From positions 8,195 through 72,194 of the forward strand of contig JAHEJW010000015.1 in NCBI GenBank assembly GCA_024638655.1: a stretch of DNA of 64,000 nucleotides, given 5' to 3'. Under the pieces are notes generated by a model. That model had not been told where the DNA came from. It made no database searches and worked only from the letters and a program-made list of their open reading frames with translations. Source of the stretch: a bacterium. Its GTDB lineage: Bacteria; Actinomycetota; Acidimicrobiia; Spongiisociales; ZC4RG35. Each line of letters begins with the position of its first letter. The first letter of the stretch is position 1. Below are positions 1 to 64,000 of the stretch, one piece after another. Both the position numbers and the translations under genes were made by a program.

Positions 1-332
1 ACTTCATCGTCCCCGAGGGTCTCCCCGGTCCGATGGAGTGGATGTACGACTTGAGCGACACGATGCATGCCATCACAGGTGTCGCCGAGATCCTGGGTGG
101 GCTCGGCTTGATCCTCCCCGGGCTCACCGGCATCCGCCCGGAACTGACCATCGCCGCCGCAGTGGGACTCCTTCTCGTCATGGTCGGGGCGATCGTGTGG
201 CACATCGGTCGGGAAGAACTCCAGAACATCGGATTCAACATCGTCAATGCCGCAGTGATGGCCTATATCGCCTACGGGCGGGCGAGGTTGGCGCCGTTGG
301 GCGGCAGAGATACGGGGGCTGCTCCCGCCTGA
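1..332 (+). CDS. DoxX-like integral membrane protein, 5' end cut by window edge
   Basis: Frame is open from base 3 (FIVPEGLPGPMEWMY...) with no upstream stop. Hydrophobic helices AEILGGLGLILPG and AAAVGLLLVMVGAIVWH fit a DoxX-like fold. Stop at 330-332. Confidence 0.55.
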   Translation, partial: FIVPEGLPGPMEWMYDLSDTMHAITGVAEILGGLGLILPGLTGIRPELTIAAAVGLLLVMVGAIVWHIGREELQNIGFNIVNAAVMAYIAYGRARLAPLGGRDTGAAPA

Positions 333-404
333 ACAGGCTGAAAGCCCGGTGCCGCCTCAAGTTATCGCGCCTCTTTGGCCGATAGCACATATGAGGATGA
401 AGAG

Positions 405-575
405 ATGAAGACGGGTCTCCAGGAACGCAGTCGGCTCATGTGCTCTGTGTGTGGCCTACCCGCCTACTTCTTCTCTCACTCGGGGCTCCTCTGTCGAGAA
501 GATGCCCTCATCGACGCGATCGAGAACGGGTGGATGCCAGCTCCCATAGAGGCACCCCGGTCAGCGGCCAGCTGA
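405..575 (+). CDS. small hypothetical protein with C-x-x-C motif (56 aa)
   Basis: ATG at 405 follows a purine-rich stretch (gaggatgaagag). Protein MKTGLQERSRLMCSVCGLP...LLCRED. No family recognised. Its 3' end overlaps the convergent kinase gene by 15 nt. Confidence 0.3.
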   Translation: MKTGLQERSRLMCSVCGLPAYFFSHSGLLCREDALIDAIENGWMPAPIEAPRSAAS

Positions 576-1955
576 CCGCAGCTTCAGTCTGAAGACACTC
601 AGTCCGCGGTGGTAGTTGTATTGCAGGCTGCCCCCCATCAGTTCGGCGAGCTGTCGGGAGATCGCCAGGCCGATCCCGACCGACCCGGGTCGCCCCGTGG
701 CGAGGTGTGCGCTCTCGTACGGTTGAAAGATCCGCTCCCAGTCTTCTCCAGGCAATCCATCGCCGTCGTCCATGACGTCGACGAACAGATTCCGCTTCGA
801 TCGGGAGACGTTGACCGTCACCTGGTCTCCTCCGTAGCGTTCGGCATTGGTGAGCAGGTTGCGAAGGATCTGTCTCACTCGGGATGGGTCGGCCATTGCG
901 TATGGAGCCGACGTCGTGCTCTGGACGCGCACGTCTCGCGTAAACGAACCCCCGGCCTTGAGGGTTGCTTCGAGCTCTGCGAGCAAGTCCACCTTCACAT
1001 CGACGATGTCGAGCTGCTGCATGTCGGCTCTGGCCGCTACAAGCAGATCCTCGACCAGGTTGGACATCTCCTGGGCGTGCTCGGCGACAGAGGAGATCAT
1101 CAATTTGCGGTCATCGTCAGACGCCTCTCTCTCCTCGAGCAGCCGGGTGAACCCGAGAACAGCGGTGAGCGGGGTTCTGATCTCGTGGCTGACGCTGGCG
1201 AGGAAGCGGTTCTTGGCCTCCACGATCCCAGCCATCTCACGCTCCTTGTTGCGGTGGGGGGTCACGTCTATCACCGAGAAGACGGCCCGGCTGAAGTCGG
1301 GCTCTCCATCGACTACTGGTGCCGAGAGGATCGATTCGGCGTCGTAGGTTTGACCGTCCGCAGTCGCCGCCATGAAGGATGCGCGGGCTAGCGGCCGTCT
1401 CTCCCAGACGGCCGAGAGCTGGTTCAACCATCCCGGCTGCGAACCCTCGTTGACGATGCTGGGATCGATCGGCCCTATCAGGTCCTCGAGCGGGAGTCCC
1501 ACGGCCGTTTCAGCGGCGGGGTTGGCCGCGACCACGCGTATCTTGGCGGCGATTCGTCGGATCTCGTCTATGTCGTCGCCGATCACTTCTCGCACATGGG
1601 GGACACCTCGATTCCGTAGCGTGCCCATCCAAAGCTCCACTTCGGAGTAGTCCTGTTCCATCATCGGCACCGGGGACGTCCGGAAGAGGTTCTCAAAGCT
1701 CGACCATCCCCGTTTCAGTTCAGAGACCTCGGAGCGGAGCCGATCGAGCTCGGCAGATTGCTCGTTGAAGGACTCCAATATCCCGAGCCAGGTCGCCCGG
1801 TCGGGTGGCGACCAGGAGCTGGAGCCGGAATGGGATGTGGGCGAGCTGGCGCTTGACGGCGCGCCGATCTCAGGGCTCGCGTGCGTGCTGTCGGGTCGTT
1901 TCGCCCTTCCGACCCGACCACGGGAGGGCATATACGTAGTTCGGCATTCCCACAC
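561..1955 (-). CDS. cytoplasmic sensor histidine kinase (PAS-like region, HisKA, HATPase_c)
   Basis: H-box FLASVSHEIRTPLTAVLGF, N-box LLTNAERYG, G-boxes DDGDGLP and GSVGIGLAISRQLAELMGG. No transmembrane helix seen. No response regulator gene adjacent. Start uncertain. Confidence 0.85.
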   Translation of the reverse strand: MWECRTTYMPSRGRVGRAKRPDSTHASPEIGAPSSASSPTSHSGSSSWSPPDRATWLGILESFNEQSAELDRLRSEVSELKRGWSSFENLFRTSPVPMMEQDYSEVELWMGTLRNRGVPHVREVIGDDIDEIRRIAAKIRVVAANPAAETAVGLPLEDLIGPIDPSIVNEGSQPGWLNQLSAVWERRPLARASFMAATADGQTYDAESILSAPVVDGEPDFSRAVFSVIDVTPHRNKEREMAGIVEAKNRFLASVSHEIRTPLTAVLGFTRLLEEREASDDDRKLMISSVAEHAQEMSNLVEDLLVAARADMQQLDIVDVKVDLLAELEATLKAGGSFTRDVRVQSTTSAPYAMADPSRVRQILRNLLTNAERYGGDQVTVNVSRSKRNLFVDVMDDGDGLPGEDWERIFQPYESAHLATGRPGSVGIGLAISRQLAELMGGSLQYNYHRGLSVFRLKLRSAGR

Positions 1956-2022
1956 GAAAAGTTGAGGCCACCGAAACCCGGCGATCTCGCCTCATGAAGA
2001 TCCCGGGCCTAGGTTGAGCTCG

Positions 2023-2646
2023 ATGTCTATCCGCTCGATGCCGATGTTCCCCCTCGGAACACCGTTGCTACCCGGATCGGTCTTGCCCCTTTACCTGTTC
2101 GAGCCCCGTTATCTGAGGTTGTACGAGGACATCGTGGAAGGAGACCGGCTGTTCGGTGTGGTGCTGATCGAGCGTGGCCGCGATTCGGGCGGTGACGACA
2201 GTCGATTCGACTTCGGATGTGTCGCCCACATGGTTGGCTCTGCCACGCACGAGAACGGGCCCATCTCCATCGTCACCGTGGGCACCAAACGTCTGAGGGT
2301 CGTCGAGTGGGAACCACCTGCTCCGTATCCCATAGCGATGGTGAAGACGCTCGATGACGAAGAGCTTCCGGAATCCGAGCTGGGCATCATCGAGGAGGCG
2401 ACGGCGGGACTGCTCAAGCTGAAGGCGCTTTTCTCCGAGCTCGGTGCGGACGTGGGGGTGGAAGCGCCCGAGTTGGCCGATGACCCCAGGACGGCGATGT
2501 ACCAGATGGCCCAGCTCGCCGGGCTCCAGGCAATCGACCTTCAGAGGGTGCTCGAGGCCGAAACCACGGTTCAGAGAGCGCAGATCGTGAGCGCCCTCAT
2601 CTCCGATCAGGTCGAGTTGATCGAGCTCCAGCTCGGTATCGGCTGA
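2023..2646 (+). CDS. LON N-terminal (substrate-binding) domain protein
   Basis: N-terminus PMFPLGTPLLPGSVLPLYLFEPRYLRLYEDI is the characteristic start of the LON substrate-binding domain. No AAA or protease domain follows. Confidence 0.75.
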   Translation: MSIRSMPMFPLGTPLLPGSVLPLYLFEPRYLRLYEDIVEGDRLFGVVLIERGRDSGGDDSRFDFGCVAHMVGSATHENGPISIVTVGTKRLRVVEWEPPAPYPIAMVKTLDDEELPESELGIIEEATAGLLKLKALFSELGADVGVEAPELADDPRTAMYQMAQLAGLQAIDLQRVLEAETTVQRAQIVSALISDQVELIELQLGIG

Positions 2647-2703
2647 GCGACCCTCCGCGCCGCACCGTGTAGGTTGCCCAGCACGCTAGAGAAGGAGCAG
2701 GAA

Positions 2704-2979
2704 TTGGATGGCGTGATTGGGTCGATTATCGGCGGTCTCGTGCTGGGCTTGATCATTGGCCCCTTGGGCAGGCTCGTATTGCCAGGGAAACAGAACATCT
2801 CGCTAGGAATGACGATCGTAATCGGTGCGGCAGCGGCCATCGTCGGTGGTCTCATCGCCGACGCGATGGGCGTAGGGGACACGTCTGGCATCGACTGGAT
2901 CAAGCTATTCATACAGGTTGCGCTTGCTGCGGTGGGAGTCTCGGTCTACATCGGGATGGCGGGGCGAAAAGCAAACTGA
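2704..2979 (+). CDS. GlsB/YeaQ/YmgE family (transglycosylase-associated) small membrane protein
   Basis: GVIGSIIGGLVLGLIIGPLGRLVLPG...IVIGAAAAIVGGLIADAMG is a typical Gly-rich three-helix pattern. TTG 2704 lies 6 nt after SD GAAGGAG (2691-2697). Confidence 0.7.
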   Translation: MDGVIGSIIGGLVLGLIIGPLGRLVLPGKQNISLGMTIVIGAAAAIVGGLIADAMGVGDTSGIDWIKLFIQVALAAVGVSVYIGMAGRKAN

Positions 2980-3235
2980 TCCGTGCTCATAGGGGCTCTC
3001 GGGGGTGCGGACGGTATCGCACGGAAGGGAGGAGAACATGCAGCCTTCTCACACCCCCGGTTATGCCTGATCGTTGCTGATAGCCAGCGATCGTTTTCTA
3101 TTCGCAGCAGCGCGGTGTGACGGATGACCGCGTTGCGTCACGAGAAAGCTTCATCCGTCTTGGGTGGGCACTCCGAAGACGTCACGTAATCAGCTCAGAC
3201 GATCTGAGTGAAGACGTAACCAAAAGGAGTTCCCA

Positions 3236-4033
3236 ATGAGGAAACTAAGACTGGCACTGCTGACGATGGCAGTTGCCCTTGTGCCGGCATCCGCAGCCCT
3301 TGCGGATTCCCACGAAGGCGAGGTCATCGTGGTACACGGAGTGCCCGATCTGACCGTTGACGTCTATGTCAACGGCGACCTGACGCTCGAGGACTTCGAG
3401 TTCGGCGATGTAGCCGGCCCGCTAGCCCTGCCCGCCGGAAGCTATGACCTCGAGATCTACGCAGCGGATGCCGATCCGGATGCAGACGACCCGGCCCTCT
3501 CCGGCTCGACCGACCTTCCCGGCGGTGCCGTGGCGACCATTGCCGCGTACCTGGGTGAAGGCGCCTCGCCGACACTCGGCGTGTTCGTCGAGGACAACTC
3601 CGAGATCGCTGCCGGTGAGGCCCGTGTCACGGCACGTCACCTCGCCGACTTCGGCGCCGTTGACGTTCTCGCCAACGACGGCGCGGTCTTCGAAGGTGTG
3701 ACCAACGGTCAAGGTGGCGACGCCGATGTCCCGGCCGACACCTACAACATCAAGATCACCGCTGCCGGCGATGCCGACACGGTTGCCTTCGATGCCGATG
3801 TCCCCCTCGGCGAGGGCACCAACACGATCGCGTATGCCATCGGTTCGGTCAGCGGCGGCAGCTTCGAAGTTGCCACTGCGGCCATCTCCGGCCTGGGTGC
3901 TGCTCCTGCGGGCGTCCCCACCGGTGATGCCGGCCTCAGCACTGGCATGAGCCCCTGGATTCCAGTCGCTCTTGCCGGCTTTGCCGCACTTGCCCTGTCC
4001 ACCTCGGTCATCGCTCTCCGGAAGGAGAACTGA
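3236..4033 (+). CDS. secreted DUF4397-domain protein with C-terminal sorting-signal-like tail
   Basis: Signal peptide MRKLRLALLTMAVALVPASAALA. Repeated VHGVPD..VDVYVNG / YDLEIY pattern typical of DUF4397. C-terminus has GVPTGDAG, then the hydrophobic helix WIPVALAGFAALALSTSVIAL, then RKEN. Confidence 0.75.
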   Translation: MRKLRLALLTMAVALVPASAALADSHEGEVIVVHGVPDLTVDVYVNGDLTLEDFEFGDVAGPLALPAGSYDLEIYAADADPDADDPALSGSTDLPGGAVATIAAYLGEGASPTLGVFVEDNSEIAAGEARVTARHLADFGAVDVLANDGAVFEGVTNGQGGDADVPADTYNIKITAAGDADTVAFDADVPLGEGTNTIAYAIGSVSGGSFEVATAAISGLGAAPAGVPTGDAGLSTGMSPWIPVALAGFAALALSTSVIALRKEN

Positions 4034-4058
4034 TCGACACCCAGACTGTCGACCATTT

Positions 4059-4089
4059 GGAGAAAGGCCCGGATAACGGGCCTTTCTCC
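4059..4089 (+). terminator. strong hairpin between the sortase-substrate gene and the sortase gene (attenuator or partial terminator)
   Basis: 13-bp perfect stem ggagaaaggcccg / cgggcctttctcc with loop gataa, 26 nt after the DUF4397 stop. A second short GC hairpin (gcgccc gacg gggcgc) follows. Confidence 0.55.
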
Positions 4090-4143
4090 GTTGCGCCTAA
4101 TCTTGCACCGCGGAGCGCCCGACGGGGCGCGGGTAGGAGCGAC

Positions 4144-4893
4144 ATGAGGAAGTTGGGTGCCTGGCTCGCCGGTATCGGCATCTTGCTGGCGATAGGAGCA
4201 GGAATCGGGTTCGCCAGCCTCCTGGACACACGGTCTGGTGACGTCCAGGCCATCGAGGAATCCCTTGTCCGAAATCCCGCCGGACCCGCTCCTGTCGCCC
4301 CGCCTCCTGCCGCTTCGCCACAGGATGACCCTGCGACGGCCATCCCGGAACAAAACGCTGCTCCCCTCTACGAGCCAAACCAAGTCACCCGACTCGACAG
4401 CCTGGCAAACCTCCCGAGTCGCACCCCCGTCGGCCTGCAAATCGACGCTCTTGGGGTCGAGGCACCCATCGACGGGTATGGCATCAACCAGAGGACCGGA
4501 CAGATGGATGTGCCGAACAATGTTCGCGAGGTGGGCTGGTACGAGTACGGCCCTTCCCCCGGCGAGGCCGGCTCAGCGGTCTTGGCCGCCCATGTCGACT
4601 TGCAGAGTCAGGGGCCCGGTGTCTTCTTCGACCTCAGGACGCTGGAGCCGGGTGAGCTGATAATCGTCTCTTTTGACGACGGCAGTGTCGAGCGTTTCGA
4701 AGTCAGAGCGAGAAGCACCTATGCCAAAGAAGAGTTGCCTCTCGACGTGATCTTCAGCCGGGCCGGGGCGCCTGTGTTGACTCTCATCACTTGTGGCGGA
4801 GGGTTCAGTTTTTCCGAAGAGACATATGACAGCAATGTCGTGGTCTACGCAACGCCCGTCGACGCCGATTCCTCGAGCCCGCCTCTCTCCTAG
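4144..4893 (+). CDS. sortase family transpeptidase (class E/F-like)
   Basis: N-terminal anchor MRKLGAWLAGIGILLAIGAGIGF. Catalytic motif LTLITCGG (TLxTC) and upstream His in VLAAHVD. ATG 4144 is preceded by AGGAG. Confidence 0.78.
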   Translation: MRKLGAWLAGIGILLAIGAGIGFASLLDTRSGDVQAIEESLVRNPAGPAPVAPPPAASPQDDPATAIPEQNAAPLYEPNQVTRLDSLANLPSRTPVGLQIDALGVEAPIDGYGINQRTGQMDVPNNVREVGWYEYGPSPGEAGSAVLAAHVDLQSQGPGVFFDLRTLEPGELIIVSFDDGSVERFEVRARSTYAKEELPLDVIFSRAGAPVLTLITCGGGFSFSEETYDSNVVVYATPVDADSSSPPLS

Positions 4894-4953
4894 CGCCAAT
4901 CCGTGGCATCAAGCCGCTACGAACAGAATGTGAATGCGGACCAGGAGAACATC

Positions 4954-5385
4954 ATGGTGAGAATCCACGAAACCAAGCTGATCGAACGTCCTTTGGGCGA
5001 GGTCTTCGACTACACCGCCGACTTCGAGAACATCGAGGATTGGGATCCCGGGATTGCCTCGTCGAAGAGGCTGGATGAGGGCCCGGTCGGAGTTGGGTCC
5101 CGTTTCGAGCTGATGGTCAGCTTTGGCGGCAGCCGGATCCCTATGACCTACGAGATAACCGAATACGAGCCCAATGAGAGGGTGGTGATCATCGGTAGAG
5201 GCGAGAAGCTCGAAGCCGTGGACGTCATCAAGTTCGAAGCTAGAGGGGACGGCCAGACGGTCGTCGACTACACGGCGGACCTCAGCTTCCACAATTTCGT
5301 GAAATACCTGGCGCCGGTGATGGGCCCGGTTTTCAAGAGAGTGGGGGAGAAGGCGGTCGATGGTCTTGCGGAGGCCCTGAGCTGA
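4954..5385 (+). CDS. SRPBCC (polyketide cyclase/dehydrase-like) family protein
   Basis: About 143 aa with IERPLGEVFDYTADFENIEDWDPGI near the N-terminus, typical of Polyketide_cyc2/SRPBCC. SD CAGGAG lies 6 nt upstream of ATG 4954. Confidence 0.7.
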   Translation: MVRIHETKLIERPLGEVFDYTADFENIEDWDPGIASSKRLDEGPVGVGSRFELMVSFGGSRIPMTYEITEYEPNERVVIIGRGEKLEAVDVIKFEARGDGQTVVDYTADLSFHNFVKYLAPVMGPVFKRVGEKAVDGLAEALS

Positions 5386-6320
5386 TGGGAAAGCTCTCCA
5401 TCGCGGGTTTCACGAACCTGGGCTACAGACTGCACTCGAAGGACTTCAATCCGATCGACTCCGACATGACAGATCAGACGGTGGTGATAACCGGAGGGAC
5501 CGGGGGCATCGGTAGAGCGGCGGCAGAGGCGTTGAGTCGGCTGGGGGCCAAGGTGATCGTGGTCAGCCGAACTCAAGCCAAACTCGATGAGGTCGCCGCA
5601 TCCATCGGAGAGCGAACCCGAACGATCAAAGCCGACCTCTCGCTGATGAGTGAGGTTCGGAGGGTCGCCGGCTTGTTGGAGGAGGAGCCCCGGATCGATG
5701 TGCTCATCAACAACGTGGGCGTCCTGATTCCGGAACGACAGGAGACCGACGAGGGCTTGGAGAAGACCCTGGCTGTGGATCTGGCCGGTCACTTCCTGCT
5801 GACCAACCTTCTGATGCCCAAACTCGTCGGGTCGGCTCCTGCTCGTGTGATAAACGTGACGTCCGGAGGCATGTACTCAGAGCGAATCCGTCCAGACGAC
5901 CTCGAGTTCGAGCACGGCACGTACACGGGAACCGCCGCTTACGCTCGAGCCAAGCGCGGACAAGTGATTCTCACCGAGATGTGGGCAGATCGCCTCGAGG
6001 GGTCCGGAGTCAGTTTCCATTCGATGCATCCGGGTTGGGCCCGTACCGACGGAGTCGCGAACTCCCTGCCAACGTTCAACCTCATGATGAGCCCGTTGTT
6101 GCGGAGCCCAGAACAGGGCGCGGACACGGTCATATGGCTGGCGGCGTCCCACGAACCGGCCGAGACCACGGGTAAATTCTGGTTCGACCGCAAAGAGGCG
6201 CCTACCCACATGCTCGAGTCGACGAAGGAGACACAAGCCGAGAGGGATGAACTCTGGTTGCGTCTCGTCGAGATAACCGATGCCGACCTGCCGACCCCGA
6301 TCGGCGACGGCGCGGGCTGA
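5385..6320 (+). CDS. short-chain dehydrogenase/reductase (SDR)
   Basis: Rossmann motif VVITGGTGGIGRAAA, NNVG motif, catalytic Y-x-x-x-K (YARAK). Start overlaps the upstream stop (TGATG). Confidence 0.85.
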   Translation: MGKLSIAGFTNLGYRLHSKDFNPIDSDMTDQTVVITGGTGGIGRAAAEALSRLGAKVIVVSRTQAKLDEVAASIGERTRTIKADLSLMSEVRRVAGLLEEEPRIDVLINNVGVLIPERQETDEGLEKTLAVDLAGHFLLTNLLMPKLVGSAPARVINVTSGGMYSERIRPDDLEFEHGTYTGTAAYARAKRGQVILTEMWADRLEGSGVSFHSMHPGWARTDGVANSLPTFNLMMSPLLRSPEQGADTVIWLAASHEPAETTGKFWFDRKEAPTHMLESTKETQAERDELWLRLVEITDADLPTPIGDGAG

Positions 6321-7393
6321 TGGGAGCGGTCATTGCGGGCACCGGCATGTTCGTGCCTGACAACGTCGTCAGCAATCACGACCTCGCCCGCATCATGGAC
6401 ACCACCGATGAGTGGATCACCAACCGAACCGGGGTGAAGGAGCGACGTTTCGTCGACCCTGGGGTGGGCTCATCGGACCTCGCCATCGCCGCGGTTACCA
6501 ATGCCCTGGCTGACGCCGGGGTCGAAGGCTCTGGGGTGGACGCTCTCATAACGGCAACGATGACTCCCGACTACTTGGCTCCCGGTATCGCCGGGTTGGT
6601 GCAGGCCGGCCTCGGCCTTTCCCATATTGCAGCCTTCGACGTGCGTCAGCAGTGCAGTGGCTTCCTCTACGGGCTGGATCTGGCCGATGCGTTGATTCAT
6701 AGTGACCGGGCCGAGACCGTGGCAGTTGTCGGGGCCGAGGTGCATGCCGGGTTCCAACCCTGGAGCGCAGCGTCGTGGGAGGTGCTCTTGGGGAACTCCC
6801 AAGAACCGTTGCCCCAGCAGGACTACGAGCGAAACACCGAGCATCGCGCCTGGAGCGTCCTGTTCGGCGACGGGGCAGGGGCGATGATCCTGCGTCGTGG
6901 CGAGAGGAGCGACGAAGGGATCCTCGCGACGTCGCTTCACACCGACGGCGAGTCGTTCGAGTTGATCTGGGTCCCCGGGGTGGGGTTCAAGTCTCGGCCA
7001 TATGTGTCCCAGGACGACCTGGCGGATGATCTTCAACTCCCGACCATGGACGGAGGTGGTCTCTTTCGCAAGGCAGTCCGGCTCATGCCCGAAGCTGCTC
7101 GGATGGTTCTGGAGCGAACCGGCATGACGCTCGACGATGTCGACCTGGTGGTCGCTCACCAGGCCAACGACCGGATACTCGAAGGCGTGAGGAAACAGTT
7201 TGGCCTGGAACCCGAGAAGGTGCCGTCCAATATTGGAAGCTACGGGAACACCACAGCTGGCACCCTGCCGATCCTCTACCACGAGTTGTCTGCTTCGGGC
7301 CGCGTAGTGCCAGGGTCAGTGGTTTGCTTCGCTGCATTTGGAGCAGGCGCCCACTACGGCGCCGCCCTCTATCGAGAGCCGGCTGCCAGCTAA
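6320..7393 (+). CDS. 3-oxoacyl-ACP synthase III (KAS III/FabH-like) family protein with internal insertion
   Basis: Cys-His-Asn triad contexts [20 protein letters not shown] and [10 protein letters not shown]. Has an extra ~30-aa segment ([31 protein letters not shown]) relative to the second FabH in this window. Start overlaps the SDR stop. Confidence 0.85.
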
Positions 7394-8745
7394 GACCCGC
7401 CCTTCGCTCTCTCGTAGGCGTCTATCGCTACCTGACGCACGTGGGAATGATCGACGATCGGCTCCGGGTAGTCCTCACCGATGGTCACCCCGTGCCCGGC
7501 AAGCTCCAGAGGGCCCGCTTCCCAAGGGGCGTGGATCAGCTCGGCAGGTAGGTTCGCCAGTTCAGGAACCCACTTCCTGATGTAGTCACCTTCGGGATCG
7601 AATTTCTCAGATTGGGTGACCGGGTTGAAGACCCTGAAGTATGGGGCGGCGTCCGCACCCGTTCCCGCCACCCACTGCCAGTTGCCCACGTTCTGGGAGA
7701 CGTCTGCATCCACCAGATGGTGACGAAAGAACTTCTCGCCCTTTCGCCAGTCGATCAGGAGGTCCTTCACCAAGAACGAGCCCACCACCAGTCGAACCCT
7801 GTTGTGGAGCCAGCCTTCCGACACGAGCTGACGCATCCCCGCATCCACGAGCGGATACCCGGTACGACCCTCCTTCCATGCGTCGAGGTCGTCGCTACGG
7901 TTCTTCCACCTGATGCTGGCGTACTCGGTGCGCAGCGGCTCGTCGACGAGCCGTGGCATCTCGGCCAGCAGATGTGCGTAGAAGTCCCTCCAGGCGAGCT
8001 GTCGAATGAAGGCCGATCTCCCCTTCGATCGGGTGCCGATCTCCCGGACGATTTCCCTGGGTCCGATCCAACCGTATTTCAGATCGACCGAGAGACGCGA
8101 GGTCGTATCCAGGTCGGGACGATTTCGCTCTTCGGCATAGTCATTGGCCCTCTCATCGAACTCGGCCAACCGGTCGGCCGCCGCCTCGGGCCCGGATGGG
8201 ATGGGGGGCTCGTCGACATCGGGAAGCCCCACGCCGGCGACTGTGGTGATCCGGGCGCCACCGGTTGCCTGCTCGTCGGGGATATCGATTTGAGACCACT
8301 TGTTGTAGAAGGGAGTGAAGACCTTGTAGACCTCGTCTTCCTGGGTTCGTACCGAACCGGGAGGCTGTACGTAGAGCCCGTCGTGCTGGGTCAACTCGAC
8401 GACCTGGAATACGCGCTCGTCACGCTCAACGCCGTAAGGGGTGACTTCTTGGCTGATGTGCACTCTCCCGGCATCCACCTCATCGGCGACGCGCCTCACT
8501 ACTTCTTCAGGAACGCCTCGCTCGACTCGTAGGCGACCCCCTGCATCTCGGATTTGCCCATCGAGCTGACGAAGCCCGGCGATCAACAGCGCTTGCCGTC
8601 GAGTAGACACTCGATCGAACAGGTCGGGGTCGACGACGAAGAGGGGAACAACGACATCAGCCTTTGTTCCCTCCACCCATGCCGGGTTGTCGGTCAACCT
8701 GGCGTCGCGCCGGAACCAGACGATGTCGGTGGTCATTGACATCAA
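7390..8745 (-). CDS. phrB: deoxyribodipyrimidine photolyase / cryptochrome family
   Basis: N-terminus [17 protein letters not shown]-terminal FAD-binding motifs [56 protein letters not shown]. Confidence 0.9.
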
Positions 8746-9746
8746 GCCAATCCGGGCACCGGTTCCTCACCGGCCACCCAATTGTCGAGCTCGGACCAGG
8801 TCTCGAAGAGCCACTTGACCCTCTCAGAGCGTTCCTCGGGGATCCCAGATCGGGAAATGCGACGAAACGCAACATGTATCCGCGATCCCACGAGCCCGCC
8901 CCTCCACATGTCCTTGACCCGGGCGAATCCTTCCAGCCCGCGATGAGCGAGGACGACCACGTCTGCGGCCGAGCCTTCGAGCAACGCGAGCGTCCCGCCG
9001 GGGCGGGGGGGCAGAACACGCCGGAGACCTACGGCGATCTCTGCCACGCGGCCCTTTCTGTTCCTGAACCGGTCGACGTAGCGGCGCAGCTTGTCTTCGC
9101 TGAATCTGGTGCCCTCCGGATAGATGAGCACGGCTTCGTTTGATTGGAGGCCTTCGGCAAGGTCCTTGATGGCATTCAGGTCACGCTCACTGTCAGACGC
9201 CCCGCGGTCGACGAAGTGGTTGGGAAGCCTGTTCCCGGCGATGTCGAGCGCCGGATCCCACAACAGCTCCTTCTTGAGCACGTAGCGGAGCTTCAGATCG
9301 GTGTTTCTCGAGATGAACCAGGCTGGGAGCAGTGTGTCGATGAGCGAGGCATGACGGGAAAGGAGGATTATGGGTCCCGGCAGGACCTGATCGAGCCCAT
9401 CCGCGATGAACTCGAGATCGAATATGTATCGGACGGCCCGGAAGTTCCAGGCCGCCCAGCGGTTCTGCAAGCCGAATGTCGCGTGCTCGGCAACTGCCCT
9501 CGGCAGAAGGGCCGTCAACCCAAGAACGAGAAGACCCCACGCCTCCCCGAGGAGGTAGAGCCACCCAAAGGAAACCAGGCGAAGAGCCATGAAGGGACGA
9601 TCCCTCGAGACATTGCGAAGGACATCGACGATGAGGGCCATAGGGAGGACGAGTGGGAGCAAAAGCGTGACTAAGACCAACGAGGCCAACACACTTGTGA
9701 CAGTGAAGAGGCGGCGCAGCAGAGCATTTTCCAACATCAAGTCCAT
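8742..9746 (-). CDS. lysophospholipid/1-acyl-glycerol-3-phosphate acyltransferase family protein
   Basis: Two N-terminal helices, then H-x4-D acyltransferase motif (SRHASLID) and LIYPEGTR motif. Start taken at MDLMLE (9746) and is uncertain. Stop overlaps the photolyase start. Confidence 0.75.
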
Positions 9747-9818
9747 GCAACAGTATTTCGATTCACAGGCGACCTGCAGATTGAGTGATGCTTTGACGAG
9801 TGTTGTGACCAACACACG

Positions 9819-10946
9819 ATGATCGCCGCTTTCACCTTCACTTGGTTCTTCGCGGCCTGTCTATGGACCATCAACGCCTTGCGAAGGCCAGTCCCGCCCC
9901 ATGGGCGCATGCCTCCGTTGTGGCTGCCCGGGATGTTGATCTCCGAGCTCGCACCCATCTACTTCATCGTCAGGGCCCTCATCGCCCTGGGGTTTGTCGC
10001 CCTTGGCGCCCTCGACGACCCTGTTGGTCGAGCTGGACTTGGCCTCTTCGCGCTCTCCGAGATCGGTCTCATCGTCTTGATGGCGCGGTCGATCCGATCC
10101 GCCAAGGCCACCGGCCACTCGCCGTCGGTTCTGACCCTGCCGAAGGTCTATGAGAGACGCCCGCAAGGAGTGCGATTGGAGACCGAGGTGCACTATTGGA
10201 ACGGTCTGACCCTGGACGTCTATTCGCAGAGCGATGTTGAGCAGGCCCCTGCCCTGATCTACGTCCACCCTGGCTCGTGGATGCGGGGGCGCCCGGGGAG
10301 ACAAGCCAGGGCGCTGTTCCACCGCCTCTCCCGACTCGGTTGGGTGATCCTCGACATCAGATACCCACTTTCCCCTGCAGCGACCTTTCCCGAGCATCTC
10401 ATAGGTGTGAAGCGGGCTATCACCTGGGCGCGTTCGGATGGGCTGGAGCGCGGGATCGATCCGAACCGGATCGCGATCTCAGGAGGCAGCTCGGGGGCGC
10501 ACCTGGCCGCTCTGGCCGCTCTCACCTCGGACCACCCCGACCTCCAGCCGGGTTTCGAAGACGCTGACACGAGTGTTATGGCGTGTCTTCCGTTTTACGG
10601 GATCTACGACCTGCTGGTGCGCAACCCAACGCGGTATGACTGGCCCTTCATCGCACGCTATGTCATCAAGGCCCGGCTCGATGAGCGGCCCGACCTTTAC
10701 CGGCTGGGATCTCCCATCGATCAGGTTCGCACGGACGCCCCTCCCTTCTTCGTCCTTCACGGCGAATTCGACTCGATCGTCCTGGCTGACGAATCCCGTC
10801 ATTTCGTGGACGCTCTGCAGTCAGCGGGGGCAGGCGCCTCCTATCACGAAGTGCTTGGTGCCCAGCATGGCTTCGACGCAGTGGCGTCGATCCGGTCTCG
10901 TGCTATCGCCGACCTTTGCGTGGCCTGGCTTGCCCAACTCGAGTGA
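9819..10946 (+). CDS. membrane-anchored alpha/beta hydrolase (esterase/lipase type)
   Basis: N-terminal helices, oxyanion-type motif YVHPGSWMRG, nucleophile elbow GGSSGAHLA, C-terminal HGEFD..GAQHGF. Confidence 0.8.
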   Translation: MIAAFTFTWFFAACLWTINALRRPVPPHGRMPPLWLPGMLISELAPIYFIVRALIALGFVALGALDDPVGRAGLGLFALSEIGLIVLMARSIRSAKATGHSPSVLTLPKVYERRPQGVRLETEVHYWNGLTLDVYSQSDVEQAPALIYVHPGSWMRGRPGRQARALFHRLSRLGWVILDIRYPLSPAATFPEHLIGVKRAITWARSDGLERGIDPNRIAISGGSSGAHLAALAALTSDHPDLQPGFEDADTSVMACLPFYGIYDLLVRNPTRYDWPFIARYVIKARLDERPDLYRLGSPIDQVRTDAPPFFVLHGEFDSIVLADESRHFVDALQSAGAGASYHEVLGAQHGFDAVASIRSRAIADLCVAWLAQLE

Positions 10947-10960
10947 GGGCAATCCCCTCA

Positions 10961-11338
10961 TCAAAGGCCGAGTTGTGTGAGGCGAACTTGGACCAGTCTT
11001 GCCACGAGTTCTGGGGGCAATGGCTGGTCGATCGGGAATCGCAGGGTCCCTTTGTCCCAATCGTAGGCGTCGAGCTCGGCCTCCAACTCCGTCAGCACCC
11101 GCCCTGAGTGCGGGAAGTAGCTGCAGTGGTTCTTGAAATGGGCGTACCCGGCGATCGCCTTGCCAGACATCTTGAAAGCAGGCACGTTGTAGGAGATCGT
11201 CTCTGTGGCCTCAGGCAGCAAATTCCTCAGCGTCTTCCTCAGTGCCTTCAGGGTGCTGCGATGAGGCTCCGGGGCAGCCTCCAAGTATTCGTCTACGGTC
11301 ACGTCCGCTCGGCTCTCATCTCGGCGGGTTTCTACCAC
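10961..11338 (-). CDS. DUF1801 (YdhG-like) domain protein
   Basis: VDEYLEAAPEPHRSTLKALRKTLRNLLPEATETISYNVPAFK...HCSYFPHSG matches the DUF1801 pattern. GTG start. Confidence 0.7.
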   Translation of the reverse strand: MVETRRDESRADVTVDEYLEAAPEPHRSTLKALRKTLRNLLPEATETISYNVPAFKMSGKAIAGYAHFKNHCSYFPHSGRVLTELEAELDAYDWDKGTLRFPIDQPLPPELVARLVQVRLTQLGL

Positions 11339-12313
11339 CTACCCGCTTTGTGAGCCTCCCGCGGGGCGCAGGGGCCGGCGCGCACTCGCCTCCTGCTTGA
11401 AAAGGCCATCCGGGATCTGGGCTCCGCTGCGGGTCAGGGCGAGCCGCCAGGTGGGTGAGTATCCGAGAGCCCATCTGAGGCCGGAGACGGCAGCGCTCCC
11501 GATGGCCATGCCTCCCGGCGGTCTTTCTAGGCCGAGTATGTCGAGGAGCCGATCGGGCAGGGTCACGAGTGCCGCGTTCCGGAGGATCTTGTACCCGAGC
11601 TTGAGGGGTGGCTCGAGAGGCGGGTCCGTGAGGAACGCAACTGCTTCGGACATCTCGGGAGAGGGTCCGATATCGGGATGGTCCTCGATCCACGCCGAGA
11701 GGCCTTCTTTCGTGATCGGCATCGGGTCTGCATCGAGCAGCGCCCCGACCCTGGTCTGCTCCATGACGAACAGGTCGGCTTCCTCAGGAGTGAGTTCGAT
11801 CCCGCCATAGACAAGGTGTGCAGTCAGGAAGGACTCGGTCAGGGCATTGTGGACCCAGGCCGAGAAGCCCGGGTCGGTCGCATCGTAAGGGACCCCCCTG
11901 CTGGACACGCCTGAGACGAAGCGATGGATTCTGCGCACCCTTTCGACCGCTGTCTGCACCTCGGGCATGGCTCCGTAGGTCGTGGCGGTCACATACGCTG
12001 AGGTGCGAGACAGCCGGCCAAGCGGATCCTCCTGGTACCGGGAGTGGTCTCCGACGCCTGCTACCACCTCCGGGTGGGCCGCTTGGATGAGTAGACCGCG
12101 AATGCCTCCGACGAAGGCAGCCACGTCGCCGATCACACTCCAGGACACCGAACCAGGCCCGAGCAGGCCAGCATCTCCCTGGTACTCCAGGGTGGAAGCA
12201 AGTGGATATGGCGCATGGCTGAACGGCGACGTTGCCGAGGCGACAACCCGACGCCTGAGGCCATCGATGAGATCCTGAGCCGAGGCAACGACCGAGGACA
12301 TGCGCTCCACCAT
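11339..12313 (-). CDS. MpaB/DUF2236 family oxygenase
   Basis: GGIRGLLIQAAHPEVVAGVGDHSRYQEDPLGRLSRTSAYV is characteristic of DUF2236. Immediately abuts DUF1801 and overlaps the upstream anti-sigma stop. Confidence 0.72.
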   Translation of the reverse strand: MVERMSSVVASAQDLIDGLRRRVVASATSPFSHAPYPLASTLEYQGDAGLLGPGSVSWSVIGDVAAFVGGIRGLLIQAAHPEVVAGVGDHSRYQEDPLGRLSRTSAYVTATTYGAMPEVQTAVERVRRIHRFVSGVSSRGVPYDATDPGFSAWVHNALTESFLTAHLVYGGIELTPEEADLFVMEQTRVGALLDADPMPITKEGLSAWIEDHPDIGPSPEMSEAVAFLTDPPLEPPLKLGYKILRNAALVTLPDRLLDILGLERPPGGMAIGSAAVSGLRWALGYSPTWRLALTRSGAQIPDGLFKQEASARRPLRPAGGSQSG

Positions 12314-13017
12314 CAGAAGTCCGTTGTGACAGAGACCACGTCGCCCTCACTGGAAACCACGCCACCAGCTACCTCGCGGGTGAGCGCTAGGCCGGTGACT
12401 TCACCTGACCATGTGAACACGGATGGTCCCGGGCTGCTGCCGAGCACACCGGCGGAGATGACCGCCTCCTCGGCGTTGATGACCCACAGCTGGTAGGTGC
12501 GAGCATCGCCCAGCGACTCGAGCTCATCGGTAGGGATGACGAATCCCTGACCTTCAGTCGTCAGAACCAAACGGGCGACGCTCTTGTCGTCGACCAGGAA
12601 ATCGGTCACAACGGATCCGGGTCGTCCGGCGGCCTCGCTTGCTGCGGCGACTACGTCGTCTTCGCCGATGCCATCGTCTTCGACTACTCGGGAGAAAACA
12701 GCGCCTGCGAAGACGAGAGCTATGGCCGCCGCCACGGAGAGAAGTCCCGTGGTGAACTTGCGGGACCGGCGTTCCGCGAGATCGACGACCTGCAATTCCC
12801 GAGGCTCGGCTATCTGCAAAGAGACCCGCTCCCAGATAGCCGAAGGTGGTTCCTGTCGTCCATCCAGTGCGGCGGCAGTGGTCAGGTGAACGCTCAACTC
12901 GTCAAAACACTCGGGGCAACTGTCGAGGTGCGCTTCGACACCACGCGCTTCGTCCGGCGTCAGGGCGCCCAGGGCATAGATCGGAATCAGCTCTCGTAGC
13001 TGTTCGTGCTCAGTCAT
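12313..13017 (-). CDS. anti-sigma-K factor RskA-like (zinc anti-sigma N-domain, TM helix, RskA C-domain), no cognate sigma gene adjacent
   Basis: H-x3-C-x2-C motif (HLDSCPEC), central helix LLSVAAAIALVFAGAVF, C-terminal YQLWVINAEEAVISAGVLG. Confidence 0.8.
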   Translation of the reverse strand: MTEHEQLRELIPIYALGALTPDEARGVEAHLDSCPECFDELSVHLTTAAALDGRQEPPSAIWERVSLQIAEPRELQVVDLAERRSRKFTTGLLSVAAAIALVFAGAVFSRVVEDDGIGEDDVVAAASEAAGRPGSVVTDFLVDDKSVARLVLTTEGQGFVIPTDELESLGDARTYQLWVINAEEAVISAGVLGSSPGPSVFTWSGEVTGLALTREVAGGVVSSEGDVVSVTTDF

Positions 13018-13299
13018 CGCCCGTCCCGAAATCGCACGGGAAGCCCATACTCCACCAAGAGGCGGTGCTCGGCCTCCCCTGTGTTTTTCAGGTGTTCGAT
13101 GGTCACTGGATCTCCGTGTTTCAGTATCCGCTAGCTAGCGGGCCTGACACTCTTGGCCGTGAGGGACCGGTGATCTTGGCGGCCGCTCCGGCTTGGTGAC
13201 TTCCCATGAGCTCGGATGAATTCACAGTGTGTTCGTTCCGATAGCCGGTCGCGGATTACCGATCGTGTGACGGATTCTCCCGACGTCTAACGTCACAGG

Positions 13300-13632
13300 A
13301 TGGGATCGTTCCACTACACCGCTGCTGAATATGCGGATCTGGCCCGGCGCAACCCGGACGAGCCCTATTCGATCGCACTCTCCCGCGGAACACTCGAGCT
13401 CGGCTTCTACTCTCCAATCGAGGTCGATCACCAAGAGCCCCACGACCAGGACGAGGTCTATGTCGTCCTGGAAGGCAGGGGCAGGTTCCTAAACGGGGAC
13501 ACCGTCACAGAGTTCGGCCCAGGAGACGCTCTCTTCGTGCCCGCCGGGCTTGAACACCGGTTTCTCGACTTCAGCGACGACACCGAGATGTGGGTTGTCT
13601 TCTATGGGCCCGCAGGTGGTGAGGGCGACTGA
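13300..13632 (+). CDS. cupin domain protein
   Basis: 110 aa with EPHDQDEVYVVLEGRGRF and GDALFVPAGLEHRF, the two cupin motifs. Confidence 0.7.
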   Translation: MGSFHYTAAEYADLARRNPDEPYSIALSRGTLELGFYSPIEVDHQEPHDQDEVYVVLEGRGRFLNGDTVTEFGPGDALFVPAGLEHRFLDFSDDTEMWVVFYGPAGGEGD

Positions 13633-13703
13633 CCGGTCGGAACATGAGGTGATCTTCTCCCCAGCCTGCCAATCGCGAATATGGCTGGTTCTAATCTGAC
13701 CCC

Positions 13704-14684
13704 ATGGCAGCGCACCTGATGGGCTTTGGCCGCTACGCGCCCGAGCGAATCATCACCAATGACGACTGGGCAGCCCGGGTCGACACGTCTGACGAATGGA
13801 TCACTCAGCGTACGGGAATCAAGAGACGGAGATTCGCAGACGACGACGAGTCGACGATGACGATGGCTGTCGCTGCCGCCGAGCATGCGCTGAAAGATGC
13901 CGATCTAGTGGCAGGTGACATCGATGAGATCATCGTTGCCACCGACACACCCGAGATGATGACGCCGGACACGGCCGCCCTGGTCCAACACCAGTTGGGA
14001 TGTGGGAACATCCCGACGTACGACCTCGGCGGTAGTGGGTGCGCTGGGTTTGTGCAGGCCCTGGATGTCGCCAAGGCTCGTATCACCGTCGCACCCAAAA
14101 CAGTTCTCGTGATCGGGGTGGAGCTCATTTCGAGAATGATCTCCCTCGATGATCGAGCTACCGCTGTTCTATTCGGAGATGCTGCCGGAGCGGTGGTGGC
14201 CGGACCGAGTGCCGCCCGCGCCGAGGTGCTCGAAGTGATATCGGGGACCGACGGCGCGCATGCCGAGATCCTCACCCTCGCCGCCGGAGGAACCCGAAAC
14301 CCGTTCAACTCCGGGAGCCTGGAAAGTGGTGACTACAACCGCTTGGTGATGGATGGCCGGAAGGTGTTCGTGGAGGCGGTCAGGAGGATGAGCGAGGCAT
14401 CGGTCGAGGTGCTGGACCGGATTGGGAAGACAACCTCGGACGTCGCCCTCGTCATTCCCCATCAGGCGAACAAGAGGATCATCGACGCCGTCCGCAAGCA
14501 GTTGGGATTGGCCGACGAACGGGTGTACGTCAATGTGCACGAGTACGGCAACACTGGCTCGGCAACAGTGCCGTTTGCTTTGTCTGAGGCCGTGGATGAG
14601 GGACGAATCGGGCCGGGAGACCTCGTCCTGCTGACTGCTTTTGGCGCCGGTTTCCATTGGGCGGCAGCTGCGATTCAGTTCTGA
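13704..14684 (+). CDS. fabH: 3-oxoacyl-ACP synthase III
   Basis: 326 aa of canonical length. GRYAPERIITNDD...TSDEWITQRTGI, active-site contexts GSGCAGFVQAL, IPHQANKRII and YGNTGSATVPFAL. Confidence 0.9.
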   Translation: MAAHLMGFGRYAPERIITNDDWAARVDTSDEWITQRTGIKRRRFADDDESTMTMAVAAAEHALKDADLVAGDIDEIIVATDTPEMMTPDTAALVQHQLGCGNIPTYDLGGSGCAGFVQALDVAKARITVAPKTVLVIGVELISRMISLDDRATAVLFGDAAGAVVAGPSAARAEVLEVISGTDGAHAEILTLAAGGTRNPFNSGSLESGDYNRLVMDGRKVFVEAVRRMSEASVEVLDRIGKTTSDVALVIPHQANKRIIDAVRKQLGLADERVYVNVHEYGNTGSATVPFALSEAVDEGRIGPGDLVLLTAFGAGFHWAAAAIQF

Positions 14685-15814
14685 AGCCCTTCGACGAACG
14701 CCTCCAGCGTCTTCTCATAGCGGTCCGGGTTGGCATTCCAGCTCATCACGTGACCAGCCGCCTGGACCTCTTCGAGGAGGACGAGATCCGGCAGCCGCGC
14801 CTCCAATTGGCGACTTATCGCGATAGGCACCCTCTGATCTGAGCTGCCGTGGAACACCAGTGTGGGCACTCCGATGATGTCCTCTGCTCGCTGGACGTAG
14901 TTCGTCCGGTCCCAGTCGATGCTCCAGCGCATATCCGCAATCCACATTCCGAACTCGATGAGAAGCGGGCTGACGCTCACGCCCAAGCCGGGTACCTTCA
15001 AGTCCCTCGACCCATGCCTGACGGTCTCGGCCAGGACCACGTTCGGTGCGTCGAACACCAGACCCGTCACCCGTTCTGACAGGGTCGACTGCTCGAGAAA
15101 CGACATGATGTGGGCTGCGCCGGTGCTGTAACCGATGCAGATGACCTTCGCGGCTCCACGATCCATGGCATGCGCCACGGCCGATTCGACGTCCTCCCAC
15201 TCGTGGAGGCCAAACCGGTAGTGGCCACTCGGGTCCGTTGGAGCTCCCAGATCGTTGCGATAGTCGATGACCATGGAGGTCACGCTCTGCCGATGCATGG
15301 GCCGTAGAAGTCGGATTGCTTCGCGCCGGTTGGCCGTCCAGCCGTGGACATGAACCGCCCAGGTGTCGCCACTCGCCGGAACGATCCACGCCCCCATCGG
15401 GCCGAGAGGGCTCCCGTACTCGGTCTCATCGAACTCGAGCCCCACGTCGCCGGGATCATTCGGAAAGGCGTATCCCTCGGGGTACACCTGGGGACAGTCT
15501 GCGACGGGAGCGGTCGGACAGACAGGTGGCCGCTCACCCTCGACCAGGTCGAAAAGCCGGGTCACCTGGTGTGGCGTGACCTCGGTCAGTTCGCCCATCT
15601 GGCCGTACCCATTTGCCCAGCGAAGTCCGATGACCCCCGGGTGCCCAACCTCCTGACGAGCCTCGGCCGCCTGGACAGTGATGACGCCGTCTGCGAGAGC
15701 GCGAACCGCCAGGCCTTCTCCGGGTTCGGGCTCTTGGATGCGAAGAGCGCTGTCGCGGAGCCCGTTCGCCAGGACCCATCCAAACGCCAGATGTCCCGTG
15801 ACCACGATGAGCAC
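14675..15814 (-). CDS. membrane-anchored alpha/beta hydrolase
   Basis: HVHGWTANRRE, nucleophile elbow IGYSTGAAH, C-terminal FHGSSDQRVP...AGHVMSW. The N-terminal helix appears to extend upstream of the first canonical start (see findings). Confidence 0.72.
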   Translation of the reverse strand: MLIVVTGHLAFGWVLANGLRDSALRIQEPEPGEGLAVRALADGVITVQAAEARQEVGHPGVIGLRWANGYGQMGELTEVTPHQVTRLFDLVEGERPPVCPTAPVADCPQVYPEGYAFPNDPGDVGLEFDETEYGSPLGPMGAWIVPASGDTWAVHVHGWTANRREAIRLLRPMHRQSVTSMVIDYRNDLGAPTDPSGHYRFGLHEWEDVESAVAHAMDRGAAKVICIGYSTGAAHIMSFLEQSTLSERVTGLVFDAPNVVLAETVRHGSRDLKVPGLGVSVSPLLIEFGMWIADMRWSIDWDRTNYVQRAEDIIGVPTLVFHGSSDQRVPIAISRQLEARLPDLVLLEEVQAAGHVMSWNANPDRYEKTLEAFVEGLQN

Positions 15815-16111
15815 GCCGACGGCGAGTGCTATCAGGAAGGCGATCGCGGCACCTCGGCCATCACATGAGGTGGATAGGTATGGATCACAACCGCCGTCGG
15901 GAGCATCGAGATCAACCCGAGGAACGGTTTCAGCATATGTGCAAAATAGCGGTCACGCACACGTTGCCTGCTCGAGGCAGACGGGGGCCGCTCGTTTGTG
16001 GCCCTCCTCTGCGGTCCCCGTCGTCCCGGAGAGGCGTCGCATGTCCTCCACGAAAGACTCCCTTGCCCCACCGGACGCATCGGTATTCACCCCACCTCAC
16101 GAGGGAGGCCT

Positions 16112-16166
16112 CTGCGTTGGGTCCCGGACCCAACGCAGAACGGCCACCGTTAGCCGGTGGCCGTTC
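16112..16166 (-). terminator. two abutting perfect palindromes (possible tandem terminators)
   Basis: ctgcgttgggtcc-c-ggacccaacgcag (13-bp arms, 16112-16138) and gaacggccaccg-ttagc-cggtggccgttc (12-bp arms, 16138-16166). They lie 35 nt downstream of the small membrane ORF stop on the minus strand. No U-tract. Confidence 0.45.
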
Positions 16167-16200
16167 GTCATGCGTCCCTTATCGGATGGTGGAGGAGGTA

Positions 16201-16473
16201 CTACCCGAGGCGCATGAGGAGTGGGATGACGATGAGATTGGCAGCGACCGTCGTGAGTCGTGCCAGGTTGGGATCCCGCGCGGCGCGAGTCGAGGTGGCT
16301 GCCAGGGACACCCCGGCCAAGACGAGGATCCACGACGCCCCGCCGACCATCATCGACGCCAACATGAGGGTGAGCGCGGCGGTGATCACCCCAAGGATGG
16401 CGATGGTCCAGCGGGCAACCTTTCCGAAAGTCGTCAGGTGCCAGTCGTCGAGAGCGGAAACAAGTGATGTCAT
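16201..16473 (-). CDS. small hypothetical membrane protein (90 aa)
   Basis: Third codon positions are mostly G/C. Predicted helices WTIAILGVITAALTLMLASMMVGGASWILVLAGVSLAA and TTVAANLIVIPLLM. No family recognised and no clear SD. Confidence 0.45.
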   Translation of the reverse strand: MTSLVSALDDWHLTTFGKVARWTIAILGVITAALTLMLASMMVGGASWILVLAGVSLAATSTRAARDPNLARLTTVAANLIVIPLLMRLG

Positions 16474-16548
16474 CTCGAGAAGAGAGATCGGCAGGAACGG
16501 CTCCGATCTTTAGGGCCTGACGAGTGCCGGCTCGCCACACGACATTCC

Positions 16549-17937
16549 TCAGCCGAGGGCCGCTCTTGCCGCGTAATGGCCGCACATCCCGTGGACCCCG
16601 GCGCCGGGCGGGGTCGCAGAAGAGCAGAGGTAGACGCCCTCACCAAGCTTGTAGGGTCGTTCGTCGCCAACCTGAAGGACCTTTTTCAGCCCGTAGACCC
16701 CCCCGCCGATATCTCCTCCCACGTAGTTCGGGTTGTCGGCTTCGAATTGGGCTGAGCTCGTCGTGGCCCTGGCGATGATCAGATCGCGGAAACCAGGGGC
16801 GAACCGCTCGACCTGAGCTTCGATCCGCTCGGTCATGTCGACATCGGAGTCGTTGGGGACATGGCAGTACGCCCATACGGTGTGTTTCCCGCTCGGCGCC
16901 CGGGTGTCGTCGAACAGAGAGTGCTGGGCGAGAAGTACAAAGGGGTATTCCGGATGTTCTCCACGAAAGACCGCTGCCTCAGCGGCGCGAATCTCCTCGT
17001 AGGTGCCTCCGACGTGGACGGTCGCCGTTTGGCTGCTCAGTGGATCGTCCCAGGGGATGGGCCCGTCCAGCGCCAGGTCCACCTTGAAGACACCTGGTCC
17101 CGGCCGCCATCGGGCCAACTTCGCTCCGACGACCGCACCAATCCGCCCTTTGGCGATCACAGCCGCCGCCGGAGGCATCACGTCCAACAGTGCAATCTCC
17201 CCTGGCAACCGATCGAGGGTCTTGACGTCCCGCCCGGTCTCGATGTCCCCGCCCAGATCCACCAAATGCTTGGCGAGGCTTTCTGCGATCTTGAACGAGC
17301 CACCTCGGGCCATTGGCCATCCATGTGAGTGACCGAGAACACCCAAAAGGAGGGCCACACCGGCCGTGGTCAATCGAGTGAAGGGTGCGATTGCGTGCGC
17401 CGCCAATCCGCCCAACAGAGAGCGTGCGCCGACGGAATCGAAACGCGAGACGAGCATCGCCGCCGACATTCCTCCGATAGCCGCCACCCGGGCGAAGGTG
17501 GCTGCGTGGTCTGGCACCAGACTCAGTGGCGCCAATGTGTCGTCTACCACGGCGTCGACTCGATCGACCATCGGTTGCACCAGTCTTCGGTATTTGTCGG
17601 CATCCCGCCCCAACTGGTCGGCTGTTTCGGCAACCGAGCGATGCAGGGCAACGACTTGCCCGTTTCCCAGCGGGTGGGTGAAGGGAATGGGAGGTTGGAT
17701 CCAGTCGACGTCGAGACCGATCTCGTTGAAAAAGGGTGAAGCCACCGCCGAGGGATGAATGGCCGAACAGACGTCATGGCGGAACCCGGGGAGAGTCAGC
17801 TCTTTGGTCCGTGTTCCCCCACCGATCTCATCAGAACGCTCGACCAGTAGGACTTTGCGCCCATTTCTGGCCATCTCGACGGCAGCCGCCAGGCCATTTG
17901 GGCCCGATCCGACAACCGTCACGTCATATTCAGTCAT
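16549..17937 (-). CDS. phytoene desaturase-family NAD(P)/FAD-dependent oxidoreductase
   Basis: Dinucleotide-binding start MTEYDVTVVGSGPNGLAAAVEMARNGRKVLLVERSDEIGGG. C-terminal LCSSATPPGAGVHGMCG is typical of CrtI-like amine-oxidase-fold enzymes. Confidence 0.85.
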   Translation of the reverse strand: MTEYDVTVVGSGPNGLAAAVEMARNGRKVLLVERSDEIGGGTRTKELTLPGFRHDVCSAIHPSAVASPFFNEIGLDVDWIQPPIPFTHPLGNGQVVALHRSVAETADQLGRDADKYRRLVQPMVDRVDAVVDDTLAPLSLVPDHAATFARVAAIGGMSAAMLVSRFDSVGARSLLGGLAAHAIAPFTRLTTAGVALLLGVLGHSHGWPMARGGSFKIAESLAKHLVDLGGDIETGRDVKTLDRLPGEIALLDVMPPAAAVIAKGRIGAVVGAKLARWRPGPGVFKVDLALDGPIPWDDPLSSQTATVHVGGTYEEIRAAEAAVFRGEHPEYPFVLLAQHSLFDDTRAPSGKHTVWAYCHVPNDSDVDMTERIEAQVERFAPGFRDLIIARATTSSAQFEADNPNYVGGDIGGGVYGLKKVLQVGDERPYKLGEGVYLCSSATPPGAGVHGMCGHYAARAALG

Positions 17938-17942
17938 GCAGG

Positions 17943-18752
17943 TCAGGTTCCGCTGAACTTGGGATCCCGCTTCTCGGCGAATGCCCCCAACGCCTCCATG
18001 AGGTCGTTGGAGGTCAAAAAGGCCGAGTTCCATTGCGCGGCAAACTCGAGGCCCTGCTCGATCGTCCGCCCATCGTTTGCCTGAAGGGCTCTCTTCACCC
18101 CCTGTGTCACCAGAGGTGAGTTGGCTCCGATCTGATCGGCCAGAGCTTGTGCACCCTCGAACAATGCCTCGTGACTCTCGTATACACGTGTGACGAGGCC
18201 CGCATCGAGAGCCCAGGTGCTCGGGTAGTCGCCTCCGGTCAATGCCATCTCTGCAGTTGCCGGGAGCCCCACGATTGCAGGCAGCCGCTGAAGAGCACCG
18301 AGGTCGGCGACGATCCCCATCTTCGTCTCCCGGATCGAGAAGACGGCGTCGGCCGATGCGAAGCGGATGTCACAGGCAGAGATGAGATTGAGGCCGGCCC
18401 CGAGGCAATAGCCGTGAATAGCCGCGATCACCGGCTTGGCTGTTTCGGCGAACGAGTTGACCGTTGACTGCAGTTGCTTGATCAGCTCGAAGGTCCTCAA
18501 ATTGCCCACGGCCGGCGACGGACCGTCGGGACGGATCGAAGCAAGCAGCTCGAGGTCGATTCCCACTGAGAACGAGGAACCTCTTCCCGCGAGAACGATC
18601 ACCCTCACCTCTTCGTCCATGTCCAAATCGGCGACCGCCTCGGGTAGGTCCTTCCACAAGTCACTCGATAGGGCGTTGAGCTTGTCCGGTCTGGACAGCC
18701 AGAGAGTTCCGACGTGACCGCGCCGTTCCACTTCGAGATTCTCGTAGTACAT
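17943..18752 (-). CDS. enoyl-CoA hydratase/isomerase (crotonase) family
   Basis: VGTLWLSRPDKLNAL, FSVGIDL, IAAIHGYCLGAGLNLISACDIRF (oxyanion-hole motifs). Confidence 0.85.
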   Translation of the reverse strand: MYYENLEVERRGHVGTLWLSRPDKLNALSSDLWKDLPEAVADLDMDEEVRVIVLAGRGSSFSVGIDLELLASIRPDGPSPAVGNLRTFELIKQLQSTVNSFAETAKPVIAAIHGYCLGAGLNLISACDIRFASADAVFSIRETKMGIVADLGALQRLPAIVGLPATAEMALTGGDYPSTWALDAGLVTRVYESHEALFEGAQALADQIGANSPLVTQGVKRALQANDGRTIEQGLEFAAQWNSAFLTSNDLMEALGAFAEKRDPKFSGT

Positions 18753-18777
18753 CAGTCGAGCCTAAGTGCACCGGGCG

Positions 18778-19992
18778 TCACTCGGATGCCCCCCGCCAGG
18801 CGTCCCTGACCCCCACTCTGCCCCCGTAGCGCAGGAGAGCGCCTGCATAGATCCGTCCGCCCACGAAGACCCCGGCGACAGTGAAACCGAGCGTCACCAC
18901 GATCGACAGCGCATATTGCCAGGCCGGTATGGCCGCGAGCGCAGCTCGGACGGGAACGACGAAGGGCGCCGTCAGTGGGATGAACGTGCCCACAATCGCG
19001 GCGACACCTTCGGGGTCGCCAAGGGCGGTGATCGAGAGGAAGAACCCGACCACCGCGACCATCGACATCGGAAAGGCGACGGTCTGCGCGTCCTCGGATC
19101 GACTCACCAGTGCGCCGGCCGCGCCGAACAACACAGCGAACAGCAAGAAGCCCAGAATGAACCAGAGCACGAGTGTTGTAGCCGTTCCCACGTCCAGGGC
19201 GGGGAGGTCGAACACCCCGGTGACTTCGACGGCAATCAAGGCGGCGGCGACGGTCCCGGCGAACTGGCTGATGCCGAGGACACCTATTCCGAGGATCTTT
19301 CCGCCCAGTAGCTGCCAAGGCTTGATCGTCGACAGCAGGACCTCTACAACCCGGTTGGTCTTCTCCTCGGTTATTCCGGTGAGAATCCAGGTGCCGTACA
19401 GAAGGATGGCCCCGTACAAGAGCAAAAGCCCGGCATAGGCGACCACGCCTCTGGTCTCGTCGTCGGCGTCCTCAGGCGTGAGACTCGTGGTTGTCAGTGT
19501 GTCGCTCGTCATCAGATCGATGACGCTGGCGGCGGTCTCACCCTGTTGAGCGACGATCTCTTCCAGGGCCACCGTCGCGGCCGCACGCTGGAGAAGGCTC
19601 ACGAGCGAGGCATCACCGAAGAACCCCCCGGTGCGCTCGACGATCAGCTCCCCACCGTCGACGATCACCGCTTCAACTTCGTTTGCTTCCAGCGCACCGA
19701 TCGCTCGCTCCCGCTCGTCGAACTCGACCACCTCGATCGAGATCGACGCAGGGCCGCCTGGTTCATCGTTTGCGTTGGCCAGCCTTTCCGCGGTTTGGAC
19801 GATCTCCGCGTTGTCGTCTCCGAGCGCACCGAGACGGAACGCCTCGGTCTCCTCGCCGAAGAGTTGCGGCAGAACGACAATCGCCACGACGAGGAGGAGC
19901 AGGATGGCCGTCGTTATGAGATAGGCCTTGGATCGCCCCCGCTGGGTGACCTCTCTGCGTGCAACCTGCCACAGCCCTTGAAGCCCGCTCAT
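18778..19992 (-). CDS. ABC-2 type transporter permease (NatB-like)
   Basis: N-terminal helix, ~150-aa extracytoplasmic loop, then five to six helices. Start overlaps the stop of the upstream ATPase gene. Confidence 0.8.
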   Translation of the reverse strand: MSGLQGLWQVARREVTQRGRSKAYLITTAILLLLVVAIVVLPQLFGEETEAFRLGALGDDNAEIVQTAERLANANDEPGGPASISIEVVEFDERERAIGALEANEVEAVIVDGGELIVERTGGFFGDASLVSLLQRAAATVALEEIVAQQGETAASVIDLMTSDTLTTTSLTPEDADDETRGVVAYAGLLLLYGAILLYGTWILTGITEEKTNRVVEVLLSTIKPWQLLGGKILGIGVLGISQFAGTVAAALIAVEVTGVFDLPALDVGTATTLVLWFILGFLLFAVLFGAAGALVSRSEDAQTVAFPMSMVAVVGFFLSITALGDPEGVAAIVGTFIPLTAPFVVPVRAALAAIPAWQYALSIVVTLGFTVAGVFVGGRIYAGALLRYGGRVGVRDAWRGASE

Positions 19993-20876
19993 CGCACGGC
20001 CTCGAGGAAGAGGTCCGAGAGCGATGGGGTCGTGTATGCGAAGTGCCGCAATCGTCCCGCCTCTTCTGCCCGGGCGATGAAACCTCTGACGTCGGTGGCT
20101 GCGTCGACGATGACGGTGTGGACCCCATCTCGCGTCTCGATCCGCTGGACGCCTTCCAGGGCCTGGAGGAGGGCTGCGGCGTCGCCCTCCAAGTCCAATT
20201 CGAGATGTCGGATGGGGGCGGAGTCCTTGAGCTCGCGCACCCTTCCCCGCACGACCACGGCACCGTCGTCGATGATCGCCACCTCTTCGCAGAGATCTTC
20301 GACCAGGTCGAGCTGGTGGGAACTGAAGACGACAGCCTTGCCCGCGTCCGCCTGCTCGGTCAGTACTCCGGACATCGTCTCGACGGCGATCGGATCCAAT
20401 CCGCTGAAAGGCTCATCCAGTACCAACAGCTCGGGATCGTGGACCATCGCTGCCGCGAGCTGAACCCGCTGCTGGTTGCCGTGAGACAGGGATTCGAGGG
20501 TGTCGTTGGCGCGATCGGCCAGGTCGAATCTCTCCAACCAACCGAGAGCCGAGGATGTGGCGTCTGCCGAAGCCATGCCATGGAGGCGACCGAAGTACAC
20601 GAGCTGGTCTGTGACCCTCATCTTCGGGTAGAGGCCACGCTGTTCGGGCATGTAGCCGAACCTGAGCCGGTCCGCTGCTGTGATGGGCTCACCATTCCAG
20701 GTCACTGTCCCTGAGTCGGGTCTGATGAGGCCGAAGATCGAACGCATAGCGGTCGTCTTTCCAGCTCCATTCGGGCCGAGGAAGCCCAGCATCCGGCCCC
20801 TGGCAAGCTCGAAGCTGCAACCTCGCAATGCCACGACGTCGCCGAATCGTTTGTGGAGGTCTCGCAATAGGAGCAT
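19989..20876 (-). CDS. ABC transporter ATP-binding protein (NatA-like)
   Basis: Walker A GPNGAGKTT, signature LSHGNQQRV, Walker B LLVLDEPFSGLD. Confidence 0.9.
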   Translation of the reverse strand: MLLLRDLHKRFGDVVALRGCSFELARGRMLGFLGPNGAGKTTAMRSIFGLIRPDSGTVTWNGEPITAADRLRFGYMPEQRGLYPKMRVTDQLVYFGRLHGMASADATSSALGWLERFDLADRANDTLESLSHGNQQRVQLAAAMVHDPELLVLDEPFSGLDPIAVETMSGVLTEQADAGKAVVFSSHQLDLVEDLCEEVAIIDDGAVVVRGRVRELKDSAPIRHLELDLEGDAAALLQALEGVQRIETRDGVHTVIVDAATDVRGFIARAEEAGRLRHFAYTTPSLSDLFLEAVR

Positions 20877-20920
20877 GAGGCGTGGAGCCTAAGCAGCGCT
20901 GTTCGGCAGGCCGAATCGGT

Positions 20921-23194
20921 CTAGACGGCCGTCCGCTCTTTGACGATTCGGCGGACCGAGGTTAGGAACTGGTCCTGGGTGAAAGGCTTGGCCAAGTATC
21001 CGTCGATCCCGGCCGATCGGATCCGGTCGACTTCGTGAGGCATCGCTTGGGCGGTGGCGGCGAGTATCGGAACTCCCGACAACATCTCATCGTTCCTGAT
21101 GATTTCAGCCACCATGACTCCGTCCATGACGGGCAGCTGAATGTCGAGCACGATCAGGTCGGGCCTTTCGGTTCTGGCCAGCTCGACAGCTTCGGCGCCA
21201 TCCTCCGCCTCGAGCACCTCACAACCGCTCAGCTCGAGTAAGTCGACCATCAACATCCTGTTCACCTGGCTGTCCTCCGCCACGAGCACTCTCAGGCCGC
21301 GCAGTGATCTGTCCCGGAGCCCTGAGGTGCTGTCCGAGCTTTCGAGCCTGCTGCGAAGGTTCCTGACGCCCGCAGGTAGTGAGACGGTGAATGTGGAGCC
21401 AAGGCCCTCGGTGCTCTCGAGATTGATCTGGCCTCCGTGCATCGAGACGAGACGCTTGGTGAGTGCCAGGCCAAGACCGGACCCACCGCGAGACCGATTC
21501 AGAGTCGAATCCACCTGATGGAAAGGCTTGAAGATGGTGTCTTGATGTCGCGAAGGTATTCCTATCCCCGTGTCACGAACGGCGATATGTGCCGTAGCCG
21601 GCCCGCGAGAAACGTCGATTCGCACTTTCCCGCCTTCCGGCGTGAACTTCAGAGCGTTGGTGAGGAGGTTGATGACGACCTGACGAAGACGTCTTCTGTC
21701 AGCCTGAACCATCAGCTCGTCGGGAGCATCTGTCCTTGTCAACTCAATTGACTTGTTCTCGGCCTCCGGCCGCAACATGGCGACGGCCTCGTCGACGACC
21801 GTCACCACGCAGACATCTTCGAGGTCGAGGTACTCGCGGCCCGCCTCGATACGGGCGAGGTCGAGCATGTCGTCGATCAGTTCGAGCAAGTGGTCGCCGC
21901 TGGTGCTGATTCGTTGCAGGTAGTCCTCCTGTTTTGGGCTCAGTTCACCGAAAGTCCTGTTCAGCAAGACGCTGCTCAGGCCTATGACCGCGTTGAGAGG
22001 CGTTCGCAACTCATGGCTCATGTTCGCCAGAAAAGTCGTCTTGAGGCGGTCGGACTCTTGAGCGCGGTCCCTTGCCTCTCTCAGCCGGTCTGTCTGCGCC
22101 CGCATGCCGGCCGTTGCCTCGGCGGCAGCTTGGGCCGCTTGATCGCGACTGTCGAACACGGTGTAGGCGGCGAAGGCGAGCGCAAGGGTCAGCAGAGCAC
22201 CGGCGAAGATGATGAAGGCCGGCAGTGTGTCGGAAGAGTCTCCGGCCATGAAGCCCTCGCCGGGGGCAGTTCGGACCGTCCAAGTACGGCCACCGAATTC
22301 GAGAGCCGTCTCCATCACCTCATTGCTTCCGCCCGAAAGCCGAAGCAGCTCCTCGCTGCTCGAGTAGAGGTGGGGGCCGAGGCCGCTGGCCAAACTGTCG
22401 GGTTGGTCCAGAATGGCCACTTCCAGGTCCACGCCCACGAGGTCTATGGACGAGATCATCTCTTCGATCTCGAACACCCCCTGCACCACGCCTTCGAATT
22501 GCCGGTGTCTCTCGGTGAGGGTCCGTGGTTGCGGATCGTCATATACCGGCGCCATCAGTAGGAATCCGACCCTGGGCGGGGAGTTGCCCAAGAGCTCGAT
22601 GCCCTCGGTCGCGACCACCATTCCCGTGTCGCGAGCCTTCTCGATCGCCAGACGGCGCTTGGGATTGGTTCCAAGGTCGAACCCAAATGCCTGGCTCGTT
22701 GAGTCGAGGGGCTCGATGAATACGGGCACGAAACTGTCCGGGTGGGAGGTCTCCGGGTGAACTGCGAAGCTCGGATACCCGATTCCGTTGAGACTCGTGT
22801 CGGTCCGGACTTCCTCCTCGAGCGCTTCGCGCTCGCGCACGCGTATGGCGGCGACGAATGAGAGGGTCCCCAGGTCGCCGCTCTCCTGAATTGGGGCGAC
22901 GTAGTCGGCGAAGGTGTCCCTCGTCACCTCGTCCGTTGCGTGGAACAGGCCCTGCAAGCCACGCACGGCGAACTCTCCGCCCTCGATCTGGGTCTCGAGG
23001 GCCTCGACCAGTTCCTCGGTATGGGCGGCGAACACCTCCCGGTTTTGTTTGGCGAGATCCTCCCCGGCAAACGTCGACATGATCCCGGTAACGGTCGCCC
23101 CCAACACGAAGACGACAATTGCCGCATTTACCGGTGGCGAGAACTTGGCGTCGTGTTCTTCGCTGACGGACTTGGTCAAATCCACCGTCGCCAT
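20921..23194 (-). CDS. hybrid sensor histidine kinase: TM, CHASE-like periplasmic domain, TM, HisKA, HATPase_c, receiver
   Basis: Start at MATVDL (ATG 23194), 5 nt after the regulator stop. Helices IVVFVLGATVTGIMSTF and FIIFAGALLTLALAFAAYTVF flank a ~300-aa domain. H-box MSHELRTPLNAVIG. DTGIGIP, GGSGLGLALTKRLV. C-terminal receiver RVLVAEDSQVNR...LIVLDIQLPVMDG...LAKP. Confidence 0.85.
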   Translation of the reverse strand: MATVDLTKSVSEEHDAKFSPPVNAAIVVFVLGATVTGIMSTFAGEDLAKQNREVFAAHTEELVEALETQIEGGEFAVRGLQGLFHATDEVTRDTFADYVAPIQESGDLGTLSFVAAIRVREREALEEEVRTDTSLNGIGYPSFAVHPETSHPDSFVPVFIEPLDSTSQAFGFDLGTNPKRRLAIEKARDTGMVVATEGIELLGNSPPRVGFLLMAPVYDDPQPRTLTERHRQFEGVVQGVFEIEEMISSIDLVGVDLEVAILDQPDSLASGLGPHLYSSSEELLRLSGGSNEVMETALEFGGRTWTVRTAPGEGFMAGDSSDTLPAFIIFAGALLTLALAFAAYTVFDSRDQAAQAAAEATAGMRAQTDRLREARDRAQESDRLKTTFLANMSHELRTPLNAVIGLSSVLLNRTFGELSPKQEDYLQRISTSGDHLLELIDDMLDLARIEAGREYLDLEDVCVVTVVDEAVAMLRPEAENKSIELTRTDAPDELMVQADRRRLRQVVINLLTNALKFTPEGGKVRIDVSRGPATAHIAVRDTGIGIPSRHQDTIFKPFHQVDSTLNRSRGGSGLGLALTKRLVSMHGGQINLESTEGLGSTFTVSLPAGVRNLRSRLESSDSTSGLRDRSLRGLRVLVAEDSQVNRMLMVDLLELSGCEVLEAEDGAEAVELARTERPDLIVLDIQLPVMDGVMVAEIIRNDEMLSGVPILAATAQAMPHEVDRIRSAGIDGYLAKPFTQDQFLTSVRRIVKERTAV

Positions 23195-23199
23195 CGGGT

Positions 23200-23784
23200 T
23201 CACCCGTTGACCCGCTCCAAGGGATGTGTTGCGACCGAATTGAGGAGCTCGTTCATGGTCTGCTGCCTCAACGGCTTGCCGAGAAGCCGATAACCGAGAT
23301 CGCTGGCCCTTTCTCTTACTTGTTTGTCGTCCGCTGCAGCCGTGACGAACACAACGGTGGGCATGCGAATGTTCGGGATCTCTGCGAGCTGTCGCGCCAA
23401 CTCGAATCCGTCGAGATTCGGCATCATCACGTCGAGCAACAACAGGTCGGGATCGAGCGCCCCAACCATTATCAGGCCCCGGGTGGGATCGGTCGTCGTC
23501 TCTACCCTTGCCGGCGTACCTGAGCCGGCCACCAAACCTTCTATGACGACACAGGCCGACGGGTCGTCGTCGATGGCCAGGACCGTGAGATCGGTTTGTA
23601 TCCCGAGTGAGTGGGCCAGCTCTTCGAGGGACGACAGATGAGTCTTGCGTGGCATGGACCGGCCCCTCTCCCATGCGTTGATCGTCGCGAACGAGACGCC
23701 CAACTCGTGTGCGAGTGCCTCCTGCGTATAACGGCCCTTGTCTCTGATCGCGGCAACGAGGTCCGCTGTCCTGGCTGTGCCCAT
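23200..23784 (-). CDS. response regulator with N-terminal XRE-type HTH and C-terminal receiver domain
   Basis: HTH YTQEALAHELGVSFATINAWERGRSMP. Receiver LAIDDDPS...LLLLDVMMPNLDG...VVFVTAA...LGKPL has all signature residues. Confidence 0.8.
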   Translation of the reverse strand: MGTARTADLVAAIRDKGRYTQEALAHELGVSFATINAWERGRSMPRKTHLSSLEELAHSLGIQTDLTVLAIDDDPSACVVIEGLVAGSGTPARVETTTDPTRGLIMVGALDPDLLLLDVMMPNLDGFELARQLAEIPNIRMPTVVFVTAAADDKQVRERASDLGYRLLGKPLRQQTMNELLNSVATHPLERVNG

Positions 23785-23854
23785 GCCATGGTCATATCGG
23801 GTGTTGGAGTTGGCGGCTTTATCGCGTTCCTATGAAGGGGGTCTTCTCGCTGCC

Positions 23855-24856
23855 TCAATCGAGGAGGGTCGGGTGAATCAACCTTCGGTGAGCGGTCATG
23901 GCGAAACGGTCGGTCATCCCCGCTACGTAGTCGATGGCCCGAGTCAGAGGATCGGCATCGGGCACAGTGGCGGAGTCGGGCACCTCGGCGGTGTTGGCTA
24001 CGAAGTAGCCAACCAGGTCTTGGATGATCTGGATGGCCCGGTTCTTCTGGCTCTCGGCCTCAGGACGGAGATAGACCCGCTCGAACATGAAGTCCCTCAG
24101 TTCGTCCATCACCTCTAGGTGATATGGGTCCATCTGGACCTGTCCTGTCTCGTATGAGGTCTCGATCACCGAGTTGACCATGGTGCCGATCCACTCCCTC
24201 GCAGTGGCTCCGAAGGTGGTGAGGGTGCGCACCGGAAGGTCGTGATACTCGAGCACGTTCCCTCTCAAGGCGTCGGCCACATCATGGGTCAGATAGGCGA
24301 TGCGATCGGCGTAACGACACAACCATCCCTCGGGTGTGGATGGAGGAGGATCGATCTTCCACGAATGCGCCCTTATCCCGTCCAAGACCTCGGGTGTCAG
24401 GTTTTGAGGCTCCAGAATGGACAGCGTCCTAACACCGTGGACTGAGTGAAGCCACTCACCCTCTATGAGAGGGCTGAGTGCATCTTCGCCGGTATGGCCG
24501 AATGCCGAGTGACCGACATCATGCGCCAGGCAGATCGCTTCCGTCAGGTCTTCGTTCAAACCGAGACCGCTCGCCATTGCCCTACCCACCTGATTCACCT
24601 GGATCGTGTGGGTCATCCGAGTGACGAAGTGATCACCGTCGGGATGGAGGAACACCTGCGTCTTGTGTTTCAGGCGTCGGAATGCCTTGGTATGGACGAT
24701 GCGATCACGATCGCGCTCGAATTCGGTTCGGAACTCGTCGGGCTCTTCGGGTTCGAGCCGCCCGACCGATTGGTCCGCCTTTGTCGCCTGTGGAGCCAGC
24801 AACTCGTGTTCCAGACGCTCGCGCTCGCTGCGGTCCCTTCTCAGAAGTCCTTCCAT
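23855..24856 (-). CDS. dGTP triphosphohydrolase-like HD-domain protein
   Basis: FERDRDRIVHTKAFRRLKHKTQVF, HFVTRMTHTIQVNQVGR, CLAHDVGHSAFGH, AGMTDRFA. Start at MEGLL (24856). The longer 538-aa ORF overlaps phnE. Confidence 0.85.
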   Translation of the reverse strand: MEGLLRRDRSERERLEHELLAPQATKADQSVGRLEPEEPDEFRTEFERDRDRIVHTKAFRRLKHKTQVFLHPDGDHFVTRMTHTIQVNQVGRAMASGLGLNEDLTEAICLAHDVGHSAFGHTGEDALSPLIEGEWLHSVHGVRTLSILEPQNLTPEVLDGIRAHSWKIDPPPSTPEGWLCRYADRIAYLTHDVADALRGNVLEYHDLPVRTLTTFGATAREWIGTMVNSVIETSYETGQVQMDPYHLEVMDELRDFMFERVYLRPEAESQKNRAIQIIQDLVGYFVANTAEVPDSATVPDADPLTRAIDYVAGMTDRFAMTAHRRLIHPTLLD

Positions 24857-24873
24857 GGGCTGACTATGCGAGA

Positions 24874-26799
24874 TCAGGTGAATCGCTCGCGAAGCCGGCT
24901 CGAAACGTAGTCCATCGTGGCCACAACGATGGCTATCGCCAGCATCTGAGCGGCAGCGGCCCGGTAGTCCAGGAAACTGATGTTTTGCTGGAGGAGGAAG
25001 CCGATTCCACCACCGCCAACAAACCCGATGATGGTTGACATGCGCACGTTGATGTCCCATCGGTACATCGTGAACGAGATGTACGGAGCAACGATCTGGG
25101 GGACCACGCCGTAGACGACGGTTTGCAGACGAGTGGCTCCTGTGGCCCGGACTGCCTCGATGGGTCCCTGATTGATGCTTTCCACCTGCTCGGAGTACAG
25201 CTTGGCCAGGGCGGCCACCGTGTGAAGCCCCAGGGCCAGTGATCCCGCAAACGGGCCGATCCCGACCCAGATCACGAAGACGATTGCCATGACCAGTGGC
25301 TCGATCGATCGCATCGTGTTGAACACGGTTCTCGCGATGTAGTAAACACCGAGGCCTGCACCGAGTTGGCCACGCCTCAGCCCGATCCAGCCGATCAACG
25401 CCCCGATACCGGCGCCGACGATGGCCGGGATGACCACGGTCGACTGGATGTTTGCCACCTGGTATAGCCACGCCACGATCTGACCCAATCCGAGTGCGAT
25501 CACTGCGCCTGCAAGAGCCATGCTGAGAATCGTGAAAAGATTGATGAGACTCTTGGGAGCTCTCCTGCCGATGATGTAGCCGAAGCGGCTAGCCATAACA
25601 CCGGCGAGCACGGCGCCGGTCAGTGCAGCGAGCACGCCGAACACCGTTGCGAGAACGTCGCCGTTGGTGGCCACGAACCGACCCAGGAAGTCGAACGGCC
25701 CGGCGTTCTCCTCGAACCAGGAACCTCCGAGCTCGGCGAACCGAGCCACTGCCTGCCCGGCGAGAAGCAACCCGAATCCGGCACCTATCGCCGAAAGGAT
25801 GCGAACGCTCCGGTTCGTCGGGGCTCCGGGGGCCGGCACCGCGATCTTCATGAGCCAGACACTGACCCACCCCAGGACGCCGGTGATTGCACCGATCATC
25901 AGAGCCGACTGCGGCATGCCGTCGACGAGGGTGGCCGTGCCTCTCGATGCGAAGACCCCGACAACCACACCCAAGGGCAGGGCGGCTATGGCCAGACCCA
26001 CCTGTACCGCCGGGATGCGAACGTCTCGCATGAGGTTTCGAGCTGCGATGAACGAGAGGGGGATCGCGATGAATGTTCCTGCCGTTGTCGCCAGGAGGGC
26101 AAGGAACACGGTCTCGATGATCTTGTCCAGAGTGTCAATGGCGTTCTGGGACCATCGCGGTGAACGCACGACCTCGCCACTACCGGTCTCGACCATGACC
26201 GGGCTGAAGATGGATCCCACGTTCTCACGGCTCACTACCCGAATTGTCTGGATCTGCTCGTCGGGACGGTTTGGGATTCTCACGACCTCCGAGAACGAGC
26301 CTTCGGAGTCCGTGCGAACCTCCGCGAGCCTCAGCTCCACGCCGCTGGGTGGGATGAAGAAGACTCTGACGGTGGTGTTACCGACGAACCCGCTTCCCGA
26401 CACCGTGACTTCAGCCCGGGGTGGGGCACAGGGTGGGTCGACAGCGAATGTGGCGCCGTCGCCGGCGGGGCCGGGTGCGAAGGATCCGGGAGGGCAAGGG
26501 ACCAAGTAGTCGAGGTCCGTATTCGTTTGAGTCGCCTCGTAAGTCAGGAGGTCGGGGTTGCCGAGCGCCCTCAAGACCCTGAAGAGGCTCTCCTGGCGGG
26601 TTTCGTCGGTGATTCGGTCGAGGCTGACCTCGGTGGTCTCAAAGGCGTAGGCATACACGATGAAACCCGCGAGCAGTCCGATGATCGTCCAAACGACCCG
26701 ACGACCTGAGCGACGAGGCTTCTTCGGAGTAGTCGCTGGCTCCGGTGGAGGCTGTCCTGTCCTGGCTGCCTCCAGCTGCTTTTCCTTGGTGTCAGCCAA
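24874..26799 (-). CDS. phnE: phosphonate ABC transporter permease, extended form with large extracytoplasmic insertion
   Basis: C-terminal half carries the PhnE-type core with EAA-like loop (EAVRATGATRLQTVVYGVVPQI) and GFVGGGGIGFLL. After the N-terminal helix comes a ~200-aa soluble segment. The start is uncertain. TTG 26799 abuts the phnC stop, and ATG 26886 is the alternative. Confidence 0.78.
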   Translation of the reverse strand: MADTKEKQLEAARTGQPPPEPATTPKKPRRSGRRVVWTIIGLLAGFIVYAYAFETTEVSLDRITDETRQESLFRVLRALGNPDLLTYEATQTNTDLDYLVPCPPGSFAPGPAGDGATFAVDPPCAPPRAEVTVSGSGFVGNTTVRVFFIPPSGVELRLAEVRTDSEGSFSEVVRIPNRPDEQIQTIRVVSRENVGSIFSPVMVETGSGEVVRSPRWSQNAIDTLDKIIETVFLALLATTAGTFIAIPLSFIAARNLMRDVRIPAVQVGLAIAALPLGVVVGVFASRGTATLVDGMPQSALMIGAITGVLGWVSVWLMKIAVPAPGAPTNRSVRILSAIGAGFGLLLAGQAVARFAELGGSWFEENAGPFDFLGRFVATNGDVLATVFGVLAALTGAVLAGVMASRFGYIIGRRAPKSLINLFTILSMALAGAVIALGLGQIVAWLYQVANIQSTVVIPAIVGAGIGALIGWIGLRRGQLGAGLGVYYIARTVFNTMRSIEPLVMAIVFVIWVGIGPFAGSLALGLHTVAALAKLYSEQVESINQGPIEAVRATGATRLQTVVYGVVPQIVAPYISFTMYRWDINVRMSTIIGFVGGGGIGFLLQQNISFLDYRAAAAQMLAIAIVVATMDYVSSRLRERFT

Positions 26800-27544
26800 C
26801 TCGCTCCGCCTCTTGTCCGTAGATGTCTTTGAACATCTCGTCGTCGATCTCTTCGGGCAGACCTTCGAACACCAGCCGTCCTTCATTCAATGCTATGACG
26901 CTTTGGCCGTATCGGTGGACCAGGTCGAGGAAGTGGAGACTGCAGATGATCGTGACCCGGTCCTCTTGGTTGATTGTCTCCAGGTACTGCATGATCGAGT
27001 GAGCCAGAACCGGGTCGAGGCTGGCTACCGGCTCGTCTGCAAGAATCATTTCCGGCTGCTGCATCATTGCCCTGGCGATGCCGACTCGCTGTTGCTGACC
27101 ACCACTCAGATCCTCCGCACGGTTCTGGGCCTTGGTCTCGAGCCCAACTCTCTCCAGTTGGGCCATGGCCATCTCCCGGTCCGACTTGGAGAAGCGGTTG
27201 ACCACCGCAAGTGCGGGGCTGGTGTAGCCAAGCCGCCCGGCGAGGACGTTGGTGATCACTTTCGATCGATGTACCAGGTTGAAGTGCTGGAAGACCATGC
27301 CGATCCGGCGTCGGATGCGACGCATATCTTCCTGAGAGGCGGCCGTTATGTCCTCGTCATCCCAGAGGATCCTGCCCTCCGTCGGATCGATGAGACGGTT
27401 GATGCAGCGGAGGAGGGTCGACTTGCCCGATCCGGAGAGCCCGATGACAGCCAGGAACTGTCCGTCGGGGACCTCGAAGGAGACGTCGCGAAGGGCGACT
27501 GTCCCGTCGTCATACACCTTCGTCAGGTGCTCTACACGGAGCAT
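26792..27544 (-). CDS. phnC: phosphonate import ATP-binding protein
   Basis: LRVEHLTKVYDDGTVALRDVSF, Walker A GLSGSGKST, LSGGQQQRVGIARA, ILADEPVASLD. Confidence 0.9.
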   Translation of the reverse strand: MLRVEHLTKVYDDGTVALRDVSFEVPDGQFLAVIGLSGSGKSTLLRCINRLIDPTEGRILWDDEDITAASQEDMRRIRRRIGMVFQHFNLVHRSKVITNVLAGRLGYTSPALAVVNRFSKSDREMAMAQLERVGLETKAQNRAEDLSGGQQQRVGIARAMMQQPEMILADEPVASLDPVLAHSIMQYLETINQEDRVTIICSLHFLDLVHRYGQSVIALNEGRLVFEGLPEEIDDEMFKDIYGQEAERVG

Positions 27545-27612
27545 GGGCCTCCTGGGGCTCTGTCCGGTGGGAGGGCCAGTGACCCGGCCCTCCCACTTCT
27601 GACTTCAGCGGC

Positions 27613-28737
27613 TTAGAGATCCCCCAACTCGATGCCGGCGGTCTCGACGACCTTTCTCAGCTCGTCGTACTCCGCATCGGTGGCGGGCTCGATGCCGGTC
27701 CAGTTGTAGAAGTCCTGATTGCCGATCGACTGGTTCCAGGCGCAGTCCTCGTCAGTTTCGCACTCGGCTGCAAAGTCGACCAACGCCTGCTCGATCTGGG
27801 CGCGAAGATCTGCCGGGAAATCCGGTCCGAACGACAGCGTGTCGTTGGGAATCGACGGCGAGATCTCGAGGATCCTCAGCTGCTGGATGATGTCGGGGGC
27901 GTCCGTGGTGGCGCTGGCACGTGCGTCCAGGACCCTGAACTCCTCGCCCTCACCGCAGAACAGCCGGCCTTCCTCGTTGGGGGCGCAGCTGTCGATGAGG
28001 TCGGCCGGGACATCGGGATCGTCACCGACTTCCCAGCCGTCTTCGCTGAGTGGCGGGCTGAAGAAGGTGGTGGCGAAATCGGCGTCACCTCGGTATACCG
28101 CCAGGGCCGCATTGGGATGGCCACCGGCTTCGACGATCTCGGCCGGCTCGACACCGGCGTCCGTGAGCTGGACCAGAGGGACCAGATAGCCCGAAGTCGA
28201 GCCCAAGTCGGGGATCGCCCAAGTCAGACCGTCCAAGTCCTCGATCGAGTCGATTTCGCTGTCACGGGGGACCAGGATCTGCGACCAGTAGACGCCGTAG
28301 CCGAATCGCACGGCCTTGAAAGCGACGTCCACGCCGCAGAGCTGTGAGGCGAGCACGTATCCGAATCCGGGGATGAATCCCATCGTCTCCTCTGGAGCCG
28401 CACACATCTCTTCGATGGTGGCGGCATACGACGTCGGAACGTTGACCTCGAATGACAGTCCGGTGGCCTCCTCGAGGGCCTCCTTCATGATCTCACCGCC
28501 CGACACGATCACCTGTGCGTCGACCGACGGGACGAAGAGGACCTGGATCGGCCGCTCCGCAGAGCCAAGCTCGGGCTCCATCATCTCGGTCGTCGTGGTC
28601 GTGTCCATCGGAGCCTCGGTGGTCGTCGCCGCCGGCTCCTCGGCGGTTGTTGTTGTCTCGTCCGCAGCGCCATCGCCGCAGGCTGCGACGAGCATGGCGA
28701 ATACCGCGAGCAACGCCCATAGGGCCTTGGATTTCAT
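27613..28737 (-). CDS. phnD: phosphonate ABC transporter substrate-binding lipoprotein
   Basis: Lipobox LVAACG, Thr-rich linker, then a PhnD-like fold (IQVLFVPS...GFIPGFGYVLA...STSGYLVP...FATTF). It is the first gene of the phnD-C-E order on the minus strand. Confidence 0.82.
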   Translation of the reverse strand: MKSKALWALLAVFAMLVAACGDGAADETTTTAEEPAATTTEAPMDTTTTTEMMEPELGSAERPIQVLFVPSVDAQVIVSGGEIMKEALEEATGLSFEVNVPTSYAATIEEMCAAPEETMGFIPGFGYVLASQLCGVDVAFKAVRFGYGVYWSQILVPRDSEIDSIEDLDGLTWAIPDLGSTSGYLVPLVQLTDAGVEPAEIVEAGGHPNAALAVYRGDADFATTFFSPPLSEDGWEVGDDPDVPADLIDSCAPNEEGRLFCGEGEEFRVLDARASATTDAPDIIQQLRILEISPSIPNDTLSFGPDFPADLRAQIEQALVDFAAECETDEDCAWNQSIGNQDFYNWTGIEPATDAEYDELRKVVETAGIELGDL

Positions 28738-28851
28738 TCTCTCTCCTTGCTATCTCCCAGGGTGATCGCGCACCTCGGGGACCAGTTCTTTCCTTCCCTG
28801 CTCCCGGAGGTGATCAATGATCGCTACCGAGGGTAGCCATGCCTGGATGTC

Positions 28852-29400
28852 TTACGCCAAGCGGTGAACCACCTCGGTGAATCCCTCGAAGCTCTCCACA
28901 TCGGTCGCCCCCGGCACAGCCCGGTTCCAGGGACGCACATAGCGACAGACCGTGCTCTGGGGCCGGTGCTCGACGAGACCGGGCAACACGTGTGGACCGT
29001 CATCGAGATACACATGACACTCGACCAGCCACTTGTCTTCGATGATGTGAATCTCGGCGGCGGGGATGCGATGACGCTCGATCCACTCATAGGTGTCCTC
29101 GACCGCGAACTCCGGCTTGGTGGTCAGCACGATTATCTGATGGCCTTCGTCTGCGAGGTTACGCAAGGCCTCGACCGCCCCGGGAAAGGGCTCGAGATGC
29201 CAGAAGACGGAACGCCCGTCGAGATCTGAGGACCACTCCCAGAATTCGTCGATGTGACCGAAGTGGGTGAGATTGACCAGATCTCCCCAATTCTTCGAGT
29301 CGGCTTCCACGAGATTCGTGCCGAACTGGTCGTTGTAGAAAGCCATCCAGCCCTTCGTGAAGTTGGCGACAACCCCGTCGAGGTCTATTCCGAGACGCAT
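28852..29400 (-). CDS. 5'(3')-deoxyribonucleotidase-like HAD phosphatase
   Basis: MRLGIDLDGVVANFTKGW (DxDxV motif) and overall NT5C-like length and pattern (VLTTKP...YLDDGPH). Confidence 0.68.
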   Translation of the reverse strand: MRLGIDLDGVVANFTKGWMAFYNDQFGTNLVEADSKNWGDLVNLTHFGHIDEFWEWSSDLDGRSVFWHLEPFPGAVEALRNLADEGHQIIVLTTKPEFAVEDTYEWIERHRIPAAEIHIIEDKWLVECHVYLDDGPHVLPGLVEHRPQSTVCRYVRPWNRAVPGATDVESFEGFTEVVHRLA

Positions 29401-29451
29401 GGGGGCGACAACTTAGTGGCGCCCCGGAGTCGTAGATACCGGCTTCGACAC

Positions 29452-29489
29452 GTAACAAGCTCGTAACACACAAGCCACGAACGCGAAAT
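29452..29489 (+). promoter_or_regulatory. GlnR-box-like array upstream of amt
   Basis: GTAAC-n6-GTAAC-n6-GCCAC-n6-GAAAT: four pentamers at 11-bp phasing, ending 46 nt before the amt ATG. It resembles the actinobacterial GlnR consensus gTnAc-n6-GaAAc. Confidence 0.4.
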
Positions 29490-29534
29490 CCATCGCCCGT
29501 ACGTTGCCCAGCCATACGACACGGAGGAGTGCAC

Positions 29535-30785
29535 ATGGGCGAGATAACCATCGCCATCAACGAGGTCTGGTTGGTTATGGCAGCCATCCTGGTGATGTTC
29601 ATGCAGGCCGGCTTTGCCCTCGTCGAGGCCGGGTTCACCCAGGCGAAACATGCCGGCAACATCATCATGAAGAACGTGATGGACTTCTCCGTCGGAGGCC
29701 TCACATATTGGGCCTTTGGGTTCGCTCTCGCCTACGGGGGAAGCTCGCTCGGAGGCTTTCTCGCCTACGGTGAGGTCTTCTTCTTCGATGACAGCACTCG
29801 GGCGTCCGAGTGGTTCTTCCAGGTGGTGTTTGCCGCCACGGCCGCCACGATCATCTCGGGTGCGGTCGCGGGCAGGGTGAAGTTCACCTCATACCTGCTC
29901 TACACCCCTTTCATCACCGGGTTGATCTACCCCATCGTGACCCATTGGGTGTGGGGGGGTGGCTGGTTGTCGGAGCTCGGGTTCGTCGACTTCGCCGGCT
30001 CGGGTGTGGTGCACATGCTCGGTGGTGTCGCGGCCCTCGCAGGAGCGCTGGTGGTCGGGCCAAGGCTGGGGAAGTACGACGAGAGCGGGAAACCCCTGGC
30101 CATCCCGGGTCACTCACTGACCCTGGGGGCACTGGGAGTCTTCATCCTCTGGTTCGGCTGGTACGGGTTCAACGCCGGATCGACCCTCGCTGCAGTGGGT
30201 CAGGACATCGCTCACCCGGCAGTGACCACGACCCTTGCTGCAGGTGCAGGAGCCCTAGGGGCGATGTTCACCGCCTGGGCGGTCACCGGGAAGCCGGATG
30301 TTGGCTACACCATCAACGGTGTTTTGGCCGGTCTGGTCGGGATCACGGCGGGCACGGCGGCGATTGGCTTCGGCTTGTCGATCGTTACTGGCTTCATCGC
30401 CGGCGCTCTCATGGTCGGCTCGGTCATACTTCTCGAGCGGCGCGGTGTCGACGACCCGGTCGGTGCCATCTCGGTCCATGGGACCGCCGGACTCTGGGGC
30501 GTGATCGCCGTTGCACTGTTCTCCGGTGAGGCGGCGCTCGGTATTCAGCTCATAGGAGCGGGCGCCATCATTCTCTGGGCGTTCGTCACCTCATTCGCGG
30601 TGTTCAAGGCAATCGACCTCACCGTGGGTATGCGGGTGGCCAAGGAGGAGGAACTCGCAGGTCTGGACATCTCCGAACACGGGAGTGATGCCTACCCCGA
30701 GTTCGTATTCCAACACGAAGTGGTGGATCTTCGCATGAATGGCAATGGTTCTCATCAGACCGAAGACACAGTTCAGGCCGGCTGA
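29535..30785 (+). CDS. amt: ammonium transporter
   Basis: Amt signatures LVMFMQAGFALVEAG, DFAGSGVVHMLGG, FGWYGFN, ISVHGTAGLWG. SD GGAGG lies 7 nt upstream of ATG 29535. Confidence 0.92.
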   Translation: MGEITIAINEVWLVMAAILVMFMQAGFALVEAGFTQAKHAGNIIMKNVMDFSVGGLTYWAFGFALAYGGSSLGGFLAYGEVFFFDDSTRASEWFFQVVFAATAATIISGAVAGRVKFTSYLLYTPFITGLIYPIVTHWVWGGGWLSELGFVDFAGSGVVHMLGGVAALAGALVVGPRLGKYDESGKPLAIPGHSLTLGALGVFILWFGWYGFNAGSTLAAVGQDIAHPAVTTTLAAGAGALGAMFTAWAVTGKPDVGYTINGVLAGLVGITAGTAAIGFGLSIVTGFIAGALMVGSVILLERRGVDDPVGAISVHGTAGLWGVIAVALFSGEAALGIQLIGAGAIILWAFVTSFAVFKAIDLTVGMRVAKEEELAGLDISEHGSDAYPEFVFQHEVVDLRMNGNGSHQTEDTVQAG

Positions 30786-30811
30786 CCAAATGCGTCCAGT
30801 GCGGGGGCACC

Positions 30812-30845
30812 AGAGACCGACGGGCGATCCAGCCCGTCGGTCTCT
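30812..30845. terminator. bidirectional intrinsic terminator between amt and the PhoU-like gene
   Basis: 14-bp perfect stem agagaccgacgggc / gcccgtcggtctct with loop gatcca, between convergent genes. Confidence 0.62.
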
Positions 30846-30873
30846 TGTGATCAGAGCAGGCGGTCTTGGCCCC

Positions 30874-31554
30874 CTAGGCGTCTTCTTCCTCGGCGTCGAG
30901 CGCCTTCTCTCGTCTGTAGAAGTCGAGCCTGTCCACCGGCATCACCACCGATGACAAGATGTTGGAGAGGTGGCGGCTCAAGCGCTTGATGTAGCGGTAG
31001 AACAGCGCTCTGGGGGCGGCGAATCGGCTCGGGAGCTCGGAAGTGACGAATTGCACCACGTGCGAGTCGTAGTGGTCCGCGTCGGCGTTGATCGTCTCGA
31101 TCAGCTCGTGAACCTTCTCGGCGTCCTCAGTGGTGAACGCGTCGAGAGTCCAGGCGATGAGCTCAGCCACATGGGCCCGATGTGCCGCCAGCTCATCGGC
31201 ATCATCACCCAGGCTGAGGTTGGCGCCCATCTCAGCGAGCTCCCAGATGTCCTTGCACTTGTCACCGATTCTCTCGATGTCTTTTGCCACGGACATGTAG
31301 GTGAGCATCAGACCTTGGTCTACTTCCGCGCCACGGACGGTCCCGTGGACCAGCAGTTCGCGCCTGATTGCACGCTCGGTCCTGTTGATGTCCTTGTCCA
31401 GCGCAAAGAGCTCCTCGCCCGCCGTCTGGGCGTCTCGCTCTCCGAAAGTGGCCGCAGTGGCCAGTTGGTAGGCGTCCTGACAACTAGCAAGCATCTCGGC
31501 GAGCTGGCTCTCAACCGTTTCGAGCTGGTCTGCGTCTCGGAAAATCGAAAACAT
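30874..31554 (-). CDS. PhoU-domain protein
   Basis: Two PhoU-type repeats (DKDINRTERAIRRELLVH...DIERIGDKCKDI and ADADHYDSHVVQF...YIKRLSRHLSNI). Sits 9 nt downstream of the Na/Pi cotransporter gene. Confidence 0.8.
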   Translation of the reverse strand: MFSIFRDADQLETVESQLAEMLASCQDAYQLATAATFGERDAQTAGEELFALDKDINRTERAIRRELLVHGTVRGAEVDQGLMLTYMSVAKDIERIGDKCKDIWELAEMGANLSLGDDADELAAHRAHVAELIAWTLDAFTTEDAEKVHELIETINADADHYDSHVVQFVTSELPSRFAAPRALFYRYIKRLSRHLSNILSSVVMPVDRLDFYRREKALDAEEEDA

Positions 31555-31563
31555 GAAACACTC

Positions 31564-32724
31564 CTATGCGATCAACAATATGGCCACCGGCACGACAATG
31601 AACACGCCCACGACATAGCCGGCCACCAGGGACTTGCGCGTGACCGCGGCGCGTGCCGTGGCCACGGCGAGTTGAAGGGGCAGTCGTCTGAGCCGTGGGA
31701 ATGGGTAGAAGATGACGATGCCGAGAATGTTGAAGGTCACATGGGCAACGGCGATGACCAAGGCATCTGGTGAGTCGGCGGCTATGGATGCGAGCAGAGC
31801 TGTCACTGTTGTGCCCAGATTCGCGCCAAGGGTCACCGGGAAGGCATTGCGCAAGGTCAGCACACCCGCAGCAACGAGGGGCACGAGTATCGAGGTCGTG
31901 ATGCTCGAGCTCTGGACCGCGACCGTCATCAACAGCCCTACCACCATCGCACCCGCTCCGGCCCCTCTGCCGAGAATCCCGTTGATGGCGTTCTCGATCC
32001 GCCCGGACATCACTCTCTTCATCTGGCGGGTGATCATCCAAAGGGCCACGAAGATCAGACCGATTCCGAGGGCAAGGAATAGCGCACCCTGTATGCCTTC
32101 CCAGCCCAGTGACTCGAAGGCATCTCCCAGCAGCGAGACCGGTGCCTTGATGGAGTCTTTGATCGGGCTGCCACCCGTTCCGACCTGAGGGAGCAGACCG
32201 CCGACGCCGTCGGCCATCCATCGGCTCACCCCGGAAATGAGACCCGTCGTCATCTCCAAGGGCAACAGGACGAGCACACTCAGGAGGTTGAAGTAGTCGT
32301 GCATCGTGGCAGCAGCCAGTGCCCGCTCGAAATAGGCGCTCTGACGAACGTGGCCCAGGGAGGCCAGGGTGTTGGTGACTGTGGTGCCGATGTTTGCTCC
32401 CATCACCATGGGAACAGCGGTCTCGACCGGGAGCACTCCAGAGCCCACGAGGCCAACGATCGTCGCCGTTGTGACCGAGGATGACTGCACCAGGACCGTC
32501 GCCAAGACTCCGGCAGCCAGGCCGGCGACGGGGTTGGCGACCGAGGCAAACACCTGGTCGACGAAATCGGACCCGAAGGCACTGATCCCTGTTTCCAATG
32601 ACTTGACCCCAACGAGGAACAAGTAGAGGAAGAGGAGCGTGAGGGTCAGCCGTAGCGCGGTTTCGGTCCAGGGCAGGAACGGACGTCGTTGTTGCGCCTC
32701 GTGGCGCGGTTGGCTCTCTCCCAT
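31564..32724 (-). CDS. Na+/phosphate cotransporter family II-like protein
   Basis: Duplicated motif VQSSSVTTATIVGLV / VQSSSITTSILVPLV with GANIGTTVT / GANLGTTVT, diagnostic of the Na_Pi_cotrans family. Confidence 0.85.
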   Translation of the reverse strand: MGESQPRHEAQQRRPFLPWTETALRLTLTLLFLYLFLVGVKSLETGISAFGSDFVDQVFASVANPVAGLAAGVLATVLVQSSSVTTATIVGLVGSGVLPVETAVPMVMGANIGTTVTNTLASLGHVRQSAYFERALAAATMHDYFNLLSVLVLLPLEMTTGLISGVSRWMADGVGGLLPQVGTGGSPIKDSIKAPVSLLGDAFESLGWEGIQGALFLALGIGLIFVALWMITRQMKRVMSGRIENAINGILGRGAGAGAMVVGLLMTVAVQSSSITTSILVPLVAAGVLTLRNAFPVTLGANLGTTVTALLASIAADSPDALVIAVAHVTFNILGIVIFYPFPRLRRLPLQLAVATARAAVTRKSLVAGYVVGVFIVVPVAILLIA

Positions 32725-32802
32725 CGGCGCTCGGCAGAGTAAACGACAAGTTCCGATTGCGCCCGTCGGAACGAAAAGCTCGGGATGTGAGGTTGGAACG
32801 CT

Positions 32803-33549
32803 TCAGCGATAGTCAGGGTTGGGGAAGTCATAGCGGCAACCGGCGTCCCAACCAGAGCGCTGATTGCCGTGGGCCGGAATCCCGCCCTCGTCCTGGAGGA
32901 TCCGGGCCAGATGCAGCAGGTTCCATGTCATGAACGTGGTGTTCCGGTTGGTGAAATCGTTGGCCGGGCCACCAGACCCCTCGTCGAGGTACGACGGACC
33001 GGGGCCGGCCTCGCCGATCCACCCGGCATCGGCCTGGGGCGGGATGGAGTACCCCAGGTGCTGTAATGAATAGAGGATGTTCATCGAGCAATGCTTGATA
33101 CCGTCTTCGTTGCCGGTGACCAGACAGCCCCCCACCTTCCCGTAATAGGCGTATTGGCCCTCCTCATTGAGGATGTGTGAATTCCCGTATAGGCGCTCGA
33201 TGACCAGGGTGCACACCGAAGATTTCTCACCGAGCCATATGGGGGTCCCCAAGACGAGGATGTCGGCCTCCATCACCTTCTCGAAGATGTCTGGCCAGTC
33301 ATCCCGCTCCCAACCATGCTCGGTCATGTCCGGCCAGACCCCTTTGGCAATCTCATGATCTACCGCTCGGATGAACTCCACCTCGACACCCTGTTTCCGC
33401 ATGATCTCAGCGGAGATGTCCATCAGGCCACGCGTGTTCGAGGTCTCCGGTGACTTCTTGAGCGTCGTGTTCATGAACATCGCCGTCAGCCCGGTGAAGT
33501 CCCAAGTGCTCTGAGAGTCGTACTGCGCCTGGTGCTCGGTGAGGGTCAA
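32803..33549 (-). CDS. flavodoxin-like fold NAD(P)H-dependent FMN reductase family protein
   Basis: FMNTTLKKSPETSNT, ADILVLGTPIWLGEKSS, GGCLVTGNEDG are typical FMN_red/flavodoxin_2 motifs. Confidence 0.75.
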   Translation of the reverse strand: MTLTEHQAQYDSQSTWDFTGLTAMFMNTTLKKSPETSNTRGLMDISAEIMRKQGVEVEFIRAVDHEIAKGVWPDMTEHGWERDDWPDIFEKVMEADILVLGTPIWLGEKSSVCTLVIERLYGNSHILNEEGQYAYYGKVGGCLVTGNEDGIKHCSMNILYSLQHLGYSIPPQADAGWIGEAGPGPSYLDEGSGGPANDFTNRNTTFMTWNLLHLARILQDEGGIPAHGNQRSGWDAGCRYDFPNPDYR

Positions 33550-33598
33550 GAGGGTTCCTTTCTGTACGGGAGTGCCCGGGGAACCTACCCGAAGCGGA

Positions 33599-35203
33599 TC
33601 AGACGACCTGCACCCACGACATCACCTCGGGGAGACGGCGGCGAAGCAGCCTGGAGGCGATGGCGAGTGATATCAGATAGACCACCACGCCCCAGGCGAT
33701 GGACGTCACCGCGGTGAATGTCGGCGATACGACGTTGCCAAAAGCCACGGTCAATGCAGTCACCGAGGCAGGTGGGACGAGGAGAAGCCCGATGGTGAAG
33801 AAAGAGATCGTCTGGCTGACAATCGCCAGACACCCCTGCTCTGTCGACTGTGCGAAGACATCGGTCCCCTCCCTAGGCAGTCTCAGTGGAGTCAGTACCG
33901 ACACGATGTTCCCGACCGCCAGCTGGCATCCGATGGCTGCGACCATGAGCGGGATGACCAGCCAGGTCCAGTTCCAGAAGCCGGTGAACAAGGACAGCCC
34001 GATCGCCAGCAAGACTGTTTCGATCGCTAGAGCGATCGCCACTGCTGCGTTCTTGCCTAGAAGCAGGTGACGTGGGCTCGTCGGGAGGACGAATAGGTAC
34101 GACGCAGCGTTGCGCTCCCAGCCGAAGAGGTTCAGTGCGATGGGCAGGCCTACGAACAGCACCATGATGGGAGCCGCCAGCGGGGCCCAGTCGTTGTCTC
34201 TCAGGTCGAAGAAGCCGCTGGCGCCCATGATCGTCCCGCCGATGGCCAGACCGACGAAGATGACCGTACCGGTCCAGACCAGTCGCTGCCGGGGATCCCT
34301 CACGTAGAAGCGGAGCTCTTTTCGCGCCAGGGTCGGAACCACGCCCCAGGGTCCTGTTGCCATGCCCATCCGTCTCGCGCGAGCCGCAGGTTGGCTGCCT
34401 TCGGGAGGCGTGGTCAGCATCCATCCGAGCAGCCTGCGCCAGGTCAGGGCGAATATGACCAAGCCGATCGTGGCTGCGACGAGGAATATCAGTGCGCTCC
34501 CAACTTCACCCGATGCTGCGTCGACGATGGCCCGTTGCGCCGCCACCGGGGGTATGAGTGCGGCCCAGTCCATGATCGGGTGGGCCGCCGCGGCCTCGGT
34601 CAGACCCAGGTCCTGGACCGTGATGGCGATCGCCCGATATCCGAGGAACGATCCGGCAGCCAGACCGAGAATCAGGAAGCTGGCCACGTCGCGGCCGCGA
34701 CGAGTTCGCAGGATGGCGGAGATGGCTGCGGAGAAGAGCTGTGACCCGACCGCGATCAGCCCCACATAGACAACGGAGGCCGGCAAGACCATCCACCAGC
34801 CCGCTCGCAGGGAGTAGGCGTTGGCCGAGATCAGGGCTAGTGGAACGAGTGTCGCCGGTGCCACCAAACTGGCGGCAGTCAGACCGGCAATCATCTTGTT
34901 CCGGCCGACGGGTAGGACGGCAAGCTGCTGGGGGTCCAGGTTCTCGTCCAGCGGGAAGATGATGACCGGGAGTGCCACCCATGCCGAAAAGAAGATGAGA
35001 GCCACCCAGCCCTGGTACCCGGTCAGAGCCCTAGGACCGGCCTCCGTCAGGTCAGCGGAAATGGCGATGTGGTTCGCCGCCAGCCACACACCGAGCCATC
35101 CCAGGAGAATCGTGGCGATAGGGAAGCCAAAACGACGCTGGAGGTCGTATCTGACCCCGTTCCAAGTCAGCCTGGCTTTGAGGCCTACGAGGTGGCGTAC
35201 CAC
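33599..35203 (-). CDS. multi-pass ABC exporter permease (putative ABC-2/ABC_export type)
   Basis: 534 aa with about 12 predicted helices. Overlaps the upstream ATPase gene by 19 nt. Confidence 0.68.
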   Translation of the reverse strand: MVRHLVGLKARLTWNGVRYDLQRRFGFPIATILLGWLGVWLAANHIAISADLTEAGPRALTGYQGWVALIFFSAWVALPVIIFPLDENLDPQQLAVLPVGRNKMIAGLTAASLVAPATLVPLALISANAYSLRAGWWMVLPASVVYVGLIAVGSQLFSAAISAILRTRRGRDVASFLILGLAAGSFLGYRAIAITVQDLGLTEAAAAHPIMDWAALIPPVAAQRAIVDAASGEVGSALIFLVAATIGLVIFALTWRRLLGWMLTTPPEGSQPAARARRMGMATGPWGVVPTLARKELRFYVRDPRQRLVWTGTVIFVGLAIGGTIMGASGFFDLRDNDWAPLAAPIMVLFVGLPIALNLFGWERNAASYLFVLPTSPRHLLLGKNAAVAIALAIETVLLAIGLSLFTGFWNWTWLVIPLMVAAIGCQLAVGNIVSVLTPLRLPREGTDVFAQSTEQGCLAIVSQTISFFTIGLLLVPPASVTALTVAFGNVVSPTFTAVTSIAWGVVVYLISLAIASRLLRRRLPEVMSWVQVV

Positions 35204-35988
35204 GAGCCGTCCACAGCGTCACCGCCGACCGCGGCGATAAAGGCGTCCTCGACGTTGTCTTTGCCGGTCAGCTCACACAGCCCGGCCGGGGTCTCCTCGA
35301 TCGTCAGGCGTCCCTCGACCATGATCCCTATCCGGGTACACAGCTTCTCTACGAGGTGCATCTCATGAGAGGAGAAGACGATCGTCGTGCCACCGGCTGT
35401 CGCCTGCCGCAGCAGGCCCCGGATAAGACGAGCCGAGACGGCATCGACACCTTCGAATGGCTCGTCGAGGAACAGCACCGGGGGCCTGTGAATGATTGCG
35501 GCGCCCAATGCGACCTTCTTTCGCATCCCTCGTGAGTAGTCACTGATGAGCTTCGTGCTGGCCGGGGTCAGATCGAGCATCTCGAGGAGCTCGTTCCTCC
35601 TTGTGATCGCCTCGTCCCGTGACAGACCGTGCATGGCGGCCGTGAAGTCGAGCAGTTCGGCTCCGGTGAGACGCTCGTAGAGATTGAACTCCTCGGGCAA
35701 CACGCCGATACGCGCTTTGACCTTCGTCGGGGTCTCCCAGGTGTTGAAGTCACCGATGCCCACCTCGCCCGCATCGGGTCGAAGGAGTCCCACTATCAGT
35801 TTGATGGTGGTGGTCTTCCCGGCCCCATTCTGGCCTAGCAAACCGTAGAACTCACCCGGCTGGATGTTCAGATCGACGTGATCCACCGCAGTTGTCTTGC
35901 CGAATTTCCGGACCAGGCCCCTCGCCCATACCGCGGGTGGAGCCTGCTGTTGGGACACGTCGATTTCTGAGGTGGTCGGTTGGGTCAC
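35185..35988 (-). CDS. ABC transporter ATP-binding protein
   Basis: Walker A GQNGAGKTT, signature YSRGMRKKV, Walker B VLFLDEPFEGVD. GTG start at 35988. Confidence 0.9.
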   Translation of the reverse strand: MTQPTTSEIDVSQQQAPPAVWARGLVRKFGKTTAVDHVDLNIQPGEFYGLLGQNGAGKTTTIKLIVGLLRPDAGEVGIGDFNTWETPTKVKARIGVLPEEFNLYERLTGAELLDFTAAMHGLSRDEAITRRNELLEMLDLTPASTKLISDYSRGMRKKVALGAAIIHRPPVLFLDEPFEGVDAVSARLIRGLLRQATAGGTTIVFSSHEMHLVEKLCTRIGIMVEGRLTIEETPAGLCELTGKDNVEDAFIAAVGGDAVDGSWYATS

Positions 35989-36083
35989 GGGCTGAAGTAT
36001 CGACGGCTGACCGCCCTAAGTGAACACCCTCTGAATATCAGGTGCAGGTCCGGGACGATCAGAGTGAATCCGTCGTGTCACCG

Positions 36084-37820
36084 ATGTACGGTGGAGACGT
36101 CTTGGAGTATCAAGCCCTCTACCGCAAGTATCGCCCTCAGACATTCGACGAAGTCATCGGCCAGGCCCACGTCACCACGACTCTGGCGCGGGAAGTCGCC
36201 GAGGGGAGGGTGGCCCATGCATACCTCTTCACCGGTCCGCGGGGCACCGGTAAGACGACCACCGCCCGGATCCTCGCCAAAGCGCTCAACTGCTCCAACC
36301 GCAACGCCGACGGCTCACCGTGCAACCGATGTGACAGCTGTCTGGCGATCACCGAGGGCACCTCGCTCGACGTGCTGGAGCTCGATGCAGCCTCTCACAA
36401 CAGTGTCGATGACATCCGCGACATAAAGGTGAGTGTGACCACGGTGGCGTCTGCGGCGACTTCGAAGCGCGTATTCGTCCTCGATGAGGCTCACATGCTC
36501 TCCAAGGCCGCAGGAAACGCTTTGTTGAAGACCCTCGAGGAGCCTCCGGACCACGTTCACTTCGTCCTTGCCACTACAGAGCCCTACAAGCTTCTCGACA
36601 CCATCAGATCGCGGGCGCAGCGATTCGACTTTCACCCGGTTCCGGTGGAGGACCTTGCCGGATACCTCAGCACAATCTCCGATCGCGAGGACTACAAGTC
36701 CGACCCTCCCGCGCTGATCGGCATCGCCCGACATGCTGGTGGGTCCGTCCGGGACTCGCTGTCTCTCATGGAACAGGTTGCCGCCCTCGGCGCGGGCACC
36801 GTGGACGCCGGCGGTGTCAGGAGAGCGCTCGGTCTGGCCGACTCGGAGGCCTTGATGCGTATCGCCGAGGCTGTGGCCGCGCAGGATGCCAAGGCTGCTC
36901 TCGAGCTGGTTGCCGAGTTGGCGGCGGAAGGCGTGGACCTGCGTCGCTTCGTTTCGGAGAGTCTGGGCTTCTTCCGCGGGATCTTCCTTGCTCACTACGC
37001 CCCCAACCTCTCCGAGATATCCGATGAACCACCCGAGGTCTACGACGCCTGGAAGAAGGCAGCCTCCCTGGTCCCCCCCGGTGAAGTGCTCCGGGCAGTC
37101 GACCTGTTGTCAGAGGCCCTGGTTCGACTCCGCGAGGGACGCGAGGAACGACTGATGACCGAGTTGGCGTTCATCAAGCTCACTAGACCGGAGACCGCTA
37201 CCGACCCCGAGGCCCTCATCGCACGAATGGACCGGCTCGAGCGAAGGATGGGCAAACCCGGCGAGACGCCGAGCGGAACTCGACCCCAGGTCTCGGAGGA
37301 GGCCCTGGCAGAAGCTGCGGTTGTCGACGCTCCTGAGAAGCTTGGGAAGGCGTCGAAGCAAGAGCGCGAGCCCGAGTCGGAGGCTCCTTCAGAACCCTTG
37401 GTAACCGACGAGCCTCCGGAGCCGGAGAAGGCACCGGCGGTGGACATCTCCTTCGAGCAGCTCCAAAAGATCTGGCCAGGCCTCTTCGGTGGGCTGCGAG
37501 ATGTCCTCGGGGCACGTCGCTGGGCCTTCTTTCGCGAGGCCGTCCCTGCCGGCGTCGAGGGAAATACCATCATCCTCGAGGTCGCCCACGAGTTCCATCT
37601 CAGCTCCCTTGCCCAGGACGATGCGGTGTCCCGCATCGTCGCCACCAAAGCGAGCGATTTGCTCGGAGGTGCGGTCAAGGTGAGGTTTCGTGCGAAGTCG
37701 TCTTCAGGCGAGTCCGCCGACGACAACGTCGTCGACATGACCCAACTCGAAGAGCGTCCCGAGACGGACCCGACCTCCCTGCTCGCCACCGAGCTCGGCG
37801 CCGAAGTCGTCGACGACTGA
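36084..37820 (+). CDS. dnaX: DNA polymerase III subunit gamma/tau
   Basis: YQALYRKYRPQTFDEVIGQ, GPRGTGKTT, zinc module C-x-x-C...C-x-x-C (CSNRNADGSPCNRCDSC), VFVLDEAHML. Start may be ATG 36084 or TTG 36102. Confidence 0.92.
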   Translation: MYGGDVLEYQALYRKYRPQTFDEVIGQAHVTTTLAREVAEGRVAHAYLFTGPRGTGKTTTARILAKALNCSNRNADGSPCNRCDSCLAITEGTSLDVLELDAASHNSVDDIRDIKVSVTTVASAATSKRVFVLDEAHMLSKAAGNALLKTLEEPPDHVHFVLATTEPYKLLDTIRSRAQRFDFHPVPVEDLAGYLSTISDREDYKSDPPALIGIARHAGGSVRDSLSLMEQVAALGAGTVDAGGVRRALGLADSEALMRIAEAVAAQDAKAALELVAELAAEGVDLRRFVSESLGFFRGIFLAHYAPNLSEISDEPPEVYDAWKKAASLVPPGEVLRAVDLLSEALVRLREGREERLMTELAFIKLTRPETATDPEALIARMDRLERRMGKPGETPSGTRPQVSEEALAEAAVVDAPEKLGKASKQEREPESEAPSEPLVTDEPPEPEKAPAVDISFEQLQKIWPGLFGGLRDVLGARRWAFFREAVPAGVEGNTIILEVAHEFHLSSLAQDDAVSRIVATKASDLLGGAVKVRFRAKSSSGESADDNVVDMTQLEERPETDPTSLLATELGAEVVDD

Positions 37821-37878
37821 CTCGCTGGTTCGGATCAACCGCCGTGTCCTGTCACAGAGCCGGGTTACCCTGGTCGAC

Positions 37879-38196
37879 ATGAACCGACAGCCGGATATGC
37901 GCCAGCTGATGAAGCAGGCCCAGGAGATGCAGGAGCAGTTGGCACGGGCCCAGAAAGAGCTGGCAGAGCGTCAATTCGTCGGCACCGCCGGGGGCGGGAT
38001 GGTCAAGGCAACGGTGACCGGTGGACCGGAACTGGTCTCGATCGAGATCTCTGCCGATGTGGTCGATCCGGACGATGTCGAGATGTTGGAAGACCTGGTC
38101 GTCGCCGCCGTGCGACAGGCGATGGAAGCCGCCGTCGAAGCAGCCAACACCCAGCTCGGGGGTCTCACGGGCGGGCTCGGCGGTCTCCTCGGCTGA
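37879..38196 (+). CDS. ybaB: YbaB/EbfC nucleoid-associated protein
   Basis: [22 protein letters not shown]...[11 protein letters not shown], in the conserved position between dnaX and recR. Confidence 0.9.
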
Positions 38197-38789
38197 TGTT
38201 CGAAGGTCCGGTTCAACGACTCATCGACGAGCTGAGCCGTCTACCCGGCATCGGTTCGAAGTCCGCTCAGCGTTTGGCATTCCACATCCTCGCCATTGAA
38301 AAGCCCGATGCCTTGCGATTGGCAGCTGCCATCAACGATATGCGCGATCAGGTGACGCTTTGTGAGCGATGCTTCAACGTGGCGGCGGGAGAGTTGTGCT
38401 CTATATGCCGTGATCAGAGACGGGACGACTCGGTTGTGTGTGTCGTCGAGCGGCCCCAGGACATCGTGGTGGTCGAGCGCACTCAGGAGTACCGCGGCGG
38501 ATATCACGTTCTGGGTGGCTCGCTGTCTCCCATAAATGGCGTAGGCCCGGGTCAGCTCAGGTTCGACGAGTTGAGGGCGCGTCTTCAGACCGAGGGCATC
38601 GAGGAGCTGATCGTGGCGACCAATCCCACGGTCGAAGGCGATGCAACCGCTATGTACATCGCCAGGGAGTTCAAGCCACTGGGCCTTCGCGTCACCCGTC
38701 TCGCCTCCGGTCTTCCAGTGGGTGGAGACCTCGACTATGCCGACGAGCTCACCCTGGGGAGGGCGCTGGCCGGACGCTCCGAGCTCTGA
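38196..38789 (+). CDS. recR: recombination protein RecR
   Basis: [23 protein letters not shown]4 zinc finger C-x2-C...C-x2-C (CERCFN...CSICRD), Toprim VCVVERPQD...[12 protein letters not shown]. Confidence 0.95.
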
Positions 38790-38793
38790 CTAG

Positions 38794-38812
38794 CCGGCCC
38801 GATTCGGGTCGG
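38794..38812 (+). terminator. short hairpin after recR
   Basis: ccggcccg-att-cgggtcgg, an 8-bp stem with one G-U pair, starting 5 nt after the recR stop. Confidence 0.4.
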
Positions 38813-38895
38813 TGAGAGAAACATCCCCTGATTCACCACATCGACGTGCTGGCGCGCGTAGCCTCGGCCCGTCCCCCCGAGGATCAAGGAGGAGC

Positions 38896-40044
38896 ATGAC
38901 CAAACAGCAGTACGCCAATTTGATGGAGAGGCGGCAGTTTCTGAAGCTGGCCTCGATGGGCGCTCTAGGAGCAACGGCTTTGGCCGCATGCACCTCAGGA
39001 GATGCCAATCTCGACGAGGCCGCAGGCGATGAGACTCTTCCCGAGCTCGAGTGGGAGGTAGCGACCAGCTGGCCGACCTCACTCGACACTATCTATGGAG
39101 GAGCGGTCCGTTTCGCCGAGCGGGTCTCGGCCATGACGGGTGGCAAGTTCATGGTGACGGCTCAGCCTGCCGGTGAGGTCGTGCCCCCGCTCGAGATCCT
39201 GCAGAACGTCGAGACCAACAGCATCAGCGCGGGCCACACCGCTTCCTACTACTACACCGGTCTCGACCCGACCACCGCCTTCGGCACGGCGCTGCCATTC
39301 GGGCTCACCGATCGTCAACAGAACGCCTGGCTCTATGAGGCCGGTGGATTGGAGATGCTCCAGGAGTTCTACGCCGAACGGTTCAACGCCATCCAGTTCC
39401 CGGCGGGGAACACCGGAGTCCAGATGGGCGGATGGTTCAACAAGGAGATCAACTCCCTCTCCGACATGCAAGGGCTGATCATGCGCATCCCCGGTTTGGG
39501 GAGCCAGGTCATGACCAAGTTGGGTGTGACTGTCCAGGTTCTGCCTGGTGGTGAGATCTTCCAGGCGCTTCAGACCGGTGCGATCGACGCAACCGAGTGG
39601 GTCGGGCCCTACGACGACACCACCATGGGGTTCCAGGAAGTGACACAGTTCTACTACCACCCGGGCTGGTGGGAGCCGGGGCCCTCACTCGAGGTGCAGA
39701 TCCCACTTCCCGTGTGGAACGAGTTGCCTGAGGTGTATCAGGAGATCGTCAAGACGGCCGCCTACGAGGCGAACACGACGATGATGTCCCGCTACGACGC
39801 CCTCAACCCGCCGGCATACCAGAACATCCTGGACAGCACCGACATTCAGGTGCTGCCCTTCCCAGATGACGTGATGGCAGCGGCAGAAGAGGCCGCTTTC
39901 GAGATCTTCGACGAGAACGCAGCGTCGAACGCGACCTTCAAGTCGATCTACGACGAGTGGCTCACGTTCCGCGAGGGCATCCAGAAGTGGCATGCCGTTG
40001 CGGAGACCTCGTACCTCAAGTACGTGGAGAACTCGCTGGCCTGA
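38896..40044 (+). CDS. TRAP transporter substrate-binding protein (DctP family) with Tat signal
   Basis: Twin-arginine signal ERRQFLKLASMGALGATALAAC. Body WPTSLDTIYGGAVRFAERV...GHTASYYY...EWVGPYDD matches the DctP-type fold. SD AAGGAGGAG lies before ATG 38896. Confidence 0.85.
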   Translation: MTKQQYANLMERRQFLKLASMGALGATALAACTSGDANLDEAAGDETLPELEWEVATSWPTSLDTIYGGAVRFAERVSAMTGGKFMVTAQPAGEVVPPLEILQNVETNSISAGHTASYYYTGLDPTTAFGTALPFGLTDRQQNAWLYEAGGLEMLQEFYAERFNAIQFPAGNTGVQMGGWFNKEINSLSDMQGLIMRIPGLGSQVMTKLGVTVQVLPGGEIFQALQTGAIDATEWVGPYDDTTMGFQEVTQFYYHPGWWEPGPSLEVQIPLPVWNELPEVYQEIVKTAAYEANTTMMSRYDALNPPAYQNILDSTDIQVLPFPDDVMAAAEEAAFEIFDENAASNATFKSIYDEWLTFREGIQKWHAVAETSYLKYVENSLA

Positions 40045-40064
40045 TCGGCGACGAACGAGAGATC

Positions 40065-40092
40065 GAAGGCCCCGCCCGTCGGCGGGGCCTTC
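40065..40092. terminator. bidirectional terminator between the TRAP binding-protein gene and the convergent dctM
   Basis: 12-bp perfect stem gaaggccccgcc / ggcggggccttc with loop cgtc. Confidence 0.6.
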
Positions 40093-40093
40093 G

Positions 40094-41470
40094 CTATATG
40101 CCGATGAGTTGGAGCATCGATGTCACCGTCTCGTCGCCGAAGAACCGATCGACCAGCCAGGTGACGGTCTGGGGGAAGGCCGCGACGAGGATGAGACCAC
40201 CGGTTTGGAGGGCCATGAATGGAAGCGCCCCCTTGTGGATATCACTGGTTTTGACCTCTGGCGGCGCCACGGACTGGAGGTAGAACAAGGAGAAGCCGAC
40301 CGGTGGAGAGATGAAGGCCATGTTCAAGTTGATCGCCATCAGGACAGCGAACCAAACCAGGTCGATGTCGAGCGCCTGGACCGCCGGCACGAACAGCGGC
40401 ATCACTATGAACGAGATCTCCAGGAACTCCAGGTTGATACCCAGGAGAAAGACCACGATGTTGGCGACGATGATGAATCCCCACTTGCCACCTGGAATCG
40501 CTGTGAGCCAATCGGTGATCAGGTCCTGACCACCGAGTTGGTTGAAGACCAAAGCGAAGAAAGTCGAGGCGAACAGGATTTGGAGCACCAGACCTGTGAT
40601 GTTGGCCGTGGCGCGTGCCGCGTCGAGGATCGTCCTCCAGCTGAAGCTCCTGTAGAGGAGTGACAGAATCACGGCTCCGACGGCGCCTGCAGCTCCGGCT
40701 TCCGAGGCCGTGGCGATCCCTGCGAAGATCGAACCGAGAACGGCGAGTATCAGAGCGATGGGCGGCACAACCACCTTCGCTGCTTCGACCAGCAGCTGTC
40801 CCAAGGGCATGTCTCGCTCTTCCTTGGGGATCGCCGGTGCGTAGTCGGGCTTGATGTAGGCGATCACGACTGCGTAGATGGCGAATATCGCTGACAGCAT
40901 GATGCCGGGAATGAGGGCGCCCGCGAACAGCTCGCCGACCGACACCGGGATGAATTGGGCGAGGATGATCAGCACCAGGCTTGGCGGGATCAGCTGGGCG
41001 AGCGTGCCGGAACCAACGATGACGCCAGACGCCAGTTTGGGGTCGTAGTTGTACTTGATCATGACCGGCAGCGCCAGAATCCCCATGACGATGACGGTTG
41101 CCGCTACGACACCGGTTGCGGCTGCGAGGAGCGTCCCGACGACGACCACCGCCACTGCCATTCCTCCGCGAAGGGGTCCCATCAGGAAGCCGATAGTTGT
41201 CAGTAGGCGCTCGGCGAGTCCCGACTTCTCGAACACGGCGCCCATGAACACGAAAAAGGGGATCGCGAGGAAGACGAAGTTGGAGATCGAGTTGGCGAAC
41301 CACTGGCTGAAGAGGACGTTGAGAGTGCGGAAAGAGAGGTCGCCGAACAGCCATCCCAACATGAAGAAGACGAAGGCAGTGCCCGCGAAGGAGAAAGCGA
41401 CGGGATAGCCACTCAGGATGATCACCAGGAAGACGGCGAACATGACGATGGCGAGTAGTTCGAGGCTCAT
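40094..41470 (-). CDS. dctM: TRAP transporter large permease
   Basis: 458 aa, polytopic, typical DctM-like helices. Sits 3 nt downstream of dctQ. Confidence 0.9.
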
Positions 41471-41473
41471 CGT

Positions 41474-42064
41474 CTATTCGATCCTGATGTGCTCTTTGGG
41501 AGCTTCGACTTCGACCAGATGACCTCGTCCTGTGATCACCGCATACATCCGGATCTGCTCGGAGAGAGCCTGGATCAACAGCAGAACGAAGGCGATTGCC
41601 AGCAGCAGCTTGATTGGGCCCCGGGGAAGCCCGTCGGCGTCGGGCGACTGCTCCCAAACCCGGATCGATTGGATCGCCTGAGGAAAAGAGACCCAGATTC
41701 CGATGATGGCGAACGGGATCAACGAGATGATGTTGCCTATGAAGTCGATCCACGCCTTCCTGGTGACCGGCTGGTTGGCGTACCAGAAGTCGACCCGGAC
41801 GTTGATCTGGTGCTTCAGGACATATGCGAACCCGACCAGGAAGATGATGGAGTAGAGATACCACTGCGCTTCGATGATTGCGTTGTTGGTGAGACGGCGG
41901 CCCATCAGCTGGCCGGTGTAACGGAGCACGACACTCACGAACCCCACGGCGACCGTGGGAAGAACTACCCACTTTGCGACGGCGCCGGTCCACTCGGCGA
42001 GGCGATCCGCCCAGCGCTGGAATGTCAGGAAGATCCCGAAGATCGGGCCGACATCAGAGCGCAT
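41474..42064 (-). CDS. dctQ: TRAP transporter small permease
   Basis: 196 aa with four helices, immediately upstream of dctM. Confidence 0.8.
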   Translation of the reverse strand: MRSDVGPIFGIFLTFQRWADRLAEWTGAVAKWVVLPTVAVGFVSVVLRYTGQLMGRRLTNNAIIEAQWYLYSIIFLVGFAYVLKHQINVRVDFWYANQPVTRKAWIDFIGNIISLIPFAIIGIWVSFPQAIQSIRVWEQSPDADGLPRGPIKLLLAIAFVLLLIQALSEQIRMYAVITGRGHLVEVEAPKEHIRIE

Positions 42065-42156
42065 GCTTTCGCTGGTCGCTTTCCTACCTCCTCGACTGGC
42101 GGAACCCTACACAGGGCGTCGTCTGCGAGGTTCGCCAGCGAACGTATTCTCAAGTC

Positions 42157-42804
42157 GTGACCGCCCTGCATGTCATCTGGGACTGGAACGGCACCCTGCT
42201 CGATGATCTCGATGTCGTCATCGAGGCAGCCAACGTTGGTCTCGTCGAGTTCGGGGTGGGCCCGATTGACGAGGACCTGTATCGCGATCACTTCACTAGA
42301 CCGGTTCGAGCCTTCTACAACTCCCTGTTCGGGAGACCGGTCACTGATGCGGAGTGGAGGAAGTTGAACCACGTGTTCCATGTGGAGTACATGGCCCGGG
42401 CAGACCGGGCTGAGCTGACCGAGGACGCCCTCGAGGCCCTGGATACGGTGGGGGCGAAGCCCCATGCCCAGTCTCTGCTGTCGATGTCACCACAAGACTG
42501 GCTGGAGTCGATCGTCGCGCGAAAGGGAGTGCTGCATCGGTTCGGGTTGGTCAGTGGTCTGACGGGTGAGACCGGCGGACTCAAGGCCCGGCACATGGAG
42601 GAACACATCGACGGACTCGGATTGGACCCGGCTCGGACAGTCGTCATCGGCGATACACCCGACGACGCCACGGCCGCGAGGCATGTCGGGGCCAATGTGG
42701 TTCTCTACGACGGTGGCTCACATCACCTGCCCGTGCTTCAACAAACATACGCCCCTGTCGCACACTCTTTGGTCGAAGCTGTCCAAATCGCAGGTGAGCT
42801 GTGA
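42157..42804 (+). CDS. HAD-superfamily hydrolase (phosphoglycolate phosphatase-like)
   Basis: Motif I variant VIWDWNGTLLDD, motif III/IV K...VVIGDTPDD. The GTG 42157 start was chosen to avoid overlap with dctQ. Confidence 0.68.
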   Translation: MTALHVIWDWNGTLLDDLDVVIEAANVGLVEFGVGPIDEDLYRDHFTRPVRAFYNSLFGRPVTDAEWRKLNHVFHVEYMARADRAELTEDALEALDTVGAKPHAQSLLSMSPQDWLESIVARKGVLHRFGLVSGLTGETGGLKARHMEEHIDGLGLDPARTVVIGDTPDDATAARHVGANVVLYDGGSHHLPVLQQTYAPVAHSLVEAVQIAGEL

Positions 42805-43149
42805 TCCTTCAGATGGATACGCCAAGTCGCGCGTAGGTACCGGCAAGAATGGCGTCGGCTTGGAGCCACTCAACCAGGTGGGCTACGTTCCCCCGCCCGC
42901 CCCTCACCGCCGGACCCATGAGGATTGAGGTGCGGCCGTGCCGTGGTCGGTGCCTGTCCCGTTCTCTTTGGGGCATCTCCCGAACTCACTCGCAGTCAAG
43001 ACCGCGACCCTGTCCGAGTTGTCACGATTCGAGAAACCGATACACGAATTCTCGATCGGGTGTGTTGGAGAACGGTTGGCTCAGCTTGAAGAACGATCTC
43101 ATCCGAAAATCGCCGCAGACCGGCAACCAAAGCCGGAAGTTGGCTCTGG

Positions 43150-44142
43150 TCAGTCGATGACCAGGCTCGAGATCTCGCGGAGGCGGCCCAGGTCGTGGAG
43201 TGCCTGCATGTAGCGGATCGAGCCCGTCTTGGAGCGCATGATCACTGAGTCGGTGATTGCCTGGTCCTCGCCCTTGAAGTTCACCCGCCGTAAGAACTCG
43301 CCGCCGGTGACGCCGGTTGCGGCGAAGAACACGTTCGGAGAACCCACCAGGTCCGATGTCGTCATGACCTCGGCGAGATCGAGCCCTTCCTCTCGCGCGT
43401 ATTGCTCTTCGGACTCGTCGCGTGGCCAGAGCCGACACTGGATCTCCCCACCCATGCAAGCGAGAGCGGCCGCAGCGAGTACAGCCTCTGGTGAGCCGCC
43501 AATCCCGAGGAGGATGTCGGCCTCGTGGTTCTCCTGGGCGGTGGCGATTGCTCCGGCGACGTCGCCATCGCGGAAGAGTGAGATCCTGGCGCCGGCTTCG
43601 CGTACCGCATCGACGTACTTCTGATTGCGCGGGCGATCGAGGATGAGGCAACGAAGGTCGGAGAGGTTCTTGTCATTCGCTTTGGCGACTCGTTTCAGGT
43701 TCGTGGCCACCGGGGCTTCGAGGTCGACGACGCCGGCAGCCTCCGGGCCTACGGCGATCTTGTCCATGTAGACGAGAGAACCGGGGGCGTACATGCTGCC
43801 CCGCCCTTCAGAGATGGCGATAACCGCAATCGCGCCGGGCAGTCCGGCCGCGGTGAGCGTCGTTCCATCGATCGGATCGACGGCAACGTCGACCACCATC
43901 CCCTCGCCCGTCCCTACAGACTCCCCGTTGAACAGCATCGGCGCTTCATCCTTCTCGCCTTCACCGATTACAACGGTCCCGTCGATCTCGATTGTGGACA
44001 GGTGCAGCCGCATACCGTCGACTGCGGCCTGATCGACCTCCTCCTTGTTGCCCCGGCCGAGCCATCGTGCCGCACGCAACGCGGCGGTTTCGGTGACTCG
44101 GACGAGGTCGAGCCCGAGGTTGCGTTCGACCGGCTCCGGCAT
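43150..44142 (-). CDS. glpX: class II fructose-1,6-bisphosphatase
   Basis: LGLDLVRVTETAALRAARWLGRGNKEE, VAVDPIDGTT, GGSPEAVLAAAAL, ATGVTGGEFL. Its ATG shares one base with the thiolase stop (TGATG). Confidence 0.9.
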   Translation of the reverse strand: MPEPVERNLGLDLVRVTETAALRAARWLGRGNKEEVDQAAVDGMRLHLSTIEIDGTVVIGEGEKDEAPMLFNGESVGTGEGMVVDVAVDPIDGTTLTAAGLPGAIAVIAISEGRGSMYAPGSLVYMDKIAVGPEAAGVVDLEAPVATNLKRVAKANDKNLSDLRCLILDRPRNQKYVDAVREAGARISLFRDGDVAGAIATAQENHEADILLGIGGSPEAVLAAAALACMGGEIQCRLWPRDESEEQYAREEGLDLAEVMTTSDLVGSPNVFFAATGVTGGEFLRRVNFKGEDQAITDSVIMRSKTGSIRYMQALHDLGRLREISSLVID

Positions 44143-45323
44143 CAGCCCACCTTCACGATGATGGCATCCCCCTGGCCCCCGCCACCGCAGAGAGCGGCTG
44201 CGCCGACGCCACCACCGCGGTGGCGCAAGGCATTCACCAGGGTGACTACGAGGCGAGCGCCGGTTGCGCCGAGTGGATGACCCAGGGCGACCGCACCACC
44301 GTTGACGTTGACCTTCTCGATGGGGAGGTCGAGCATGCGCGCCGACCATAGAGAGACGGCCGCGAACGCCTCATTGATCTCGACCAGGTCGAGATCAATC
44401 GTGTCGAGGCCGGCCTTCTTCAAGGCGATGCGGAGAGCTTCAGCGGGTCGCTCGTGGAGCGTGGCGTCGATCCCGCCGATCTGGCCATAGGCCAGGATCT
44501 CCGCCAGTACCTCCTGGCCCGATGCCTCGGCGGCGGACCTGTCCGCTACCACGACCGCAGCCGCGCCGTCGGAGATCTGGGAGGCGTTCCCGGCGGTGAT
44601 GGTGCCGTCAGGGACGAATGCAGGGCTCAGCGCAGAGAGAGTCTGGATGGTCGTCCCCTCTCGGATTCCCTCGTCGGTGTCAACGACGACTGGATCTCCT
44701 TTCCTCTGGGGCACTTCCATCGGGAGAATCTCGTCGCCGAATTGCCCGTTGGTCGTGGCGGCCAGAGCCAACTCATGACTGCGAGCCGCCCACTCGTCCT
44801 GCTCCCGGCGGTCAATGCCGAGTCGCGAGTTCTTCTGGTCGGACGACTCTCCCATCATGCAATGATCGAAAGCGCAAAAGAGGCCGTCGTGTTGCATGAC
44901 GTCGACCAGGTCGGCGTTTCCGATGCGTGCGCCCCAGCGAAGCTCCCGGACGACATGGGGGGCGTTGGTCATACTCTCCATCCCCCCGGTCATCACGAAC
45001 TTCGACTCCCCGAGCCGGATCGAGCGATCGGCCAGACCGATGGCCGACATCCCCGAGAGGCAGACCTTGTTGATTGTCACCGAAGGCACGGTCATGGGCA
45101 GTCCGCCGGCCACCGCGGCCTGTCTGGCAGTGATCTGACCCTCGCCGGCCTGAAGTACATGGCCGAACATCACCTCGTCGATCTCGGCCCGATCCACACC
45201 TGACCGCTCGACCGCAGCACGAATGGCCGCCCCGCCGAGCTCAACGGCACGGAGCGGGGCGAGAGCACCGTTGTACTTGCCAATTGGCGTCCGGGCGATA
45301 CCCGTTATCACCGAATTCTCCAA
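44142..45323 (-). CDS. acetyl-CoA C-acetyltransferase (thiolase)
   Basis: INKVCLSGMSAI (active Cys), NVNGGAVALGHPLGATGARL, ALCGGGGQGDA. Confidence 0.9.
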   Translation of the reverse strand: MENSVITGIARTPIGKYNGALAPLRAVELGGAAIRAAVERSGVDRAEIDEVMFGHVLQAGEGQITARQAAVAGGLPMTVPSVTINKVCLSGMSAIGLADRSIRLGESKFVMTGGMESMTNAPHVVRELRWGARIGNADLVDVMQHDGLFCAFDHCMMGESSDQKNSRLGIDRREQDEWAARSHELALAATTNGQFGDEILPMEVPQRKGDPVVVDTDEGIREGTTIQTLSALSPAFVPDGTITAGNASQISDGAAAVVVADRSAAEASGQEVLAEILAYGQIGGIDATLHERPAEALRIALKKAGLDTIDLDLVEINEAFAAVSLWSARMLDLPIEKVNVNGGAVALGHPLGATGARLVVTLVNALRHRGGGVGAAALCGGGGQGDAIIVKVG

Positions 45324-45358
45324 GATTCCTCCTAGGGGACAGATCCTACCTGTGAGCC

Positions 45359-45805
45359 GTGACAGCGCCCGAGCGGCGCAATACCCTCAGGTGGGTGAAA
45401 TTGCTCAATCTCGACCATGTGGCCATTGCAGTGGAGAATCTCGACCGCGCCATCGAGGGCTATCGAAACCGGTATCGCGTGGAGCCTCTCTACAGGGAGC
45501 GTGTTGACGAACAGGGTGTCGTGGAGGCGATGATCCCGGTTGGTGGTTCATTCGTGCAGCTCCTCGAGCCACTCGGCGGTGAAACCCCCGTGGGTAGATT
45601 CCTGTCCAAGCATGGAGAAGGACTCCATCATGTCGCATATGCCGTGAGCTCGATAGAAGCCGCCCTGGAACACCTCAAAGGTGAAGGAGCTCGTCTGATC
45701 GACGAGACCCCGCGAGTCGGAGGGCGCGGAGCTCGGATAGCTTTTGTCCATCCCGGAGACCTCGCCGGAACGCTCATCGAGCTGGTGGAGCTGGTCGATG
45801 GTTGA
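45359..45805 (+). CDS. mce: methylmalonyl-CoA epimerase (VOC/glyoxalase fold)
   Basis: LDHVAIAVENLDRAIEGY...VQLLEPLG...HHVAY...ARIAFVHP is the typical epimerase pattern. Start may be an internal GTG (VKLLNLDH). Confidence 0.8.
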   Translation: MTAPERRNTLRWVKLLNLDHVAIAVENLDRAIEGYRNRYRVEPLYRERVDEQGVVEAMIPVGGSFVQLLEPLGGETPVGRFLSKHGEGLHHVAYAVSSIEAALEHLKGEGARLIDETPRVGGRGARIAFVHPGDLAGTLIELVELVDG

Positions 45806-46001
45806 GATAAGGGGCCGGCCGACGGAGGCCGAGGCTGCAGTCATCGCCGTGGTGTTGGATCGGATCGCCCAGGAGGAGCAAGAGGCGGCAGAGAGTCGAG
45901 CGCGGACATCACTCGCCTTGCCACCATGGATGAGGATCGTGCGCAACGGCCAACACCATCCACTCGACGCGAGCCTTCCCTTCAGGCCCGAGCCGACCTA
46001 G
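45798..46001 (+). CDS. acyl-CoA carboxylase epsilon-subunit-like small protein
   Basis: MVEIRGRPTEAEAAVIAVVLDRIA... resembles the N-terminus of actinobacterial AccE/PccE peptides. Its ATG overlaps the mce stop (ATGGTTGA). Confidence 0.45.
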   Translation: MVEIRGRPTEAEAAVIAVVLDRIAQEEQEAAESRARTSLALPPWMRIVRNGQHHPLDASLPFRPEPT

Positions 46002-47551
46002 GAACTGTTCGCAGATCGACGGGCGCGTCTCGCGAGGTCGACCAGCTCCGGCGTCTTGAGTAAGTACGAGACCCCCAGGAAGGCAGCCAGCACCGTCACA
46101 CCGCCGACAAGAGCGGCCCCGAGACCAGACAAGATCGTCACATCTCCGCCCCCGAACAATCGGCTCACTACTGGCCAGCCCGCCAGACCGGCGAAGAGCG
46201 CAGCGGTGAGCCCCCTTGCCAGGGACGGTAGGAGCTGTCGTGGCCACTGCCAGCCAGAGTCGCGACCCCAGGCAATCACGAGACCGGCGGAGTATCCGGT
46301 GATGACGATCGTTGACGCGGCGGCAAACCCTTCTATGTCGAACAGCTGGTAGAGCCAAAGCCAGACCGGAATTGCCAGGAGGGTGAACCCGGTGCCGATC
46401 AGCACAGGAGTCCACATTCTTCGCTTTGCATAGAAGTGGCGAGCGAGGATCTGGTGTAGGCCCCAAGCCGGGATGGAGAGCGCGTAGATCGACAGGAGAC
46501 GTGCGACCAACGCCCCGTCCTCGGCGGTGAATTCACCGTATTGATAGATCAGGCGGACCAGTGGTCGCGCCAGGACGACAACGGTCGCCGTGGCAGCTAG
46601 TGCGATGAAGACGGTGTTCCGAGCGGCCCTCCCGGTGGTGGCGGCCAGGCCGTCTTCATCGCCCCTGGCGGCGAGCCGGGCGAGGAACGGGTAGGCAGCC
46701 ACGCCGGCGGCCTGTGCGATCACGCCGACAGGGACCATGTTGAGCCTTCGAGCGAAGTCGAGGGCAGCAGTGGTGCCTACCTCTACCTGGCCGAAGAGCC
46801 TGACGAACTGCTCGTCGAGAACTGCAACAGACTGGCCGATCATGAGGGGCAGGGCCAACAGCAAGTACTCACCGACATAGGACTCCCCGCTCATGTCGCG
46901 GGTGAACCAGGTTCCTGTGCGCTTCGCCCCGAACCATTGGATCCCGAAATTGCCGAGTGCCGACCCGAGCACGGCACCCCACAGGAAAGCCTCGGGTGAG
47001 GGTTCCCCCATGCCGGCTCCGATCAGGCCTCCGGTGATGATCCCAAGGTTGTAGACGAGAGGTGCAAGAGCGGGGAGGAGAAACCGTCGATGGGTGTACT
47101 GCACGGCCATCAGTAGGGAGCCAACGACGAGGAAGATCTGCGCGGGCAGGACGAGACGTGTCATTGCGACCAGACGCTCGGGGTCTGCGGCTTCCGGGAA
47201 GAGCAGAGTGACGATGGGCTGGGCGAGCACCCACATGAGTCCCGTCAGCGCAACGATTCCGACAGAGACGAACCGGAAGACCGACGTGAAGGCTCGGTCG
47301 GCTCGTGCCGAGTCGCCTGCCTCGACGTGACGGCTGAGGATCGGGATCAGGGTGATCGTCAAGTAGGCCCCGGCCAACAGATAACTGAGCAGGTCGGGGA
47401 TGGTGAAGGCCTGTTTGTAGAGGTCCGTTTCCGCACTGACCCCGATGAGACCGGCGAGCAAGGCTTCTCGCCCTAGGCCCAGAAGCCGAGACAAGAGGAC
47501 GCTCCCGGAGATGACCGCGGCCGCGGCTCCCATTCGGAGCGGTCGGCTCAT
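45998..47551 (-). CDS. murJ: lipid II flippase MurJ (MviN family)
   Basis: 517 aa with about 14 helices. N-terminus SGSVLLSRLLGLGREALLAGLIG and FTIPDLL are MurJ hallmarks. Confidence 0.88.
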   Translation of the reverse strand: MSRPLRMGAAAAVISGSVLLSRLLGLGREALLAGLIGVSAETDLYKQAFTIPDLLSYLLAGAYLTITLIPILSRHVEAGDSARADRAFTSVFRFVSVGIVALTGLMWVLAQPIVTLLFPEAADPERLVAMTRLVLPAQIFLVVGSLLMAVQYTHRRFLLPALAPLVYNLGIITGGLIGAGMGEPSPEAFLWGAVLGSALGNFGIQWFGAKRTGTWFTRDMSGESYVGEYLLLALPLMIGQSVAVLDEQFVRLFGQVEVGTTAALDFARRLNMVPVGVIAQAAGVAAYPFLARLAARGDEDGLAATTGRAARNTVFIALAATATVVVLARPLVRLIYQYGEFTAEDGALVARLLSIYALSIPAWGLHQILARHFYAKRRMWTPVLIGTGFTLLAIPVWLWLYQLFDIEGFAAASTIVITGYSAGLVIAWGRDSGWQWPRQLLPSLARGLTAALFAGLAGWPVVSRLFGGGDVTILSGLGAALVGGVTVLAAFLGVSYLLKTPELVDLARRARRSANSS

Positions 47552-48396
47552 GGGGCCCCGGCGTGGCTCCGCAACTCTTCGAGAGTCGACTCGGAAACGT
47601 ATAGGTCGCCGTAGCCGACGCCCAGGTCGAGGCCGTCCTTGTAGGTCCCGTGGTAGTCGCTACCTCCGGAGGGGATCAACCCGAATCGCCGGGCGAGATC
47701 GGCGTACCCGTATCTCTCGTGCCTTTGGTATGCGGAGTATGTGGCCTCGAGCCCGACCAGTCCGGCGCCACAGAGCCGGTGGAGGACGTTCGCCATCCTT
47801 GCTGCTCGGTGGATTCCGAGTGTGTGGGGGTGGGCGAGGATTGGCACCGCACCGGATTCTCGCGCCAGCTGGATCGCTTCCTCGGGATTGAGCCTCGGCC
47901 TCCCCGCGTAGGCGGGTCGGTCATTGGCCAACCAGAGGTCGAAAGCTGTCTTGATGTCAGGCACGTATCCGTGGCGGACCATCACCGCAGCTATGTGCGG
48001 ACGACCGACACTGCCTCCCCCGGCTTCTTCCTGGACTTCCTCGATCGAGACCGGCATCCCTAGCGAATTGAGCGCGTCGACTATTCGCACGTTGCGGCCT
48101 TCCCGGCCGTCCTGCAGTCCCTTCAGCCGGTCCTGGAGCGGTCCGCGTCCGGGTTCCAGCCAGAGAACCACGAGGTGCATTCCCCCGCCGTCGAAGTTGA
48201 GGGAGAGCTCGGTCCCTGGGATCAACTCGATGTCCGCCGAACCCACCGCCTGCCGGGCCTCCGCCAGGCCCTCTTGGGTGTCATGGTCGGTCAGAGCCAG
48301 GGCGGTCAAGCCCTTGTCGATCGCAAGTCGGACCAACCCGGTCGGCGTGTCGGAACCGTCGGACGCCGTCGAATGAGCGTGGAGGTCTACGGCCAA
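47548..48396 (-). CDS. PHP-domain metal-dependent phosphoesterase (TrpH/YciV-like)
   Basis: VDLHAHSTASDGS, LALTDHDT, ILAHP, GGSDYHG. Confidence 0.85.
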   Translation of the reverse strand: MAVDLHAHSTASDGSDTPTGLVRLAIDKGLTALALTDHDTQEGLAEARQAVGSADIELIPGTELSLNFDGGGMHLVVLWLEPGRGPLQDRLKGLQDGREGRNVRIVDALNSLGMPVSIEEVQEEAGGGSVGRPHIAAVMVRHGYVPDIKTAFDLWLANDRPAYAGRPRLNPEEAIQLARESGAVPILAHPHTLGIHRAARMANVLHRLCGAGLVGLEATYSAYQRHERYGYADLARRFGLIPSGGSDYHGTYKDGLDLGVGYGDLYVSESTLEELRSHAGAP

Positions 48397-48423
48397 CTGA
48401 CTACTTGATGTGCGGCGGCTCCG

Positions 48424-49215
48424 TCAAGAGCTCGCGACGTCTATCGATATGGATTCGATGTACACCGTCTCCCGAGGCAGGCTCTGTTCGACAGAGCCGG
48501 GTGCAGTACCGGTCTCTACTTCGGCGATTCGCTCCAGGGTGTCCTGTCCGGACACCATTTCTCCCAGGACGTTGAACAGGGGTGTGAGGTGACGGGCGTC
48601 GTCTCCGATGACGATGAAGAACTGTGAGCCTGTGCTGCGCGTGCCGCGATTGGCCATCGCGACCGTTCCCTCCTCATAGGTGAATTCGTCATCCACCGGA
48701 AACTCATCTTCGATGATGTATCCGGGCCCGCCGGTGCCGTCAGCCTCCGGGTCACCCCCTTGGATGACGAAGTCCTTGGCGATGCGATGAAAGACTTGCC
48801 CATCGAAATAGCCCTCACGTGCCAGGAAGACGAATGAGTTGACCGTGTCCGGGTAGTTGGCTGGATCGAGCTCGATCACGATCTCGCCACATGAGGTCGT
48901 GATGGTGGCCGTCACCTCAGAATCTCCGTTGACGTCGGTCTGGGGCTCGGGAGATGCGAAGGACATCACCTCCTCGGATGGAGGCGCTTCTGCCCCACAA
49001 GCGGTCGTCTGCTCGCGAAAACCGTCGTAACTGGTGGGGGTGTCCGAGCTCGGCCCACCAAAGATCCCACTGACAGCAAAGATCCCGACGACCACGATTC
49101 CAAACACGAATGCCGTGATCAGACGACGACCGAGCTCCCGTCGCTGTTCCTGTTTGCGCTCGGCCTCCCTCTTGGCAGCCCGTTGCTCTTTTTGACGCTG
49201 TCTCCGATCCGACAT
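48424..49215 (-). CDS. membrane-anchored cyclophilin-type peptidyl-prolyl isomerase
   Basis: Basic N-terminus plus helix, then FHRIAKDFVIQGGDP, VAMANRGTRSTGSQFFIV. Confidence 0.9.
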   Translation of the reverse strand: MSDRRQRQKEQRAAKREAERKQEQRRELGRRLITAFVFGIVVVGIFAVSGIFGGPSSDTPTSYDGFREQTTACGAEAPPSEEVMSFASPEPQTDVNGDSEVTATITTSCGEIVIELDPANYPDTVNSFVFLAREGYFDGQVFHRIAKDFVIQGGDPEADGTGGPGYIIEDEFPVDDEFTYEEGTVAMANRGTRSTGSQFFIVIGDDARHLTPLFNVLGEMVSGQDTLERIAEVETGTAPGSVEQSLPRETVYIESISIDVASS

Positions 49216-49373
49216 GGCGGGCGCGACTCTAGGCGGCTGACGTGAGCAACCTCGAAGGCGTCGTTCGCCGACAGTGGCGTACGGACCGGACGTGCGGGGT
49301 GGTTTCCGGTGGTTTTTGGAGGAGCGGCAGGGTCTTTCGCATTTGGTGGCAGACCGTCCAAACTGATGCTGTC

Positions 49374-50606
49374 ATGTCGATCGTCGTCCAGAAATACGGA
49401 GGCACCTCAGTTGCCGATCCCGACCGCATCAAGGCGGTGGCGGACAGGATCCGGACAGTCCGGGACCAAGGCGACGATGTCGTAGTCGTCGTCTCGGCTA
49501 TGGGGAAAACAACCGACGAGTTCCTGGCGCTCGCTGCCGAGGTGAGCGACGATCCGTTGCCGCGCGAAATGGACATGCTTCTCACCGCGGGGGAGCGAAT
49601 CACCATGGCGCTCCTAGCCATGGCCCTGAACGACCGGGGAGTCCCAGCGGTCAGCTACACCGGGTCACAGGCCGGCATTCTGACGGACTCCTCCCATGGG
49701 GAGGCGAGAATCACTCGCATAACCGGTGAGAGGGTCAAGGAGTCGCTGGCAGACGGGAAAGCTGTCATTGTCGCCGGGTTTCAGGGTGTCGACCCCGAGT
49801 CCAAAGAGGTGACAACCCTCGGGCGCGGCGGGTCTGATGCCACTGCTGTGGCTCTTGCCGCTGCGCTCGAGGCCGATGCCTGCGAGATATACACCGACGT
49901 CGACGGAGTCTTCACCGCCGATCCCCGGATCGTGCCCGCAGCCCGTAAACTCGACGAAGTCTCTTTCGACGAGATGCTAGAGCTGTCGGCTGGTGGAGCC
50001 GGTGTCCTGATGTCACGCTCGGTCGAGTTCGGGAGACGTTTTCACATACCGATCCACGTCAGGTCGTCATTCCACGACGCACCAGGCACATGGGTGAAGG
50101 AGACCCCCATGGAACAGGCCATCATCAGCGGCATCGCACACGATCGCTCCGAGGCGAAAGTGACGGTGAATGGCGTCCCCGATCAGCCCGGCATCGCCGC
50201 TGCCGTATTCGGTGAGTTGGCCGATGCGGGCCTCAATGTCGACATGATCGTCCAGAACGTCTCACATGACGGCACGACCGACATCAGCTTCACAGTCCCG
50301 AGAGCGAACGTCTCGGAGGCGGAGACGATCTCAAAGCAGGTCGCCGACGAGATCGGTGCCCGGTCGGTCGACGTCGACACAGAGATAGGCAAGGTCTCCC
50401 TCGTCGGAGCGGGGATGAAGTCTCATCCCGGCGTGGCTGCGCGCACATTCAAAGCTCTGTCGGATGCCGGCATCAATATCGAGATGATCTCCACTTCGAC
50501 GATCCGCATCTCTTGTGTGGTCAAGGCCGACCAGGTCGAAGCAGCGGTGAACGCCCTTCACGACGCCTTCGATCCGCCGGTCATCTCCGAAGAGGTGGGG
50601 GCATGA
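49374..50606 (+). CDS. ask: aspartate kinase (alpha subunit reading frame)
   Basis: [27 protein letters not shown]-like motif, two C-terminal ACT domains. Confidence 0.92.
50109..50606 (+). CDS. aspartate kinase beta subunit from in-frame internal start
   Basis: SD GAAGGAG (50096-50102) lies 6 nt upstream of in-frame ATG 50109. The product [20 protein letters not shown]... aligns with the known start of the actinobacterial LysC-beta subunit. Confidence 0.55.
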
Positions 50607-51616
50607 CCGCTCCAGTTGTCGCCGTCGTCGGTGCAACCGGTGCCGTGGGTAGGACCATGGTGTCGATCCTCGACGAGCGCGGCTTCCCACTCTCATCGCT
50701 CCGTCTCATGGCTTCGGCCCGTTCGGCCGGCGGTGTCGTGTCGACCCGATGGGGAGAGGTCGAGGTCGAGGACCTGGCCCACGCCGACCCCGAGGGCATA
50801 GACATCGCCCTGTTCTCGGCCGGGGGAAGCCGGTCGAGAGAACATGCCGGGCGTTTTGTGGACGCCGGAGTCACAGTCATCGACAACTCGTCCGCCTTTC
50901 GCATGGATCCCGGGGTGCCCCTGGTCGTGGCTCAGGTCAACGATGACGCCGCGCAGGGGAACCCGGGCATCATCGCCAACCCGAATTGCACGACCATGAC
51001 ACTCATGATGGCGGTTGGCCCGTTGCACGAAGCAGCCGGGCTTCGATCAGTCGTGGCTACCTCATATCAGGCTGTCTCGGGATCCGGTCAGCAGGGTGTC
51101 GACGAGCTGATGAACCAGAACACGTCCCTGATGCCCGCACCTGAGCTGCTCATTCGCGGGGGATGGACAGAGCCGGAGCACACCGTGTATCGACGTCCGA
51201 TTGGCTTCAACACGTTGCCTTTCGCCGGCAACGAGGTCGACGGTGGTTACACGGACGAGGAGATGAAGCTGGTGAATGAGTCCCGCAAGATCCTCGACAT
51301 CCCGGATCTGATGGTGGAGCCGACATGCGTGAGGGTTCCGGTGCTGGTCGGTCACGGGGTCGCCGCCACACTTCGCTTCGAACGTCACCTGACCGCTGAC
51401 GAGGCGATGGCGGTGCTGAGCTCGGCACCGGGTCTGGCCCTCTGGAAGGATCGGGTCCCCACGGCCCTCGACAGTGCCGGCATTGATGACGTATTGGCTG
51501 GTCGGGTCCGAGAGACACTCGGCGAGCCGGGTGGCATCAACCTCTGGGTGGTTGGGGACAATCTGCGCAAGGGAGCGGCCCTCAACGCCGTCCAGATCGC
51601 CGAGCTGCTTCGCTGA
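50603..51616 (+). CDS. asd: aspartate-semialdehyde dehydrogenase
   Basis: [12 protein letters not shown], active-site [16 protein letters not shown] overlaps the ask stop (ATGA). Confidence 0.92.
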
Positions 51617-51677
51617 CACGTCCCCCGATCTGTCGAGAACCGACCGGCGTTATCCTCCCGAGGCCCAAGGAGAGCTT

Positions 51678-51941
51678 GTGCAGATAGATATCAAGTATTG
51701 CGTGCCCTGAAACTACTTCGACCGCGCCGTGAGCGCGGCTTCGGACATCCTCAGCAACTACCAACACGTCATCGACTCACTCACACTGACGACCGGCTCC
51801 AAGGGAGTCTTCGATGTCACGGTCGACGGTGACCTCCTCTACTCGAAACACGAGACGGGGCGTCATGCCGAGCCGGGTGAGGTTCTCGAGCTCTTCACCG
51901 AGAAGCATGCAGGGGACGTGACTCCCTACGCCCACGGGTGA
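51678..51941 (+). CDS. SelW/SelT/SelH (Rdx) family selenoprotein with in-frame UGA (Sec) at 51708-51710
   Basis: SD AAGGAG (51667-51672) lies 5 nt before GTG 51678. Translation is [63 protein letters not shown].... The two track ORFs (ending 51710, starting 51729) are in the same frame and separated only by this TGA. The C-x-x-U position matches the Rdx redox motif. Confidence 0.75.
51722..51738 (+). other. candidate bacterial SECIS hairpin
   Basis: ccgcgc-cguga-gcgcgg, a 6-bp GC stem with a 5-nt loop containing GU. It starts 11 nt after the UGA. Confidence 0.5.
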
Positions 51942-51988
51942 CCCAGGGCTGGCGCCCCAAAACCTGGCCGATACAATCAGTCACTGAT

Positions 51989-52065
51989 CGGGACGTGGCG
52001 CAGTTTGGCAGCGCGCAGCGTTCGGGACGCTGAGGTCGTCGGTTCAAATCCGACCGTCCCGACCA
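51989..52065 (+). tRNA. tRNA-Pro (anticodon CGG)
   Basis: 77 nt cloverleaf folded by hand. Acceptor CGGGACG/CGUCCCG, D stem GCGC/GCGC, anticodon stem CAGCG/CGCUG with loop UUCGGGA, T arm GUCGG-UUCAAAU-CCGAC, discriminator A, encoded CCA. Confidence 0.92.
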
Positions 52066-52079
52066 TGTTGGGTGCGGGT

Positions 52080-52102
52080 CAGGGGTATCTGACTCACCCC
52101 TG
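52080..52102. terminator. hairpin between tRNA-Pro and the convergent small gene
   Basis: caggggt-atctgactc-acccctg, a 7-bp stem. Confidence 0.4.
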
Positions 52103-52144
52103 CCGGCGCCTGTTCATTCCCTGGAAGCCAGGGGCGGGGGGCCC

Positions 52145-52462
52145 TCAAGCCCCTTGCTGGCCTTCACTGTGCTCTCTGAGGTACTTCGCCATTCGCTTGC
52201 GCAGCGCCGGATGTGCGTTCCTGAGCCCGAGCTCGACCGCGAACCGAGCATCATCGGCCACCTCGAGGACCACATCCTCACCCTCAGCGCGGACATGGAA
52301 TCCGTCCTCGAGGGCCGTAACCCGGATCTCAGACAACGGCCAGTCCGCAACCTCGCTTTGGCCGGTCCTCAGATGGAGGTGTGCATCGGTGATCTGAACG
52401 ACGACGTTGAGGGGTGGCCCGGCGTCCCCATACATTCGGAGCGTCGCATCGAACGAGCTCAT
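52145..52462 (-). CDS. conserved hypothetical ~105-aa protein, paralog A
   Basis: MSSFDATLRMYGDAGPPL...EIRVTALEDGFHVRAEGEDVVLEVADDARFAVELGLRNAHPALRKRM. Clearly paralogous to 60240-60539. Confidence 0.62.
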   Translation of the reverse strand: MSSFDATLRMYGDAGPPLNVVVQITDAHLHLRTGQSEVADWPLSEIRVTALEDGFHVRAEGEDVVLEVADDARFAVELGLRNAHPALRKRMAKYLREHSEGQQGA

Positions 52463-52528
52463 ACCAGGACCACCCAAGTTGGTGTATCTCCGATCAGAGT
52501 ACCGGAGGCCCCCTTGGCCCGCTGTGTA

Positions 52529-53854
52529 TTACGACGCCGCTCGCTCGTGATCGAAGAGGTGGGCGTTGTGAAAGAAGCCGTGAACACTGAACGGCTTCTC
52601 TGCCTCGTCGAGGTGTGGCGGGTAAACCACGGCGCTGGCAAGAGCGCCCACGATGCACGCAGTTCCGCAGATGGCGAACGCCAGTGGGAAGTTCCCGACA
52701 TCACCCAGCCACCCACCCAGGACGGGAAAGATGATTCCTCCTGCCCCATAGGAGAGGAAGACCCAGGGGTAGTTCTGACCCACCGCGGCATTGCCGAACT
52801 CGTCCGCAGTCAGTGCGGGGAAGAGGGCGAAATTGCCACCGAAGTTGAAGCCGATGAGCGTGGCGGCGAGGTAGAGGCTCCATTGGCTCCCGGCCATCGC
52901 AACGAACAGGAACAGAAAGAGCCCTTGGGTGGCGGTCATGATGATCACTGACCGCTTCCGTCCGAGTCTGTCACTCAAGAGACCCCAGATGATGCGGCCG
53001 GCACCATTGGCCAGGCTGAAGAAGACAGCCATGGCGGTACCGGCGATGGCGCTGGCCTCGACGGTCGACAACCCGTTGTCCATGAGGGCCTCGATCGGGT
53101 AGAGCTTCATGAGGCCGATCGCCATCAACCCCGCTCCGGCACTCACTGCGAAGGTGAGCGAGATCAAATGGAATTGCGGCGTACGCAGCATTTGGCGTGG
53201 CTGGTAGTTCTCGCCACCTTCACCGGCCGACTGCTCGGGCACGAACCCAGCCGGAGCCCATCCGGCCGGCGGCATCTCCATCACCGTCGAACCTGCGGAC
53301 ACGAGGACACTGAACAGAACACCGTAGACCACAAAGGTCCCGGCCAGTCCGATGCCGTTGATCAGTTCGCCCCATGAGCCGGCCAGTTTTACCCAGCCGA
53401 GTGCTCCGAAACCAAAGCCGGCCACAGCGACGCCGGTGATCATTCCTTTGTGGTCCGGGAACCATCGCATGCCTACGGCTATGGGGACGACATAAGCGAG
53501 TCCGATCCCGGCACCCCCAATCACCCCCACGCCGAGAAGCACAGACCAGAAACTCGATCCGCCGCCAATGGCTGCAATCACGTACCCCATTCCCAGGACG
53601 ATTCCCCCCGACAGCGCCAGACGTCTCGGTCCCCAGACCGGCAGTCTTCGACCCGCCAGGACCATCACGACTGCAAAGGTCGCCAGACCCGTGGAGAACA
53701 CCACCTGGGTCTCGACATTGCTCCAGCCGGCATCCCTCAGAGCAGGGGTGAAGACCGACCAGGCGTATATCGCTCCAAGGCAAAGCTGGATCAGGACGGC
53801 ACCGACTATGACGGGCCATCGGCGCCTGGTGGTTTCGACTGCGGTCGCCGACAT
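52529..53854 (-). CDS. MFS transporter (oxalate/formate antiporter-like)
   Basis: 441 aa with 12 helices. N-terminus RRRWPVIVGAVLIQLCLGAIYAWSVF is typical of the OFA subfamily. Confidence 0.85.
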   Translation of the reverse strand: MSATAVETTRRRWPVIVGAVLIQLCLGAIYAWSVFTPALRDAGWSNVETQVVFSTGLATFAVVMVLAGRRLPVWGPRRLALSGGIVLGMGYVIAAIGGGSSFWSVLLGVGVIGGAGIGLAYVVPIAVGMRWFPDHKGMITGVAVAGFGFGALGWVKLAGSWGELINGIGLAGTFVVYGVLFSVLVSAGSTVMEMPPAGWAPAGFVPEQSAGEGGENYQPRQMLRTPQFHLISLTFAVSAGAGLMAIGLMKLYPIEALMDNGLSTVEASAIAGTAMAVFFSLANGAGRIIWGLLSDRLGRKRSVIIMTATQGLFLFLFVAMAGSQWSLYLAATLIGFNFGGNFALFPALTADEFGNAAVGQNYPWVFLSYGAGGIIFPVLGGWLGDVGNFPLAFAICGTACIVGALASAVVYPPHLDEAEKPFSVHGFFHNAHLFDHERAAS

Positions 53855-53983
53855 TGTGCGTCTCCTCGAGGACTACTCCCTGGCAGCACCAGAATTACCC
53901 CGGCGGGAGGCATGCGCATACGGTCATATGGCCCATCTCAGGCTGCTGTTCGCCCATTTTTGAACGAGGGTCAAGCCCCAGGG

Positions 53984-54700
53984 TCAGAAACCGACCGGCT
54001 GCCCTTGCCATGGCGGGCGAGTCCCGGCCTCGAACTCTTCAACCGACGGCCCGTCCAACTCGCCGAGCCATCGTCGTCCCAGCACGTAAGTGGCTATGAG
54101 AAGCACGAGCAGTGCCGGCCAGCCAGTGATGACCCTGGCCACCCCGAGCGCAGTCGTTGCATCCTGGGAGAAGAGCCACCACTGGGTTCCGGTCCGCAAC
54201 CCGAAGAAAGCCGCCCACATCCAACTAGCCCGTAGATATGCAGGCCTGACACGAGGTTGCCAGTACCACTCGATCGGCCAGCCTCTCATCAGCCAGCTGG
54301 TCCAAGCGACGAACGGCTTTTTGAGGAGGTTGGAGATGACGATGCCGACGGTGGTCAACGTCCCGGTGATCAGGCCGGGCAGGAAGAAACTCGCCGAGCT
54401 GTCGGCGCGAAGCGCCACCAACACCGCGAGAAGCGTTCCCCCGAGCCCGGCCAGGGCGAATCGCAATTGCCTTCCACGCAGCATCCGCCAGAGGACGATT
54501 GAAACCGCCGATCCGAGCCCGACGATTGCGGCGGGAACGAGGCCGGACGTCGCGTCAACCGCGATGAAGGCGAGAGGTGGGACAATGCCGTCTGCGACGT
54601 TGACTTTGCCGGTGAAGAGCTGGGTCAGCTCGCCGAGGATTTCGTCCTTCAGCCCGGTCGAATTCTCACCTTCGCTCTGTGGTGCGTTTCTGTCATCCAT
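53984..54700 (-). CDS. DUF3159-like actinobacterial membrane protein
   Basis: Polytopic, with GIVPPLAFIAVDA...NLLKKPFVAW...WAAFFGLRTGTQWWLF. Start at MDDRN overlaps the pirin stop by 8 nt. Confidence 0.62.
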   Translation of the reverse strand: MDDRNAPQSEGENSTGLKDEILGELTQLFTGKVNVADGIVPPLAFIAVDATSGLVPAAIVGLGSAVSIVLWRMLRGRQLRFALAGLGGTLLAVLVALRADSSASFFLPGLITGTLTTVGIVISNLLKKPFVAWTSWLMRGWPIEWYWQPRVRPAYLRASWMWAAFFGLRTGTQWWLFSQDATTALGVARVITGWPALLVLLIATYVLGRRWLGELDGPSVEEFEAGTRPPWQGQPVGF

Positions 54701-55634
54701 CCCGGGGAATCCAGGGTGGACGCGGGGCCTCCATGCGCTGAAGCGGAGATGGAACCGGTCCAAATCGGTCTTCATCGCCCACCTGCCAGGCGTGCCACGC
54801 CTCAGTTATCTCGTCGGTGGTTCGCGCAACGAAGTTCCACCACATCTTGACCTCCTCACCCAGAGGTTCCCCGCCCAGAATCATCAACCGCGCGGAGCTG
54901 CCCCGCGTTTCGATCCGCAACAGCTCGTGCCCGCTCGGGACGATCGCGAGTGCTCCTGGCTCGACGATGGTGTCTTCGACCTTGACCGAACGATCGATCG
55001 GGATCACCGCATGCTCAAACGATTGGTTGGTGGGTAGGTGAACGTATGGGGTGACCCGAAGGTCGAGCCCAACTGTCGGGTGATCGACCTCGGCCGGAGA
55101 AGCGGCCTCTCCCAGCTCACCGATCAGCACCCGCGCTTCTCCTGATCCAAGATCGGCCGTGGGGAGCTCGCCGAGATGTTGAAATCGCGACCCACCATGA
55201 CGGGTGCCCTCCGTCTGGGCGAGCCACATCTGAACCCCCATGGTCGAGCTGTCTGCGGCCACGCGGGCCGTCTCCAGACCCTGTTCGGCATGAGCGATTC
55301 CGTTGCCTGAGGTCATGAGATTCAGCTGGCCCGGTCGTATCAACTGCTCGGTGCCGAGGGAGTCGGAGTGGAGTGCGGAACCGGCAAACAGCCAGGTGAC
55401 GGTGGCAAGGCCTATGTGAGGGTGGGGCCCGATCTCCAGTGGGGGAGGCGCTTGCATGTCGTCGGGACTCATCAGGTCGACGAAACACCAGGGGCCAATC
55501 GTTCTCCGTCGTTTGGTGGGAAGGACCCGAACGATCCCGAGCCGACCGATGTTGGTCGTCCGGCCCTCGCGGACCTCGATGGCACTCATGCCGAGATCAC
55601 TCGTTGAGGTCTGGTCTTCGACGGGACCGCTCAT
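54693..55634 (-). CDS. pirin family protein
   Basis: GPHPHIGLATVTWLF, TSGNGIAHAE, bicupin length. Confidence 0.9.
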   Translation of the reverse strand: MSGPVEDQTSTSDLGMSAIEVREGRTTNIGRLGIVRVLPTKRRRTIGPWCFVDLMSPDDMQAPPPLEIGPHPHIGLATVTWLFAGSALHSDSLGTEQLIRPGQLNLMTSGNGIAHAEQGLETARVAADSSTMGVQMWLAQTEGTRHGGSRFQHLGELPTADLGSGEARVLIGELGEAASPAEVDHPTVGLDLRVTPYVHLPTNQSFEHAVIPIDRSVKVEDTIVEPGALAIVPSGHELLRIETRGSSARLMILGGEPLGEEVKMWWNFVARTTDEITEAWHAWQVGDEDRFGPVPSPLQRMEAPRPPWIPRDG

Positions 55635-55663
55635 GACTTCACAACGTTATACGGTCGCATCCA

Positions 55664-56137
55664 TCACCAGCCCCAGGTGCCCGGGCCTCCCTTGAATGGC
55701 CCGCGGATCTCGGACGTGATCCAACCACCGTAGAAATCGCCCTCCTGGGCCTTGGCCGGCTCGCCAGCCACGAAGCAGTCGACTTTGGACGGATAGAACG
55801 CGATCGAGTCCCTTATCTGTTCGAACCCTGGTGAAGGCTGGGGGTAGGACCAGGCAACGGAATCGACTCCGGGATCGCGGACGAGGTCCCAGTATGTGGC
55901 CTCCCCCTTGAACTCGCAGAAGGTCGTTCTTCGGCTTGGAGCCAAGAGACTCATCTCGACGTCCTCGGGTGGGATGTAGAAGACGGGCGGGTGTGAGGTC
56001 TCCAAGACGCGAACTGCCCGGCTGCTCTCCGCCATCGTGAGGCCGTCGAATTCAACCCGGATGTTGCGTCCGTCGGATTCGACCCTGGGTGGTCTCGGGT
56101 AGTCCCAGACCGATTCGGACTCCAGTTCATTGCGCAT
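55664..56137 (-). CDS. DUF427 domain protein
   Basis: SVWDYPRPPRVE...VLETSHPPVFYIPPEDV...TFCEFKGEATYW. Confidence 0.8.
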   Translation of the reverse strand: MRNELESESVWDYPRPPRVESDGRNIRVEFDGLTMAESSRAVRVLETSHPPVFYIPPEDVEMSLLAPSRRTTFCEFKGEATYWDLVRDPGVDSVAWSYPQPSPGFEQIRDSIAFYPSKVDCFVAGEPAKAQEGDFYGGWITSEIRGPFKGGPGTWGW

Positions 56138-56222
56138 CGCAGGACTGATTCGTCACCGGAGGAATCACGGATGACGTTGTGAGATCCGCCCAGACGGGTT
56201 GATCCGAAGAGAAACCGTGAGA

Positions 56223-56546
56223 ATGGCGCGAATAATGGGATTGGCCGTCCTCGCTGGGATGGCAGTGGCCATTTGGTTCGGGCTGGCCGAAGGCAACTTC
56301 ATGAGTGAGGGCTCCGATATCTGGTCCTTGCCGTGGGGAAGGGTCTCATTGGTGGATCTGTATCTCGGTCTCGCGCTCTTTGCGGCATGGGTGGCACTTC
56401 GTGAGCCCAAGGTCGTGACGACCGCCGCCTGGTGGGCGGCGCTCCTTCTTCTGGGGAACCTGGCGGCCGGGGCCTATGTGACGGTCGCAGCCTTCCGGTC
56501 GAGAGACCTCCACCAGCTCTTGTTGGGAGACCTGACGAGCCATTAG
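56223..56546 (+). CDS. DUF1475-like small membrane protein
   Basis: Three to four helices. SLPWGRVSLVDLYLGLALFAAWV pattern. Confidence 0.58.
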   Translation: MARIMGLAVLAGMAVAIWFGLAEGNFMSEGSDIWSLPWGRVSLVDLYLGLALFAAWVALREPKVVTTAAWWAALLLLGNLAAGAYVTVAAFRSRDLHQLLLGDLTSH

Positions 56547-56721
56547 CGCTCTCATCACCACGACCTCCACATGCGGCAGGGTGTCCTCAGTCTTTGACTG
56601 ATGACACGGTTCGGCTCGCCCAACACCCGATTTGAGACCAATGGCCCTCTCGATCGGGACGAACGGTCCGAGACATCGCGGGTCACGACGTCGAGAGTGG
56701 CAAGGTGAAAGGAGCCATGCC

Positions 56722-57177
56722 GTGATCGAGTCACACGACTATGAGATCCAGATCGTGAGTACCGGAGCAAGATCGGGGGTCATGGAGTCCGAGGAAGATC
56801 GTCTGCCCAGTCTGTACGTGGCATCTCCGCCGGAGTTTGGGGGTCCTGAGGCCGTGTGGAGCCCTGAGCATCTGTTTGTGGCATCGGTGGCTGCATGCCT
56901 GATGACCACGTTCCGGGCCATAGCTGAGATCTCGAAGTTGGAGATCATCGAGTACACCGATGAAGCCGTTGGCCATCTGCAGCGAGGAGATGATCGTCTC
57001 TACTCCATCGACAAGATCATTCTGCGTCCCAAGGTCGTCATCGGAGCCGACGAGGATCTCGAGAAGACCAGGCGTTTGCTTCGGAAGGCCGGGGAGACTT
57101 GTCTGATCAGCCGGTCCGTATCGAGCGAAATCGTCCTGGATGCCCAAGTCCTGGTGGCCCACAAAGTAGGTAGGTGA
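56722..57177 (+). CDS. OsmC/Ohr family peroxiredoxin
   Basis: SPEHLFVASVAACLMTTF and AGETCLISRS (the two OsmC cysteines). SD GAAAGGAG lies 7 nt before GTG 56722. Confidence 0.85.
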   Translation: MIESHDYEIQIVSTGARSGVMESEEDRLPSLYVASPPEFGGPEAVWSPEHLFVASVAACLMTTFRAIAEISKLEIIEYTDEAVGHLQRGDDRLYSIDKIILRPKVVIGADEDLEKTRRLLRKAGETCLISRSVSSEIVLDAQVLVAHKVGR

Positions 57178-57303
57178 GCCCCAACCGTTGACTGCGAGAG
57201 CCCTGTTGCTCTCAGTTCATGGTTCCCTTTCACCGCCCGAGTGAGGTCGATCCATACCGCCGGTTCTGCACGGCTCGGGCCCCGTGTCTCGGACAAAGAG
57301 AGA

Positions 57304-57329
57304 GCCCGCCTCCTTTGGCGGAGGCGGGC
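57304..57329. terminator. bidirectional intrinsic terminator between osmC and the sulfur operon
   Basis: 10-bp stem gcccgcctcc / ggaggcgggc with loop tttggc, flanked by agagaga and tctctct. Confidence 0.62.
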
Positions 57330-57356
57330 TTCGTCTCTCTCCGGGCAGGGTCTAGC

Positions 57357-57896
57357 TCAGATGAATATGACCTGAGATCCTTCTGAAAGCTCGATGAACT
57401 CGCTTACGTTGATGATGTCCTCGACCCCCTCGAACATGTCGTCCTTGGTGAGTCCCATCATGTCGACGGAGAGTTTGCAGGCCCAGAAACGGGCACCCAT
57501 GTCATGGAGCATCTGGACGAACTCGGGCACTTCGGGTACGTCGAGGTCCGCAATCTGCTTCTTGAGCATATTGGTGGCGAACGCCGTCATCCCGGGCAGC
57601 CCTCCAAGCCCCTGAGGCAGATGCTTGGTCGAGCCCTTCATGTGCATCGCGGTGTTGCCCAGCATCGAGAACTGGAGATCTCCCCAGGTCCCCTTGTTGA
57701 TCATGTCCATGCCCCAGAACGTGAAGAAGATGTCGACTTCGACACCCTCTCCAAGGGCTCCGTTGGCCATGATCAGCGCGGGGTAGGCCATATCCAGGTT
57801 CCCCTTCGAGCAGATAAAGCAGATTCTCCGCTGCTCTGTTTCGTCTCCGAAATCAGGGACTACCGCTGGTGCGGTCTGTGTTGTTGTCATCGTCAC
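57357..57896 (-). CDS. DsrE/DsrF-like (COG2210-type) sulfur-carrier family protein
   Basis: RRICFICSKGNLDMAYPALIMANGAL...FFTFWGMD...FWACKLSVDMMG. Confidence 0.8.
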   Translation of the reverse strand: MTMTTTQTAPAVVPDFGDETEQRRICFICSKGNLDMAYPALIMANGALGEGVEVDIFFTFWGMDMINKGTWGDLQFSMLGNTAMHMKGSTKHLPQGLGGLPGMTAFATNMLKKQIADLDVPEVPEFVQMLHDMGARFWACKLSVDMMGLTKDDMFEGVEDIINVSEFIELSEGSQVIFI

Positions 57897-57913
57897 CTCC
57901 TAAAGATGCAGCC

Positions 57914-58231
57914 TCAGACGCAGCCCTTTGGCTTTGGAAGCCCGGCGATGTAGGCCATCTTCTTGGCCGGCTTCTTCGGAAAGAGCTGGAACAGCTCCTT
58001 GGTGGGGATTCCCCCTACCGTCGTGACTCGCCTGAGTGTGGCTGTCTCACCCTGAGCCTTGTAGTCCTCACGTAGGAAATCGATGACCTCCATGTGACGG
58101 TCCGTCAGCTCGATGGCGATGTTCGACGCCAGCTGGCCGGCCACCTCTTCGCTCCACTCGTCGTACTCGGTCATGAATCCTTCTTCGTCGACATGGACAT
58201 CACGACCGGCAATCGTTGCCAGGCTCATCAA
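57914..58231 (-). CDS. TusE/DsrC/DsvC family sulfur relay protein
   Basis: VDEEGFMTEYDEWSEEVA...HMEVIDFLREDY...C-terminal LPKPKGCV with the conserved penultimate Cys. No second Cys about 10 residues upstream. Confidence 0.85.
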   Translation of the reverse strand: MMSLATIAGRDVHVDEEGFMTEYDEWSEEVAGQLASNIAIELTDRHMEVIDFLREDYKAQGETATLRRVTTVGGIPTKELFQLFPKKPAKKMAYIAGLPKPKGCV

Positions 58232-58755
58232 TGAGCCTCCTTTCTTGTTTCAACACTTGTTATCTGCACGTCACCAAGGCTCCTCAAGAACACCAGGAGC
58301 CGGTAAAGGCCGCGGCGCACGTCGGGCTGTCGCATTTGGCCGAGGAGCGCCATGAGCGAGGGTGGATCCAACGGCTCCTCGGCGTCATGGACGTTCTGGA
58401 GGGTGGAGCGCAGGAGAGACATGACCTCCGGTTGGGTCATCTCTTTGATCGTCTCGAGGATCAGCACCACGTTGTCTCCAAGAGCCTCGACGTCGTCACT
58501 GTCGAACGATGTGACGATTCGATCGACGACCCCGAGCCCGCTGCGGGCGAAGGCGGTGTAGCCACGACTCTCGACCTGTGACATTGCTTTCGTGACGGTC
58601 TCAAAGCTTTGTGCCGCGATGGGTGAGAGATCGCCGGTCAGCTCGCTGAGGGCCTGTCTCATGTGCCGACGCTCTTCGGCCTCATCAACGAGGAATTGAA
58701 CCTTCGCGCTCAATTCCTCGAAGCGGGCCTCGGTGCTCAATGTCTCTGTGGTCAT
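58228..58755 (-). CDS. DUF1641 domain protein
   Basis: 175 aa. C-terminal MALLGQMRQPDVRRGLYRLLVFLRSLG is typical of DUF1641. ATGA overlaps at both ends. Confidence 0.75.
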   Translation of the reverse strand: MTTETLSTEARFEELSAKVQFLVDEAEERRHMRQALSELTGDLSPIAAQSFETVTKAMSQVESRGYTAFARSGLGVVDRIVTSFDSDDVEALGDNVVLILETIKEMTQPEVMSLLRSTLQNVHDAEEPLDPPSLMALLGQMRQPDVRRGLYRLLVFLRSLGDVQITSVETRKEAH

Positions 58756-59990
58756 TCGGGCATCTCCTCCTTGCCGGCCATCGACATCAGTGCCGGCAGC
58801 GGCAGATCGCGTCCGGGGAGCAGGGCGTTCCAGTAGACCCACTTGAACATGAGCTTCCCGAAATGGTTCACCTCTGTCTCCTCGAGCAAGGAAAACGGGC
58901 CGATTCCGGGAAGGGGGTACTTCCCGGGCAGCGGCTGGGTGTCGTAGTTGAAGTCGATCAACAGAGCCTTGCCATCGCCCGACTCGACGAAGCAGTTGGC
59001 GTGTCCGTCGAAGCCATGGGTCATTGGCTGACCCTTGATGTGTTGGAGGAAGTTCTCCGTGAAGATATCGACCGCGAAGTGCGCCACCGAGCCTGCCTTT
59101 GACGTGGGAAGGTCGGCCGCGTCTCCGATCGCGAAGATGTTGTCCCACTCAGTGGAGAGGAACGTCGCCTTGTCGACCGGCACGAAGTTGAGCTCGTCAC
59201 CCAACCCACTGCGAGCGATGCAGTCGGCGCCCATGTTGAGCGGCACCGTCACGAGAAGATCGAACGGAATCTCTCGCTCGTCGTACGAGACGATCTTCTT
59301 GCTCTCGTTGTCCACGCTCTCGATGTAGAAGTCGGTTTCGATTGCGATCTTTCGCTCTTCGAGCATGCCGCCCAGCCTCTTCGAGGCGACCGGCTTGGTG
59401 AATGCACCGTCGAGTGGTGTCACATAGGTGATCTCCACTCGGTCTCGCATGCCCTTCGACTTGAAGAAGGAGTCTGCGAGGAAGGTGAACTCCAACGGAG
59501 CCACCGGGCACTTGATCGGCATCTCGGTTATGTGGACGACGAGTTGACCGCCATCCCAGCCGGACAGTTTCTCGGCCAGGGCAGTGGCCCCGTCGTAGGT
59601 GTAGAAGTCGAAGACGCTTCTGCGCCACTCTTCTCCGTCCATGCCTGGGGTCTGATCCGGCCGGGGCGTGGTGCCCGTGGCGATTACGAGGTAGTCGTAG
59701 GTGAGAACGCTTCCGTCGGTGAGGAGTACCCGATTCGACTCGGGCTCGACGCGGTCGATCTCACCCATCGTCAAACTGACACCCTTTGGTATGAAGCGAT
59801 CTTTCGGCTTGATCACTTCTTCCGGCTGATAGGTGCCAAACGGGATGAAGAGATAGCCGGGCTGGTAGTGGTGCTCTCGCTCCTGGTCCACAAGGGTGAT
59901 CGACCACTCGTCGCTGCTGAGCGATGGTCTCAGCTTGTTGGCGATCATCGTCCCTGCCGTACCGGCGCCGAGCACCAAGAGACGTTTCAT
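58752..59990 (-). CDS. sulfide:quinone oxidoreductase-like FAD-dependent pyridine nucleotide-disulfide oxidoreductase
   Basis: KRLLVLGAGTAGTMIA (FAD fold), conserved redox Cys contexts MPIKCPVAPLEF and GHANCFVESGDGKA, IFAIGDAA. SD AGGAG lies before ATG 59990. Upstream ATG 60008 is also possible. Confidence 0.85.
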   Translation of the reverse strand: MKRLLVLGAGTAGTMIANKLRPSLSSDEWSITLVDQEREHHYQPGYLFIPFGTYQPEEVIKPKDRFIPKGVSLTMGEIDRVEPESNRVLLTDGSVLTYDYLVIATGTTPRPDQTPGMDGEEWRRSVFDFYTYDGATALAEKLSGWDGGQLVVHITEMPIKCPVAPLEFTFLADSFFKSKGMRDRVEITYVTPLDGAFTKPVASKRLGGMLEERKIAIETDFYIESVDNESKKIVSYDEREIPFDLLVTVPLNMGADCIARSGLGDELNFVPVDKATFLSTEWDNIFAIGDAADLPTSKAGSVAHFAVDIFTENFLQHIKGQPMTHGFDGHANCFVESGDGKALLIDFNYDTQPLPGKYPLPGIGPFSLLEETEVNHFGKLMFKWVYWNALLPGRDLPLPALMSMAGKEEMPE

Positions 59991-60190
59991 GAGTTTCTCC
60001 TGGTTCATTGGCGAGCTCGAAAACGAGCCATGGCCCGATAGTCGCTCCTGAGGGTCAAAGTCGACAGGGGCGGAGTGCCATTCCCGGTGGGACTTTTGGT
60101 TCCATGAGGCGGCGACGCGTCCTGTCAGAGCAAGTCCTCGCCGGTGGATGGGTTACCCGTGATGGGGGAGAGCTCCGACGGTTTCCGCTG

Positions 60191-60235
60191 GAAAGTCAGG
60201 CGTACCTGATTGGGAAGTCAGGCGTATCTGATTGG
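60191..60235. repeat. tandem 23/22-bp direct repeat, each unit containing a 5+4+5 palindrome
   Basis: gaaagTCAGGcgtaCCTGAttgg / gaagTCAGGcgtaTCTGAttgg, followed by a degenerate third copy gaaatcagacgtc that overlaps the stop of the 60240 gene. Confidence 0.65.
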
Positions 60236-60239
60236 GAAA

Positions 60240-60539
60240 TCAGACGTCGCCCCGCATCAGCGCGGCCATACGCCGCCTGAGACCGGGGTGTGCATTCCTG
60301 AGACCGAGATCGAGGGCGAATTTGGCGTCGTCGGTGACATCGAGAATCACTTCCTCGCCTTCGGCGCGCAGATGAAACCCGTCTTGTAGGGCTGAGACCC
60401 TGATCTCCTCACGAGACCAGTTCGCCACCTGAGTGTCTCCCGCCCTGACTATGAAGCGGTCGTCGGTGAGGTCGATCTCCACGCCAAGGGGTGGCTCGCT
60501 GTCGCCCCGGATCCGAAGCAAGGCTTCATAAGCAGACAT
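60240..60539 (-). CDS. conserved hypothetical ~99-aa protein, paralog B
   Basis: MSAYEALLRIRGDSEPPL...EIRVSALQDGFHLRAEGEEVILDVTDDAKFALDLGLRNAHPGLRRRM. SD GGAGG lies upstream of ATG 60539. Confidence 0.62.
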   Translation of the reverse strand: MSAYEALLRIRGDSEPPLGVEIDLTDDRFIVRAGDTQVANWSREEIRVSALQDGFHLRAEGEEVILDVTDDAKFALDLGLRNAHPGLRRRMAALMRGDV

Positions 60540-60808
60540 CACGCCTCCGTGTCTATCCCTCTCCTTTGGGACAGAGTACCCGCAGATCTGAGGAACGGAA
60601 GCGTCTGAGTGGCCTGTTTTCGAAGCAGAACGGGCCACTTTTGGGGCTCTTCCGAGACGGACTCCCCAATCCTCGAGGGCCGCCACTGCGAACCACATGT
60701 ATGAGCACAGTCGCCCTGGTCTCGTTCGCCGCGAGCGGGTTCGCACGTGCGTCCGAGCGGATCTCAAGTTGGGAGTTCGTTACCGTCGAGGCTCACCCGT
60801 CCGGTCGT

Positions 60809-61366
60809 ATGTATAAAGATCTGTCGAATCTCGAGCTCAGTGATCTCCTCGCACTTGTCGCAACAGGCGAGTCGGAAGCCTTCTCACGTCTATACGACAG
60901 GACCTCGGACATGGTCTACGGTCTTGCCCTGAGGGTCGTGAAGGCACCTGCTCTCGCCGAGGAGGTCACCCAGGAGGTGTACCTGCAGATCTGGGAGCGG
61001 GCAGATACCTTCGACCCCGGTAAGGGCTCGGGCAAGACCTGGATAGCGACCCTGGCGCACCGTCGAGCCGTGGACGCCGTTCGACGGTCCCAGAGCGCCC
61101 GCGACAGGGAGGATCGGGTCGTTCCGGAAGCCCCACGGGATGATGTGTCCGAGTCGGCCATAGAGGCCGACGAGCGAGCCCGGGTTCGTCGAGCACTCTC
61201 GTCCTTGACCGAGCTGCAGTGGGAGGCGATCGACCTCGCCTATTTCGGCGGATTGACCTATCGGGAGGTCTCCGAGTGGTTGGGCGCTCCCCTCGGTACC
61301 GTGAAATCGAGAATGAGAGACGGGCTATTGAGGCTCCGTGAAACCATGGGAGAACACCATGGCTGA
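60809..61366 (+). CDS. sigK: ECF RNA polymerase sigma factor (SigK-like)
   Basis: Region 2 FSRLYDRTSDMVYGLALRVV...EVTQEVYLQIWER. Region 4 LTELQWEAIDLAYFGGLTYREVSEWLGAPLGTVKSRMRDGL. Followed by an RskA-type anti-sigma gene. Confidence 0.85.
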   Translation: MYKDLSNLELSDLLALVATGESEAFSRLYDRTSDMVYGLALRVVKAPALAEEVTQEVYLQIWERADTFDPGKGSGKTWIATLAHRRAVDAVRRSQSARDREDRVVPEAPRDDVSESAIEADERARVRRALSSLTELQWEAIDLAYFGGLTYREVSEWLGAPLGTVKSRMRDGLLRLRETMGEHHG

Positions 61367-62033
61367 GCTACATGACCTGACGGCCGCGTACGCCCTCGAC
61401 GCTCTCGATCAAGTCGAACGGAACAGTTACGAGGAACATCTGGAGGCCTGTGCACGGTGTCGTGGGGAGCTGAATCGGCTTTCCGATGGAGCGACCCATT
61501 TGGCAGAGAGCGCCTCGCAAACGCCTCCAGCCCATCTCAAGGATCAGATCATGGACAGAATCGAGGAGTCTCCGCAGAAGGACGTCCTCCGACTCGGTCT
61601 TGCCCGGCCGAGGAGTCGCGGTTGGCAGTTGGCCTTTGCGGCCGCCGCAATGCTGGCGGTTGTCTTCGCCGGCCTGCTCGTCGCGTCGAATACCAGGCTC
61701 GATCGTGCCGAGACGGTTGCGGCCATCTACGAGGCTGGCGACTCTGTTTCGCTCTCGCTCGAGTCCGAAGCCGGCCCGGCTGAGTTCACCTACTCGAGGG
61801 AGCTCGGATTGGGCGTGTTCCTGGATCGTGGGCTCGCCGAGCCACCTGGGAACCGCGTCTACGAGCTGTGGCTAGTGGGGGAATCTGGGCCCGTTCCCGC
61901 CGGTATCTTCAAACCGGGCGACGACGTCCTAGTCAGTGATCTCGCACCTGGCCTTGTGCTGGCAATGACCGAGGAGCCGGCAGGTGGCTCGGATCAACCC
62001 ACCGGGGACATTCTCTTCACTGCCGAGCTGTGA
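61359..62033 (+). CDS. rskA: anti-sigma-K factor RskA
   Basis: LTAAYALDAL, HLEACARC, helix LAFAAAAMLAVVFAGLLVA, C-terminal YELWLVGESGPVPAGIF...TEEPAGGSDQPTG. Overlaps the sigK stop by 8 nt. Confidence 0.82.
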   Translation: MAELHDLTAAYALDALDQVERNSYEEHLEACARCRGELNRLSDGATHLAESASQTPPAHLKDQIMDRIEESPQKDVLRLGLARPRSRGWQLAFAAAAMLAVVFAGLLVASNTRLDRAETVAAIYEAGDSVSLSLESEAGPAEFTYSRELGLGVFLDRGLAEPPGNRVYELWLVGESGPVPAGIFKPGDDVLVSDLAPGLVLAMTEEPAGGSDQPTGDILFTAEL

Positions 62034-62074
62034 CATCCCGGAAACCAACGCCCAATCCAAGACGTTCTAGCTTC

Positions 62075-62851
62075 ATGAGACCGATGGCCCGGCTGCTCGT
62101 CTTTGGCGTTCTGCTGACGGCATGTGGTGGAGAGGCTGCGACCACGACCACAAACGTCCTTCCTTCTACGTCGCCAACCACCGTGGAAAGCAGTGTTCCG
62201 AGCACCACCCTTCCGGTCCCCAGCACATCCCCGGCAAGCACAGCTCCTAGCACTACCGCCGTGACCACCACGACCCTGCCGGGTGAGCCGATCGATTTCG
62301 GCCCGACACCTGGTGCCACCCTGATGGTGATCGGTGTCTCACATGACGACGTTCTCAATCTGCGCAGGCTTCCGGGGACGGCTTTCGACGTCATCGCCCA
62401 AATCCCCCCCAACTATCGCGATCTCCGCGCACTGGGCAACACCCGCGACATCGGCAACTCCTTCTGGATCGAGGTCGACTTCGAAGGCACAGTCGGCTGG
62501 GTCCATATGGGCTTCATCGGATTCGAGGGTGCAACGGACGACCTGACTGCGTACGTCGTCGATCAGCTCGGTGACCGCCCTTCGGCGGGCTCGATGAGCG
62601 AGCTCGGCCGGATCGTCGCCGAGTTGTTCCTCTCGGATGATCCGCCGTCAGATGTTGTGAAAGTGATCGATGAGACGGTGGGCGACGTGGGGGAGGTCAC
62701 TCTTGACGTGGTCGGGCTGGGAGACGACTCCGTCAGGGGAGTCCGCCTGCATGTCTTCGGTGAGCCGTTCGAGGGCGGTTTCGCGCTGCGGAACCTCGAG
62801 GTGACCTACTTGTGTGGGAGGGACGTGACCGCCGAAGGGATCTGCGTCTGA
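62075..62851 (+). CDS. secreted lipoprotein with Thr/Pro/Ser-rich linker and SH3b-like segment
   Basis: Lipobox LLTACGG, then a ~55-aa T/S/P-rich linker, then LNLRRLPGTAFDVIAQIP...WIEVDFEGTVGWVHMGFI. No family firmly recognised. Confidence 0.62.
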   Translation: MRPMARLLVFGVLLTACGGEAATTTTNVLPSTSPTTVESSVPSTTLPVPSTSPASTAPSTTAVTTTTLPGEPIDFGPTPGATLMVIGVSHDDVLNLRRLPGTAFDVIAQIPPNYRDLRALGNTRDIGNSFWIEVDFEGTVGWVHMGFIGFEGATDDLTAYVVDQLGDRPSAGSMSELGRIVAELFLSDDPPSDVVKVIDETVGDVGEVTLDVVGLGDDSVRGVRLHVFGEPFEGGFALRNLEVTYLCGRDVTAEGICV

Positions 62852-62857
62852 TCCCCC

Positions 62858-63241
62858 TCACTCCTCCTCGGACGATCCAGCGAGGATCCGCCCAGGGGTC
62901 AGGGCGGATCTGAGAATCGATGATGTAATCGGTTTGAGAACCTGTGCGTCGGCTCCCGCTCTCCGCCCGATGAACTCATCGGCGGAACGATCCAACAGGA
63001 GGACCGTGCGGGGTCGCTCGGCTCCTTCAAACGTCTGGCGTATCGATCTCACGACGGCCATGCCTCCCATGCTCCCGATCTGCATATCGACGATGACGGC
63101 CTCAGGAATCCTCTCAGCGATCACATCTGTGACGAGTCGAGGATCATCGAGCATCTCAACCTCCCAATCGCCGAGGGCGAGCGCACTCTTGACCTCGTTC
63201 ACAACCCACTCGGCGTCGGCTACCAAAAGGACCCTCGACAT
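62858..63241 (-). CDS. stand-alone receiver-domain protein (CheY-like) with partly degenerate acidic pocket
   Basis: VLLVADAEW (instead of DD), phospho-acceptor context AVIVDMQIGSMGG, LLLDRS, VLKP. Confidence 0.78.
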   Translation of the reverse strand: MSRVLLVADAEWVVNEVKSALALGDWEVEMLDDPRLVTDVIAERIPEAVIVDMQIGSMGGMAVVRSIRQTFEGAERPRTVLLLDRSADEFIGRRAGADAQVLKPITSSILRSALTPGRILAGSSEEE

Positions 63242-63298
63242 TGCTACGTCACGATAACCCTCGCCGCGTGTTCAGCCGTCGGCCATCGAAGTGAGGGA

Positions 63299-64000
63299 AT
63301 GGGTAGGCAGAGCCGCCGCCCTAATCTCGTGAACGTGCGTCGTCTCGCGCTTCTTCTGATTCTCCTTGCCGTACCTGCTGTTGCATTTGCCCAAGGTGAC
63401 GAGGCGGGGATCGACGTTGTCGACGTCAGTGGACCGCTCGACCGATCGGCGCTGGACTTCATGGCCGATTCGATCAGCCGGGCAGCCGAGAAGGGCCAGG
63501 AGCTGGTTCTCCTCCAGATCAATTCCAAGGCCGTTCTCGACGGCCCCGGATTCGACTCGCTGCTCGATCTGATTGCCCAGCCCCCAGTTCCGGTTGCGAC
63601 CTGGGTGGGCCCAGCACCAGCTTCTGCCTTCGGGGGGGCCGAGCTTCTGGTCCGGGCCGCCGAACATGCGGCCATGGCCCCCGGGTCGATGTGGGGCAAG
63701 ACCAACCCGGTGGTCCTGGGTGAGGAGCGTACGGAAGTCATCGGCCCCAACGAGGCCCTCCTCGCATCGGAATCGGGACTCGAGCCACAGCCGACACTCC
63801 GCCAATACCTACAAGAGCTCGACGGGCGCACCTTCAGCACCTCCGCGGGGCCTGTGGTGGTGTCCACGATCACCGAATTCGGTGACGGGGTCACTCTCAA
63901 ACCGGTCACTTTCCTGAAGCCCGGCCTGATACCCCGGTACTTTCGGCTGGCGGTCACTCCTGAGGCTGCGTTCTTCTTTCTCGTCGTCGGCCTGTCGATA
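63299..64000 (+). CDS. NfeD-like membrane-bound ClpP-class serine protease, 3' end cut by window edge
   Basis: The frame is open from ATG 63299 to the window end, so it is absent from the ORF track. Signal peptide RRLALLLILLAVPAVAFA. IDVVDVSGPLDRSALDFMADSI...VLLQINS...PVPVATWVGPAPASAFGGAELL...AAMAPGS matches the NfeD N-domain layout. Start may be GTG 63329 or 63335. Confidence 0.68.
   Translation, partial: MGRQSRRPNLVNVRRLALLLILLAVPAVAFAQGDEAGIDVVDVSGPLDRSALDFMADSISRAAEKGQELVLLQINSKAVLDGPGFDSLLDLIAQPPVPVATWVGPAPASAFGGAELLVRAAEHAAMAPGSMWGKTNPVVLGEERTEVIGPNEALLASESGLEPQPTLRQYLQELDGRTFSTSAGPVVVSTITEFGDGVTLKPVTFLKPGLIPRYFRLAVTPEAAFFFLVVGLSI

Follow-up and report, generated by a model that had tools for sequence, protein, structure and literature searches.

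On the forward strand of the window, by which the whole 64-kb stretch of DNA analysed here is meant, a selW-like gene of the Rdx family extends from position 51678 to position 51941 and comprises 87 codons, one of them a predicted selenocysteine (Sec) codon, plus a terminal TGA. A Shine-Dalgarno-like AAGGAG (51667-51672, forward strand) can be read directly 5 nt upstream of the GTG start codon (51678-51680), from which it is separated by the spacer AGCTT. This GTG is the sole start codon between the Shine-Dalgarno element and a conserved I-x-I-x-YCVP strand, and in alignments it falls on the ATG of orthologs; those at loci L017 and L032, for example, read MQIRITYCVP up to the in-frame TGA. The redox motif C-V-P-U (TGC GTG CCC TGA; 51699-51710) ends with that TGA (51708-51710), the predicted Sec codon for residue 11, and translation identifies it as the single internal stop of the gene; the ordinary stop is the terminal TGA at 51939-51941, before which the product ends in YAHG. 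An 11-nt spacer (51711-51721) leads from the UGA to a SECIS-like hairpin (51722-51738) with a G+C stem of 6 bp and a 5-nt loop.

Mechanical ORF finding divides this gene in two. The resulting ORFs, 51474-51710 and 51729-51941, share one common frame, and the former overlaps the aspartate-semialdehyde dehydrogenase gene (asd), which is read in a different frame. The 17 nt that separate the TGA from the internal GTG at 51729 contain no purine-rich motif comparable to AAGGAG. The original prediction had placed AAGGAG 5 nt before GTG 51678, had described the two ORFs as one frame split only by TGA 51708-51710, and had noted a 6-bp GC hairpin at 51722-51738, 11 nt after the UGA; on re-reading, the coordinates of the first were exact, frames and translation agreed with the second, and the hairpin was present as described.

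Orthologs were collected with only the part of the gene downstream of the TGA as query, and the best 80 of at least 331 relatives were used. These 80 loci come from 80 species genomes, mostly of Acidimicrobiia (including Ilumatobacteraceae and Ca. Microthrix), with some from Chloroflexota (Ardenticatenaceae, Anaerolineae).

Upstream of the selW-like gene lie a cyclophilin gene on the reverse strand and, on the forward strand, the aspartokinase gene (ask) and asd, which ends at 51616, 61 nt before the selW-like start codon. Downstream follow tRNA-Pro (CGG; 51989-52065), which starts 47 nt past the selW-like stop on the same strand, and then genes for an MFS transporter, a DUF3159 protein and pirin; a 110-aa ORF without a Pfam match (52145-52477, reverse strand) lies between tRNA-Pro and the MFS transporter gene. 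A promoter and terminator scan around the selW-like gene gave no sites, and no terminator-like site was seen between its stop and tRNA-Pro. The ask-asd-selW arrangement (49242-51941) recurs in three Logan contigs, whose 70-aa product is identical to that of the window. When the window neighbours (ask, asd, cyclophilin, MFS transporter and DUF3159) were sought by tblastn in the 80 best loci, there were 0 hits, while a positive control worked. The ask-asd-selW-tRNA-Pro arrangement is therefore species-specific, and no functional link is drawn from it. As ask-asd-selW was seen in none of the 80 other species, the gene changes its genomic surroundings as one small unit. At locus L001, the gene order is fumarase, enoyl-CoA hydratase, selW and an ABC-F gene. 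Screening of the window for a second selenoprotein gene, by GC3 across in-frame TGAs and by the combination of a TGA, a hairpin and a downstream ORF, yielded no convincing candidate.

Family, fold and the residue at the UGA position

For profile searches, the predicted Sec was entered as cysteine. The 87-aa read-through product matches Pfam PF10262 (Rdx) with 66.2 bits (E = 3e-18; cut-off 22.6 bits) over positions 1-71 of the 74-position profile, and it passes NCBIfam TIGR02174 (CXXU_selWTH) with 47.4 bits against a cut-off of 34.2. With the equivalog model NF041051 (SelTWH_Campy), it scores 74.3 bits, below the threshold of 88, and on this score the window protein is to be placed as a relative of that equivalog group and not as a member. 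For the 70-aa ORF from 51729, the match to PF10262 is limited to positions 20-71, and strand 1 and the redox motif are missing from it.

A sequence search of the PDB returned the Cys-type bacterial SelW-related proteins 2fa8, 3dex, 2oka, 2ojl, 2obk and 2p0g, as well as human MIEN1 (2ljk). In these alignments, the YCTQC of the solved homologs 2fa8, 3dex and 2oka lies on the YCVPU of the window protein, so that their second cysteine falls on the UGA. The fold was judged on the AlphaFold2 model of P0052, a full-length Cys ortholog with 63% identity, in place of the window protein itself. In this model (pLDDT 86.9), residues 3-10 form strand 1 and residues 16-30 helix 1, with the motif at 10-13. 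By Foldseek, it superposes on 2fa8 with a TM-score of 0.83-0.85 (rmsd 1.7 Å), on mouse SelW (2npb) with 0.64, and on thioredoxins with about 0.55. A thioredoxin-like beta-alpha-beta-beta-beta-alpha fold is thus predicted from the P0052 model, and the CxxC/CxxU motif stands directly behind the first beta strand, as is characteristic of Rdx proteins. The product would be a small thiol/selenol oxidoreductase, with a Cys-x-x-Sec pair that is expected to alternate between the reduced form and a selenenylsulfide.

The in-frame TGA is a constant feature of the orthologous group. It is found within YC[VFM][PS]-TGA-[DN]Y in all of the 80 best loci, and hence in 81/81 sequences when the window is included; the redox motif is likewise conserved in 81/81, and the spacer has the same length in all 81 ungapped sequences. 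Conserved coding sequence flanks the TGA on both sides in the 80 orthologous loci, each of which possesses, upstream of it, the conserved strand I-x-I-x-Y-C and an earlier ATG. The pattern by which Sec genes are recognized, an in-frame UGA at the cysteine position of homologs with conserved flanks, is therefore discernible in these alignments. It had been proposed that the gene belongs to the SelW/Rdx family, that orthologous cysteines would align with the UGA, and that the family does not begin downstream of the TGA. The first proposal was borne out by the PF10262 and TIGR02174 scores, and the second by the Cys forms described below together with the PDB homologs. The third was borne out by the 80 of 80 orthologs that keep the residues before the TGA.

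Cysteine replaces the UGA, as TGC or TGT, at L081 and L286 and in ten further, more distant loci. One of these, P0052 (L081:289-558), is a full-length database entry with TGC (Cys) at the UGA position. An exact scan for the Cys form (I-x-Y-C-V-P-C-[DN]-Y) across 185,579 species genomes produced 14 matches, two of which (L291 and L296) are not SelW genes. The closest Cys forms, L081 and L286 (reverse strand, near 3812-3838), keep the exact hairpin CCGCGCCGUGAGCGCGG, and are apparently recent Sec-to-Cys conversions that carry a relic SECIS; a "remnant SECIS" has been described for such recent conversions (PMC1794560). The distant Cys forms, from Chloroflexota, Demequina and Thermopolyspora, possess neither the hairpin nor the RAVSA peptide. 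In a separate observation, the Anaerolineaceae MAG NAT123 was found to have both a Sec-type paralog (L075, PABI01000058) and a Cys-type paralog (L297, PABI01000046).

The existence of Cys forms with the same hairpin, and the fact that one TGC-to-TGA change would give the window sequence, raise the question as to whether the gene is a pseudogene, or a Cys-type gene whose TGA arose by an error of sequencing or assembly. Such an explanation is of negligible probability, as three independent Logan assemblies of this protein have an identical TGA, as do 80 other species, and purifying selection is evident on both flanks of it.

A different reading takes the TGA at face value, as a real stop, and regards the 70-residue protein from GTG 51729 as the functional product, possibly accompanied by a 10-residue upstream leader peptide. 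Gene callers do give a product of this type for nearly all orthologs, and a GTG or other start-like codon is often present at the position equivalent to 51729. Truncation by gene callers had, in fact, been foreseen, and among the 120 best database homologs, 118 are entered as products of 69-74 aa, the other two being the full-length entries P0052 and P0050. Yet the 70-aa product would be left without strand 1 and the CxxC/U motif, as reflected in its partial match to the Rdx profile (20-71), while the ten codons before the TGA show protein-level conservation in 80/80 species and correspond, in alignments, to strand 1 and the CxxC of solved homologs. Moreover, the Shine-Dalgarno element stands before 51678 and not before 51729, and GTG 51729 itself sits within the apical loop of a conserved hairpin. 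A genuine stop at 51708-51710 is accordingly considered very improbable, and read-through of the full 87-codon frame is the reading adopted in what follows.

The hairpin downstream of the UGA

The hairpin begins 11 nt past the TGA, and consists of the arms CCGCGC (51722-51727) and GCGCGG (51733-51738) around the apical loop CGUGA (51728-51732). A 56-nt stretch folds at -17.2 kcal/mol, as compared with -11.6 +/- 2.2 kcal/mol for shuffled sequences (z = -2.55), only 1 of 200 shuffles being as good. A longer lower stem, pairing 51717-51721 with 51741-51745, appeared in the single-sequence fold, and was dropped because it pairs in a minority of orthologs.

TGA and hairpin occupy identical codon positions in 80/80 orthologous loci. 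Pairing was analysed by explicit pair counts on an ungapped alignment of 81 sequences, in which pairing at the six stem positions is intact in 90% of cells in register, but in 16-68% when the 3' partner is slid. Compensatory changes are seen at four of the six stem pairs. C-G is replaced by U-A at columns 21/37 (nine sequences) and 24/34 (seven sequences), and G-C by A-U at columns 25/33 (three sequences, from both Actinomycetota and Chloroflexota) and 23/35 (one sequence). At columns 24/34, the alanine codon GCG becomes the threonine codon ACG solely where the arginine codon is CGT, and this protein-changing substitution, restricted as it is to a single arginine codon, points to a constraint on the RNA. 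The covariation is modest, however: the counts of pairs and of pair types changing on both sides lie barely above those of shuffles (73/500), and they are to be read with the overlap of the stem with conserved codons, and the mutual relatedness of the aligned sequences, in mind. RNAalifold, when applied to the alignment, retained the top three pairs alone.

The apical loop and the codons that form the stem are similarly constrained. The loop G at 51729 is invariant (81/81), and the loop U at 51730 is present in 80/81 sequences. Synonymous variation is suppressed at codons 5-9 after the UGA, where the codon entropy within the commonest amino acid is 0.73 bits for Arg, 0.10 for Ala, 0.34 for Val, 0.32 for Ser and 0.98 for Ala; for the other conserved four- and six-fold degenerate codons of the gene, it is mostly about 1.3-2.1 bits (2.13 for Arg +51), with Ala +53 as an outlier at 0.88. 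In the gene of the database entry P0050 (L299:461-733), the stem differs and is shifted by 4 nt (CCAUC-CGUGC-GAUGG), and the CGUG of the loop is kept.

According to published rules for bacterial SECIS elements, 16-37 nt separate the apical loop from the UGA (PMC10778597), and loop position 1 or 2 is a G (PMC13582414). In the window, the distance between the UGA and the loop is 17 nt, and the G is at loop position 2. The proposal that the hairpin is SECIS-like has therefore gained from its conservation in the orthologs, from the compensatory changes and from its agreement with these rules, by which it qualifies as a candidate bacterial SECIS. An Rfam scan of the window reported tRNA-Pro only; Rfam holds no bacterial SECIS family, and is thus silent on the hairpin.

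The scarcity of Cys forms, and the relic SECIS that the closest of them carry, allow a further suggestion to be made, albeit a tentative one whose chances we would put somewhat short of even. The SelW clade of Acidimicrobiia and some Chloroflexota may be essentially obligately Sec-type, and the compact SECIS, not protein function, may be what fixes the five residues R-A-V-S/G/R-A at the start of helix 1. Should this be true, the compact 17-nt SECIS, 11 nt from the UGA, would represent a natural minimal SECIS, and would be useful for engineering Sec insertion in actinobacteria.

Selenocysteine machinery and proposed decoding of the UGA

Motif searches, ARAGORN and tblastn detected no selA, selB, selD or tRNA-Sec in the 64-kb window. 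The same approaches, with an E. coli SelD query for tblastn, likewise found no Sec machinery in the 80 SelW loci. A scan of DNA for a SelD motif led to selD loci from Acidimicrobiales, and one of these served as the query for a search in which 80 matches were listed, mostly from Acidimicrobiales and including Ilumatobacteraceae. In 62 of the 80 matches listed (L205-L284), selD itself has an in-frame TGA, within HGAG-TGA-[AG]CKL. Examples of selD loci are L224:1011, L226:8116, L237:9983 and, on the reverse strand, L140:350-1450. As an observation on these genes in their own right, the selD of Acidimicrobiales and Ilumatobacteraceae would itself encode a selenoprotein, and ORF finders start it after its in-frame TGA. 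Two hairpins follow that TGA, the second of which (GGCGCAC-GUN-GUGCGCC, +29 to +45) has an invariant loop G-U and carries either C or G at positions 35 and 39, in a pattern consistent with covariation.

At least five assemblies contain both a SelW-like gene and a Sec-type selD, namely CALIFY01, JAERSO01, JUEO01 (MedAcidi-G2B), CALLPT01 and JANQPB01. In an Ilumatobacteraceae MAG (L224), selD, selA and selB stand in a row and all exceed their NCBIfam equivalog cut-offs (342 vs 125, 396 vs 268 and 275.5 vs 242, respectively); no SelW locus of this MAG is among the best 80 of at least 331 relatives. These observations are in keeping with a published survey, in which Ilumatobacter coccineus, I. nonamiensis and Ca. 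Microthrix parvicella were recorded as SelD+ SelA+ SelB+, with 15, 10 and 7 selenoproteins, respectively (Peng et al. 2016, PMC5029168). A 2026 preprint reports Sec machinery for 84/84 Actinomarina genomes. The original prediction had taken the selW-like gene to imply selA, selB, selC and selD in the same genome, an implication for which support comes from the relatives and the survey. A tRNA-Sec with the anticodon UCA adjoins selD in 12 of the 80 selD matches listed, mostly in Pseudonocardia (for example, L277:731-826), and in two more loci from the motif scan (L127:579-673 and L106:5124-5217). In the Ilumatobacteraceae selD loci, tRNA-Sec does not adjoin selD, and selC must therefore sit elsewhere in these genomes.

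The decoding proposed here follows the standard bacterial Sec pathway. A ribosome would initiate at GTG 51678 and arrive at the UGA at 51708-51710, while SelB carrying Sec-tRNA(Sec) would bind the hairpin at 51722-51738, 11 nt downstream. Sec would then be inserted in place of termination, and translation would run on to the TGA at 51939-51941.

It could also be asked whether the UGA at 51708 is recoded to a residue other than Sec, that is, to cysteine by a Sec-like tRNA, or to tryptophan or glycine by a reassigned code. In some bacteria, tRNA(Sec)-like tRNAs have been reported to recode UGA to cysteine, which counts in favor of such a reading, as does the database entry P0050, which shows a tryptophan at the UGA position. 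The DNA that encodes P0050, however, reads TGA, and the entry is not reproduced by translation with table 11, so that the tryptophan most likely stems from a gene call made with a code in which TGA is Trp. Homologs possess cysteine at the UGA position, but never tryptophan or glycine. Furthermore, TGA terminates 27 of the 39 coding-like long ORFs in the window, and it also ends the selW-like gene itself; reassignment of the genetic code was rejected, as TGA is the commonest normal stop. Finally, selA and a Sec-type selD occur in relatives, and only Sec requires them. Non-Sec recoding of this UGA is thus highly unlikely.

The window contains a genuine small redox-protein gene in which the in-frame UGA most likely encodes selenocysteine. 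Specifically, with a probability of about 0.92, positions 51678-51941 of the forward strand encode an 87-residue, SelW-like, thioredoxin-fold protein with the predicted active site Cys8-Val-Pro-Sec11, whose UGA is decoded by means of the SECIS hairpin. In the source organism, actual insertion of Sec would be expected on the strength of these sequence comparisons.

In databases, this gene and nearly all of its orthologs appear as N-terminally truncated "Rdx family" proteins from which C-x-x-U is missing, and selD of the same lineage suffers the same truncation in annotation. Without Sec-aware gene callers, both selenoproteins and selenium dependence are consequently undercounted in Acidimicrobiia. 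Acidimicrobiia are abundant in marine, freshwater and soil samples.

Comparison with known selenoproteins and SECIS elements

Like the window protein, mouse SelW (2NPB) and MIEN1/C17orf37 (2LJK) are Rdx proteins with a thioredoxin-like fold and a CxxU or CxxC motif after strand 1. Mammalian SelW is structurally less alike than the bacterial proteins, as judged on the P0052 model (TM 0.64), and the eukaryotic SECIS has a different structure and lies in the 3' UTR, whereas the hairpin in the window is inside the ORF. Eukaryotic partners, such as glutathione and 14-3-3, cannot be assumed for the window protein.

Closer in structure are the solved Cys-type SelW-related proteins of bacteria, among them 2FA8 (Agrobacterium Atu0228) and 3DEX (Streptomyces SAV_2001). 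Together with 2OKA, 2OJL, 2OBK and 2P0G, these share their fold with the P0052 model (TM 0.76-0.89, rmsd 1.4-1.9 Å), and strand 1, the CxxC motif and the RA motif align with the window protein. They differ from it in having YCTQC and about 100-108 residues, as opposed to YCVPU and 87 residues, and identity is about 22-29%.

The candidate SECIS, in turn, can be compared with that of E. coli fdhF, the reference element for bacteria, which is also a hairpin immediately 3' of the UGA within the ORF, with G and U in its apical loop. In its minimal form, the fdhF element consists of an upper stem-loop of 17 nt located 11 nt after the UGA, a geometry equal to that of the hairpin in the window. Unlike the fdhF element, the window hairpin has another sequence and no bulged U in its stem, and it would be bound by the cognate actinobacterial SelB.

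The nearest counterparts are the bacterial SelW-like selenoproteins with C-x-x-U. As the original prediction had pointed out, such proteins are already known; they have been described since 2005, when SelW-like, with 48 genes, was found to outnumber every other selenoprotein family of the Sargasso Sea metagenome (Zhang, Fomenko & Gladyshev 2005, PMC1088965). A survey from 2016 lists SelW-like in 35 organisms (PMC5029168, Table S3), and few Cys homologs of the family occur in Sec-using organisms (PMC1794560), a scarcity that the orthologous group of the window gene shares. As in the window, these selenoproteins are shorter than 100 aa, belong to the Rdx Pfam family and possess C-x-x-U near the N-terminus, and their SECIS stem-loop lies in the coding sequence just past the UGA and has a small apical loop that contains a G. 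The cited selenoprotein literature does not set apart the group with YCVPU[DN]Y...RAVSA found in Acidimicrobiia and Chloroflexota, and this group is stored almost only in the form of truncated products of 69-74 aa. As SelW-like CXXU selenoproteins with a SECIS inside the ORF have been known since 2005, the window gene brings nothing new in principle, and it differs from them in no categorical respect.
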